DNA of 61,199 nucleotides, filler included, from Platydemus manokwari (lineage: Eukaryota): the NCBI GenBank assembly GCA_037951405.1. It is 5 parts of 5 records of this genome, joined end to end, with 100 filler letters (N's around TTAATTAATTAA, not from the genome) between each part and the next. Parts side by side here need not be neighbours in the genome. Positions count along the whole stretch, not along the records: positions 51,835 to 61,199 come from JBBMOY011259319.1; 4 more parts are not named here. The stretch is one strand, 5' to 3'. The first letter of the stretch is position 1, and each line of letters starts with the position of its first letter. Positions 1 to 61,199 of this stretch are shown here, piece by piece. A program made the translations under genes and the position numbers. The notes beneath the pieces are model-generated. The model worked only from the letters and a program-made list of their open reading frames with translations. It was not told the DNA's origin and searched no databases.

Positions 1-604
1 TTTTTTTTCGTGGAATTCAATCGTTGCCTAAAAGATGGGCCAATGTCATATCTGCAAATAGAAAATATTTTGATTGAATTTCATTAAATAAATATTTTAA
101 AAAATGTTTTTTGTTTTTAAAAAAAAAGCCGGAATCATACTAATACACCTAATATATAAATTAATGTTATGAATTTTTATTATAACGAATGAGATTTCTG
201 AAAATATTATATTTTATTTATATTCAATTCTCTATAGAAAATTATAAACCAAAACAATTAATTTCAGTTATAAGTTTATAATATTTCAATCGTCAATTAA
301 TATTTTCCAGATTATTACTGACATGTCCCTCCTAAGCTATGAGTTAGATTTTACTATTATGCTGTAGCCTATTTAATTTTTTTAATGGGTTTTGACTTTT
401 TCGATTTATATATTAAATGGCTGAAATGATCTTTGAAACTGTTTTGTCTAGTAAATTATGTTTTTATACTATGTTGTTTAATCGAATTCCAAATCTTGTT
501 TGTGAAAGTATTTTAATGTTGTGAAAAAATAGAGATATCACTAAAAGTTTTTTTCGGATCAGTGAAGGAGTTTTCAGTGTCGAGTGAATTTAATTTTAAA
601 GCTA

Positions 605-767
605 TGTTTTGTCACTAACAGACATCTTAAGAAATGAAATATTAACTGAATTATACGAATAAATCTAACATCGAAATGACATATAAAAGAAGTTATAAAA
701 TAATCTCATGCGCGAAAATTCATTATTATGAAAGTAGGTCGAAGGGCTCTTTTTCTTAACTTAAGCC
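605..767. mobile_element. Terminal part of an 8-bp-TSD MITE family copy
   Basis: Matches ~38050-38215 (GACATCTTAA...TCTCATGCGCGAAAATT...AAAGTAGGTC) and ends in the TIR TTTTCTTAACTTAAGCC. The other end was not found. Confidence 0.75.
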
Positions 768-3700
768 CAATAAATTAAATAACAAACTAGTTTGCAGTAC
801 AAAACAGAGGCAGTAGTTTCAAGGCCAAATATTAATGATTTACAAATATAAATGATTTAAACAATTACGTGTTCCTGTGTTAAATTCTTTAACATCAATG
901 AAGTTTTCTCTAACCCAGAACCTTGTTTTTAAAGTAATAATGAAAAGATTTAATTAAGATTGTGTGAAATTTGTGAGAGACATCGCTTTGCAATAAAATT
1001 ATAAATAATAACTCAAAGACAACAGATAAATTCAAAAAACTATATTATAATTAAATAAGCACTTATTACTAAATAATCACTGCATTTTCCATTGAGTGTA
1101 GAAAGAGTCGTAAAAATAGAACGAACTTAATGATAACAATCACATAAATTTAATATAGTGATGATACAAAACTAGGTTAAATAAACGAATAAACGCGTTC
1201 ATACCGGTTTTATTACATAACATTAACAGTAAATAAAGATTTAAAATTAAATTAATGAATCAGTTTATTCCGAATTAAAAAAAATACTTTGAATCAAACT
1301 TATTTATTAAAATATTAAAACAAAAAAACAATTATTTAAAATCCGATTATACTATGAATATATTAACATTCACTTAAATAATTTTAATATATACTTTGAT
1401 TTTTTGATAGTTTCATTTTAATACACAGAACCATTAATTAATTGTATGAACATTCACAAATATAAATATCATTAAATATGAATTTAACAAAAATACATAA
1501 CTTAAGAAGAAACCATATTAACTAATATTTTTAAATAAAAGGAAAAGACAACATGATGACCATAGGAATCCATCAGATGCTATTACAGATGATATTGCAT
1601 TCAAAGAAAGAAAACTGAAAGACGAATAAATGAATCAATTGAACAAGTGAACATATTAAGTCTATTGAATAAAACATGACACAGGTTATGAAGTAAAAAA
1701 TGTAAAATTTAAAGCAATTAGTAATAATTTATTTTGAGATCTATTTAACTACAGATCTAAATGATGTCGAGGACAATCAATTATTTCTAAACAAATTTAT
1801 AGACATTATTCTACCAAAGGGTGCAAGCTATATGAAATATTTGTGGAGAACTAACCGAGCCATTTTGACCCAACCAAAACATAAAATAAATAAAAATAAT
1901 AATATAATTTTTTTTTAAAATACAAAAATATCCCTAAACATTTTAAAATTTGTTTTACTGCACCAAAACTTGTCGTCACTAAGGTCATTAAGTTTTTGAT
2001 TATTCGAGGTAATGATTAGACTTAGATAATTATTCATTACTGATATTGAATTTATTTGCGATGGTTGAGCATTGAGATTTATTAATAAAGGGTAACAAAT
2101 TGGTATTATATTATCGAATAAAAATATAAAAATTTGATAAAAGATCATAAAGATAAATTCATGGCAACAGTTTATTAAATGATGAAATTATCAGTGATAA
2201 GGAAAACGTATGTAAATAGTACATAACTTTTATTATCTTTATTTCATGTTTAAAACAAAGAGTTCTCAGTGTCTTTATTTACCCAACTAATACCAAAAAG
2301 ATCGACGTAACAGGGTTAACGGTATAATTAATAAAACTGATTTTAAAAAAGTAGGAAATGAAACGAAGGTGATGTTTCACTTTAGAAATGTATGAAATAT
2401 TGTAGGTTTATAAAATACGGTTGTTTATAGAATAATTGAAACATGTGCAGTTGAATTCTGATTAATCCAATAAATTTGTGGTAATGAAAAAGAATTACTG
2501 GCAATAATGTTCATGAAAAATTATGGTGTGGTTATCGTGTATTTTGTAGTAATCAAATTTCTCATCTCAGTTTCTGTACAAGCAAAGGAGCTGATTCGTT
2601 TAATATAATCACACTAAGTCCTCTATGATAGGCTGAAAGTTTATTATGTAATCAGAATAAGTGCGACTTACTGACAATTGGCTGCGATTATAATTATATT
2701 TCTGCTCACCTGACTAACAATGATTTATTCATGTCCTTGTTTTGTATTATGAACATTTCTTATTACTAATTCTGATGCCTTTATTAATTTTTGTAATTAT
2801 AATTTCTAAAATTAAATACTTTTATACAGTTTTTATTTATATTATAACTTTCTATGGTATTTTTTTCTCATTGTCTTTTATTTTTATTGATACTAATTGC
2901 TTATTATTTACTATTAGTGTTGTAGCCGAGTCGATTCTAGTTCTGATTATGACATATCGCCCACTGAAGTCTTTTAGACCCGAAAACAAAGAAAAGAGAG
3001 AAGCTCTTAAATTTTCCTGTCTATTAATTTTCTATATCAAACGTTTATAACTACAACACCGATAAACATAAATCACTGAGATTTATTTTATTTCTCAACC
3101 TTGCTCTGGATGTTTATTTTTCAATATTGCTTCTAGTTTGAAACTTCGGCATATCTCGAGGTGATTAATAGCTAATAGTTTATTGATATTTAAAATATCG
3201 ATAACATAATGTCGAAAGTCGTTGATCCTAATTGTTGCATTGGAATATTTTGCAATTCTGGCATGTTGAAGAAATGATGATTTCTGTTGGTTTGAGTTCC
3301 TTGGCTCCATTTATATTAGGTCTGGCTAATTTTGTTGGACTGTTATGCAAATTGTCTGTAATGAGATCGATTTATTTCAGGTAATTTGTTAAGGATAATC
3401 CTCATCGGCATGCGATATGTATTGATATTCTGTTCCAATTTCTAGGAAAATATTTTGGATTTGACTGGTTTACCGATCGAAGGCGGGTTATCTGGTCATG
3501 TTTTTAATGGTCTTGATTCTATCTTATTCGGATAAGCCAACCTTTTTTCCATGTCTAGATAAATTGCTTAATATGTAGTTACTCTTTTGTTTACATGCAG
3601 ATAATTCATCGGATACATTCCGATATAGAAGTCAGAGGAAAAGATCATGCTTAAATACAAAGGACATCGTTGCCAGTAAATATAATGTGGAAATGTTTTA

Positions 3701-3849
3701 AATATTGTGAAGATTATTTAATTGAAATTTTAAATATAAAATATTGATTTTCAAAAATAAATATGGATTTAATAAAGTTAAATACTGAATATCAAAATTT
3801 AAGAGTTTCAATGATTAAAATACAACCAAAACGCTGAATAATTTGATCG

Positions 3850-5180
3850 TATTTGCTCTACCTCAACACAGCCTAATTACGGGATACAGATGTGGATTTT
3901 AGAAAACCTTTACCATAGTGAATAATTATTACTTGATAGAATGAAAACCTTTTTATAAAGAAGGAAATCAGAATTGGCAGACACTTTATCTTAAAACGAT
4001 AACATCATATCACAAGATAGAAAACTTGATCCTTACCTAATAGACCATTGTTTGGAAGAATCGAAGTTAGACGAAAAAATATGTGGGTGTCGACGAGTTA
4101 TCGAAATCTAAAAAGTATAAAATGTGAACACAGTGAGATCAAAGGAATAAGCAACAAGAAGTAACATTAAAATCGAAGAAGCAATGCAAGTAGATAAAAT
4201 ATCATTTATTCCTGAAAAATCCATGTCATCACAAATTAAAGTCTGGATTGATTTTCAAAAAATATTTGTAATAGAGTTAATCTGGAATAAGATTCTTTTA
4301 AATAAAGAAATAAAAAACTAAGGAAAATAGATACTGTTATATTTGAAAAATAACAGCTAAATTTGGAAGGAGTGCTAATGATGAAGACAATTTCCAGAAA
4401 ACTAAAGAGTGCTTTACACTGAAAGACTACTTTCGTTTATTTAAGATTATCAGAAATATTTGAGACTGTTAAAATGCTCGAATGATCAAAATAGATGAAG
4501 AATTTAAAAATAGTCTTAGGAATCTGTGGCTATTTACGGAAATTAATACATAATTAGTTAAGGAATATTGTCTGAAAGGAATAGTAAATAAACCAATTCG
4601 GTGAAAAGAAACGAAGAATACTTTGAAAGAAGCACTAATATTACTACTTCCGAGCTAAAGATAAAGCATTTAAACTCGACACCGATACTGATTTTGACAG
4701 GATAAGGTAAATTTTATCGAAAAAAATGACCAAAAAAATTAATGTGTAATTAAAAACTAAAATTAAAAACCAAATACAAATAATTCTGTAGTACTAGAAT
4801 TCTATAGAAATGATTGAATTATCAAGGTCGTCGCAATATAAATATGATTTTCAGAAAAGGTGTGCATCATAGAAATGCAGATATGCTCTCAAGAAATACA
4901 CATGACGCATATTCACAATGCTTGATTAAATACAAGAATGGCATATCAATAATGTGGAAATAAGATTATTAAAAAACATTTGAAGAATACTGAATGATCA
5001 ATATATACTCGAAGAAGACATTTTAAAGACAAAAGATAACAAAATTTAGACACCATCAATTGAAAGAAAGTAATGTTAGAATATTCTCTCAAATTGTTGT
5101 GTCACTCAGGAACAGAGAAGATTATAAGATAGACAAGAAACAATATTGTTATTATAAAATGGTTATAAGTGGAATACCAC
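3850..5180 (+). mobile_element. Decayed Ty3/Gypsy pol fragment (RT, RNase H, integrase N-terminus)
   Basis: FRKGVHHRNADMLSR at 4850-4894 is the RNase H C-terminal motif. A degenerate RT motif (..SYRNLK) lies near 4081 and LCHSG near 5097. There are many stops; boundaries are approximate. Confidence 0.65.
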
Positions 5181-6138
5181 TATATTTATAAATAAAAGTA
5201 TAGAAATTATTTTCTTATTCAAAGATTCAAGATAAAATATTATTAAATTAAATATTAATCCAATATAATTATATTTTCTAGCAACAGTTATGTCCAAATA
5301 TCATCAACGGATTTATTAACAATAATCCTTCGCAGAGGTTGTGAGTAATCGAATAGTTGTACAAATGTATCTCGTTGTGTAGTATTAAAATCTCTGTATA
5401 TTTTTATTTGGTGTATTTTATTATTTCAAAAGTGTTATCAATATAAGTGTTAGCAAAATCTGACTTGGTTATTGGTGGTATAATGATCACATTTATTTCG
5501 ACAAAGGAATCATCCATTATCGTTTATCAAAGGTTAGTGAAGTTTATAAATAAGAGAATGATAGAGGTAACAATAAGGTACAACAAATCAAATGAGGCAA
5601 CTAAAGTTAAATTTAGCAATTATAAAAAAAAACATTATTTACACCGCTTTACTTATTTCCGTAAAAATTTATGAACGTCGAGGTGAAAGAAGGTCAAGAA
5701 ATTAAGATAAACTTACTAACTAAGGGTCAAATGAAACTCAAGGTATCCGTTGTGCACATCAAAATATTAACTTGATCCTTTAATATTATAATTAACACGG
5801 TTAGAATATTATATCAATAAATTTTATTATCAATTCATAAATATAAATAATATTTAATAGACATACAAAAAAAATGCACACATAAAATGTCCAATAGTAG
5901 GTTCAACCAATTTCAGGACATCAGATAATGATGAATCACAATCATGATTTTATTACCTTTGATATTTTTTGAGAAACGATTCTTTATGACTATCTAATTT
6001 TATTTCATTGTTTCAAAAATTTCATTGAGTTTCTTCTAACATTGACATGTCATCCAAAGTCCTTCAATTAAGATCCATCTTAGAAATAGGTTTGAGACAA
6101 AAATGAAGAAAATTATTTTTATATTCAATACAATACAG

Positions 6139-6221
6139 CAGAGGTGGCCAACTTTTGTGTACGTAAGATCGACTTTTCATTTGAATAACATCTCACGCGA
6201 TCGACCGGTTGGCCACCCCTG
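6139..6221. mobile_element. 83-bp hAT (Charlie-type) non-autonomous mini-element
   Basis: TIRs CAGAGGTGGCCAAC and GTTGGCCACCCCTG (13/14 match). 8-bp TSD CAATACAG / CTATACAG (1 mismatch). Confidence 0.8.
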
Positions 6222-7433
6222 CTATACAGTATGGAAATTTTTCACGTTCTTGACGACATGGACTGACGTTATTGATAAAATTGATATTATAATCCTGATT
6301 CGAGGTTGACAGTGTTGTAAATCCTTCTGATATTTATTTGTAAATCTAGAATTATGTTTAGCATGTTATGACATTGAGAAAGAGAAAGTTCATATTTTAC
6401 TGACATTCGATAAGATAATAGTAAATATTATTTGTATAAATGTTGAAAATAAGACAATGTTCATTTTTAGAAACATTCCATGTAGATGTTTGATAACTGA
6501 TTAAATCCTTCCTAATTTGAATGTGTGATAGGAATTGTTTAATTGTACATGAAAGCTACACGAATCGCATGTTTGATAAAGTTTTAAATTAATAAATAGA
6601 AGTCGTATCATTAACTTTGAATATTAATGACAAATTTTTAGTTCTCAGACTAAATTCACACAATTTTTAATGAATGGTTTTCATATATAAGCATTGGTAC
6701 TGCGTCATGTGGTTTGAGAAAATCAAAATTCATTACAAGAAATTGTGTTTTCTTCATTGAAAGCTGTTAATCACGTATCATCAAATCAATATCATTTTTC
6801 TTACCGAAAAACCTGATTAAATTAATTGATCAAGAATAAAAGCTTAGAATATTAATGCTAAGATGTAGTATAAGATTTCCCATTGATATATTTTATAATT
6901 CGTGATAGTGTAATCTATAATTCTTTATAAAGTTGAAAAATGTAAATATTTTTTGAACACGGATACGAAGCTCGGATAATTTTTTGGATTCCATGGAAAT
7001 CATTGAAAATGTTCTCCAAATTTAACTCAAGTTGAAGTTCCAAGTTGAAATCATAAAATATCCAGATCGGAAACATTTTATAAATAATTTGTATCCATAA
7101 AAATAATACGTTTATCAATCAATATTCTCAAGTTATCATCGAGTTGATATTCAAACAGTCCTACTTTTCAGAAAAAGAATTAAAGCAATCAGTCGCTGAT
7201 AACCTTTGCAATTGTCAAACGTGAGAAACAACTCCATCAATGACTAGAGGCTATAACGCAGATAATTTATAACAATACGATTATAGATTCACGTATAATT
7301 CCTAATTGATACATAATAGCTAATAATAGTTTTGATCAGATACACACAAAGTTTAATTGTCAAGTCAGATAGACAGAAACAATATTTAATTGAGATTTAT
7401 TTATTTGTCTTTAAAATATTTTTATTCAACCTG

Positions 7434-7610
7434 ATGAGTTATAACAGAGTCGTATCAAAGGTGGTAAGTATTTGAAATACAATTTTGATAATAATTCTTT
7501 ATTATAATAACCCATTATTTTAATTATAATAATTTAATAATAATTGATTACAAAACTATATATTTGTTATTTATTTTATCTGCCTGATATTAATAATAAT
7601 GATAATAATG

Positions 7611-7658
<48 letters not shown>

Positions 7659-10600
7659 TTCTCAATTTAACTGTGACATTGAATATTTCGTAATTGATTT
7701 TATCTGTCTAGGCGACTACCACAACAACTGTGAAAGGTATTATTTTTGTTTAATATTTATTGTCCCTTCAACATCAGTTACAAATTAGGAAGCTCGGGAA
7801 AAGTAACTGAAACAAAAACTGTACAAATTGAATCAAAGTCACCAAAGAAAGTACAATAATAACTTGAAATGAGACATTGTATCCGTTATATATTCTAGAT
7901 TCCAATCGCAACCAAATCCTATGATGATTTATTATCAGAATTAAAAGGTAAAGGAAAGCTCTACGAAGATCCTGATTTTCCTGCTGATACCAGTTCTGTT
8001 TTTGTCAGTAGAAGTAGTAAAAATTATAGAGAATTTGTATGGAAAAGACCACACGAGATTTGTAAGAATCCTCAATTATTTGCAGATGGTGTCAGTAGAT
8101 TTGATGTCAAACAAGGAACTCTAGGTTAGAATTTCTAAGAATAAATCATTGAATTTATGTATACATTTGACAAGGCGATTGTTGGCTATTGGCTGTCGTA
8201 GCATCATTATCAATGCATGAACAGCTATTCAAAAATGTTGTTCCACCAAATCAAAATTTTGACAGTGATTATATTGGTGCGTTTCATTTTCGAATATGGA
8301 AATTCGGAAAATGGGTTGATGTCATTGTCGATGATAAACTACCTACATTAAGAGGGAAATTAGTTTTCATGCATTCAGCTGATTCTAACGAATTCTGGTC
8401 GGCGCTTTTAGAAAAGGCTTATGCAAAGTACTTATAATTTATAGTTGATGAAGAAATAGAATGGGTTGTGTAGAATATGTGGAACATTCGAAGCATTAAA
8501 TGGAGGAAGTCAAATTGAGGCTATGGAAGACTTTACTGGAGGTCTATGTGATAAAATCAAACTAAATGATAAAGAGAGACCTGCGAACTTATTTCAACAA
8601 ATGCTTAAATTTCAAAAGCAATCTTCTCTGATGGGTTGTGCAATCGAGGTATTACACTCAATTAATTAAATATTTCATAGGATTGTTTCTAGTCATCGAA
8701 GATTGAGGCAATTTTACCTAATGGTCTTATTACTGGTCATGCTTATAGTCTGACTAAGGTCCAAGAGGTTTGGATTAACCTCGATGTAAAATGTTATTTG
8801 TTCTTTGTGTCAGACCACACTTTTAGATGGAACAAAGGTCGAATTGGTTCGAATTCGTAATCCATGGGGAAATGAAAAAGAATGGAAAGGTAGCTGGAGT
8901 GATCATTCTGAAGAATGGGAAAGTCTCTCCACTGAAAACAAAGAAGCATTATGTTCTAGTTTTGCAAATGATGGTGAATTTTGGTATGTAGTTGATCTCG
9001 AAAATGAATTTAATTTCCTATTTATTTTCAAATTAGGATGACTTATTCAGATTTCGTCCAAAATTTCACGAAATTAGAGGTATGTCATTTAGGTCCAGAG
9101 AGCTTGGAAACTGAAATGGATGGTAAAAGGACTTGGGAAAGATCGATTGAAGAAGGATCATGGCTTAAGAATGTAACAGCTGGAGGTTGTCAAAACTTTC
9201 TCGGTGAGAAATGATGTGTTTTATTTTAATTTAACTTGATTTTTTTAGATTCTTTCGTTACCAATCATCAATATCGGATTGAAGTAGTAGATCCAGATGA
9301 TGACGAAGAAATGGGAACAGTGATTATTGGTCTAATGCAAAAGGATATGCGACAGAGAAACCTTGATTTCCATGTCATTGGATATGTAATATATAAAGTA
9401 ATTTTTATTTTATTTCCTTTGCTTTTATAGATTTTTGAATAGCTTAAAGATCCAAATTGTGGAATTCTGGACAAATCATTTTTCAAATTTAATAAATTTA
9501 TTGCGAGATGTCCTGTTTTCACCAACATGAGAGAAGTATGTGGCCGACATAAATTACCACCCGGACATTATGTCATCATACCATCGACATTTAATCCGAA
9601 TTCAGAAGCAGATTTCATCTTGCGTATATTTTCAGAAAAACCTAATAAAACAGAGTTAAAAATTTATATAAATAGTTATTTAAACCAATTTTGGATTTTC
9701 AGTGAACTCGATGTGGCAAGCGGAAAAATAGAAATTTCGAAACATCTGGTAATAATATCAGTTGATGTATTTTGATACATAGCATCTATTTTTGGAATAT
9801 TTTTACATGAATGCATTACCATTAATAAATAATTGAAATAAATATATATTTTTATTATTTATATAAATGCAGTTTCAGATCAAATTAATTATATGAAACT
9901 ACTAAAATTTGTTAGGATATCTTCGAGCTTTAGAACGAACTTTGAAGCAGTATTTAAGAAATCTTAAACATGTTAATCTATAATATCTTTATACCCAGGA
10001 AATGAAAATGTTATCACTGAAAAATGATTATGTTGACAGGCAACTGAGTTCAGCAATCATAATTGAAGTTGAAACTATTGATTTGATCAATAAATAATTG
10101 TGAAACGCAATTAAATATGTTACTAATGACAAAAGATAACATTTTTCTATAAGAGGTTTCATCATGATCAAGTAAAGGTATCAGAATCCAGATTTTCTAT
10201 ACACATATGATATCAGTAATGTTTCTTTCGAATTAACTGGTATGATTGGTTTAGAGTACCACATAATCACATCGCTTAATTAATTTACTGAATACATTGA
10301 AATTACTTCCCATTAAGAAATTAAATATTTTTAAACTTAATATATTTTACAGTCGACGGATTTCTAACTCAAAAAATATTTAGATTCAAAACTTATTGTT
10401 GATGTTGAAAACTTTTAAGATCACAAACGATAATTAAAACAAAATTTAGTGAAGCAACAAGAAATTGTTATATGGCGCAATTAATCTTCATGCCATTTTG
10501 TGATCATAATATCTTGAAATGACTTAAATGAAACCGAGATTTACTATTTTATAAAAATAATATCAGTAATCACTCACTGATATTATTCGACTCGAACATG

Positions 10601-12294
10601 GATAAAAACAGAATTACATAAAGAACAACTTTATTAAATTAAGAAATAAGCGATAACTCTGAACTATTTATCTAGTGATTGAATATTAAAACAAATTTAT
10701 AGGGAAGTTAAATGAATTATTGAGCAACTATAATAGTGAAAGCTTAAATACCTGTCATTAGATTTCAAATAAAAAATTTATGAAGATATTATATTCGTTA
10801 TTTTATTTAAAACTAAGGATAAAATTATTTTATTATTGTTATCTAATTTCAGCTGGACATTCGAAATGATGATGTAAGTTTGAAAGCAATTCAATAAAAT
10901 TTTATTTGTAACAAAGTGATTACATATAGTTTATCTCAATAATTTACATCGAAGTTATTAAAACATTTTAGTGATTACTTTGATTCAACCATAAATGACA
11001 GAAATATCATCATTAAATGTTTAGAATATCAATTTTAAAAACGAAAAAATTCCTAATTTGGAAAAAGAAATCGAAGTCTTATTTAGAAAACTAGCTGGGC
11101 CTCTGGAAGTAATTAATGCTTGTCAGTTGAGAGATATACTAAATTCAATTTTTAAAAAAGGTATAAATAATAATTTTATCGATTCTTATACCTCACATTT
11201 TATAGATCCTCATTTATCCAATATCTTGTATTCATCGCTTATATATTCTTTAGATTCGTTTTCATCCTTTATTAATAATTTATGTCATTACTATTAAATA
11301 TATGTATAATCTATTTATCATTTTCTTTTCAGAAATCAAATCATTCAAAGGATTTGATATGGAAATTTGCAGGAGCATGATAGCTTTATTTGACGTATCC
11401 TTTAAATATAACATGCAATAGCAATCTATAGTACTCACAACGTATAGCATATTCAATGAGAATATTAATATTATTATCATTATCTTAACTGTTTTCATAT
11501 TTATAAAAATATTCTAACAAATAATTGATCTATATATATATATATATATATTTAAAAATTGAAACTTTATATATGATTGACAGCCGATAAATCTCCATTC
11601 AATTGAAATAATGAAAGCATTAGAAAATGGAAAAAATATCACAATCAAAACGAGGTCAGCAACATAATATAAAAAAAAGAATACACAAAATACGATGACA
11701 TGAATGGAAATTCCTGCAATTCATTTAGTTAAAAACATTGATAACATATGAAAATTTATATGCAAGAAATAAATTATTTCCTTCACTCGGTTAAAGGAAG
11801 ACTGTACGGGTAAAATGGAATTTGATAAATTCATGTCATTATTAGCGGATCTACGAATTTGGAAGGTAAAAATTATGATTGATTAAATATATATTTATCA
11901 GTAAACTTTTGTGTAGGCCGCATTCAGAGATTTCGATACCGACGATAATGGCGTGTTCGATGCTTATGAATTTAGAAATGCTCTTAATAGTATTGGTAAG
12001 CAAATTGTTTTTCTTCAAAGTTTGAATAAATTCAATATTTTAGGTCTATCGGTAAGTAATAGTCTGTTTAAAGTAGTTGCCAATCGATATGCTGATCCTG
12101 AAGAAGGTGTCATTAGATTTGAAGATTTCATTATGGCAGCGATAAGATTGGCAAATGCCTTTGAAAGTTTGGAACTCCAACAACAAACCAAAGATAATCA
12201 ATATATATTTTCATCTGAAGAGGTTTCCTTTATTGACAGTGTTTTTATTTTTAATTTATATTTTTAGTACATGGAATCTCTTCTTTATATGTAA
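7434..12294 (+). CDS. CAPN: Classical calpain large subunit (CysPc protease core, C2-like domain III, penta-EF-hand domain), 19 exons, ~720 aa
   Basis: Exons spliced by hand with GT-AG boundaries and consistent phase: 7434-7463, 7712-7736, 7789-7850, 7899-8124, 8175-8427, 8474-8648, 8693-8767, 8814-8983, 9037-9203, 9249-9397, 9443-9654, 9703-9748, 10853-10873, 11025-11160, 11333-11394, 11797-11865, 11917-11995, 12044-12222, 12268-12294 (2163 nt). Motifs: YEDPDFP, QGTLGDCWLLA (Cys 8180-8182), [18 protein letters not shown] (His 8738-8740), RIRNPWG (Asn 8859-8861), [17 protein letters not shown]-hand [12 protein letters not shown]. The first three exons and the 21-nt exon are less certain. Confidence 0.95.
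7591..7658 (+). repeat. (TAA)n microsatellite in calpain intron 1
   Basis: About 22 TAA units with two TGA variants. Confidence 0.95.
11395..11796 (+). other. U12-type (minor spliceosome) GT-AG intron of the calpain gene
   Basis: 5' splice site GTATCCTTT matches the U12 consensus RTATCCTTT. Branch point TTCCTTCAC at 11778-11786 lies 10 nt before the intron end. There is no polypyrimidine tract. The intron splits the EF-hand loop as LFD|EDCTGKM. Confidence 0.88.
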
Positions 12295-12366
12295 TTGTAG
12301 GATTTGCTAGACATTAATGGATTCATATATCTCTTTTAATACATTATCGTTCTTTTATATTAATTA

Positions 12367-12372
12367 AATAAA
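12367..12372 (+). promoter_or_regulatory. Probable polyadenylation signal of calpain
   Basis: AATAAA ~70 nt after the stop codon, followed by a T/GT-rich stretch. AATAAA is common in this AT-rich DNA. Confidence 0.45.
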
Positions 12373-13049
12373 CTTCATTATTTATTTATTTATTCTGTTG
12401 GATGAGTGTTGTTTTAATACGGATAGTAAACTCAGTAGCGTGGAGTCTTGGTAAATGCATTTTAATATATACAATGTGATTGCGAATACTTTGATAACAC
12501 ATGTATAATTAATTTTTAAATTCTTACTGGTAAAATTAACTACACTCTAATTGTACAATCTAGCTCACATAAACGAAGTTGCAATAACCACCCTGAAACC
12601 ATAAAAACTTAACTAAATTCTTTGGATTTTAATTTATAAATTTTTAAATAAGTTATATTTTCAAAAGGGACAAAATTTAATTTTACAATAAGATTTCTTT
12701 ATCAATTAAATGGTCGATTCGTTCAATTTAAAGTTGAATATTGATTATTTCAATCCTAACTGCAAATTCACGGAATTTTCAATAAAAATTAATTGTTGAT
12801 TATATCAACGGTAAATAAAAATTCGAAAATGTCACAAAATCGAAATTCTATATTAATTTTTTCTATTTATATACTTGTCGTCATTGGGGATTTAAATATT
12901 TTTATTATTTTTGGTATTTTGTGCCGCTAACAATTTATTTTTAATATCGAATTTCCGTTATTTTATCTAATTATTTTAATCTTTCTAATTACTGACATCA
13001 CTAAATTTAATTAATTTTAGAGTAGACTACAAAGTGTGAGGAAAGTTTA

Positions 13050-13400
13050 AGAAACCTAAAGAAATAATTATGCGCGGGTAAAGAAGCTTTTGCCAATCCA
13101 TGAGTTCCCTACGCATTTTAAACATTATCTAATGAGGAAGAAATTTGTGGCTCGCACTGATCACAAGGCCTGCCATGCACGAAGAAAACTAACAAACCTG
13201 TTAGCCCTCAGTTTCAAACATTGTTTCAAATTTCAATATCAGAAGGAATCAGATCATGGGAATGCGGATGGAATTTCAAGGATAGGCGAGGCATTCGCCG
13301 AGATACAGTTCTTCACCGAAAACACAGAAAGTCTTTTCTTGTCTCAATGCGAAGACTTATTATGACAAATGCAAGACTAAGCATCAGAGAGAAGTAAATC
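13050..13400 (+). mobile_element. Decayed Ty3/Gypsy RNase H fragment
   Basis: HFKHYLMRKKFVARTDHKA...FQYQKESDHGNADGISR in ORF 13090-13365. Confidence 0.8.
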
Positions 13401-16400
13401 ATTGACTTTGTCATCAACAAAGAAAGCTTGATAAGACAAGAAATTTTACTCTAAAAGATAAAACTGCTTCCAATCACAATTGCATAAAACCTGAAGGAAT
13501 TAGATACCACTTGAATATTGCTTTTTCAACTAAATTATTTCTCATTGGAATGATTATCCTTCATTAATAAGTTTAATAATTGATATAACAAAAATAATTG
13601 ATATCCTCGACTGACTTTTTAACGAATACATCTAAGACTGATCTAATTACAATCTCAAGGGTTGATTAAATGAAAAAAACTCCTTATAAGAGTATGGTTG
13701 TGAATGAATCGATAGATTCTAATTAGTGATTTTCTTCAACAGCCATGCTTCTACAATCACATTTCTATTTTTTAGATTTTATTATCAAGGATAACTGATA
13801 ACAGATGTCATGAAAATATAACAAAATATTCAACAAAAATAACGAAAAAATAATGAAAAATATGACAAAAAAAATTATTTATAAGATATTTTAATTTTGA
13901 TGATTTTATTTGATTTACGATTTTATAGGATCTCTCTAATTGACAATGTTAATCGAGTTGAAACCAGTTCCATTAAAATCAAAATTATTTTATTTTAATA
14001 ATAATGGTGTCAGTCAAAACATTGATCTAGCTGTAACCGTATACAATCATTTTCCTTTCCAAAAAATGGTGGACATACATATTCAAATTCTTGATATGAT
14101 TAATAAGAACTTTCATAGATCAAGCACTTTCTGATTGGTTTTCTACAGTCATTGGAAATTCGATTATTCTTACTTATTGATCATATTAGGAAATTAATTG
14201 ATTTTTAAAATATAAAAAACTTTAATTAGTAATTTGACATGCTGTTTTGTACAAATATTATTCCAGTAACAAAATTAAATCAAAATATGATACAATATGA
14301 CACAAAAAACGCGCACAGAACACGAATATAAAAATCGATGTAAAGATGGACAACTGTCAGTTGGAAGCCAATTTTGGTTGATATTCTTTGCAGTGTAAGT
14401 TGTGTCAGTGTATTGATTTATACAAAGGGAAGTAATTGCCTTCGAATTTTAAGTCAAAGTTTAAATAATTGTTTAGAACTATTTGACATCACCATATCCA
14501 CGCACGAAACTTCTTAAAGTTTTTTGTCGTTGCGTTCCATGTCTTTGATGAAATCATCAACACATTTAATGTAATTTATAATTTGGCTACCAGTAATTCA
14601 AACAATATTCAATTCCATTTAGAATCTCTTGATTCGTCATACATACAGTTATAATGTACACTGGTATTTGGTATTCTACCGTGTTCATGTAATTTTATCG
14701 ATACAATTGTTGCTTAGATAATAAAAACAATCAAAATAACAACTGAAACAATGGAAATTACTTTCAAAGTGTCGATACACAGATTCCATAAGACCATGTG
14801 CCAATAACCTATCTACCACTTCTTATATATTAATACATATTTAGAATTTAATAATCAGTTATCGCACGCTAACAACAAGGAACAAACGACGTCAATGGCA
14901 CCAAAGATGTAAAAAAAATTCCTAACAGACCCATTTGTGAATGAAAAATGAAGCCTTGAGTCATCAAGTTAACTCAAGTGATAGGACTTTTAAAGAAAAT
15001 GGATCTGATGAGCATTTATCATTTTCTTGTTCGGTAACTATTATCTAAGCGTCATTTACTTGATATTTTAACAACTTATCTTTATACTTGTTATCCTTGT
15101 CTCTTTAGGAAACTGAACTCTACCTCGTATTAACTATTAATGTAATTATGATGGATGAGTGACATATTGGATATTGGTTGTTTGACAATTTGTTTCCTGT
15201 AAATTATTGCGATCTACAATTATAATTTTGATATTTCGCGTCAGTAAATATCACAATATAATCATCGTTGAATTACGAAAATCAATCCATTTCGAATATG
15301 ATAAACTTTCGAAGCTAATTTCAAACGGTCATCGTTAAGATACAAATAGAATGAAAATATGTGAAAACGAAATTCGCCAATCACTTTTAGCTAATAAAAT
15401 TTCAAGTGATTAAGAATAATTTATTATAATTTAAAACTGTCTGTCGGACAACCGCTCATTAATATTTTAAAATCGATATTAATATCATCTTGACAACTAT
15501 TATTATTAGTGTTAATATAATTATCATTGGTATTATAATTATTGTCGTCATTTTAACCATTATCACTAATATTACTATTTTTATTATCATTATCATTAAT
15601 ATGATATATTGATATTGATCAAAATATTGATATTTAATTCTTAAATAATAAAATATAATTAAATAATTAAACCTGATTTCTGTATTGATTTTTTGAATTC
15701 GTTTTCAATTTTTATTTAATGATACAGTGGGTTATAATATAATCATCAATTATTTGGATTCGAACCCAGATTTGATCATTACTAACATTTCTCACAGCCT
15801 TCTAGTTATTGTTGCAGCAATGTATTTACAACGTATTGTGTTATTGGCGATAATTTATTGCTTAAATCTTCTCAATGTGTCACATATTCATTTCAAAATT
15901 TTAATTCTCAAACCGTAATGGAAATTAATCTATTTTCAAACCATCATCCATCACAAAGCCGACATTAATGTCGGTGCTAATATCATTGTTAGAATAATTC
16001 AATTTTATTTTCTACACTCGATGTGCCTTTCAATAAAAAATAATTTATCGTTCATGTTGAAGACATGATATCGATTGTTTCGAAAAACTAATTTATAATA
16101 CAAATATTCTTTTTTATTTATTTACATTATTTATATATGTGTGAGTGCGTGTAAGTACCAATGTATTGAAAACACATTTCAATTCGTAACCTCCTATGTC
16201 AATGAACACATTGAAGCACAGTTATCATGGTTATACAATGTTTGAGATAACTTCTGTATTTTACCTTTATATATAGACTAAATATATGGTTATTTATCTC
16301 TTTCCTGGGTGGTTTAAACATTTCAGTGATTAGCGAATTAGATAGCCTGTCAGATTTAGAGAAATTTAGAACTTTTTGAACCGATATACAAGTATGAATT

Positions 16401-16894
16401 ATTATATATAATTAAATAAAAATACATTTAGAAATTAAATGGCATTCTCAGAGCCAAATAAACTTTAAAGATTGATTAGTTTGTATTATCGTGTTATATT
16501 TCCTTGAAAAATGTTATCATTTATCTGTTGTATTATATAATCATACTTCGTGAAAGAAGTCATTAACTAGAATCTATCGATTCATTTAAGACAATACACT
16601 TATAACGAGCTTTTTCTTTAGATGTATTCGTTAAAAAGTCAGTCAAGAACAGCAATTATTTGTGTTATATCGATTATTAAAACCGTCAATAAAATATATT
16701 CATTCCAATGAGATAGAATTTAGTTATATTAATCTTTTATTTTAGTCAGAATCTTATCATTCGATTTCACAAACAAGAAAATCAGTGGTCGATTAAGTGA
16801 ACTAAAAGAAAAAATTTCGGTACATATTGTTTGGGAACATCTTAAGGAATTATAAATTAAAAATATTCTTGATTGTTTATAGAGGGAGTTGATT

Positions 16895-17555
16895 ACCTAA
16901 TTTTTCAATTGACTTGTTTTGAAAGTCTCCATTGGCCAGTGACTGATTGAAATTGAAATTACTGGTCAAGAATTTGAATGATAATTCTGGAAAAATTCAC
17001 TTATCTTATCATTAAATGTGTTGGGTACAGACTCCAAATCTAGGATAATTAATTCTGCAAAAGAAACGTAAAGTTGATAAACAAAATAGCTACAAACCAC
17101 TCCACCTAAAAAATCAATTATCTGCCAGTATATATTCCAATAACAAAAAATTCTAAAAAACGGAGAACCTTACTGTCACTTGAAATCAATTGATAGATTC
17201 GCTTTAATTCATGTCTATACCGTCGAAATCAAGTGTAACAGCGCGATATTCCGTGAAGTGATAAAGCAACATTTTTCTAATTCATACACGTTTCGGACTG
17301 ATTGAAGACCATCTGAAGATTTTCTGTTAAAAATTCTAATTCTATCATAATAGAATCGTTTTCATAGCTTTAACCCAGTCTAACTAATCTATAAAAGTCA
17401 ATGATTAATTTAGTAAAAATCAGAAATCGCTTATGTGAATTTCAAAGTTAAGACCGCACCAGGTATCTGATTATCTTCAAAGTTTCTGAGCATTAATAAG
17501 GCTTCTCCAGGACAGAAGGGAAATTAGTAGAAAGCAAATTGATTTTTTTAGTATT
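16895..17555 (-). pseudogene. Decayed multi-exon gene of unknown family with a signal-peptide-like start
   Basis: The minus strand reads LKKSICFLLISLLSWRSLINAQ, then frameshifted NFEDNQIPGAVLTLKF, then exon-like blocks bounded by AG/GT with in-frame stops. Confidence 0.3.
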
Positions 17556-18250
17556 CTAGTATCCACCAATAATTACAAAAAACTACAAAATCATAGTTGT
17601 TTGCTTCATTTTTATTGTTTTATTTTACTGATTTAATTATATTCGTTCCTTTATTTGTTTGTGTTGATTTATTACCGGGATTTGACAGCAACCATAGATC
17701 TTGGAGTCAGTTCATAAAATAATTCATAAAATTCCAAACCATTCGAAACACAATAAATTATATAAATAAATAATTTTTTACGATTTAGTTTAATTTTTTA
17801 ATAAATATTTTTTAACCTTACGGTTTATAATTTATTAAAAATTCTTTACTCGTGGTGAATCATCGTTTATATCAAATATGTTGAATTATTTGAAACAAAC
17901 TTATATAGTTCAATCAAAATTTTGATATAAAATACTTTGTGTGTTGAACCACTTAAATCTATTTTCAATATATATTTAATAAAGTAAGAAGCCTTCATGA
18001 ACCAAGTGACTAAAAAAATTCTTTTTTATGATTGGCTTTTTTTATTCATTTTTGTAATACGTATGTAACGGAATAAATAAACGGTGTCTTAAATTATCAA
18101 AAATCGCTGAATCAATTTGATGTTTTTAATATCTGAAATTTGCTTATTACTTATTGCATATATCAGGGTTTATGGTCACTTAGAAATATATTCTTTTATT
18201 ATGAAAGCACACACATATTTATTTAGTATAAAAATGTAGGATAAAAGAAA

Positions 18251-18670
18251 GGGTTACATGTACCGAAAAGTAAACTAAAAATAAAACTTTATCAATAGAA
18301 GAAAGCTCTTCATATGAAAATATACATTGACCTTATTTATTTTGTTGTTATAATCATTGAATTTTCAAATCTAACGACATCACTTTCAGCACCAACATTT
18401 CGATTGGAAACCCTTTTGGAAAGACTATTATTTACCGAGATATCTAAAGCATTGAATTTCGTCAATCCTTAAATCTCATTTCTAAATTCATAGGCATCGA
18501 ATACACCATTAACATCGACATCGAAATCTCTGAATACACTCTAAACAAAGGTCGACCAAATAAGAAATTTAGTTAATCGTCCCTTTTAACCTTTCAAATT
18601 CGTAGATTCGTTAATTCTTCAAATTCCATTTTACCGGTATAGTCAAGCTTTTAGGAAGTAAAGAAATCGA
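18251..18670 (-). pseudogene. Inverted, intron-retaining duplicate of the last four calpain exons
   Basis: The reverse complement gives LDYTGKMEFEEL..LRI*K (TGG to TGA), [21 protein letters not shown] and ISVNNSLSKRVSNRNVGAESDVVRFE. These are colinear with 11797-12275, with similar introns, deletions and stops. Confidence 0.88.
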
Positions 18671-19019
18671 GCATTTTTGTGAATTCACTTAAATGTGTTA
18701 TCAATATTATTTATAAACCAAATGATAAATATAATTCACCATTCATGACTTTTTTCAAATATTTCTGAACTCTTTCAAGATTACCATCAATCAATATCTT
18801 CTTAATACAGAGCATAAAGGAATCCACATTGTCATGTAAAACTCTTTATGCTAATATTAATTCACAAATTTGAAAACCAATACTCTTCGAAAGTGCTTCA
18901 ATTTTAAATAAATATAACGAAAGGAACATTCATACAAGTCACCGATATCGTAGAACAAAATGAAAAATTCAACTGAAATTTTCATGAAAGTTCTTAGTAG
19001 TTCTGTCATTTAAAAATAT

Positions 19020-19420
19020 TTACACAAGACACTGATGGAGACAAAATAAATTACAGATTTTCTTATATTTCTCCCGTTTTCCGTGATACTTTTTTCTAAA
19101 ATCAATTATTCGTTGCATGGGCGTTATAAGTATTTTTCCTTCAAAACTTATTTCCGCAAGTATCGATGGGGATCTTCTAGTCATTTTAATTTCGGTCTGT
19201 GAACTCAGCATCCCCAAATATTAACTTCTCTATAATTTCCTCTATATATTTTTCTTAAGAATGATATTCTAATTTTTATATAATCTATTATTGATTCTTA
19301 TTCCTCAGTCGGAATACTATGAAATAAATTTATTTTTTTGAATTGCTATAAGCAACTTGATTTTCCATGGATTCCTTCACTACCGTGTTGATACGATGAC
19401 TCTTGTTGCTGAGACCTTCT
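19020..19420 (-). mobile_element. Possible decayed LTR-retrotransposon integrase core
   Basis: Weak remnants resembling 'IxSDxGxEFEN' and 'SPxELxFG', with many disruptions. Confidence 0.3.
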
Positions 19421-19489
19421 AATTCTATTATCAAACTTAGTACGATTTCAAAAAAGAAATTATAATTACAACACGATATCAATGAATAA

Positions 19490-19611
19490 TAAATATATTA
19501 ATGATATTAATAATGATAATATTAGTAATAATAATGATAATAATATTAATAATAATGATTAGAATAACAATAATAATAAATATATCAATAATAAGGATAG
19601 TAACGATGATA
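19490..19611 (+). repeat. Degenerate (AAT)n low-complexity tract at a contig end
   Basis: Repeated AAT/GAT/TAT triplets running into the gap. Confidence 0.8.
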
Positions 19612-19711
19612 NNNNNNNNNNNNNNNNNNNNNNNNNNNNNNNNNNNNNNNNNNNNTTAATTAATTAANNNNNNNNNNNNNNNNNNNNNNNNNNNNNNNNN
19701 NNNNNNNNNNN
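19612..19711. other. Artificial contig linker
   Basis: 44 N + TTAATTAATTAA (stop codons in all six frames) + 44 N. Confidence 0.97.
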
Positions 19712-19983
19712 CTTCTAATATTAAAAAATGTGTCTTTCCTAATTTTCGATAAATTTTAATGTGAGATAATTTGATTCGTTTTTACAATAATCAAATTTTA
19801 GGAAATTTTGAACTTGTAATGAATTTAATATTTGATTTCAAACAACTAAAATTCTTCTTAAGTATTTAACTAAAAAATTCAAAATGTTTTTAAATAATAT
19901 AATTAAATAAACTATATAGATTTTAGCAATACACTGCACAAATTTAAAATTATATTTTAAGACTCCTTTTCTTAACTTAGGTC
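19712..19983. mobile_element. Right half of an 8-bp-TSD MITE, truncated by the gap
   Basis: Matches ~35230-35504 (TTTGATTTCAAACAACTAAAATTC...AACTATATAGATTTT) and ends GACTCCTTTTCTTAACTTAGGTC. Confidence 0.85.
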
Positions 19984-22900
19984 TATTTTTTCTTATGCGA
20001 TAATCTATTTTAAACATAATATATTCTTCATATTTCTTGGTGTGTAAATATTTATCGTCCTTTCTTTGACTTGATATTACAGCAACAAAAAACCTCTGGT
20101 TTTAATATTATATGACGTATATTTACAAGTTACATTTATATATGTTAATAGCAATTTATTTAATTGCATTTTCAAGAGTTTTGTTTAATTTTCAATACAT
20201 CTATTGAATTATATTTGAAAAACCAGTCAAATGTTTTTTTAAGGGATTAATTTTGGAAAAATTAAAAGGAATATTTTAAAAATATAAACAGTAATTAATC
20301 GAAAACTCTTTCTGTATTTTTTCTCACAATTGTTTACAATAATAACTTGTTGTATCTCAGTTTGTTTACTCGAATTTTAAATAATTAACCAATAAATAAT
20401 AAAACGGATACAAATTTAATCAACGATATTGGATGAACTGAAGATTGTAGTTTTTCAAACAGTTCCAGTCATGAGAGATGAAAGATTAAGGAAATGTACA
20501 TAATATCTAAGTTAATTAAATCCTTAATTTTCATTGGTATAAAAATTAAAATTTATTATTATTATTTTATGCTGCAATTTAACTCAATTAATATCATATC
20601 GTTTAATATTGGTTGATATCAAATATCACCTTGGTAATAGTAAAATTAAAATTAAATTTTTGGTTAAAGACAAGGTACGAGTCATAGAAAAATAAAGAAA
20701 ATACACACAATAATAAAATAAAAACGAAAGAATAATAAATAAATAAATAAATAAACAATAAAAAAACTAATAAAAAATAGTAAAATCTAAAAATAGAAAA
20801 TAGTAATTATCAAAACTAAAAATAGAATTAAAAAATACTAATAACAGATAATAAATAATTAAAGAGAAATGAAGAAATAAAATGAATATAAATAGCAGTG
20901 TATAAAATGGAAAGGCATCCACCATTTTGTGACAAGAAAAATCATTAGTCGATGTAGTAGAAGACATGACATTGTTGAGTGGAAAAAATCAATTTACATA
21001 CAATTCTTTTACAGAAGATAGAACTCAATTGATTTGCACACCGATTGGAACCCTATAAAAAGACTTTCTTATTTCACCTGACGCGAAAGAAAATCATTTG
21101 ATTAAAATCTGATTAATAGAGATTTTTACAACTAGAATCAGTTACAAAAATTCTGATTCCCCAATCTAGAAACCGAAGTAATTATTTTGCTGTTAATTGC
21201 TTTTAATAATTTTAATGCCATTTATTTAATTATCCTTTAACTTCGATCCACATAAAGATTCACATTAAATAAATAAATTGAACGATAAATTTCATAAAGT
21301 TACGGACAGTTTCTGGTTTCAAAGACTTTAGATCCATTCACCATGCGAATATTTTCCCAAGAGACTTTCGAACCTTACAAAAATCTCATTGTCCTAGACT
21401 AACGAAAAAACAATAGCAGTAAAATTAATGAAATTATTAAAAAAACAATGATTATTTGTTTATAATATTTATTTATTCGTGATATGTTTATTTCAATCAT
21501 ATATTTGCTAATTGTATTTAGAACTGTAATTTTACTTGATTCGTTATTGTCGATTAGTGAGGAATAATCAATTATATTTTATTGAATTATCGAATTATTT
21601 ATTATAATACTTGATTGTAAATATAAATTACAAACTCCTGTCTTAGTTTTACATCAATCTTTGTAGTCAGACTGAAATTAGCGTTTGACATAACATTACA
21701 TTTTAATAAAAACATAATATGATTTTATTGTAAATCTGACAATACAAATCCCAGTATTACCTTAGCCTAATCGAAAATTTCCTTCATCATTTACTATAAA
21801 CTACTAACAATAAAATTAATTCCAAACTACATCGTTTCATATCACAAACATTAAAAAAATTTGTTCTTGATAATAAAAAAACATTACTGTAGTTTACAAA
21901 TAGAGACGATTACAGTCCTCGGTAAAAACATCTAAATATATTTCAGCTTTTGTTTACACAATTCTGTTTGCTAACCCAAACCGATTTCCTATTTGTGGTT
22001 AAATTTAATAACACGTCTCATAACGGAATTATAGATTTAAGCTCATTTTCGTCAGTTTTTATTGTTTTATGATAAACTCGATTAAAATATCAATACACGA
22101 TTAATATCACTATTTATCGTGAAAGATGTAAGGTTATATCGATCGAGTTCAACGGGTCTTCAATTTTAAAATTACTTATCTACTGTGTAGGGGCTATGAT
22201 GGCTTGCTAATTGAGCCAACAATAATTTTAAAGGCTCGTTAACCTATGAACCCCCTTAGTTTTTTTCACTTATCGGTATCGAATAGGACCTCGAATTCAC
22301 AATTTTATAATCCACACATTTTATAATCAAAATCTCGACTATATCGCTTAACATCATCAGTATGAATGCATATCTTGTATCAGAAAATCCACAAGTCATA
22401 ATGTTCTTAAATTTGACTTTAATCCTTGATTTCGTCTCGTGTTTACCGGGAATTTAATAGAATCGATAATATTATTAATGGTTATTGTGAGGAATTATAA
22501 TGACTTGAAATTTTGAAAAACCTACTAGAAATGGGAAGTAAAAACATAAGTTTTGCTGTCAAATGAAATTCAAAGACAAATATCAAACCTGGAGTTGATT
22601 CTCCTTTGCACATTATATGAAAAGCAAAACATATACCCTGCACACGCACATTGAAAGAAGTTCATTGAAAAGAAATTCAAAATGAAAACATAAAATAAAT
22701 TTTGAGAGACAAAAATTAATTTCTAAAGATACATGCGAAAAATTTGATACAGTAGTCGCCATCTGTCCAATCTCAACGATTTAGTGCATGGCGATAAATT
22801 TACCGTGTGTTTCATAAGCTATTTTAAACAAAATTTTTCACATCATCCTGCACACTTTGAAGTCAATTTTTTGCCATATAGGAAACCGTCAGTTGAAAAT

Positions 22901-25045
22901 TGCATAATTTTTCAAAGCCAATGTTATTGAAAAAATGTCGATGGAAATTATTCTGGAAATAATTTCGTTCTCTACAAAACTAAACTTTCTTCTTCCTAAC
23001 TGATTATCACAATAAGTTGTGTGCTGATTTTTATTAACTTTATATTTAGACAAAATAAATTTTTAATTCCTTTTCCGACCAGAACAGGTTTTTTTTAACT
23101 AAATGAGAAATGAGAAAATAACTTCGGAAGAGATTGTGAAATTATTAAAAATGAAATGAAAAATTAATAACGTAACTAGGATCTCTAAATCGATAATAAA
23201 CATTTCACAAGCATTCCACTGACATATCTAACCCTATCGATTTCATGGAGTCACAAATTTTGTTTTGTTGTACCTCGCACACATACACGGAATTGTTCAT
23301 TGCTTAATGTTATTAATGAAAATTCACCAATTTTAAGATGATGTAAATTAGCACGACTTGTGCCATTATCGATTATGATTAATGCTTATTGGAATTTCAT
23401 CAAAAGCTGATTATTTAAAAAAAAATTTACTCTCAGTTGTATTTTAAAATTCTAAAAACATCGGAATTTTTTGAAAAATAAATTCTTATTTTTTATGATA
23501 AAACAAGGGGGAAAATCAACAGATATATATCTATTCGATATCGATTGTAAATTACTTAATTAATTCTCCAGATTTTCCAAACAAAAACAAATTCGAAAAT
23601 GGTAATTTCCATTTCGGTTCAGTAATTAAATTTATGCAGAAAATAATTCGACTTCATAAGGATTGTTGGAAAATTCTTCGTGAAAATGCCAATTCTCATT
23701 TTAGCGGATGAGCTGATATCATTACAACCCATGAAACAAATTGGAAACTCATTAAAAGGCAATTTAATATGACAAAGGGGATTGTAAAATGTCTACACAG
23801 TTACAGAAGTACAAATTCTGCTGACATGCCAACACATCTACACAAATCTTATGACACACACTCAAGCGCGTGGTCAGTAAATCAATACAAAATATTGTAG
23901 ATATGGTACACTATTTTATACGTTCCGGCATTTCTATTAATGAAATGGTTTTAATCTCGACATTGAAAATCATCAGAAATCAAAATAACTCCTCTTTTGA
24001 CAAAGACAGACATTAATAGGAAATTATTATTTTCTTGTAAATCAATTTCACTATAACTTCTAGACAATAGCTGTTCGATGAAAATAAATCGACAATTTAA
24101 AATCACATTTCGTACTATTCAACGATAAGACGAAGAAGCGAAAATTAGATTTCACATTTTTGCATCGGTTTTTCTCCATCAATTGATAATAGCGAGCGCA
24201 AATCAATGACAAACGTACTAATAAAATTCCCAATCCAATAATTATCGAAAACGAAAACCAACGAGAAAAAACGATGCGATAAATAATTCAATAAATAATT
24301 TTCATATTATTTATATGACAAAATAGAATTCAGATTTTCTCTGACTTACACGAATGAAACTGTGAGGAAAATTTTGCAATTGCATCTCAGAAGAAAAGAC
24401 AAAAATAATTCTCAAATGTCTATTAATTATATATCTCCGAGAAAACCGTAATAATTATGGCGTATTCACATCACGAACAACCAGTAATTATTATTTCATG
24501 CCTAGATTGAGGAAGTAAAAATACACAGCAATTAATATTCGTACCTTCAACTTAATCCCCAAACGTCAATGATCATCATTGATTTTTACACACGAACAAG
24601 AATCCTAATATGATTTAATTATTCATTCAATTTTTTTCGAATCAATAATCGATACAAATAAATATTCACCATTCCAATTTCAATTTTTTTGCCACGTTAG
24701 ATATTCAAATTTTATATTTTAAAATATCACTAATCAATATACAATAAAATGTGATTGCAACAAAACTAAAATCGGTTCGAATAAAAAATCATTCGGTCAC
24801 AGTTTTTTTTTTTGGATATCAAACGAATTTTTATTATTAAGTTTTACTACACAAAGGTCACTAATGATAGATAAATTTCCCTCTAAAATAATCAATAGAC
24901 ATAATATTTTCAACCAGAAAAGATAAATCATCAAATATCAATAATATTGATTTTCTTACAGGTTCAAAGTGGCAATAAGTCGATATTTTCAAATGTCATC
25001 ACAAACAATCGAGCAACGAAAAACGGCTTATATCATCAATAAGCT

Positions 25046-26176
25046 TTATCTTCTCAGTTCGGGCATCTTTTGCAAACTGCCGAAAATTCCTTTCAGCTGA
25101 TCTTCGTAATTTGAAATGCTTCTTTGCATTATGTCTAAGCATGGTCCGAGCAATCTTTCGAAGCTACTCACATCTAAAACGGCTAATTTGGTTTTTTCCA
25201 AACAATAAACCGAAGCAGCTCGAGGATGTTTCGTCAGCAATGCCAATTCACCGAAATATCCCCCCGGGCCAATGCGAGTCACTTCAGCTTCATTATCACT
25301 ACCAGATTCTCTAACTGTAATTCGTACCGATCCCTCTTCTATGAAATACATTTCCAGACCTGGATCACCTTGTTTGATGATAGTGGTATTCGGTTCATAA
25401 ATCTTGGTCAATAAAGCATCGGCAATGTTCATCCTTTCATATGGACTGAGCTCCTTCAATAATGGCACATTTTCCAAAAGAGCTTCATATTTGAGACGTT
25501 TTTGAAATGCTTTTTTCAAAACAATCGATCGAAATGTTTCCCTAGTCATCGCCCAAACTACTCCTTCATTGACGGCTACAATTGTCGCTGCTCGAGGAGT
25601 ATTGTACATGAGCGCCAATTCTCCAAACGATCCACCACCATCGTATTTACCAACTTTAGTATCCACTCCATTGATTTTAACGATTATATCATAAAGTCCA
25701 GATTCGATTACGTAGAAATTATCTCCATCTTCTCCTTGGACAATGACTTTCTCGCCTTGAACCACTCGCCTCTCAAACATGGCATCGATCACATCTACCA
25801 TTTGGTCTTCATCCAGACACCGAAATAAAAGAATATTTTGTACTGCTAAATTTAATCGTGATCTCTGTTCTGCTGTTTTCGGATAGACAATTCGTTCTTG
25901 ATTCGGATCGTCCTCTTTTTCCGGATCAAAACTTTCGGCCGCTACACCTCGTCGACGACCTTGCGGCCTGGGCATAGCTGGTAATTCTTCCATTTGATCA
26001 TCGTTATCGCTCTCTGATTCTAAATGGGCTGATTGCAATTGCTCGGATTTCTTGGTTTTAAAATAATCGATTCCGAATTGAATTATATCATCGGGATTGT
26101 CTCTAAGAACACAGACCGTGAAATCTTGCAACAATTCCTTGAATCCCGGTGGAATAATAACTTCACGTTTTGGCAT
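25046..26176 (-). CDS. PRKAR2: cAMP-dependent protein kinase regulatory subunit, type II-like, 376 aa, intronless CDS
   Basis: RII-type D/D domain IPPGFKELLQDFTVCVLRDNPDDIIQFGIDYF. Inhibitor site RRRGVAAE. Two cNMP-binding domains with phosphate-binding cassettes FGELALMYNTPRAAT and FGELALLTKHPRAAS. Confidence 0.96.
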   Translation of the reverse strand: MPKREVIIPPGFKELLQDFTVCVLRDNPDDIIQFGIDYFKTKKSEQLQSAHLESESDNDDQMEELPAMPRPQGRRRGVAAESFDPEKEDDPNQERIVYPKTAEQRSRLNLAVQNILLFRCLDEDQMVDVIDAMFERRVVQGEKVIVQGEDGDNFYVIESGLYDIIVKINGVDTKVGKYDGGGSFGELALMYNTPRAATIVAVNEGVVWAMTRETFRSIVLKKAFQKRLKYEALLENVPLLKELSPYERMNIADALLTKIYEPNTTIIKQGDPGLEMYFIEEGSVRITVRESGSDNEAEVTRIGPGGYFGELALLTKHPRAASVYCLEKTKLAVLDVSSFERLLGPCLDIMQRSISNYEDQLKGIFGSLQKMPELRR

Positions 26177-27393
26177 AGTGTTTTCTGAATGAATAATAGA
26201 ATAATAAATATTTTTCGATTCACAATATATTTTCGTTGTGCTAATAATTACACAATTCTAACGATGACATCATTTATTTATCAGTTTATTGTGCTTGTAA
26301 CTCAATATTGTCACGATAGTTTTAGACGTCTTGTATTACATTGGTCAGGTTACATTAATGATCTTCATCGATATATGTTTATCATTAATATTATATTTAA
26401 CAATTATTAGGATTGTTTAAAGTAATCTTTCTTCATCAATTGCAATAAAGATCCCTTAAAAATTGGCATGTATTGATTTTCTGAAGAATCCTCAATTTTG
26501 ACATGATTTAATAAATCTTTTCCATTTTGTCGAAACTCTGATTATTTATTATGTCGACAAATGTAAATGTAAAAGCTAAAAGTCTAACTTTCTTAATCGA
26601 TAATTAGATACTAAAATAAAAGCTTAAAATCAATATATTACACTGTTGATATAATTATTAATATAATCGATTATCAATCAAAGCTTTCGATTGTTTTTTA
26701 AAAGATATTAATTGAAAAAAAATGTCAAAAAATTTTAAACAACTCACCAGCAAACCATAAAAACTATCTTCAACAATAACAAAAATCAATGATATAAGTC
26801 CACTATTGAGCTTTTTATAGATTAAACAATATTTAGACAGTTTCTGCATCAATTACAATTACACATTTTCAAGAATCTATTTAAACATAGATTATGTATT
26901 CAACAATTAGTAATAGATTGTTGAAAACAGTTTATATTTGAAAGATATTAAAAATGTGAATACGAAATCAAAATTCAAAACAAAAATAGTACTTACATTT
27001 CAAACAAGATCGATAATAACAGTGTTTAAAACAATTTGTTTTGACGAAGACCAATTAATATAGCATTCAAAGTTTGAATATTTTGTACTGGAACACACAT
27101 TGAAATACACACGTCGATCGATCTGATTGGTTTGTTGTCTCATCACATCATTACATTTCCCATGGAAAAGCAGAGAAAAATTGGTGGTTGTTATGTAAAT
27201 ATAAATCTACAATTTTCTCGCTTTACGGTATTAGAGATTTGACTAATCAAATGTGGAAAGTATATATTGATTTTTCGTTGGATTGAAATATTCTCTTGGA
27301 CAATCTTTGCAGTTAGAAATTTAAAATAATCGTTTCCCCGAAAATGTTAGGGAAGAATTTGAATATGCTTACCGCTTAGTATCGAGAGAAAAG

Positions 27394-27411
27394 GAGAGAG
27401 AGAGAGAGAGA
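27394..27411 (+). repeat. (GA)n microsatellite
   Basis: Short GA run ~1.2 kb upstream of the PKA-R start codon. Confidence 0.85.
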
Positions 27412-28792
27412 AAGGTAAAACGATTAAACATTGGTTAATCAAAATCGATGTGTGTTAACATGATTTATGTAATGATGGTGTATTGTGCGATCGGTGTAGA
27501 ACTTTTATTTAAAGCATGTACAATTGGATTGGTAGATCATAGATGTTATTATAGACTTTGGGAATTTATTTAGAATATTTTGTAATGACTTATCACTATG
27601 TTTGAATTGGCGTCGGAATAAGCCGGAAACGGAGTTTGGAATTATTGTCAACGAGACGTTTAAGCTCGTTACAGATTGGCACGGGGATTATTTAGATTAT
27701 TACTATTGTTGTAATGACCTTTATAACGATATTGGTACAATATTTTTAGCAATTGTTGATCGATTATTATAATTAAATTTTACAATAATAATTATTTAAA
27801 GATTATTATAATTATTACACAGGATAAACAAAAATATTTTCTTAAGTACACAATTTTCATTCGTTGGAATTTATTTTTAAAAATACCAAAACATTAACAT
27901 TTGGCAAATAAAAAGTATTAAATATAGGATGATAATAATAATTATAAATATTATTTAATTATAGTTAATAATAAATATTTATTGAAAAATTGGCAAAGAT
28001 ATTTTAATAATACTAGCACTTGTTTGTCTATTAGTACAGGTGTATATGAGATCAACATCTGGCATATGAGTATCAATTAATTATCCGAACATTATAAACG
28101 TGTAGAGAAATTCATAGCGAACTTTGTTTCGGCAAATAGAGTACAAAACAATAATATGAATATAAATAAATTATATCTCTCTTTGCATACAAAAGCTCAA
28201 TCTCAATTTCTCTGCTGGATAATGAAGTCTATAATTTCTATGTATTATCAACCTCTGGCAGATTAAACTATGTGAATAGAATCACCTAGTTCGCTATTAT
28301 TCAAACGAGAATTATTTAATACGACCACAATTATTTTCCGATACAAACTAATAGCATGAAGTGTCACTCATCAAATAATGATGTGATTAATTGCAAACAA
28401 ATGTGTTATAGACGAAGAGATGATACATAAAAAAATTCATGATTCGATAATTCTCATACATTGATATGAATGGAACTGCATGGATATCGTGATATGAAAA
28501 TTACGTAGACGATTCTTTTGAAGATTATATCTCCAGTCAACTTTCGGATGAAAATTGTTTTAGTGCTCTATGATATACAAAAAGCATAAAATGTATTTGT
28601 AGGAAGAGCTTTTATTTGATTTTACAAATCACAATACGCATTAGTAAGCATCAGATTGATGATAGATATATCGAAGCTGCATTGAAAACATTATTCACAT
28701 AAGATGTTGAACAGTAAATCGAATGTTGTATTAAAAATTTACAAATAACATTTACTGTGAAATATGTGAAACAAGTCCGTTCCTATATTCCG

Positions 28793-29413
28793 TGTGGGCA
28801 TTTGAAATTGAATTAAAATTTATAAAGATTTATTTCCGTATAAAATTTTTGGTATGAAATCAAATTTATTTCTTTAAATAATTCTATTTATATATAATTT
28901 GATGTCGTGACTTTTCGGTTCGTTTTTCAATGTGTGATTTTTAAAATAGTGGCGGCTTTGATGGCAGCCACGAATCAGGATTCGATTCTGAGAAGATCAA
29001 TGAATGAAAATTATGGAAAAGAAGGAGAAATATGTTGAAATTATATAGAGAATAAATAAAGAAGATGTAGAGAAGATATAGAGAAGATGTAGAGAAGATA
29101 TAAAACAGGTAGAAGAACTAGGTTTTTTATGTAGATATGTGAGCATTCGATACAGAGCCAATTAAGTAAACAAGAAATATCAAAGATTTTAAAGAAAGAG
29201 GGATGTGAGCATTTTAAAATTGAATTAAAATTTTAAAGATTTTATTTTATATAATTTTTTTTATATAAAATCAAATTTATTTCTTTAAATAATTTTATTT
29301 GAATATAATTTGACGTCGTGACTTTTCGGTTCGTTCTTCAATGTGTGATTTTTAAAATAGTGGCGGCTTTGATGGCAGCCACGAATCAGGATTCGATTCT
29401 GAGAAGATCAATG
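28793..29413 (+). mobile_element. Tandem TRIM-like LTR element (LTR-internal-LTR-PBS..., cut by the gap)
   Basis: LTR1 28793-28961 and LTR2 29204-29372 (period 411). PBS-like TGGCAGCCACG follows both LTRs. PPT AAAGAAAGAGGGA at 29191-29203. Confidence 0.85.
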
Positions 29414-29513
29414 NNNNNNNNNNNNNNNNNNNNNNNNNNNNNNNNNNNNNNNNNNNNTTAATTAATTAANNNNNNNNNNNNNNNNNNNNNNNNNNNNNNN
29501 NNNNNNNNNNNNN
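29414..29513. other. Artificial contig linker
   Basis: 44N-TTAATTAATTAA-44N. Confidence 0.97.
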
Positions 29514-29877
29514 ATATTATGATAAAGCAGCTCAAGAGCTTTAAAAATATATATAACACATGTATATAAAACATCTTCATTTGGTAAAAAGGCAATTGGA
29601 CAAAATGATGTAGAAAATCGGAAAGAACTTTTGGTTCACCCTAATAGCATTATTTGTATTTCGATATATTCGAATCTTTACCTTATTGATAAATAAAATG
29701 AATTGATAACATATGCTTTTCATTTCGACCATTGATGCTATCGTTAGCTAACACTCCCATACTCGCTTCAATATTCTGGTTAGAATAATTCGACAAATTG
29801 AAAAACTTTCAAGAACTTAAAAAAAAAATTTGTGGAAATTTTGGAAATCACTTTTGATCAAGTGTCAAAGAGTTTGA

Positions 29878-30366
29878 GCGGAACTTGAAATAAATGATGA
29901 ATCTTTTATTATTATTTATCAACAAATTCAACAAGAAATAGAATGATTTGATATCACAATTTCTGTAACTATCTGGTTGCCATTGGATGTGGATAGAAGC
30001 TATGACAGAATTGAAATATGTGGTGATTATGGAAATATTGAGAAGAATATTGGTGATTCTATTAAATTGCACTGTTCTAAGGTTAGTGCAGTTGATTGAA
30101 ATAGCAGAGAGTTTGAATTCATCTCTAAGGGACTTATCAAATGGGAAACTGGTCTACCGGTGGTCACTCTGTAGGAATTGTCAATGATTCAATCAAAAAG
30201 TATTCAATTCATTCGACATGTACATGTATTCACAAGCTATGATGAACTTGTGCAGTGGACTAATAAGAAATTAAATAATACCGGCCATATGACATTGATA
30301 ATAGACTATGAAGATCATTTAATGGTAAAAGTCGAGAAGTTACTACATGTTATATCACCAAAATAA
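29878..30366 (+). pseudogene. Decayed reading frame of unknown origin
   Basis: One frame runs ~160 codons with 3 internal stops (ELEINDESF...WLPLDVDRSYDRIEICGDYG...KGLIKWETGLP...RHVHVFTSYDELVQW), fewer stops than expected in such AT-rich DNA. Confidence 0.4.
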
Positions 30367-31592
30367 CATGAAATTGACTAAATTATTTTTAATGGAAGTT
30401 TCAAGATAATTTTTGTTTTATTTATTAGAATATTTTTTTACTAAATTGAAAAATAAACTGTCTGAAATCGAATATCGAACGAAATTCAAAAATAGAATAT
30501 TTTCATTGAATTTCTCATAACATTTTGGGCTTGAAAGGAGAACTGCTTACCGTGACGGTTGCTTGGATGATTTTAGGTTCGGTCTTGGTCAAAATTAAAA
30601 ACCAAGTTAATTGATACGTTTAGAGACAGATCGTTAATTTGATGATTGTCTGCTGCCATTTTTGTCAACTGTCGTGTGAAATAATGGTTCCAAGATTCAT
30701 AATCTGGACATGAACGTCACACGATTACGTTCGTGGATCTTAATTAGTTTACTTTATAAAGGCTCTAATTAAAACAAAGAGAATTTCCGCGGTAAAATAT
30801 CGTAATCATTTCGATGTTCTGGCAGAGAAATGTTTTGTACTTAGTCAAATCGATTTTTATCGGTTGAAACAATTTTACATTTACTGAATTCAGTCAGCAT
30901 TAATCCGATTTTATTGTGGAAATATTTGTTTGAGAGTGAATGTTTTTCGGTGGCTTCTTGAAGATATGAGAAAGTTAAGCACATCGAAGAAATAATTTTA
31001 CTAGATATTTCCGTAGTATTCTGAAACAGTTCTAATATTTATATTTGATATCGTAACCATGGTTTCATCTAGATTTCAATATAAATCGAGACCATTATAT
31101 TATAAGCACAATGGCATGATAATTTTTAAAAATAATATCGATTTATTGAATTGACTTTTGGATAAAGTGGTTAATTGATTCGAGATTCTATTTCCGATAT
31201 GAGCGAATAGAAAAAATTCACGAAATCAATAAGTTTGATTTATCTTTTTTGACTCATCTTGTTCAGATGTCCTCAGAATTCTTAAACATTCCATTAAGGT
31301 CAACTGAATAAATTGTCGAAAAATAAATGTGAGCTGCGTAACAAAAATTTCATCTGACCTCTACTAATTAAGTTCAATCCGCTAAGTAAGCAGAGAAAAT
31401 CAGTGGATTTTTTCGAAAACCTTAATGTGACTCGATTGATTTAACATTTGGTGATTTCGTTTGAGTGACGAGATCATTTTTATGGAATTACCCTTCACAG
31501 TTGTTTCTTAGGACAACTTTTAAGGAAACAACAACACAGTGGATTTTAAAAAGCTCTTCATTCAACCTCAAAATTTTTTTAAAAAAAAAGAT

Positions 31593-31756
31593 TGTAAGCC
31601 GCCACTATTTTTAAAACCACACATTAAAAACGAACTGAAAAGTCACGATATCAAATTACATGTTTAAAAACAATTATTTAAACAAAATAATTTTTAATTT
31701 TATACAAAAAAATTTTATGCAGAATTAAATCTTGTAGTCATTTCAAAGTGCTCACA
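31593..31756 (-). mobile_element. Solo LTR of the TRIM-like family
   Basis: The reverse complement reads TGTGAGCAC...AAAATAGTGGCGGCTTACA. Flanks AAGAT / ACGAT form a 5-bp TSD with 1 mismatch. Confidence 0.85.
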
Positions 31757-32525
31757 ACGATCAAATATTGAGTTTACAAGCACTCAATGAAAACCAAACG
31801 TTATAAGATATTCAATGTTTTTAAATTTGATTACCGATTTGAAAACATTGGATAAATATTCTTAAAATAACATTAATAAAAATAATGATTGGCGAGATAA
31901 TATAAAGAAATTTTTCAATATCAATGAAATATCACAATCAATATTAATCGATCCAGAAATATGTCATTCGATTTGAGAAGTCATATGGATAAATTTAATT
32001 ATAAATTACTAAATATAAAAGTATTTTCTAAAACATTGTTAATTTAATTAAAATTTCACTGTGTTCCTAAAATGTTCCCATAGCATACGGATGATTACGT
32101 AATCAATATGTATATACAACATTAAGAAAAAAAAGAAATAACTAGTTGCAGTGTCGAGTCAGACGGATAGACAACACAAAGAAGTATTAGTGAGTAATCT
32201 ATGCAAATCGGCTTTATCGAGCACGTGTGTTTGAGTAACGATTTCAGTAGCCCCCGGCCCCTAGCGATTATTCATCACATTTGTCGAGCTGATATTTTTT
32301 GCAGACTTTACATTATATTCCACTCTTATTATTCATTTAGTTACCACCACATGTGTTTGTTTGTGTTCGATTATAATTCGAGGTACACATTTGTCCTCAA
32401 ATGCCCACCTTGAACATTACGACAAAATTCCCAATTATATGAAGTAACACAAAAACCTCAAATAAAACAACAATCGATACAATTACTTGTTTATCGCAAA
32501 AAACTGATACAATAACCACACATAC

Positions 32526-33078
32526 CTCTTTGATTATTTCCACTTGATCTTCATCATCATCTATTTCACCGTCCTCTTCTTCTTCGAGAATGCCTTCGAT
32601 TTTGAGAAAATCTCCACAACTGAATAAATCTTTATTTTTTATGGAATCTGGAGCAGTGAATTTTTGCGAGTTACTAGTCGCATTGGAGGAAAGACTGAAA
32701 AGAAGATGAAAAAACTCATGAATTTACAGATCGCTAATAGAATTTATTCCATTGATTTCATCATCAATTGGCATGGTGAATTTTTCAATGTGTTTTATTT
32801 TCAACTCACCCATGGTTATTGACGTTGTTGAATCGCTTTGGACTGATATAATTATGTAATGGCGACTGAAGGACTGTGGTAGCATATGGATGGATATATT
32901 CACCGGTGGAGGAAGGGATATTAACCGATAAGTCCATCATGTATGGAATTGGGTTTTTGATAGGAGGATTGGATGCAGAATATCGTCTGGCTACTTCCAC
33001 AAATATCGGTTCCGAGGCAGAATTAAAAACTTCTAGAACTTGTTCGTGAGATGCCGAAGATAGATCGATTCCGTTGAC
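32526..33078 (-). CDS. Two internal exons of a PDZRN3/PDZRN4/PDZD4 (Slip1-like) PDZ protein gene (partial)
   Basis: Exon 33078-32810 (cag| acceptor) encodes VNGIDLSSASHEQVLEVFNSASEPIFVEVARR..., resembling the PDZ C-terminal half of PDZRN3 as recalled ([32 protein letters not shown]). A GTGAGT donor and phase-2 intron lead to exon 32694-32526, an acidic linker ending EDQVEIIKE|GTATG. Confidence 0.8.
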
Positions 33079-34931
33079 CTGAACGATATGATTTGTTCAA
33101 ATTAAGTAGTAGTTGTGTATTTGAAATGTGATTGTTGTATTGATTGGCAGAGATCCAGATTGATTTTGCAAAATTTTCGATTCGAACCGTGATTGGCTGA
33201 TGGTAAAAGTGAGAAAGAGTTTGTCGACTAATGCAAAAACAGTGAAGACATGGTTTGTCATAATGCAACAATAAAATGGGTACATCGAAAAGTGTATTTT
33301 GGACTTGCTTTGTGGGTGAGGAACAAGATAATGTTGCTGCTTATGATTCATTAGTCTATTTGCGTGTTCTATCAAATGTATTTATGGGATCATTTCTATT
33401 TTAATCTTATTAGATAAATTTCCTGAATAAGTAACTACAACTGCTATAAGTAGGCGTGAGTATTGATGTTGAGCAGTATATATTGGGAAGATTATTTCAT
33501 TGCAGTAGACAATAAAACAATATATGAATGATTCTCAGATTCTATTAGACAATTCGAAAGTCTATTCCATGGCTTGTTTTACAAATATATTGATTTAATT
33601 AATGCTGTCAATAAATTTATCAATAAAACATTAATGAATTTATAATTCGAGATATTATTGTATTATTAATCAATAACTGCCTTTCAGTATTGGAAACAAT
33701 TATTAAAAAAAATCCACAGCCACGAGTAGTATCATAAAATCAATATATTTATTGATATCTCAATTTTATAAATTGCTCTCTTTCGAAATATGAAGAAAAT
33801 ATATTTCTTGTTAACTGTTTCTTATATCACTGTGGCTCTTCTCATTGATAAAGATTTACCATTGCTGCAACAAACGATAACTGATAAGCAAAATGACAAA
33901 ATAATGATGAGAATAAAACATGATTATTTTGGTAAAATTTTATCGATTACTAATTTAAAGGATGAGTAGGTTGTGATTATGGTGTTTGACAATTGACTGG
34001 CATGGAGATACTCATAAGATTGCGCGATCTATTGAACGATGTAGGTAGGTATGGCTTACACAGACGCCTATCAATGAAGTAGATTCGTCATATTTTGAGT
34101 ATGTGTGCTTGTATTGCGTTTAGTGCGGCACGCAAGATACCGTGTGAAAATTTAGAATCATGCTTGACTATTCTGTCTACCATCGATGGAGCTTGACGAC
34201 ATTTCATGATGGTGTAGTTGTCTCATTGAAATATAGATTAACATAATACAAATTTTCATTGTTCACTATTGTGACCTTTTATCAGCCAGCTGTCATTCGC
34301 AGATCATTCTCGATTTCAGTTCGCGCAAATGAAAGATGCTGAGACAGAGAAAACAAATAAAGGAAATAATTTACCGAAACAAATGATAAGAAAAACAATT
34401 ATCGTGATTATCCATAGTTACCAGATTGCATTTCTATTTATTTAAACAACGAAACTTGTTCAATGCCGATCAATTTTTATGTTTAATTATTTAGTTTTTT
34501 TTAATTTATTAATATAGATATTATTGGCGTAAAATAAGCGTTGTTAATTTCTCATAATTTCCTTGTCTCATCATCATTGAGTTCATTAATCAAGATTCAG
34601 ACCGAATTACAAAATAAATTTTTATTAAACGAATTAAAACAAATTGTTACATCGTTTTCCACTCGTATACCACATTACAGTTTTTATAAAGCGATTTATC
34701 GATTTTAAAATAAAATGAACGATGTCTCAATTCGTTGTGATGATTGGCCTTTAACTTAAACTACGAGACAGCTAATATTGATATTAATAATATTTAGAGA
34801 TAATCGAATTGAACCTCCTAGGTTTTCAAATGTTTTTCTTGAGATTTCGCAACACACACAACATGTTCACTAAACAAGATATAACCGATGAACTTTCCGG
34901 AAGTGGAATAAATTAATTTACTAGAAAATTT

Positions 34932-35504
34932 AGCTTAAGTTAAGAAAAGGGGTTCTTTGACCTACTTTCGTAATAATGAATTTTCGCGCGTTTTAATTTG
35001 ATAATTTAATTTCATATGTAATTGCGTTGTTTCAATTATTCGTACAATTCCATTTATAATTCAATTTTTAAAACTAAGTTCCCATTCTAATTACAACATT
35101 TATATATGATTGTTTAAGTTTTTAAATTATATAATTTTATAAATCGAGTTAGTTAACTATAGACAAGTTTAATAATATCATTGGTTATATTTATAAAAAT
35201 AATTTTAAAAATTGAGAATATCCCTCCATTTGATTCTAACGTTAAAAAAAGATTCCTCGCTAATTTTCAATAAATTGCAATTCGACCTACTTTGGTGTGT
35301 TTTTTAAATAATCAAACTTTAGGAGATTTTGAAGCTCTAGTGTATTTAATATTTGATTTCAAACAACTAAAATTCCTTTTAAATACTTAAATAAAAAATT
35401 CAAAATGTTTTTAGAGAATTTAATTAAATAAACTATATAGATTTTTGCAATACACTCAACAAATTTACAATTTTATTTAAGGACCCCTTTTCTTAACTTT
35501 AGCT
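34932..35504. mobile_element. Full-length MITE (573 bp), 8-bp TSD, possibly Merlin-derived
   Basis: ~26-bp TIRs AGCTTAAGTTAAGAAAAGGGGTTCTT and AAGGACCCCTTTTCTTAACTTTAGCT. Perfect TSD GAAAATTT at 34924-34931 and 35505-35512. Confidence 0.9.
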
Positions 35505-37620
35505 GAAAATTTATTTCGTATTGAAATTAATCGGAAATATCAACTCTTCATAATCAATGTTTTTATTAATCATTAATATTTCATTCGTCAGCACTCACCA
35601 TCAATATGATAAATATAGAAATTTTAAACAATATCAATATTAGTAGGTGAATATCTTTGTGTTGAATTACAAATATTTAAAAAATTTATTTTGTCTGAAT
35701 AATTGCCGCCCACGTATGAATAGGTTCACGAAAGCAAAAAACGTTGACTACCAGTTTGCAGCAGCTTGAAGCGCATGGTTTTTACAAATCGAAAAATATT
35801 GACAAACATAACTGATGCTCTAGTCAATCAATGGTGATGGTGGTGATGATAATGATAAATGTCATATTTGTAATATTATTCAATAAATATTTATCAATAA
35901 ATTATATATTCACAAGTGTTTCTATGGACTACGGTACCGAATTTGCTAATGATACCCATGATGTTTTGATGGCACATAATAAAGGCTAGGGATTAAAAAA
36001 AAATTGTGAAATTCCAAGAAACCGATCAACACCATGATGTTATTGAATTCCGCAGTCGAAAACAAGAACTCATTACATTTGCATACAGGCTCACATGTTC
36101 ATCGGTGCCTTTAATAGAATTACACTATTTTCAAGTTGCCGAACGATAAAAAACAAGATCCGACTTAGTCTATTGTTCCATGAGTCAGCATTGGAATGAT
36201 TCGGCGAGAATAAAAGCCTAGAATTATTTACTGTAAATTATATTTCTTTTCACTGAAAATCTTCTCCGATGATTGGAAAAATCACTCGTTCTGACACTCA
36301 TATAAAGCTTGAAAGACCCTATGAAAATTATTCGACAAAATATCGGATCCAACGAAATCTGATCAAATCAACTCATATATTGATTATGTGAGAATATACT
36401 TCTTTTCAAACCAATTCATCTTCTGTCGTTTATATAAAATCGATCTCCAAAATCCATAAAACTTTTAAGTATGTACCATTCCAAATAAATACAAAATAAT
36501 CGATAAGGTCAAGATTTTCAGTTTATTTTTCAAAACGTAAATGTCTTTGTTTTCATGTTGTTAAACAAAAATCGAATTCGGTTGATAAGCAAATAAACCA
36601 AAAAATAAAACACCAGAAAACATTTTGTTCTGCGAACATATATAATCCAGTCATCGGTTTATCGATCAAAAATCTAACAAAGAAATGAGATTACAAATTA
36701 TCACGTGACTTATTCAGACTGACGAGAAATACGATGCTAACTAGTTAGCGATGTACAGCACATCGTAAATGACTAAAAGCAATTTACAATAATATATAAA
36801 CAAATGAAAAATCAATAATATTAAAAATAAATTATTTCCTAATAATTTCTAATGATCAATAAAAACAAAATAAACAATTGCATTAGACGGATAAACAACA
36901 CATTATTTAGTAAACAACGTAAAATATTAAAAAAAAATAAATACGAATGGAAATAGGTGAGTTGGTAAATAATCGATTTCCAGAAAACATCGATATCGAT
37001 TAAATTCTATTTGTAAATAACCACAACTTAATTCCAATCCTATGTTTATAAACAATACTACTGTCGCTGTAAACCATGCTATTTTATTATATTCTGAATG
37101 GTATTGTTATGCCTCTGTTGACCATTGGCTCGATTACAATATAATTTATCCCATGGTAATTCGTATGATGGTTAGTCATCGTTATTTGAACTCTTTCTCT
37201 GATCTTTGTCATTGTTAATTGAAAGAGATATTTTAATTTCCTTTTATATGAACTTTAACAATACATATTGTTTCGATGGCACTCAGAATAGATTAATAAT
37301 TGATGCACTGAATCCCGTTGATGGGGAATGGATATGTCAATCAATTCATTGCTTACTATCTCTCTCATTAATTGTTTTATCTACAACTATAACAATAATA
37401 ACAATAATATATCCTGCTATCTATGTTTCAAAATATATTTTGTTTTAATATTACAAATCGCAATCGTCACTCTGGAACTAATTAAAACAACAAGAATTTT
37501 CGAAAGAAATGTAAAAATAAATCGATTTCGGCCAAATAAGAATGATAAATTAGTATGGTTCTCAATGCTGATAAAGGGTTGATATATTCCAGATGAATAT
37601 ATAATTTCAATCAATATTTG

Positions 37621-38215
37621 GGATTAAGTTAAGAAATTAAATCTTTAAACTTGCTGAATGTATTGCAAAATTCTATATAGTTTATTTAATTATATTATTT
37701 TAAAGCATTCTCAATTTTTTATTTAAGTATTTAAGAAGAATTTTAATTGTTTGAAATCAAATATTAAATACATTGGAGCTATAAAATCTCATAAAAGTTG
37801 TTTATTTGAAAAAACAGATCAAAGTAGGTCGAATTGCAATTTATTGAAAATTAGCGAGAACTTCTTTTTAACATTAGAAGCAAATTGAATGATATTCTCA
37901 ATTTTTACAATTATTTTATAAAAATAACCAATGATATTATTAAACTTGTCTACAGTTAACTAACTCGATTTATAATTATGAAAATTTAAATTTAAAAACT
38001 CAAATAAGTGATGTGACTAGAATAGAATCTTTGTTTACAACTGTGTTTTGTCTTTATTAGACATCTTAAAAAGTGAGATATTAACTGAATTACACGAATA
38101 AATCAAACACCCCAATTATATATATATATATATAATGAAGTTATAAAATTATCTCATGCGCGAAAATTAATTATTACGAAAGTAGGTCAAAGTACCCATT
38201 TTCTTAACTTCAGCC
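37621..38215. mobile_element. Full-length MITE (595 bp), same family, opposite orientation
   Basis: Ends GGATTAAGTTAAGAAA and TTTCTTAACTTCAGCC. Perfect TSD AATATTTG at 37613-37620 and 38216-38223. The body is largely the reverse complement of 34932-35504. Confidence 0.9.
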
Positions 38216-38232
38216 AATATTTGTATTTCATG

Positions 38233-38332
38233 NNNNNNNNNNNNNNNNNNNNNNNNNNNNNNNNNNNNNNNNNNNNTTAATTAATTAANNNNNNNNNNNN
38301 NNNNNNNNNNNNNNNNNNNNNNNNNNNNNNNN
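38233..38332. other. Artificial contig linker
   Basis: 44N-TTAATTAATTAA-44N. Confidence 0.97.
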
Positions 38333-38432
38333 TTAAATGTTCATCAGACAACCGTGACCTGTAGCAAGATTTTTGTCATAATGTTCGTGTGTTTCATAGT
38401 AAGCTTGGCAGGCCGTACTTTGGAGACCCCTG
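38333..38432. mobile_element. End of a hAT (Charlie-type) element, truncated by the gap
   Basis: Ends GGCCGTACTTTGGAGACCCCTG (reverse complement CAGGGGTCTCCAAA), followed by TTCTAATA. Confidence 0.6.
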
Positions 38433-38499
38433 TTCTAATATATAAATGTCAAAAAAGTTAAGAAATACTTCTGGTGGTTATCCTAGTGATGAGATTGGG

Positions 38500-39560
38500 T
38501 CTTAGGGTTGATGTTTATTTCAGAGGGATATTAATGTACAAAATAAAGACCAATTGAACGAAGGCACTATCCAAGAAGATATATGACTATATGGTTTTAC
38601 AGCTTTTCTAAAAGCAGTGAGATATTGAATAAAAACATAATCAGCAGTTTCTGTATTGCATCGTTGACAGATTGATATTTCCCAACTTTACCAAACTAGA
38701 ATGAGACATTAAGAAGTTGAAGGTCATTTATATCAAAGTGAATGAAGATCTAAACTTCAAGCTGAAGTTTACAGGCTTTCATTTTGGAGTAAAATGAAAT
38801 AAAACTAGGTAGTGAACAAGTTGGCCTTTTCGTTGGAAAGTAATCCTTTTGTGAAAGAGGCTATTTTGAACAGAATCATGCAGATTGTCTTACAGTTTAC
38901 TACCATTCTCGATAAAGAAAAAGTAAGATTTCTCAGGCCTTAGTACAATTCTCAGCAATATTTGAAAATTTGGTGATAGAAAGTAATATTTTTGAAGTTT
39001 CCGAACATATAAGTGAATCCTTGATCACCCACCAGAATTAATATATTTTACAAAATAAAATTAGTCACTGATTCAAAGGAAAAAATTTTGAGATCAGATA
39101 GGAATGGCAGAAATGACTTGTGATGTTGACGAATTGAGAGATTAAAAGCATCGGAATAAATGTTCTTCGAAAAGAAAGGCGCAAAAGATACTTTGAACAC
39201 AATGGTAAAGAAGAGAATCCTAAACCATCAAATTTTTGAGAAAAGTATAACAAAGGGACATTCGACGATTTCGATGAATTCATTCTACGAATTTCACGAG
39301 AAATTCTGTGCCAAATGTTTGTGATTTGGAGTTGTCTGGTTCAAGGTAACATCGTGGGATAAAAAATAGTAATTTGAATTCGCCAAAAAGGATGATGGCA
39401 TGTAAGGCGAAAGTGATAAAAGATTGTGTAGGCTGGAATTTTTGAGAAGACTTGATGGCATTATTTTATCAATTTAGAAGAGGTCCACAAGAAGATTACA
39501 AGATTCGAGACAGTTATTACATGAGCAGGCTAAGTCATAATGTAACGAATAAGGTTAAAG
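38500..39560 (+). mobile_element. Heavily decayed retroelement pol-like region
   Basis: Purine-biased broken frames with weak integrase-like remnants (FYEFHEKFC, RRGP..YKI). Confidence 0.3.
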
Positions 39561-40146
39561 TAAATAGTATTATTATCTCTAAGTTTACTCTTCTACGTTT
39601 TGCAGGAGTTGTTTCAGGAATATGCAGTTATATTGTCTAAGCATTCAAAGAGCATTCATTGTCAATAAGCTTATATTAAATTATTATTATCTATTTCTAA
39701 TGATACTCATTTACAATTTTTATTATATTTTATTAAGTATGATACAACATGACACCAAAAATTACAAACAAATCTCGAATATAAATATTAATGTAAAGAT
39801 GTCCAACTGCCTGTTGGAAGCCAGGTTTATTTTATTTTGAAAAGTATGCTGAGTGTATTTATTTTCCTTCTATTTTTGGAATCAGATATTTGTTAATTGA
39901 TCACGAGTAACCCAACAATCTATATAAGATGTAGCCATTTATTAAACATAATAACTTGTGATTTAGGTACTTTTTAAAGTTATTTAAATGAATGATCTAT
40001 TAACGAAATATAAACGTTATCAAAAAACATTTTTCTGTTAAAATTTATTTGTCACTTTCCACCCTTACTTAAATATATTTTAAATTAAAGTAATCAATAA
40101 ATATATTGGTGATAGAATATGCATTAATTGCTTTATATAACTCATT

Positions 40147-43100
40147 ATGGCTCTTTGTCAATTTGATAGTCCGAAATTCAATCCAAATATACCCATTCTA
40201 AAGAGAAAAACCCATTTTTCCAATATTAATGTTCTGTCGTTTGATAAATCTCTTCTGACTGTTTCTCGATTACCAGTGAGAAACAAATCGAAATCAATGT
40301 CAGATCAAAATCACAAATTTAATGACAAATTTGGAAAATTAAAGTTACAACGTTGTTCAGTGTCTCCATGGTCGGATTTGAGTACAGATTCTGAAAGGCT
40401 GAGAACATATTCTGGTTCGATTTCGAGATTAAAATCAGCGAATTTTCTCAATATAAAAACTGAAATCAAATCAAGAAATCCTCAACCAAATGCCGTTCGT
40501 TCCATTTTCAATCGACCACACCAGAAACATGGTCGCAAATTTCAGCTGCCAATACATCGGAATAACAGTTCGTGTGGCAAATTGACAAAACTGGATATCC
40601 ATCATTTAATACCTGATTATATTTCTCCCAACACCCAAAAGATTGGTGGTGTGACTTCCAATGTTCATTTTAAAAAGGCGCCATCGATGGAAATATTGAA
40701 TAAAGATAATGGCAAGCGAAAATTGAAAACTTGTTCCACTAGTATTTTCAGATTGTTTCGAATGAAAATCGATTTATATCGAGAAAAGTATAAATCTGAA
40801 AATGTTAAAAATTTCAATGAAAATGAAACTACCAATCGTTTGTTATCTAGTCGAATGGATAGCTATCGAATTGTTGATCATCCATTATCGAAAGAATTTC
40901 TACTGAAACTCTATAATGAATGTAGGAAATTAAATGGAAACATCGTCAAATTATCCAAAGATACAACTGAGTTCAATAGTCGAGTTAGAAATCTTAATTC
41001 CATGGAAAATCTACTGAACCGATATCAAACACTTTTTTACAATATTAATGGTAAATTGGAATCGAAAACCAAATCTATGAATTCGATGAATAAAATAAGG
41101 AGTTCCTCAATTGATGAAAGTGTTATCAATGAACCAACCTGTCGTCATCAAAGATCGCATAGTGATTATATTTCGGCTAAAGGCGTTGAAAAAATTCGCA
41201 ACGACAATGATGGACACTATTACCATTTAGCGTGTGTATTGTCTACTGATCCAATTAATTCATCATTGAACTGCTCGAAAACCAATGAAAAACGAGTAAA
41301 ACTATTATCCGAAAACAAAAGTAAAACCAGTAAAAATCATTGCCCAATCACTGGTGAAATTACAAATCCTGTGACCCATAAAACTCATTCATCACTAAGT
41401 TTAAAAACCAATCTAAACTTCCGTACGAGTTCAAAAAATCGTGACAAACAAGCGAGATTTAACGAAAACAATGTTCCTGAGTTTGATGATACGCTTTGTG
41501 ATTTAGATGATGATATGAAAACTGATAGTTTGGAAGACTTCAAAGTTAAATTTAAAGACATAAAATCTCCTGGTAGTCTCAGTAGTTATTTAACGGCAAA
41601 TGAAAATTTCCCAACTTTGAAATCGAAAAACAAAGACCCAACAAATCAATATAAACGAGATTCCAATATCGGATCTCTGTCATTTGAAATGCCACCTGAT
41701 TTACCAGTTAAAGATTTTGCAATAGGTGTACCTTCTCAAATCAGTTATCCTAATATTGAACCACCGGAATTATTTCCAAAATCGATAAGTAATTCTAAAC
41801 CTCCATTGATTTCTACTGGATCTCAATTACCGGTTTCTCAATATGTAGCAGTGTTCGAAAAGCAATTTCCTCAAAGAATGGTTTTAGTCAATCCATCAAA
41901 TAATATCGACAATCCAAAGGTCAGTTTTGAAAATCAGAAATTTTCCAAGTTCTCTAGCAGTATCACTGTAAATTGCAATAAAGATGATAAAAACAAAACA
42001 AAAAGCATGTTGCATAAGGCACAGGATTTACGTAGTTTCTTTAATCCATTCAAACCTCCCAAATTTATGCAATACCTTAATGCAAATAATAATAATTCTT
42101 CTAGTCCAATAAATGATCCAGACTCTCAAAATCCCTTGGAAACTATAAATGATAAATTTAAAATAGATTCACATCGCAATCGTTCTGATCATGACAAAGA
42201 TCATCAACAGAATAATGACGACTATTTAAATAACCAAGCGAGTAATGCAATTGAAGATTTAACTACTAATCCCAACGAGCAACCATTGCAAAGAATAGCA
42301 CCGTTGACAACGTTACTGAAGCATTCAAGAGATTCTGATAAAATGAATTCAGTTTTTAATACATCAAGTAATCTTGGAAGAACAAGTCCTCAGAATAATA
42401 CATATATTGAAAAACAGCGTCAAAAGAAACTTATTAGGCAAAAGGAACAGCATCAGAAAGCGAAAGATATGGCACTTGAAGCAGCTCGGTTAAGGAAAGA
42501 ACGTCAAGCCGAAATACAGTCTCTAGAGAGTTTTGATTCAACAAGAATCGTTGAAAGATTATTTACTGAAAACACAGATTTAAATTACCCTGAGTTTAGT
42601 TTGTACGATGCATGCCATTATAATTTTACCAAGAAGAAAACTGTTAAACCAAGACCATTAGTCGAAAGCACAATTACTGGTATCCTTCCTGAGGAACCTG
42701 CTAAGTCACCAGAACCACCCAAATCCCCAGTGACGGATGAAAAATTTAGAAATCAACCTATACAATTAGTTAAGCGAGTCCACGTTAAAAAAGAATTCTC
42801 TAAAAAAGATTTAGAAAAATATGAACCCATCGGTTATTCAAGACAATCACCAGCAGTTTCTAAAGTGAACTCGAGACTCAGTGAACCTGTAAAAATTGAA
42901 ACTAAAAATACAGTTGTAAATAAAGTTTCAGAAACCAAAAACCGTTCTCCTTCTAAATCTAATTCATCTATTTCTAGTGAAACAAACACTAAAAAATCAT
43001 CATCTGAGTCCTTTTCATCATATTCTACTCAGTCGTCTTCGTCAGAATCTCAATCATCTTCTGATCACTCGATCAGGGTAAAACATAAGCATTCTAAAAT

Positions 43101-43782
43101 TAAGTCGAAATCAAAGAAAATGGAAAAACATAAATCTAAAGAAAAAAGAAAAATAGAGAAAGAAATCGAGTCGAAGAAAAAAAAGAGATCCAAATCAATT
43201 ATAAAAAACGATACATCACTTAAAAATGTAATTCAAACTGAATCAATTAAAGATAATTTTAAAATCGAAAATAAATTTAAATTCGACACAAAAGAACTGG
43301 AACCAAAATTAAAAGATGTCAATAAAGTAAATTCTAATCAACCATTAAAGATTGAAGATCATCATAAAAAGACTGAAAAACCGAAAGTTCAAGTAAGTAA
43401 TACTGTGACAACTACTGATGCGATTATGAATACAGAAAATGAAAGTCAATTCGACCAAACACCAAGAAGCGTCGATAATAATGTATCTATTATTCAAGTT
43501 AATGAAGAAGAAATTTGCAATCTTTCTCTACCAAAAGATTCAATTTCCAAAATAGTTGACTGTCATTTAAATTTTCCAAGAGGTTATAATGAGAATATCA
43601 TTGATAGAACCTTATCTATTAACATTAATATTCCCACTCCAGATACCAGTTTATCTGCTTTCGTTCAAGAACTAAATAGTCAACTCCATAGTTTATCTGA
43701 TACTGTTGATATTCTTATGAAAAGAATGGATATTTTTGAAGCCAATTTATTGGATTCCTCCAAATATTTTCTCTACAAATGA
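40147..43782 (+). CDS. Uncharacterized 1211-aa low-complexity protein (Ser/Lys/Asn-rich, Pro-rich patches, short coiled coils)
   Basis: A 3.6-kb open frame is far beyond chance in this composition. The ATG sits in an AT-rich context and AATAAA occurs near 43912. No recognisable globular domain. Confidence 0.85.
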   Translation: MALCQFDSPKFNPNIPILKRKTHFSNINVLSFDKSLLTVSRLPVRNKSKSMSDQNHKFNDKFGKLKLQRCSVSPWSDLSTDSERLRTYSGSISRLKSANFLNIKTEIKSRNPQPNAVRSIFNRPHQKHGRKFQLPIHRNNSSCGKLTKLDIHHLIPDYISPNTQKIGGVTSNVHFKKAPSMEILNKDNGKRKLKTCSTSIFRLFRMKIDLYREKYKSENVKNFNENETTNRLLSSRMDSYRIVDHPLSKEFLLKLYNECRKLNGNIVKLSKDTTEFNSRVRNLNSMENLLNRYQTLFYNINGKLESKTKSMNSMNKIRSSSIDESVINEPTCRHQRSHSDYISAKGVEKIRNDNDGHYYHLACVLSTDPINSSLNCSKTNEKRVKLLSENKSKTSKNHCPITGEITNPVTHKTHSSLSLKTNLNFRTSSKNRDKQARFNENNVPEFDDTLCDLDDDMKTDSLEDFKVKFKDIKSPGSLSSYLTANENFPTLKSKNKDPTNQYKRDSNIGSLSFEMPPDLPVKDFAIGVPSQISYPNIEPPELFPKSISNSKPPLISTGSQLPVSQYVAVFEKQFPQRMVLVNPSNNIDNPKVSFENQKFSKFSSSITVNCNKDDKNKTKSMLHKAQDLRSFFNPFKPPKFMQYLNANNNNSSSPINDPDSQNPLETINDKFKIDSHRNRSDHDKDHQQNNDDYLNNQASNAIEDLTTNPNEQPLQRIAPLTTLLKHSRDSDKMNSVFNTSSNLGRTSPQNNTYIEKQRQKKLIRQKEQHQKAKDMALEAARLRKERQAEIQSLESFDSTRIVERLFTENTDLNYPEFSLYDACHYNFTKKKTVKPRPLVESTITGILPEEPAKSPEPPKSPVTDEKFRNQPIQLVKRVHVKKEFSKKDLEKYEPIGYSRQSPAVSKVNSRLSEPVKIETKNTVVNKVSETKNRSPSKSNSSISSETNTKKSSSESFSSYSTQSSSSESQSSSDHSIRVKHKHSKIKSKSKKMEKHKSKEKRKIEKEIESKKKKRSKSIIKNDTSLKNVIQTESIKDNFKIENKFKFDTKELEPKLKDVNKVNSNQPLKIEDHHKKTEKPKVQVSNTVTTTDAIMNTENESQFDQTPRSVDNNVSIIQVNEEEICNLSLPKDSISKIVDCHLNFPRGYNENIIDRTLSININIPTPDTSLSAFVQELNSQLHSLSDTVDILMKRMDIFEANLLDSSKYFLYK

Positions 43783-44599
43783 AAAGTTTAACTCCACGTG
43801 TGGTTGGTTGTTAGATTAGTAATTTTCTATATGAAAACACTTTATTTATTATATATGACGGGTTATGTGATCATCTTAATTAGGTATGACATACCTATTG
43901 GGGATGAAAATAATAAATAAACACATTTATATTCGAATTTTGAATTTAAATATGATCTTTGAGGATCTTTATTACAATAAAATTTCAACTAATGCATTCA
44001 TTTCACAGGATGTGTCGGATTGCAAATGTAAGCCTTGCTTATAACTAAATGAAATCAATAATAAAATAATCATTTTGGTATCGAAAATTGAGAATACATT
44101 TATTTTTCAGGAATGACTTAATTTAGGTCATTATTTCAAGTCCTATCAAAATGCATACTAGAAGTAAAGGAATATCTTTGTAAGTTAAGTTTCGTAAAAC
44201 ATCGTGTGATGTTGGTTATCTAATTGTAGGTTTCAAAAGGTTTGACGTTATATAATAAGAAATTGTTGAAAAGAAAATCCAATTTTACTGTTTTTTAACC
44301 CAATCAGTTATCTTTGAACTATAAATTAAAATTATCATTTGTGAAAGTTGTTTCAGAAATCACAGAAAAAATAAACTAGACTGCGAAGTAAAGCATCTTA
44401 CAAAAGTACGTACAGCATTTTCATATTCATGCCTTTAACTTTTGAAAATGAACGATTGGAATAAGTTCAATTTTATGCAATTTAAGTGAATAATACGAAA
44501 GTGTATTATCATGTGACTATGTGGTATCTTTTTAATATCCTTGTGTTATTATTGTTGCTAATTAGTTATCATTTATAATAGATTATTAATAGAAATCAA

Positions 44600-45330
44600 T
44601 GCTGAAAATTATTATTTGAATCATAACGAATTACAAATTCAAATAGTCACCAAATACAATTAAAAATTATAGTAAACCAACAATAGATATCACTTAAAAC
44701 GAAATCGGCACCAGTAAATTGAATACAAAACAGAACACAACCACGAAAGCACTCATGTAAAAGTCACACAGAACGAGAGTTACAACTGGCAGTTGCTCTT
44801 AAAATCAAACTTCCTTTATAGATATCATATGTTCAATCGATGTATCAGGGCTTCACTCTTCATTCGATAGAGTTGTCCACACGTCAGTCTGTTAATAAAT
44901 TTTTTCGACATCTCTCGTGTCATTTATGAATCCTGGTGTTTTCCGCCATTTGTTGATATGTACTAGTCTATTATTGAATTCTAAATATGAACTGATATAT
45001 TGAAGGTACCTGATTGATTATTGGCACGTGCACTTATCAAATTTGTGTATATCGACCATTTGAGGGCTATTTCCATGGTTTTCGTGAATATTTTGGTCGT
45101 TTTTTGTGACAACCAACAATTATAAACGTAGGAGTCCGTGTTCGACATTGAATATCCAATTTTCGTTAAGCCATTAATTGAAACTCAATTACATGAACCT
45201 ATACAGTTTTATAAAACGATTTTACCACTACTTTGGATTATCACTAGCTTCATCATAATCGATATGTCAGTTACAATTCGATGAAAGGGATGTAAGAATT
45301 GAAAGTAACTTAAAAGGCTATCTAATGTAG
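44600..45330 (-). mobile_element. Probable solo LTR (Gypsy-type)
   Basis: The minus strand has TATAAAGG followed ~25 nt later by GCCAGTT and a GT-rich tract, the same layout as 51013-51734. Boundaries and TSD were not resolved. Confidence 0.35.
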
Positions 45331-45693
45331 GAATCTATATAGAGAACAAATTAATTTTAATAAAAAGTTATTTGTTAGTAGTTGAGTTATGTAATTGTTT
45401 CTTAATTTTTATGAAAATTGCAAATTATTAATAATTATAAGTATTTGAAATAAAATCAAGTGACAGAATTAACAAAGTGATATAAATTAAACTAATTTAA
45501 TTAAATAATATTGATAACTTTATAATATAAATATATAATAAATTTTAAAAAATATAAATCATGCTAATATTGAAACAAAAAGAAGAAAAATGAACTTGTA
45601 CTTTTAATGTATCAGTTTATATTTATTTCTAACTTAAATTGTTTAAGTTTTTAATTTATTTTATAAACTATTGTGCTGAGAAATTAATTTATT

Positions 45694-47662
45694 ATGCCTC
45701 TGCAGCCTAGCATTACAAACAGTTATTCAATGGATATTATTATAAAAATATGCGGTACTTTGATAACTTTTATTATTTTTATCTTTGTTTCTGCTTGGCA
45801 TTTAACTCGAAGGGTGAGTGAAAGAATTAATTCATTAAATTTTATTTCATTTTTTAATGGCATTTTAGAAATATAAATTTCCTCATTTTATTCAACAATC
45901 TTATTCAATTACCAACGTGAAAGATTTATTCAATTATTGTTTTCTTAATATTTGCTATAAAGAAAGTAAAGATAATTTCAATTGTGGAGTTATCGCTGCT
46001 TGGGCTTTTGAGAAAAGAATGGCAGTAGTTATTAACGATATCAATTGGTGCTTGAGGGATAAGCCAAATCTAATTATTAGTGCTCCATTTTCATTAATGC
46101 CAAGTCCGTGTTAAAATAATTTTATTGTAGATTGCGCAATATTAGTACTAGTATTAATCAGTAGTTTTAATTAAAATTTTAAAAATGTCATTTATTTGAG
46201 TAACGAAATTCTTTGAACAAATAAATTTTATTATTATTTCTACGTTGTAAATTATTATTGCACATAATTTCAAGTTAATAATTGCATTCAGTTCAAATCT
46301 TTTATTTTATATAGTTATATAAAAACGTGGCTTTCACATTCTTTTTTAAGTTCAATTTATTTTATTAAAAAGTTTCTACTTGATTTGAGTGTTGAAATTT
46401 TCTCGTACAATTGCTCGATTATGATTGGTTATTTTTCGATTTCAGAATCGATTAAACAAAAATGGAATGGGATTATATTTAGTCATGATTCTACAGAAGC
46501 CGATGTTTTGCGTTGTCTTGTTGTCAAAGGCTTTGAATCGATAGATTGGTGTGTGATTGAAAAATCAATTAATTTCGGTTTGCGATTAACAGACGCCAAT
46601 GAAATCGATATTGAATTGAGTTCACAGTTGATAGCATTTGAATCGGTTATGGGTTATTCTGTTGATAAAGAAAATGTTGAGAAAAAAATCACATTCGTTT
46701 CTAAAATCGTAGGATTGTTAAAAGAATTCTCTGATTATTTTTATCATGGTAAATTAACGCTAAATGATGAACTGTTATCATCCAATTATGCATCCCAATA
46801 TGCCGAAAGTGTGACGAAACTTCTGCAACCAGTTGTGGAATCGGCAATTTACCATAGTGATACACAATACAGTAATACGGAATTGGTGAATATTGTCAGT
46901 GAAAATGTTTTGTCACAAATTGCTAAGCTGAGACATCATTTGAGAGAAGAAAATGCCAGTTGCAATTTGTTAACCGTCAATCATTTCTGTCATGTGATAT
47001 TTGAACATTTTTTCGTTTTGAACGAATTGTTGGCCAAGTGTCTGAGAGGAATCCAGTATTTATCGAAAATCTCACCGGATATTATCGATGCTGTCAGAAA
47101 TGAATTGATTAAAGAAGCCAGTTTGACAAATGACAATCAAATAAAACTATCCGAATACCATTTGGAAGCCAGTACCAGTCTGGTTTACACGAAATCTGTG
47201 GCCCAGGAACTGTTGAGAGTGTTGGGAATTGGAGTCGATTTTGATCTTCGTTTGACGGAAAGAGATGGATCGGTGGGTGGATTCGATTTGAAAGAGAAAA
47301 CGGTGGTTGTATTGAATCATTTTGCATTCACTCGTAGCAAATGTTACCATGTCAACAATAGCACCGATGCTGAACTGTTCCGACCGGGCAGATTCGTCAA
47401 ATATGATTCGTCGGATGAAAAATATATTTTCTTCAATTCCGATAAACTCGTCGCATTTCAGGATCAATGGCACATTGTGGGATTGCCTCGCAATTTCATT
47501 TGCAGACTCATGATGCTGTTATTGATTAAAATGGCATCGGCTGATTTCGTATTGGATATGAAAAATGCACCGATCAACGAGTCGATGCGACAGCAATACG
47601 AATTGCTATCTGATCTCGACAAGACGTTCATTTGGGACTGGAACGATCTGATTGATGATTGA
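45694..47662 (+). CDS. Uncharacterized ~523-aa protein with an N-terminal transmembrane/signal anchor, 3 exons
   Basis: Exons 45694-45813 (GTGAGT donor, phase 0), 45869-46103 (phase 1) and 46446-47662 (TTTCAG acceptor) join three listed ORFs into one frame of 1572 nt. Hydrophobic IIIKICGTLITFIIFIFVSAW is followed by basic HLTRRKYK. Confidence 0.75.
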
Positions 47663-49249
47663 TCTCAATTTTTCAATATTTGTATTACTTTTATTATGTG
47701 CAATATCTTTAGAAATTTATCTTGAGAAAGTTTTTCTAATAAAATCCATTTATTGTTCGTTTTTTCTTTCGGTATTATCATAAATCCATTAATTATAAAA
47801 TAATAATAATAATAGTAACAGAAAGTGCAAATTTCTCTTGGCAACCACGTGTGTATGTAAAATAAATCAAATGATTTCATTATCAAATGAGCAAGGAAAT
47901 CAAATGAATGATTGGCTGTTAAAATCGATTTTTGTGATTGAGTGTGTATGTTTCTATCACTATGAAATCGATTATGATTCATCGTCATTTAAAGTGGCAA
48001 GAGAACTAATCAAACTGAAAATAGGAATTTCAAATTAAAATTTTTTGAAGAATTAATTGATACCTCGAAATAAATAATTATTCAATCTCAAATAATTATA
48101 AATTAAGCCACTTGTGGAATTCATTATCATGAACAATGGAATTATCTGTTTACACTGCGATTCTGAAAAGGTTAGATTTGGGTTGGAAAAATCAGATTAT
48201 CACAAGAATTTCAGTTATTGTTTGCAATACTAAACTAACAACACGATTTGTAAATCATTGATGCGAGTTGTTGAAATAATTATTGATATTTTCAAAATAC
48301 TTTTCCGAATTGAAAATTTGTGCGATACTCTAAACTTTTACAATACTTTAATGATACCAAGTCACATGATAGAACTTTATCATAGATGATAATATTATCA
48401 ATATTAAAATTGTTTTAATTAGAGTAGGAACTTGATATAACGATTCTGTTTTAACGAATATTTCACATTATCAGCCCTCAAAAATGGTTAAAAATGTGAA
48501 AAATAAAATTAAAGCTTGATTTTACGAATCGGATACATTTAATTGTGAGGGGTTTGGTGGGGATTTTATTTACATTTAATGTTTGAAGATCTATGAAGTT
48601 ATATAAATAATTGGAAGCCTATAGTTCTGTTTATTTCTGTACTCTATTTCCCCAACATGTAAGAGAACTTATTCGTCAACTATATTTCATTGTTTTGTTC
48701 GACGTAATCGGTTTAATATTTAAAGCAAGTGAATATTTTGGCTTATCCATTTAATAGGAGGAAATATTATTTAAGTAGCTTAAAATACAATAATATTATC
48801 AAAATATAATTAAATTATATATTTCTTAATCATGCTCATATGTTCAAAGAATTGTAGTGAAAATTGGATTAATTATTATAAAAAGTGGGATTGAATGAAG
48901 TTATTAAATGTACAAATGCATCCGATGTGGATAAATTATTCACTCCATTAATAATGAATTAAGCGATACAGCATTAGATAATGTCAATTTTTCTTGATGT
49001 GTGTGCTATTTTAAAAATATCTTTGATGACGCATGTTCCAGGTGCTTAAACAGGCATGTACATTTTCTTACAAAAAGCGTTCTTTAAGAGATGTCTTAGT
49101 TAATGAATAATCAGAATATTCTTAATACTAGAGTTAGATAAAATATCTGAGATATGTATTCAGCATTACTTTTTGGATTAATAAAATTTATGACATCATG
49201 TTGTGTTCTTACTGGCTAATACGGTGTAATTAATGCGTTAACTTGAGCC

Positions 49250-51012
49250 AGACGAGAAGAAAGACAAAATATAGTAGAAGAGATAAACGTGAAGATGATG
49301 AATAGTTCGCAGATGCTATGGAAGGCACATGATAAACCATGGAGAGTGATAGAGTGCAAAAGAGCTAAGCTAGAAATTTCATAAGAGTCTGATGCATCAA
49401 TAATGATAATGAGTAAAGGTAGCTGGTAACGTATTGAAAAGCTACATATAATGAAGCCCTAAGTAAAATTGCCCGACTTTTCTGATAAGCTGTAATCTAG
49501 TCTGGGAAAGACAAAAATTCCAATAGTCTGGAATAAAAAATATTCTAATAAATATTATTATAGTTAAGGAAATTTAACCCGCATTTATTTGTAGATAATA
49601 TGAAGAAATGCAGAATATGTTTAGAAGAAATGAAAAGAATCGATGCAATAGATGTAGACAGGAACCACGGTGATGATGTTAGAATATAAATAGCTATTAA
49701 GAGTATTGACATTTCATTTTGAAAGTGTATCCAGGAAAATGGTTCGATTTTTATGGCTTCTCGATTCGACTTAGAACTATTAGTCACAAAGTCCGAACTA
49801 AAGTGGAACAAATTGAACAAAATTCCAGACAGTAATGTAATAAAATTCAAGATCTGATAGAAAATGGTCTATTTGTGCCTTACAGAAATCACACTCTTGG
49901 AATTCACACTTTGAAGTAGTTTCCGAAAAATATGAATCAATAAGAATGTGCCTAGATTATCGGAAATTAAATGAACGAACCAAAAAAATTGTTTTTCAGA
50001 AATCTGATATTCAAGAATTACTGAATTCATTGAATAAGACATTTATTTTTTCAGCAATAGAATGATGTCAAGGATACTACGAAGTCGAGCTTTAGGAAAA
50101 ATTTAAGTTCAAAACCGCTATCAGTATACGGACGAAACAGAGTTGCATTTTAATATGTCGCATTTCAGACCTTATACTGCTCAAGTAACTTTTTTAGATT
50201 TGCAATGTTTAGAAACTGAATTTGCAAAGTTATTCTTGTTCACTTGGGTGACATAAGAATAAGTTTTGATACTAAATATAAAATAAATATACTTATTAGA
50301 AAAATATTTTCTCAGGTACCTTTAAAAAAGTCTTAGAATTTATAATAATTAATAGAGCTTTGATTGAACAAGGACGATAGGAAATCAAAGATTTATTTAA
50401 AGAAAATTAACCTGAACTGGAGAATGACTAAATTTCACATTTAAAAATGTATGAAGAAACCATAAATAAATTTAACTATCCGTTCTTTGAATACTGAAAA
50501 TGCTCCGTATTATTTAGGTTAAAAAAAACGATAAATTAAAAGTAAGTGTTTATAAACTTAAAATTGATAAGTTTTTGAATGGAAAGAGTTCTGAAATAAT
50601 TATTATCTCGTTACAATAAATTTAAAAAAATAAGTACGCTATATTTTAAACTGGTTTAAAGCATTACATTTTGATATGTGGTCAAATGTTTGGTATTACA
50701 TTACCTATTGTACTTAATTTTTCTGGAATGGGAATTTTTCCTACAATTAATTTATATTGTGATACTAGAAACAGTTTATTAACAACAGTAAATAGATGTA
50801 TTATGTAGTGCTTCCATATTATATTAAATAAAAAAAAGATTTATAGAAAAGTTTGTGAAGCAATTAACCACGGGATTCAAAAACTTTATTTATTCCAACT
50901 AAAAGCTTTGAAGAAATATTTAAAGATAAAAAAGATATTTTCAAAGGTTTAAGGGAAGAAATTTTAAAAATAAAGGATAATAATAAATTACTAAAAGAAG
51001 CTGAACTTGAAC
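49250..51012 (+). mobile_element. Decayed, internally deleted Ty3/Gypsy internal region
   Basis: RT motifs SWNSHFEVVSEKYESIRMCLDYRKLNERTKK (~49895-49987) and FSAIE*CQGYYEV (~50050-50090). Confidence 0.8.
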
Positions 51013-51734
51013 ATGTTAGAAATTGTTGAATATAATATCTATTATGTATTTCTTCCATTTGTTGGGTATATCACGAATCAGTCAAAAGGGTCGCAAGAAC
51101 CAATGAAGGAACCTTAAAAAGGTCGATACACACAGACCCGATAAACACACATGTTGTTAACCAATCAGATTCGTTCTAATGTTAATCCATATTTAGAAGC
51201 TAAGAATCGACATGCACATACCTACAAATGGCAGCAAGCTTAAATATCCGCCAATGGCACGTGAGATGTAAGGAAAATCTCGAGTAAATTGATCCACGAA
51301 CAAATTCAGTAAATGGAAAATGAAGATCCGTGATATCAAGCAAACACACCCGATAGGACTATAAAGGAGGTTGAGTTCCACGGATTTTTGCCAGTCATTT
51401 TTGGTGGTTAACTTCAGTGCTTAGCATTTGTGTGATTTTAGTAATCAGTCTTTTTGATTACTCTTCATTCTGTTTTTGATTTTCGGGCTCTGATCCCGTC
51501 TTGAGTGATTTCCTTTGTGAATGGCGTAAACATTTGCTGTTGTTATTATTGAGACTTTGAGTGTAATATTTTAGTTGATACAAATTTTCAGATCTAAATT
51601 GTTGATTGATAACCGAAACACTACTGTAATTACTGAATATTTTAAAGAGAAAGAACCAGAGTTAAAATATCACCAATCATATTATAGTATTGTTATAGAC
51701 ACTATATTATTTAATCCTTAAATTTCGTAATCCT
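51013..51734 (+). mobile_element. Probable 3' LTR of the Gypsy remnant
   Basis: Follows the pol remnant. It has a relatively GC-richer U3-like part, TATAAAGG at 51360, then GCCAGTC and a T-rich tract. It runs into the gap. Confidence 0.45.
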
Positions 51735-51834
51735 NNNNNNNNNNNNNNNNNNNNNNNNNNNNNNNNNNNNNNNNNNNNTTAATTAATTAANNNNNNNNNN
51801 NNNNNNNNNNNNNNNNNNNNNNNNNNNNNNNNNN
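51735..51834. other. Artificial contig linker
   Basis: 44N-TTAATTAATTAA-44N. Confidence 0.97.
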
Positions 51835-52549
51835 AACCTACCAACGAACGGCAGTGTAGTCTTATTTAATATGATTTTATTGATGAATTTGTTTAGAGAT
51901 TCCCTAGAATATTTTATTTCTACGGTAAAGCTAATTACATCTTCCTTTAGCACACAGAAGTTATCTTTTTGAATTTTAGTGTTAGTTAAGCTTTTTTTTC
52001 ATCATTTACTGAACAGTGATTATTCAATATATGTATGCAAATAATTTTACATAATGATCATACATTTTTCATATTTTCCATTATTGAACCTATTAATTAA
52101 TTTCCTTTTCTCATAATTCAGTCAATTCAAAATTTTCATTTCAATCAGTTTAACTAAAAGACTAACAATAATTTTCACTAATTTATATTTTTCCCCATTA
52201 TACCAATTGGTCAGAAAAAATATTAAGATTTTAAATTTCTAAAAATTTCAAACCGCTAATTAAGAAAACAGTCCTAATATATTTATCAAAAAAGAGTAGT
52301 CAACACAAAATTCATATTTCAGGAAAACTTTAATAGTCAGATAAGATTAATCAAGATACTAATTGTAAAATCGAATTATGTAAGATTTTGGAAACAAATG
52401 AAAAAAATCATTTAGAATCTGATAATTTTTATTAAAAATTTGAATTTCTACAAATATTCTACGTTTTCAATAGACAGAAAATATAATTAAATCTCAATTG
52501 ACTGTTAACATGTAAATATCACAAATACAAAACAATAAACAACCAAAAC

Positions 52550-53062
52550 TGTGAGAGTTTTTAAATGGATTGCATTTTTAAAGATTTAATTCAGATTTGA
52601 TATAAAATTATATTTATTTGTTTGTATAATTATATTTAAATATATAATTTTCTGTCATCATTTTTCAGTTCATTTTCGATGCTTGCTTTATAAAAAAATA
52701 GTAGCGGCTTACATGGTGACCACGCATCTGGATTCGATTCTGAGAAAATCAATGACTAAAAATCATGGAAGAAAAGGATGAAGACATAGAGAAGATATAA
52801 AGGAGATAGAGGATAAATAGAATTTTATGTAGATAAATAAGTTGAGTATTCGATAAGAAGTCAATTAATAATACAAAGAAAATCAAAGACTTCAAAGAAA
52901 GGGTGGTGAGAATTTTTAAATAGATTATTTTTTTAAAGATTTAATTCCGATTTATATAAAATTATATTAATTTATTTATATAATTGTATTTAAATACATA
53001 ATTTGGTGTCATGATTTTTCAGCCCGTTTTCAATGTGCTTTATAAAATAGCAGAGGCTTATA
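52550..53062 (+). mobile_element. Full-length TRIM-like non-autonomous LTR retroelement (513 bp)
   Basis: 5' LTR 52550-52713 (TGTGAG...GCGGCTTACA). PBS TGGTGACCACG at 52714. ~190-bp non-coding interior. PPT AAAGAAAGGG near 52894. 3' LTR ~52905-53062. Perfect 5-bp TSD AAAAC at 52545-52549 and 53063-53067. Confidence 0.9.
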
Positions 53063-56000
53063 AAAACCACGAAAGAAAATTTTTTTTTAAATAAACAAAA
53101 AAATTCAAAAATCTATTAAACAATATATTACATAAATAACACCAACAATAATCTTAACTAAAATTTGTCAGCTAATATCCATCATATTCTTGAAAATATA
53201 CATTTATTAATAAAATCACAATATGAATTATAAATATAAATGTGTCGATAAAAGGTTTCTGCTAATTATTTTCTCTACTATTAATATTCTGCTTTCATCA
53301 ATTTTCCTATCAAATTCATTTGGGTATATAAATTGTGTCATTATATATTAAAAGTATCATTATTTTCTGATACATCAAAAGATTCCGAATTTTCAAACCA
53401 TGCATATTAAAAAGAATGCTTTTCCGTATGAATTGAATAATTAATTCTATTAGGAATTTATTTCAAAAAGTACTTTTATTTTCAAAATCAATTAATCAAT
53501 TGCTATAGCAATTCAATTTCTTGTTCGAAAATGAATTTCTCAATAAATTCAACTTCAATATTTACAAAATAAATTATCATACGTTTAAATATTGATATTA
53601 ATAGTATTGTTATTTTCCGTTATCAATAGTGATTCCTTTACTGTGTATATCACAGCAAAAACTTGTATTATTTATGGATTTTATTTTAGTTGGTTTATAC
53701 TTTAAATGTTTCACTAAATCATTAATTGTTGTTTTGTAAAAGAATTCTTCATAAAAAGAGCTACTGCATTAAATTTTGTTAGAATAATGAAATTCGGTGA
53801 CCAAGGCATGTCGAAAAAATCGTTCAAGAATCAAGATCATGTTAACAGTGTTTAACATTATAAATTCCTTTCGTTGGACCAAAGTGTTAGTAAGGAATAT
53901 TACTTACGTGCTATGTGTCGTTAGTGTAAGGCTAGATTTATGGGCTAGAAACTCTTGATTTTTGTACCACGATAATGCTATTTCAAGTTGTATTGGTTCT
54001 TCGAGACTTTTTCATCCAAAATTCGATTCATTGCGTTCTACAAACCCCGTATTAGCCTGTTATAGCACAGGATTATTTATGCTTATTCAATAATCTCAAA
54101 AATTCATTCCGCTAATATCGTTTTGACTAGATATCGTTTTTGACTAAATTAAGTCAAATCGAAGAAAGTATTGAATGCCATTAAACTTTAACAACTGCTT
54201 CGGAGTGGGATTGAAATTACTTTCAAAGTGATAAAATTGATTTGGAAAAATAAATAAAAAAATTTCATTTTGTTTCAAAGTTCCCAGTTATATTTGATCA
54301 CAATAGTATAAACACTAGAAGGAACACTAATTCCACCCATAACCATGAGACAAAAAGATTTGGAATATGAATATACGAAACTGACTGAGAAGGAACATCA
54401 AAGACTCTCAAGATAAAAGGCACGGGGAAAGAAAGAGATAATTAATTTCGAGGAATAATATTGAACATAGATCAATACTATAGGGGATCAAAATAGGAAT
54501 TAAGAACGGTTAGTGCACTCTAAAATTTATCTGTTGAAGCTAAAGGTAATAAATTAATCATCAAATATGAGAAAAAGAGTGAGTGATGAACTCCATAAAT
54601 GACTGAAAGAGATTTGCTGAAATGAAGTCAGATTGAAGATGATGACAGATTCTCAATGCAAAGTGAAAAGTGATAATAAATTTAAATAAATTGCTTATGA
54701 CTTGAGTAAATGGAATATGAACTTTTGAACTATTATAATACTTATTCGAATTATATGAATATTTTATAACAGAAACTAAAACTTTATTTTGTCAATATTA
54801 AAAAGGGAAAGATAACGAATACCAATATATCAAGTGATATCTCGAATGAAAACAAATCTAAGTAAATGGAAAGGGAATAATACCGAAATTATTCCAAAGT
54901 AGAAAACCTACTAGCTCTACAGGAAAATCTAATATCATCACCAATACTAGATTGCATATACAGTCTCAATCTAGACTATTGAATAAATCGGAGGAAAAAA
55001 TATGACAGGCAAAACCCAGTATGAAAGAGAAGTAAAAAAGTAAAAAGTTAATTAAGAATATATCACGCTGATTATGTGTTATTAGCTACAAATTATAAAT
55101 AACGTGTAGTAAAACTAGAAAAAAAATAATTAAAAGGGCAACTTAGTAATGTAATTAAAATAAAACTATTTTGACGTGATTATATAATCGAATAAAGATT
55201 TATTCATATTGGCGCTAATTACATGTTCAAGGTATAATTTAATATATCGATAATTCATTTGCAAATAGATAGTTATGTTATTTTAATTTTTTTTCGGCAA
55301 ATCTATTTTGAAAATTTTCCAATCGATAATAATTGGATGAATTGTCTATAAATATCCTTAACAGACATTAATTGCTTTTAGGCATTTGTATCTCAGTATG
55401 TATATTTACATCATATTTTCTTACTGTTTCAAGTAATATTTCCAACGGTGCAACTGTTTTAAATGATTAATAATGTTAGATGTTGACTTTTAAAATACAA
55501 TCTTCATTATTGATGGACTTATAAACGTTTCAATACAGCTCTTTCAACGAGTTTCAAATTCTGGTGTCTTCTTCGCCAAAGATTATTCTAAGACTAGCAT
55601 TTTCTGAGAACTTAGTTTGAGTAATCATAGAAAAGAGAACTTTTCTTCCATTTTGCTGAAGCATATCTTTTTCAAATTTTTATAGGAACATAGTTCTTAG
55701 CCACACATATTTGATCATTCCCACATTTTCTCTCACAGTTGTGTGGCTTTACCGCGCAGATGTTGGCAGTGTGAACTCTTTTCATATGAAGGGGCGTCTT
55801 AAAAATTCTATCCCATTTTGAAACCGTATAATTAAGCTTGGGATTTTGTTATTAATTTATTCTTTAAGGGGGAACTTTGAGTTGTGAATACTACTATTAT
55901 TTAAGTTCTTCTATGATATCTATGAAAAATCTATCACTAACTCATTTGAATCATTTGATTATTTTTCTCAAATCTACTCATCATTTGTTTCTCTAAATAA

Positions 56001-56076
56001 TATATATTCATGAAAAATAACAATCAATGATTGTTGTCAATTGCAAGAACATTCATATGCTTGTAAGTTATCGGAT

Positions 56077-56097
56077 ATCTATCTATCTATCTATCTA
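56077..56097 (+). repeat. (TATC)n microsatellite
   Basis: About five TATC units. Confidence 0.8.
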
Positions 56098-59000
56098 CCC
56101 ATACACCCATACAAGTTTGGTACATGAAGTGAAAATTTCTCACCAATTCCTCATACATGATTTTTGATTTTTGAAAACCTATTTTCGAGATCTAATGGAA
56201 TGCACAGAAGGAGTAAAATGATATTGTGAAAGGATTGTTTGATGTATTTGTCGAACTTTAGTAATAAACATCATGTTATTTCTGAATTTTTCGTTGAATA
56301 ATGTAAGTATTTCGGAATTAAATTCTTGAATATCATATAACTTTCTGGATCAGTATGTATCAAATGTGATTTTCTTATTCATACTTATTATGTTTTACAT
56401 CATTTTCATTTTGTATAACTAAATATTTTAGATTCCATCATATGTTTACTTGATATTTTCGTTATTATTTGTCCATCATATTAATCATACAATTTTTCAT
56501 TGTTTTTCACCTCGTAAACAGAGTTGGAGACTCTTTATGTTCAGTTACTGTCTATCTTGCAGATTAGTAAATTCTTAACATGAGTAACTATATTTTAATT
56601 GATTCATAAGTATTACATTTAGTCATATAAATCATTTAAATAGCTTTTAATTTTCGAAATTTTGATTCCGTTAATTTTAAATTCCAATATACATGAAAGA
56701 AAATCGATAAAATTTCTCGGTTGATTTCAAAATTTGTGATAATTTTTAATAGAAATTTGAAATGAAGATTTTACTTTTCAAAATATATTTTCACGTGAAA
56801 ATTATTGTTGAAATTAAATATTATCATTCAATTATATTCTTAGAAAAAAAATTGAGAAAATCTTAGAAAACAAGACCTAAACTGTTATAAATTTATTTCA
56901 AATGAAAAAATATTTATATTTTTCGAATGATTTCAGAAATTTTATGTAACCTTCCGGTAATTTTCTATAATTAATATATCAATATAATTCTAAAAAATAA
57001 ATATTTTCTTTAAGATTTAAATATTTTGAAAAAACAGAAATAGATTCAGAGTTGGAAATAATCCAAAATCTAAATCTGAGTTTCACAATTTTTGATTTCA
57101 TCGATTTGTAAAGTCATAGATATTTATAAATTGTAAAACTGATAAAAACTTTTGACGATTCAATGGTTCTATTCATTAAATATCTATCTATTCATTAAGT
57201 TCTTTCACTTGTATTTTTTTCACCAATTATTTTTCAGGGTTTCATTAATATTTGTTTTCCATTTCATTTTTGCGGAAAATTAAAATCAACTATTATAAAT
57301 TATCATAAAAATTATTGCTAATATTAGCATCTGTCAAAATAAAAACTATAAAGCTTCGATTTAAAGAAGTGATAAAATAATGTTTATCATTTGACGAAAT
57401 ATATTTGCAGCATATCAAAATTGTCAATTGATTCAACTTCATAGATGAGTTTTCTTTTATTTTCTCACACAACAATGATAATTGTCTAATATTCAATAAA
57501 CTATCTCAACATTTCTTGAAAATATAATTGTCCATTTAACAATAAAATTGAATTGTAGCTATTTATTATTCATATAATTGTTATTGAATATTGTAATTGA
57601 AACGTCGGAGTTTAATAAAAATAATTTTATAATTTCTATAAGACCGGAAGGATCAAAATTACGGGAAAGATGATTACATTTCAAAATAAATACCGCTTAT
57701 TGAATATTGTTTAATTTTCAATGACCGGGACTGAATGTTAAAGTTTTTTTGATTTAACAAACCCTGTTTTACTCAAATCATATTCTAGTGTCATTAATGT
57801 TTTGAGATTTAAAATTATTTTCTTTCATTTCAATAATACAACGATAATGATGATATATCTACTAAATTCAGTGTACTAAATCGATAAAAATTTATTAGAA
57901 TCATTTATGTTCGATGAAGTAAATTTTTTCAAATATTTTTTCAATTTTATACAAAGGAAAATCAAACATGACATTTCCTTCTCATCAGAATTATTTACAT
58001 GGTTGATTCTGATAACTTGAATGATAATCATTAATTGATACAAATCAATGTCTCAAAACCAAAATTTGTCATCCAAATTCGAGCTCATTTTCGTAATTTT
58101 TAAACAATTTTTTATAAATAAATTAATTTTTCCGATTTTTATGCAAATAATAAGATTTGTTTCAAAGATTTTAATTATTGAAAATGTAGAATTCACGTAT
58201 TTTAGCGTGGGCTTGATATATTCTTGCGCTTTTTAGATGAATATTCATCGATAACATTGTCTCTTATTTAGAAATTATTCCATAAACCTTGAAATATTCC
58301 CCTTCTATATCAAGTGCCAACAAACTTAGCTACTATTAGTCATACAATTAAATTTTGAACACATTATGATTCATATTAATTAAATCACTACACACAAAGA
58401 GCTCCACAAAATAACAAAAATCTTCATGATTAATTTTTTACCAATAAAGCAAGATATTTTGTTATTTAATTACTCGTCCAAATCTATAGTTATTATTTGA
58501 CACTATTCATACACCAATAAACATAAATTTTATTTATATATTATATATTTTTTGGATATTTTGAAATCAAACAATAATTTTATTGATTTTCTGTCCTTTA
58601 TCTTGAAATCCTTTTACATAAAACTTTCATTTGAATAATTTTTAAAAAATACAAACCATTGTAAATATCTAAATTATTTTATCATTTAAAATTGGAAATA
58701 ATCTCCAAAATCATTGTTTTTTTCATTTTTTTTAGAAAATAAATAAAATATCATAATGGAATTCAAGTTATTAAGACAGTTCAAACAACATATTGAAATA
58801 GCGTCAAAATATCCTTGTATTCTAAAAACATTAACTTGATCTTTTACTTTTAAATTTTCAAAATAGATTTAATTATAACTGTGAGTTGCCAAAATTTCTT
58901 CATTCTTAATATTCAAATCAAAAGTCATGTTTACAATAAAACAAAAAATCTAGTCGTCAATATATCAATTTTCAAACAAATTTTAAATAGCAAAATTTAC

Positions 59001-61199
59001 CTCCATTTTATTTGTCTTCATTTTTAATTTAAATATAAAAATGCCCATATTTTATATTATTTTTTTAAAGGATTAAATTTTAATACTTTTAAAACTGATA
59101 GTTTAGCAAAATTTTTAAGCAAGATTAATATGCTATCTTAAATTTTAATATAATTTTTTAAAAATATCTTTTGGTTCAATTGTTAATAATTTTAATCATA
59201 TAAAAATTTTAATTATTTATCGTATTTGTAAATAAATCCTAGAATAACATCAAAATAAATAAAATTACTTTCTAGATTTTTATGAAAATTGAAGATTTTA
59301 AATTACATTTTTTTCAAGTAAAAGTTGAATTATGCATTTCGATTATTTCATTCAATTATGTTTCTAAATATACACATATACTTTCATATCCAGTAACTAA
59401 TCCAGAATTCTATATATTCCATTCGCAAAAAAATTCTTATTATGAAGAATGATTGAATAAAAATAACAAATTTGATCAAATGATCTAATAATACAAAATA
59501 ATTTTTAATCTTGATTCATAATTTTATTTTCTTGTTGCAATTTCAAAACTTACAGCCACACTTGTAAAATTGATTTATTTATTAAAAACAATCTTTTTTA
59601 AATAAAATTAATAAGTGATAAAGCAAAGATATTTCATCAGATTATCCCAACCAATCAATTTCAAAATAATTGACAGAAAATCAATACAATTTCGAAATTG
59701 ATTTCAAGATATCAAATTAGTTCAGATGAACTGGTAAAGTGAAATATTAGTACATTAAATTTTTAGAGAAACTTAAATCAAAAGTACTGTGAAATCCAGA
59801 ACTGATTCTAACCTTGATAATAACAATTGTTGAATTTATATAATTTTTATCAAAATTACTAATATAAATATCATTTCATTCTGGTACTATTCAAATATAA
59901 TTTCGTTGGCTTTTTTCCATCATTTTATAGTAAATTTAGTATGTTTATATTTGTTATCTATTTTACTTACTTCAATATATTATATTCAATAATAAAATAA
60001 TTAAAAAGATAATTAATATTCTTATTAAATGATTTATTCAATATCAGATCCAAACAATATCGATTTTATTATTGCTCATGAAATTCTATTACAATTCAAA
60101 CAAATAAACAATTAATTAAATTTAAAAAAAAAATAAAAATAACTACCTTTAAATCCCCAGCTTCAATGTTGCTTCCAACCAGAGTTGACATTGAACTGGC
60201 TCTTTTCATACTAGAAAAAATAATTTCCTTAGTCGAACAAGATTGAGGAAGTTAATATTGTTTACTGATAAATAATAATCAAATCATGTATTATAATCAA
60301 ATCAGTACCATACATTACTACAAATATTCTTTAGAATATCAATTTAACATAAATGTTATAAAATATATGATTGTAACTTAAATGATGTTGAAGCTCATAT
60401 TTAATTATTCGGTAATTCTACTCCTAAATTCATTCTGAGTACTTAGATTAATTGCAGATAGGGATAAATGTCATATGTGACAATAGCAACAAAAGGCCAA
60501 TACCAACCAGTTTCATTATGAATTAGATTAATTATATAATTCTCATAATATTCATAAATTAGAATAATCAGATAACATGCTCAATATAGGAATTTTCTAT
60601 TCATATCATAAAGATACTTTATTAATGTTGAGCGATATCAGAAATTTTTAAATGAACTAAACTGCTACGATCTGTGAAAGAAATAAATCAAAATAATAAT
60701 CAGGATATAGAAATCGAATGATATCGAAAATTTAAAAATTGCCAGTTTTCAATGTAATGACTATAAAATATACAGGCCTAGTTCAGTTTAGACATTTATC
60801 TGTGACGAATAAAATGAAATTTATATTGAATTTATAATATTAAAGATAATAAATTTTCCTTTAAGTATTTTCTATCGAAATCTGTATCGGCTTTTAATCT
60901 TTTTCCAAACAATAACTGCTAAATAAAATATGATATTCCTGTAAGTTTTAATAAGAAATTGTTCAAAATAATACCACTATTTTTAAAATAATACAAAATT
61001 AAAGTAAAACTAACTTCTGCCTAAAAAAACAATTGAAATTAAATTTATAAGACACTTTCAATAAAAATGTTCAGTTTCTAATTTATTAATAAAATCAAAT
61101 ATTTAGTAATTTAATCCTACTCCTTGTATTGGGTGTATAACCTTAAAATTTCGATTTGATAAAAGATGTCGCTGGGAGTATTGCTTGCATATAATGTCG

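What the first reader, a model, noticed from the sequence alone, without database searches (positions are those of the whole stretch)
52550..53062. A ~0.5-kb TRIM-like LTR retroelement family seen in three forms
Seen in sequence: two ~160-bp direct repeats with TG..CA-type ends (short inverted termini TGTGAGC/GCTTACA in the best copy), a TGG-starting PBS right after the 5' LTR, a purine tract before the 3' LTR, no coding capacity, and a perfect 5-bp TSD (AAAAC). Related copies occur on two other contigs: a tandem array at 28793 and a solo LTR at 31593. Established: this is the TRIM architecture, mostly known from plants, with a few animal cases such as the ta-TRIM of taeniid tapeworms. Inference: three loci in 61 kb imply a high-copy family mobilised in trans, possibly undescribed in this host.
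Basis: partly seen in the sequence, partly recalled or inferred. Interest (0 to 1): 0.78.

Follow-up and report, generated by a model that had tools for sequence, protein, structure and literature searches.

The report
Decayed miniature LTR retrotransposon (TRIM-like)
This is one old, inactive copy of a tiny protein-less LTR retrotransposon in a very AT-rich eukaryotic genome, a kind of element already known from plants and several animal groups, so it is real but fairly ordinary.

Summary
The structure at 52550-53062 is real. Two direct repeats (164 and about 159 bp, 86% identical, blastn E 4e-46) flank a 190-bp non-coding interior. The 5' repeat starts TG and ends CA. A GC-rich, tRNA-type primer binding site (TGGTGACCACG) follows it directly. 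A 10-nt purine run abuts the 3' repeat. AAAAC flanks both ends. The repeat does not extend into either flank, and the orientation is unambiguous. This fits a TRIM-type non-autonomous LTR retrotransposon far better than a plain duplication.

The copy is old and dead. LTR divergence is K2P 0.16 with four indels, and both termini of the 3' LTR are mutated.

The family claims could not be tested: three loci, a tandem array, a solo LTR, high copy number and mobilisation in trans. The other two loci lie outside my piece. The 9.4-kb piece holds no second copy and no RT or integrase. The public collections on hand gave only chance matches. The host stayed unidentified.

The element is not a ta-TRIM: its sizes, PBS and TSD length all differ. 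Its LTRs carry no tRNA-like or 5S-like sequence, so it is not Cassandra, Helenus or Ajax. TRIMs are now documented in many animal phyla, so I rate this a new member of a known kind, of low to moderate interest.

The parts
52545..52549 (+). left target-site duplication AAAAC
   Evidence: Read directly. Identical to 53063-53067. Chance of a 5-mer flank identity at fixed boundaries in this piece is 0.0038.
52550..52713 (+). 5' LTR / terminal direct repeat, 164 bp, TG...CA
   Evidence: 86% identical to the 3' copy, E 4e-46. Starts TGTGAGAG and ends GGCTTACA.
52714..52725 (+). primer binding site TGGTGACCACG(C), tRNA 3'-end type (closest to Trp type)
   Evidence: Starts the base after the LTR's CA. 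It is 8/12 G+C in a 23% G+C background. It matches 10 of the first 11 nt of the tRNA-Trp PBS tggtgaccccgacgtgat listed in Table 2 of PMC4635179. The cognate host tRNA was not available.
52714..52903 (+). 190-bp non-coding interior
   Evidence: No ORF of 50 aa or more. No Pfam hit. No Rfam hit. Fold z-score 0.83. No protein relatives for its longest open frame.
52894..52903 (+). polypurine tract AAAGAAAGGG abutting the 3' LTR
   Evidence: It is one of only 12 purine runs of 10 nt or more in 9365 nt.
52904..53062 (+). 3' LTR, 158-159 bp, termini mutated (T+GG... / ...TA)
   Evidence: Ungapped register puts G52905 opposite T52550. The end GGCTTATA stands against GGCTTACA in the 5' copy.
53063..53067 (+). 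right target-site duplication AAAAC

Best explanation
[quoted passage not shown] Shown: the cis-parts and their exact juxtaposition, namely LTRs, a PBS directly after the 5' LTR, a PPT directly before the 3' LTR, a 5-bp TSD and no coding capacity. Inferred from the established LTR-retrotransposon cycle: an RNA starting and ending inside the LTRs was packaged by Gag of an autonomous element. It was reverse-transcribed from a host tRNA annealed to the PBS; by the PBS sequence this was most likely tRNA-Trp-like, with an Arg-type acceptor as the alternative. Plus-strand synthesis was primed at the PPT. An integrase that recognises the TG..CA ends and makes a 5-bp staggered cut inserted the cDNA. 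A 5-bp TSD is the length typical of Copia-type partners and is unlike the 4 bp of the Gypsy-mobilised animal TRIMs described so far. Since insertion the two LTRs have diverged by about 16%, and the 3' LTR has lost both terminal dinucleotides, so this copy can no longer transpose.
For: LTR pair: E 4e-46; 136/158 identical, K2P 0.156. Exact boundaries and motifs. Each accessory feature is individually rare in this piece: TSD 0.0038, TGG 0.0047 per position, purine runs of 10 nt or more 12 in 9365 nt. The PBS is 67% G+C in 23% G+C DNA and matches 10/11 of the tRNA-Trp PBS core printed in PMC4635179 Table 2. The repeat stops sharply at the LTR ends. Interior edges against outer flanks are not above chance, P 0.09-0.44. 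This argues against a longer tandem array. Orientation is unique, because the opposite strand offers no TGG/PBS next to an LTR. No coding capacity or structured RNA. The dimensions fit the published TRIM definition: under 1000 bp, TDRs of 100-250 bp, PBS and PPT (PMC6934838; PMC10886601).
Against: Only one copy could be examined, so 'family' and 'mobilised in trans' rest on analogy. The cognate tRNA was not identified, because the piece has no tRNA gene and no host tRNA set was on hand. Beyond about 12 nt the PBS does not look like a canonical tRNA T-arm. The 3' LTR lacks TG..CA. With +-2 nt of boundary slack the TSD alone has a 7% chance level. The hexamer ACCACG occurs both in the PBS and in the right flank, at 53066-53071. 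This is a small oddity that I read as coincidence.
Confidence: 0.8

Rival explanations
1. A one-off internal deletion of an ordinary autonomous LTR retrotransposon, not a member of a dedicated miniature family. Recombination or a template jump removed gag-pol and left only the PBS-proximal and PPT-proximal stubs.
For: Only one copy is visible. No external relatives could be retrieved to show a shared short interior.
Against: The 164-bp LTRs are short, in the 100-250 bp range given for TRIM terminal repeats. The 190-bp interior shows no trace of gag or pol in any frame.
Confidence: 0.12
2. A local segmental or tandem duplication: about 1.45 units of a 354-bp repeat, or the edge of a satellite array. 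On this reading the PBS, PPT and TSD resemblances are fortuitous.
For: The geometry repeat-spacer-repeat is also what 1.45 tandem units look like. The DNA is AT-rich and low in complexity, which inflates short matches.
Against: The similarity ends exactly at TG and CA and does not continue into the flanks. A 67% G+C tRNA-type PBS, a purine run and a 5-bp flank identity all sit at the predicted bases. Their joint chance is roughly 1e-5 or less even before the PBS sequence is counted. TRF reports no array here.
Confidence: 0.05
3. A Pol III-driven TRIM (the TRIMp3 type: Cassandra, Helenus, Ajax) whose LTRs carry a small-RNA-derived promoter.
For: A TTCGA-containing, T-loop-like string (GGATTCGATTC) lies 16 nt into the interior.
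Against: ARAGORN finds no tRNA-like sequence. Rfam at E up to 5 finds no tRNA or 5S match anywhere in the element. The T-loop-like string is in the interior, not in the LTRs, whereas the defining small-RNA sequence of these groups lies in the LTR.
Confidence: 0.02

Closest known systems
Plant TRIMs (original definition; e.g. Katydid, Wukong)
   Same: Total size about 0.5 kb. Terminal direct repeats of 100-250 bp. A short non-coding interior that begins with a PBS and ends with a PPT. A 5-bp TSD (PMC6934838; PMC3532108).
   Different: Plant TRIMs have a PBS complementary to tRNA-Met; here it is Trp/Arg-like. The host is a 23% G+C genome, taken for animal from a by-eye mariner remnant. Sequence similarity could not be tested.
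PbTRIM of ants (Pogonomyrmex barbatus and other ants)
   Same: Nearly the same dimensions: 480-781 bp, LTRs of 152-184 bp. The PBS lies directly after the 5' LTR and there is a PPT. It inserts in AT-rich DNA.
   Different: PbTRIM makes 4-bp TSDs, mostly ATAT, and uses a roughly 15-nt tRNA-Leu PBS. Here the TSD is 5 bp (AAAAC) and the PBS is different. Sequence comparison was not possible.
ta-TRIM of taeniid cestodes (Echinococcus, Taenia)
   Same: Non-autonomous TG..CA LTR element with PBS, PPT and TSD. Solo LTRs and tandem forms are reported for that family.
   Different: ta-TRIM has LTRs of about 198 bp and an interior of about 590 bp. Its PBS has 9 nt complementary to tRNA-Leu and sits 4 nt from the LTR. 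Its PPT sits 3 nt from the LTR, and its TSDs are mostly 4 bp. Its interior starts T-TGGTGGCAGCGG (probe primer), against TGGTGACCACGC here. ta-TRIMs were not found outside taeniids.
Helenus / Ajax / Cassandra (TRIMp3, Kojima 2024)
   Same: Short non-autonomous LTR elements with PBS and PPT, found in many animal phyla. Ajax and fungal or plant Helenus make 5-bp TSDs. Some hymenopteran Helenus use tRNA-Trp or tRNA-Arg primers.
   Different: Their LTRs contain a tRNA- or 5S-derived Pol III promoter. None is detectable here. Animal Helenus make 4-bp TSDs.
biv-TRIM of bivalves
   Same: An animal TRIM with canonical, solo-TDR and tandem forms.
   Different: biv-TRIM lacks a recognisable conventional PBS. 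This element has a clear one.

Membership tests
TRIM (structural class of non-autonomous LTR retrotransposons) | Total length under 1000 bp with two terminal direct repeats of about 100-250 bp | tested here: met
   513 bp in all. Repeats of 164 and 158-159 bp, 86% identical. Definition from PMC6934838.
TRIM (structural class of non-autonomous LTR retrotransposons) | Interior starts with a PBS complementary to a tRNA | tested here: inconclusive
   TGGTGACCACG(C) lies directly after the LTR's CA. It matches 10/11 of a published tRNA-Trp PBS core. The host tRNA set was not available and the piece has no tRNA gene.
TRIM (structural class of non-autonomous LTR retrotransposons) | Interior ends with a polypurine tract | tested here: met
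   AAAGAAAGGG at 52894-52903 abuts the 3' LTR.
TRIM (structural class of non-autonomous LTR retrotransposons) | No coding capacity for gag or pol | tested here: met
   The longest start-to-stop ORF in the element is 48 aa. No Pfam hit.
TRIM (structural class of non-autonomous LTR retrotransposons) | Target-site duplication flanking the element | tested here: met
   AAAAC / AAAAC. Chance is 0.0038 at fixed boundaries.
TRIM (structural class of non-autonomous LTR retrotransposons) | Multi-copy family sharing the short interior, with copies at different sites | not testable with these tools
   The host genome was not available. There is no second copy in the piece. Scans of prokaryotic, viral and metagenome collections gave only chance hits.
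ta-TRIM (taeniid cestodes) | About 198-bp LTRs, about 590-bp interior, tRNA-Leu PBS 4 nt from the LTR, mostly 4-bp TSD | tested here: not met
   Here the LTRs are 164 bp and the interior 190 bp. The PBS is TGGTGACCACG at 0 nt from the LTR, against TGGTGGCAG... in ta-TRIM. The TSD is 5 bp.
PbTRIM (ants) | 4-bp TSD (ATAT preference) and a roughly 15-nt tRNA-Leu PBS | tested here: not met
   The TSD is 5 bp, AAAAC. The PBS differs from the tRNA-Leu-type PBS read from the ta-TRIM primer. The PbTRIM sequence itself was not on hand.
TRIMp3: Cassandra / Helenus / Ajax | tRNA- or 5S rRNA-derived sequence (Pol III promoter) inside the LTRs | tested here: not met
   ARAGORN finds 0 genes. Rfam cmscan at E up to 5 gives no tRNA or 5S hit in the element.

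The most novel reading that the evidence does not exclude
The copy is a relic of an undescribed animal TRIM family. It combines a tRNA-Trp-type PBS with 5-bp TSDs, which points to a partner whose integrase makes a 5-bp cut (Copia-type being the typical case), not the Gypsy partners with 4-bp TSDs inferred for the animal TRIMs described so far.
Probability: 0.3. Interest if true: 0.35.

Novelty: new member of a known kind. Interest (0 to 1): 0.22.

Why it matters
Miniature LTR elements are easily missed by automated repeat annotation. They can seed solo-LTR promoters, tandem arrays and fusion transcripts, as shown for ta-TRIMs in Echinococcus stem cells. Cataloguing such a family would improve repeat masking and gene models in this AT-rich genome. 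It would also add a data point on which autonomous lineages mobilise TRIMs in animals. This single decayed copy carries no functional implication by itself.

Tried and rejected
1. More copies within the piece. Blastn with word size 7 of each LTR and the interior against the masked piece gave only AT-rich noise of 60 nt or less.
2. Metagenome-contig scan with the LTR-end+PBS 19-mer. It gave two hits, both inside GC-rich bacterial coding DNA, so chance.
3. Genome-contig scan with the 18-mer conserved in both LTRs. It gave 120+ AT-rich bacterial hits, and none extends beyond 53 nt.
4. Three viral-contig scans: zero hits.
5. Host identification by exact look-up of eight ATG ORFs of the piece: none is in the collection.
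6. Finding other copies through spurious ORFs. The search for homologous proteins with the 63-codon open frame of the interior (minus strand) gave nothing.
8. Full-text searches for the PBS string returned only unrelated PCR primers. The string is absent from the Helenus supplements.
9. Rfam, ARAGORN, Pfam and an RNA fold of the interior gave nothing.
10. Test of whether the repeat continues into the flanks, which would indicate a tandem array: not above chance.
11. The mariner-like remnant next door was not supported by Pfam or PDB phmmer on its two open pieces.
12. One literature search was badly framed and uninformative.

Full report
Scope. It is 9365 bases with no N, about 23% G+C throughout. 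It has no ORF longer than 67 aa and no tRNA gene.

The observation. The repeat finder and MAFFT show two direct repeats about 354 bp apart. Read against the ruler, the 5' copy is 52550-52713: 164 bp, TGTGAGAG...GGCTTACA. The 3' copy is 52904/5-53062: 158-159 bp, (T)GGTGAGAA...GGCTTATA. Blastn gives 135/161 identities, E 4e-46. Counting on the MAFFT alignment gives 136/158 identical, 14 transitions, 8 transversions and 4 indel events, K2P 0.156.

The base after the 5' repeat's CA begins TGGTGACCACGC. The 10-nt purine run AAAGAAAGGG (52894-52903) abuts the 3' repeat. AAAAC lies immediately outside both ends, at 52545-52549 and 53063-53067. The finding's coordinates, 52550-53062, are exactly right.

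Is it more than chance? Rates were measured in this piece:
- Identical 5-mers flanking arbitrary intervals occur at 0.0038, or 0.068 if each boundary may slide by 2 nt.
- TGG occurs at 0.0047 per position.
- Purine runs of 10 nt or more occur 12 times in 9365 nt.
- The PBS 12-mer is 67% G+C in 23% G+C DNA.

All of these coincide at the predicted bases of a significant direct repeat, so this is not a chance pattern. I also asked whether the repeat is the visible part of a longer tandem array. Local alignments of the interior's start against the right flank, and of its end against the left flank, are no better than random windows of the piece, P 0.09-0.44. TRF calls no array here. The similarity therefore stops sharply at TG and CA. 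Only the + strand gives a PBS after one repeat and a purine tract before the other, so the orientation is unique.

What it is not:
- The element has no ORF of 50 aa or more. Its open frames have no Pfam match, and its longest open frame has no relatives in the large protein collection.
- The 190-nt interior folds no better than shuffled sequence, z 0.83.
- Rfam at E up to 5 finds no tRNA, 5S rRNA or ribozyme in the element, and ARAGORN finds nothing. This excludes the Pol III-promoter TRIMs (Cassandra, Helenus, Ajax), whose defining small-RNA sequence lies in the LTR.

The primer binding site. ta-TRIM's interior starts TGGTGGCAGCGG (probe primer in PMC4558846), which is a tRNA-Leu site. The sequence here differs at four of the next seven positions after TGGTG. 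Among the retroviral PBS types tabulated in PMC4635179, the tRNA-Trp site tggtgaccccgacgtgat matches 10 of the first 11 bases here. From memory, an Arg(TCG)-type acceptor stem would also fit except for the discriminator base. That is a lead, not a test.

Beyond about 12 nt the sequence does not fit a canonical T-arm. I therefore read an 11-12-nt PBS for a Trp-like tRNA whose acceptor differs by one pair from the vertebrate one. No host tRNA set was available, so this membership criterion stays inconclusive.

Mechanism. The cis-parts and their spacing are shown. The rest is inferred from the established LTR-retrotransposon cycle summarised in PMC4558846 and PMC10886601:
- Transcription runs from within the 5' LTR to within the 3' LTR.
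- The RNA is packaged by Gag of an autonomous element.
- Minus-strand synthesis is primed by a tRNA at the PBS, followed by strand transfer through R.
- Plus-strand synthesis is primed at the PPT.
- An integrase acting on the TG..CA ends inserts the cDNA at a 5-bp staggered cut.

Described animal TRIMs with Gypsy partners make 4-bp TSDs, while Copia-associated ones make 5 bp. The 5-bp TSD therefore hints weakly at a Copia-type partner. No partner is present in the piece: no RT, RNase H or integrase signal was found in any open frame tested.

State of this copy. LTRs are identical at insertion, so K2P 0.156 plus four indels marks an old insertion. It would be roughly 5-80 million years old over the range of substitution rates tried, but the host's rate is unknown. 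The 3' LTR has lost both terminal dinucleotides: TG has become GG, or has gained an inserted G, and CA has become TA. The copy is a fossil.

What could not be established. The family-level claims need the host genome: three forms, high copy number, mobilisation in trans, and being undescribed. I tried every indirect route available:
- a sensitive blastn inside the piece;
- exact-pattern scans of the metagenome, prokaryote-genome and viral collections;
- an exact look-up of eight ORFs to identify the host;
- a protein-word search with the interior's open frame, to catch spurious ORFs on other copies.

All were blank or chance hits. The host remains unidentified. It is a very AT-rich eukaryote, probably an animal, judging by a mariner-like relic seen by eye.

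Comparison with known kinds. The dimensions and parts fit the published TRIM definition: under 1 kb, 100-250-bp terminal repeats, PBS and PPT. They also fit the 5-bp TSD of plant TRIMs. PbTRIM of ants is the closest in size but has 4-bp ATAT TSDs and a tRNA-Leu PBS. ta-TRIM is larger, Leu-primed with offset PBS and PPT, makes 4-bp TSDs and is restricted to taeniids, so this element is not a ta-TRIM. biv-TRIM lacks a conventional PBS.

[quoted passage not shown] A further animal TRIM family is therefore expected rather than surprising.

Verdict. The TRIM-type reading is the best explanation, at confidence about 0.8. The main rival is a one-off internally deleted LTR element (0.12), and a plain duplication is unlikely (0.05). 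Novelty: a new member of a known kind. Interest is low to moderate, 0.22.

Noticed in passing
window 53780-54110 (+), frames shifting: By eye this is a degenerate mariner-like transposase relic (..KIMLTVF....FLYHDNA....P.LA....LF..) with stops and frameshifts. Pfam and phmmer against PDB on its two open pieces found nothing, so it remains an unverified lead.
   Followed up: partly
window 56680-56735 (+), 59657-59712 (+), 58576-58632 (-): Three copies of a roughly 55-60-nt motif with an internal palindrome (GAAAATCAAT...ATTGATTTC) lie within 3 kb. This may be a short interspersed or MITE-like repeat.
   Followed up: partly
window 56076-56113: A (TATC)5.5 microsatellite is followed directly by ACCCATAC x2.
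   Followed up: no
window 60130-60195 (-): A short open frame, MKRASSMSTLVGSNIEAGDLK, ends at a GT (AAG|GTAGTT). It is possibly the first exon of a host gene on the minus strand, but is too short to search.
   Followed up: no
window 52719-52724 and 53066-53071: The G+C-rich hexamer ACCACG occurs both inside the PBS and in the right flank, overlapping the end of the TSD. Alignment tests give no support for homology beyond it, so I read it as coincidence.
   Followed up: yes
window 54300-55050 (+): A purine-rich stretch (GC skew +0.25, AT skew +0.25) holds several A/G runs and has a slightly higher G+C than its surroundings. It has no ORF or Pfam signal.
   Followed up: no
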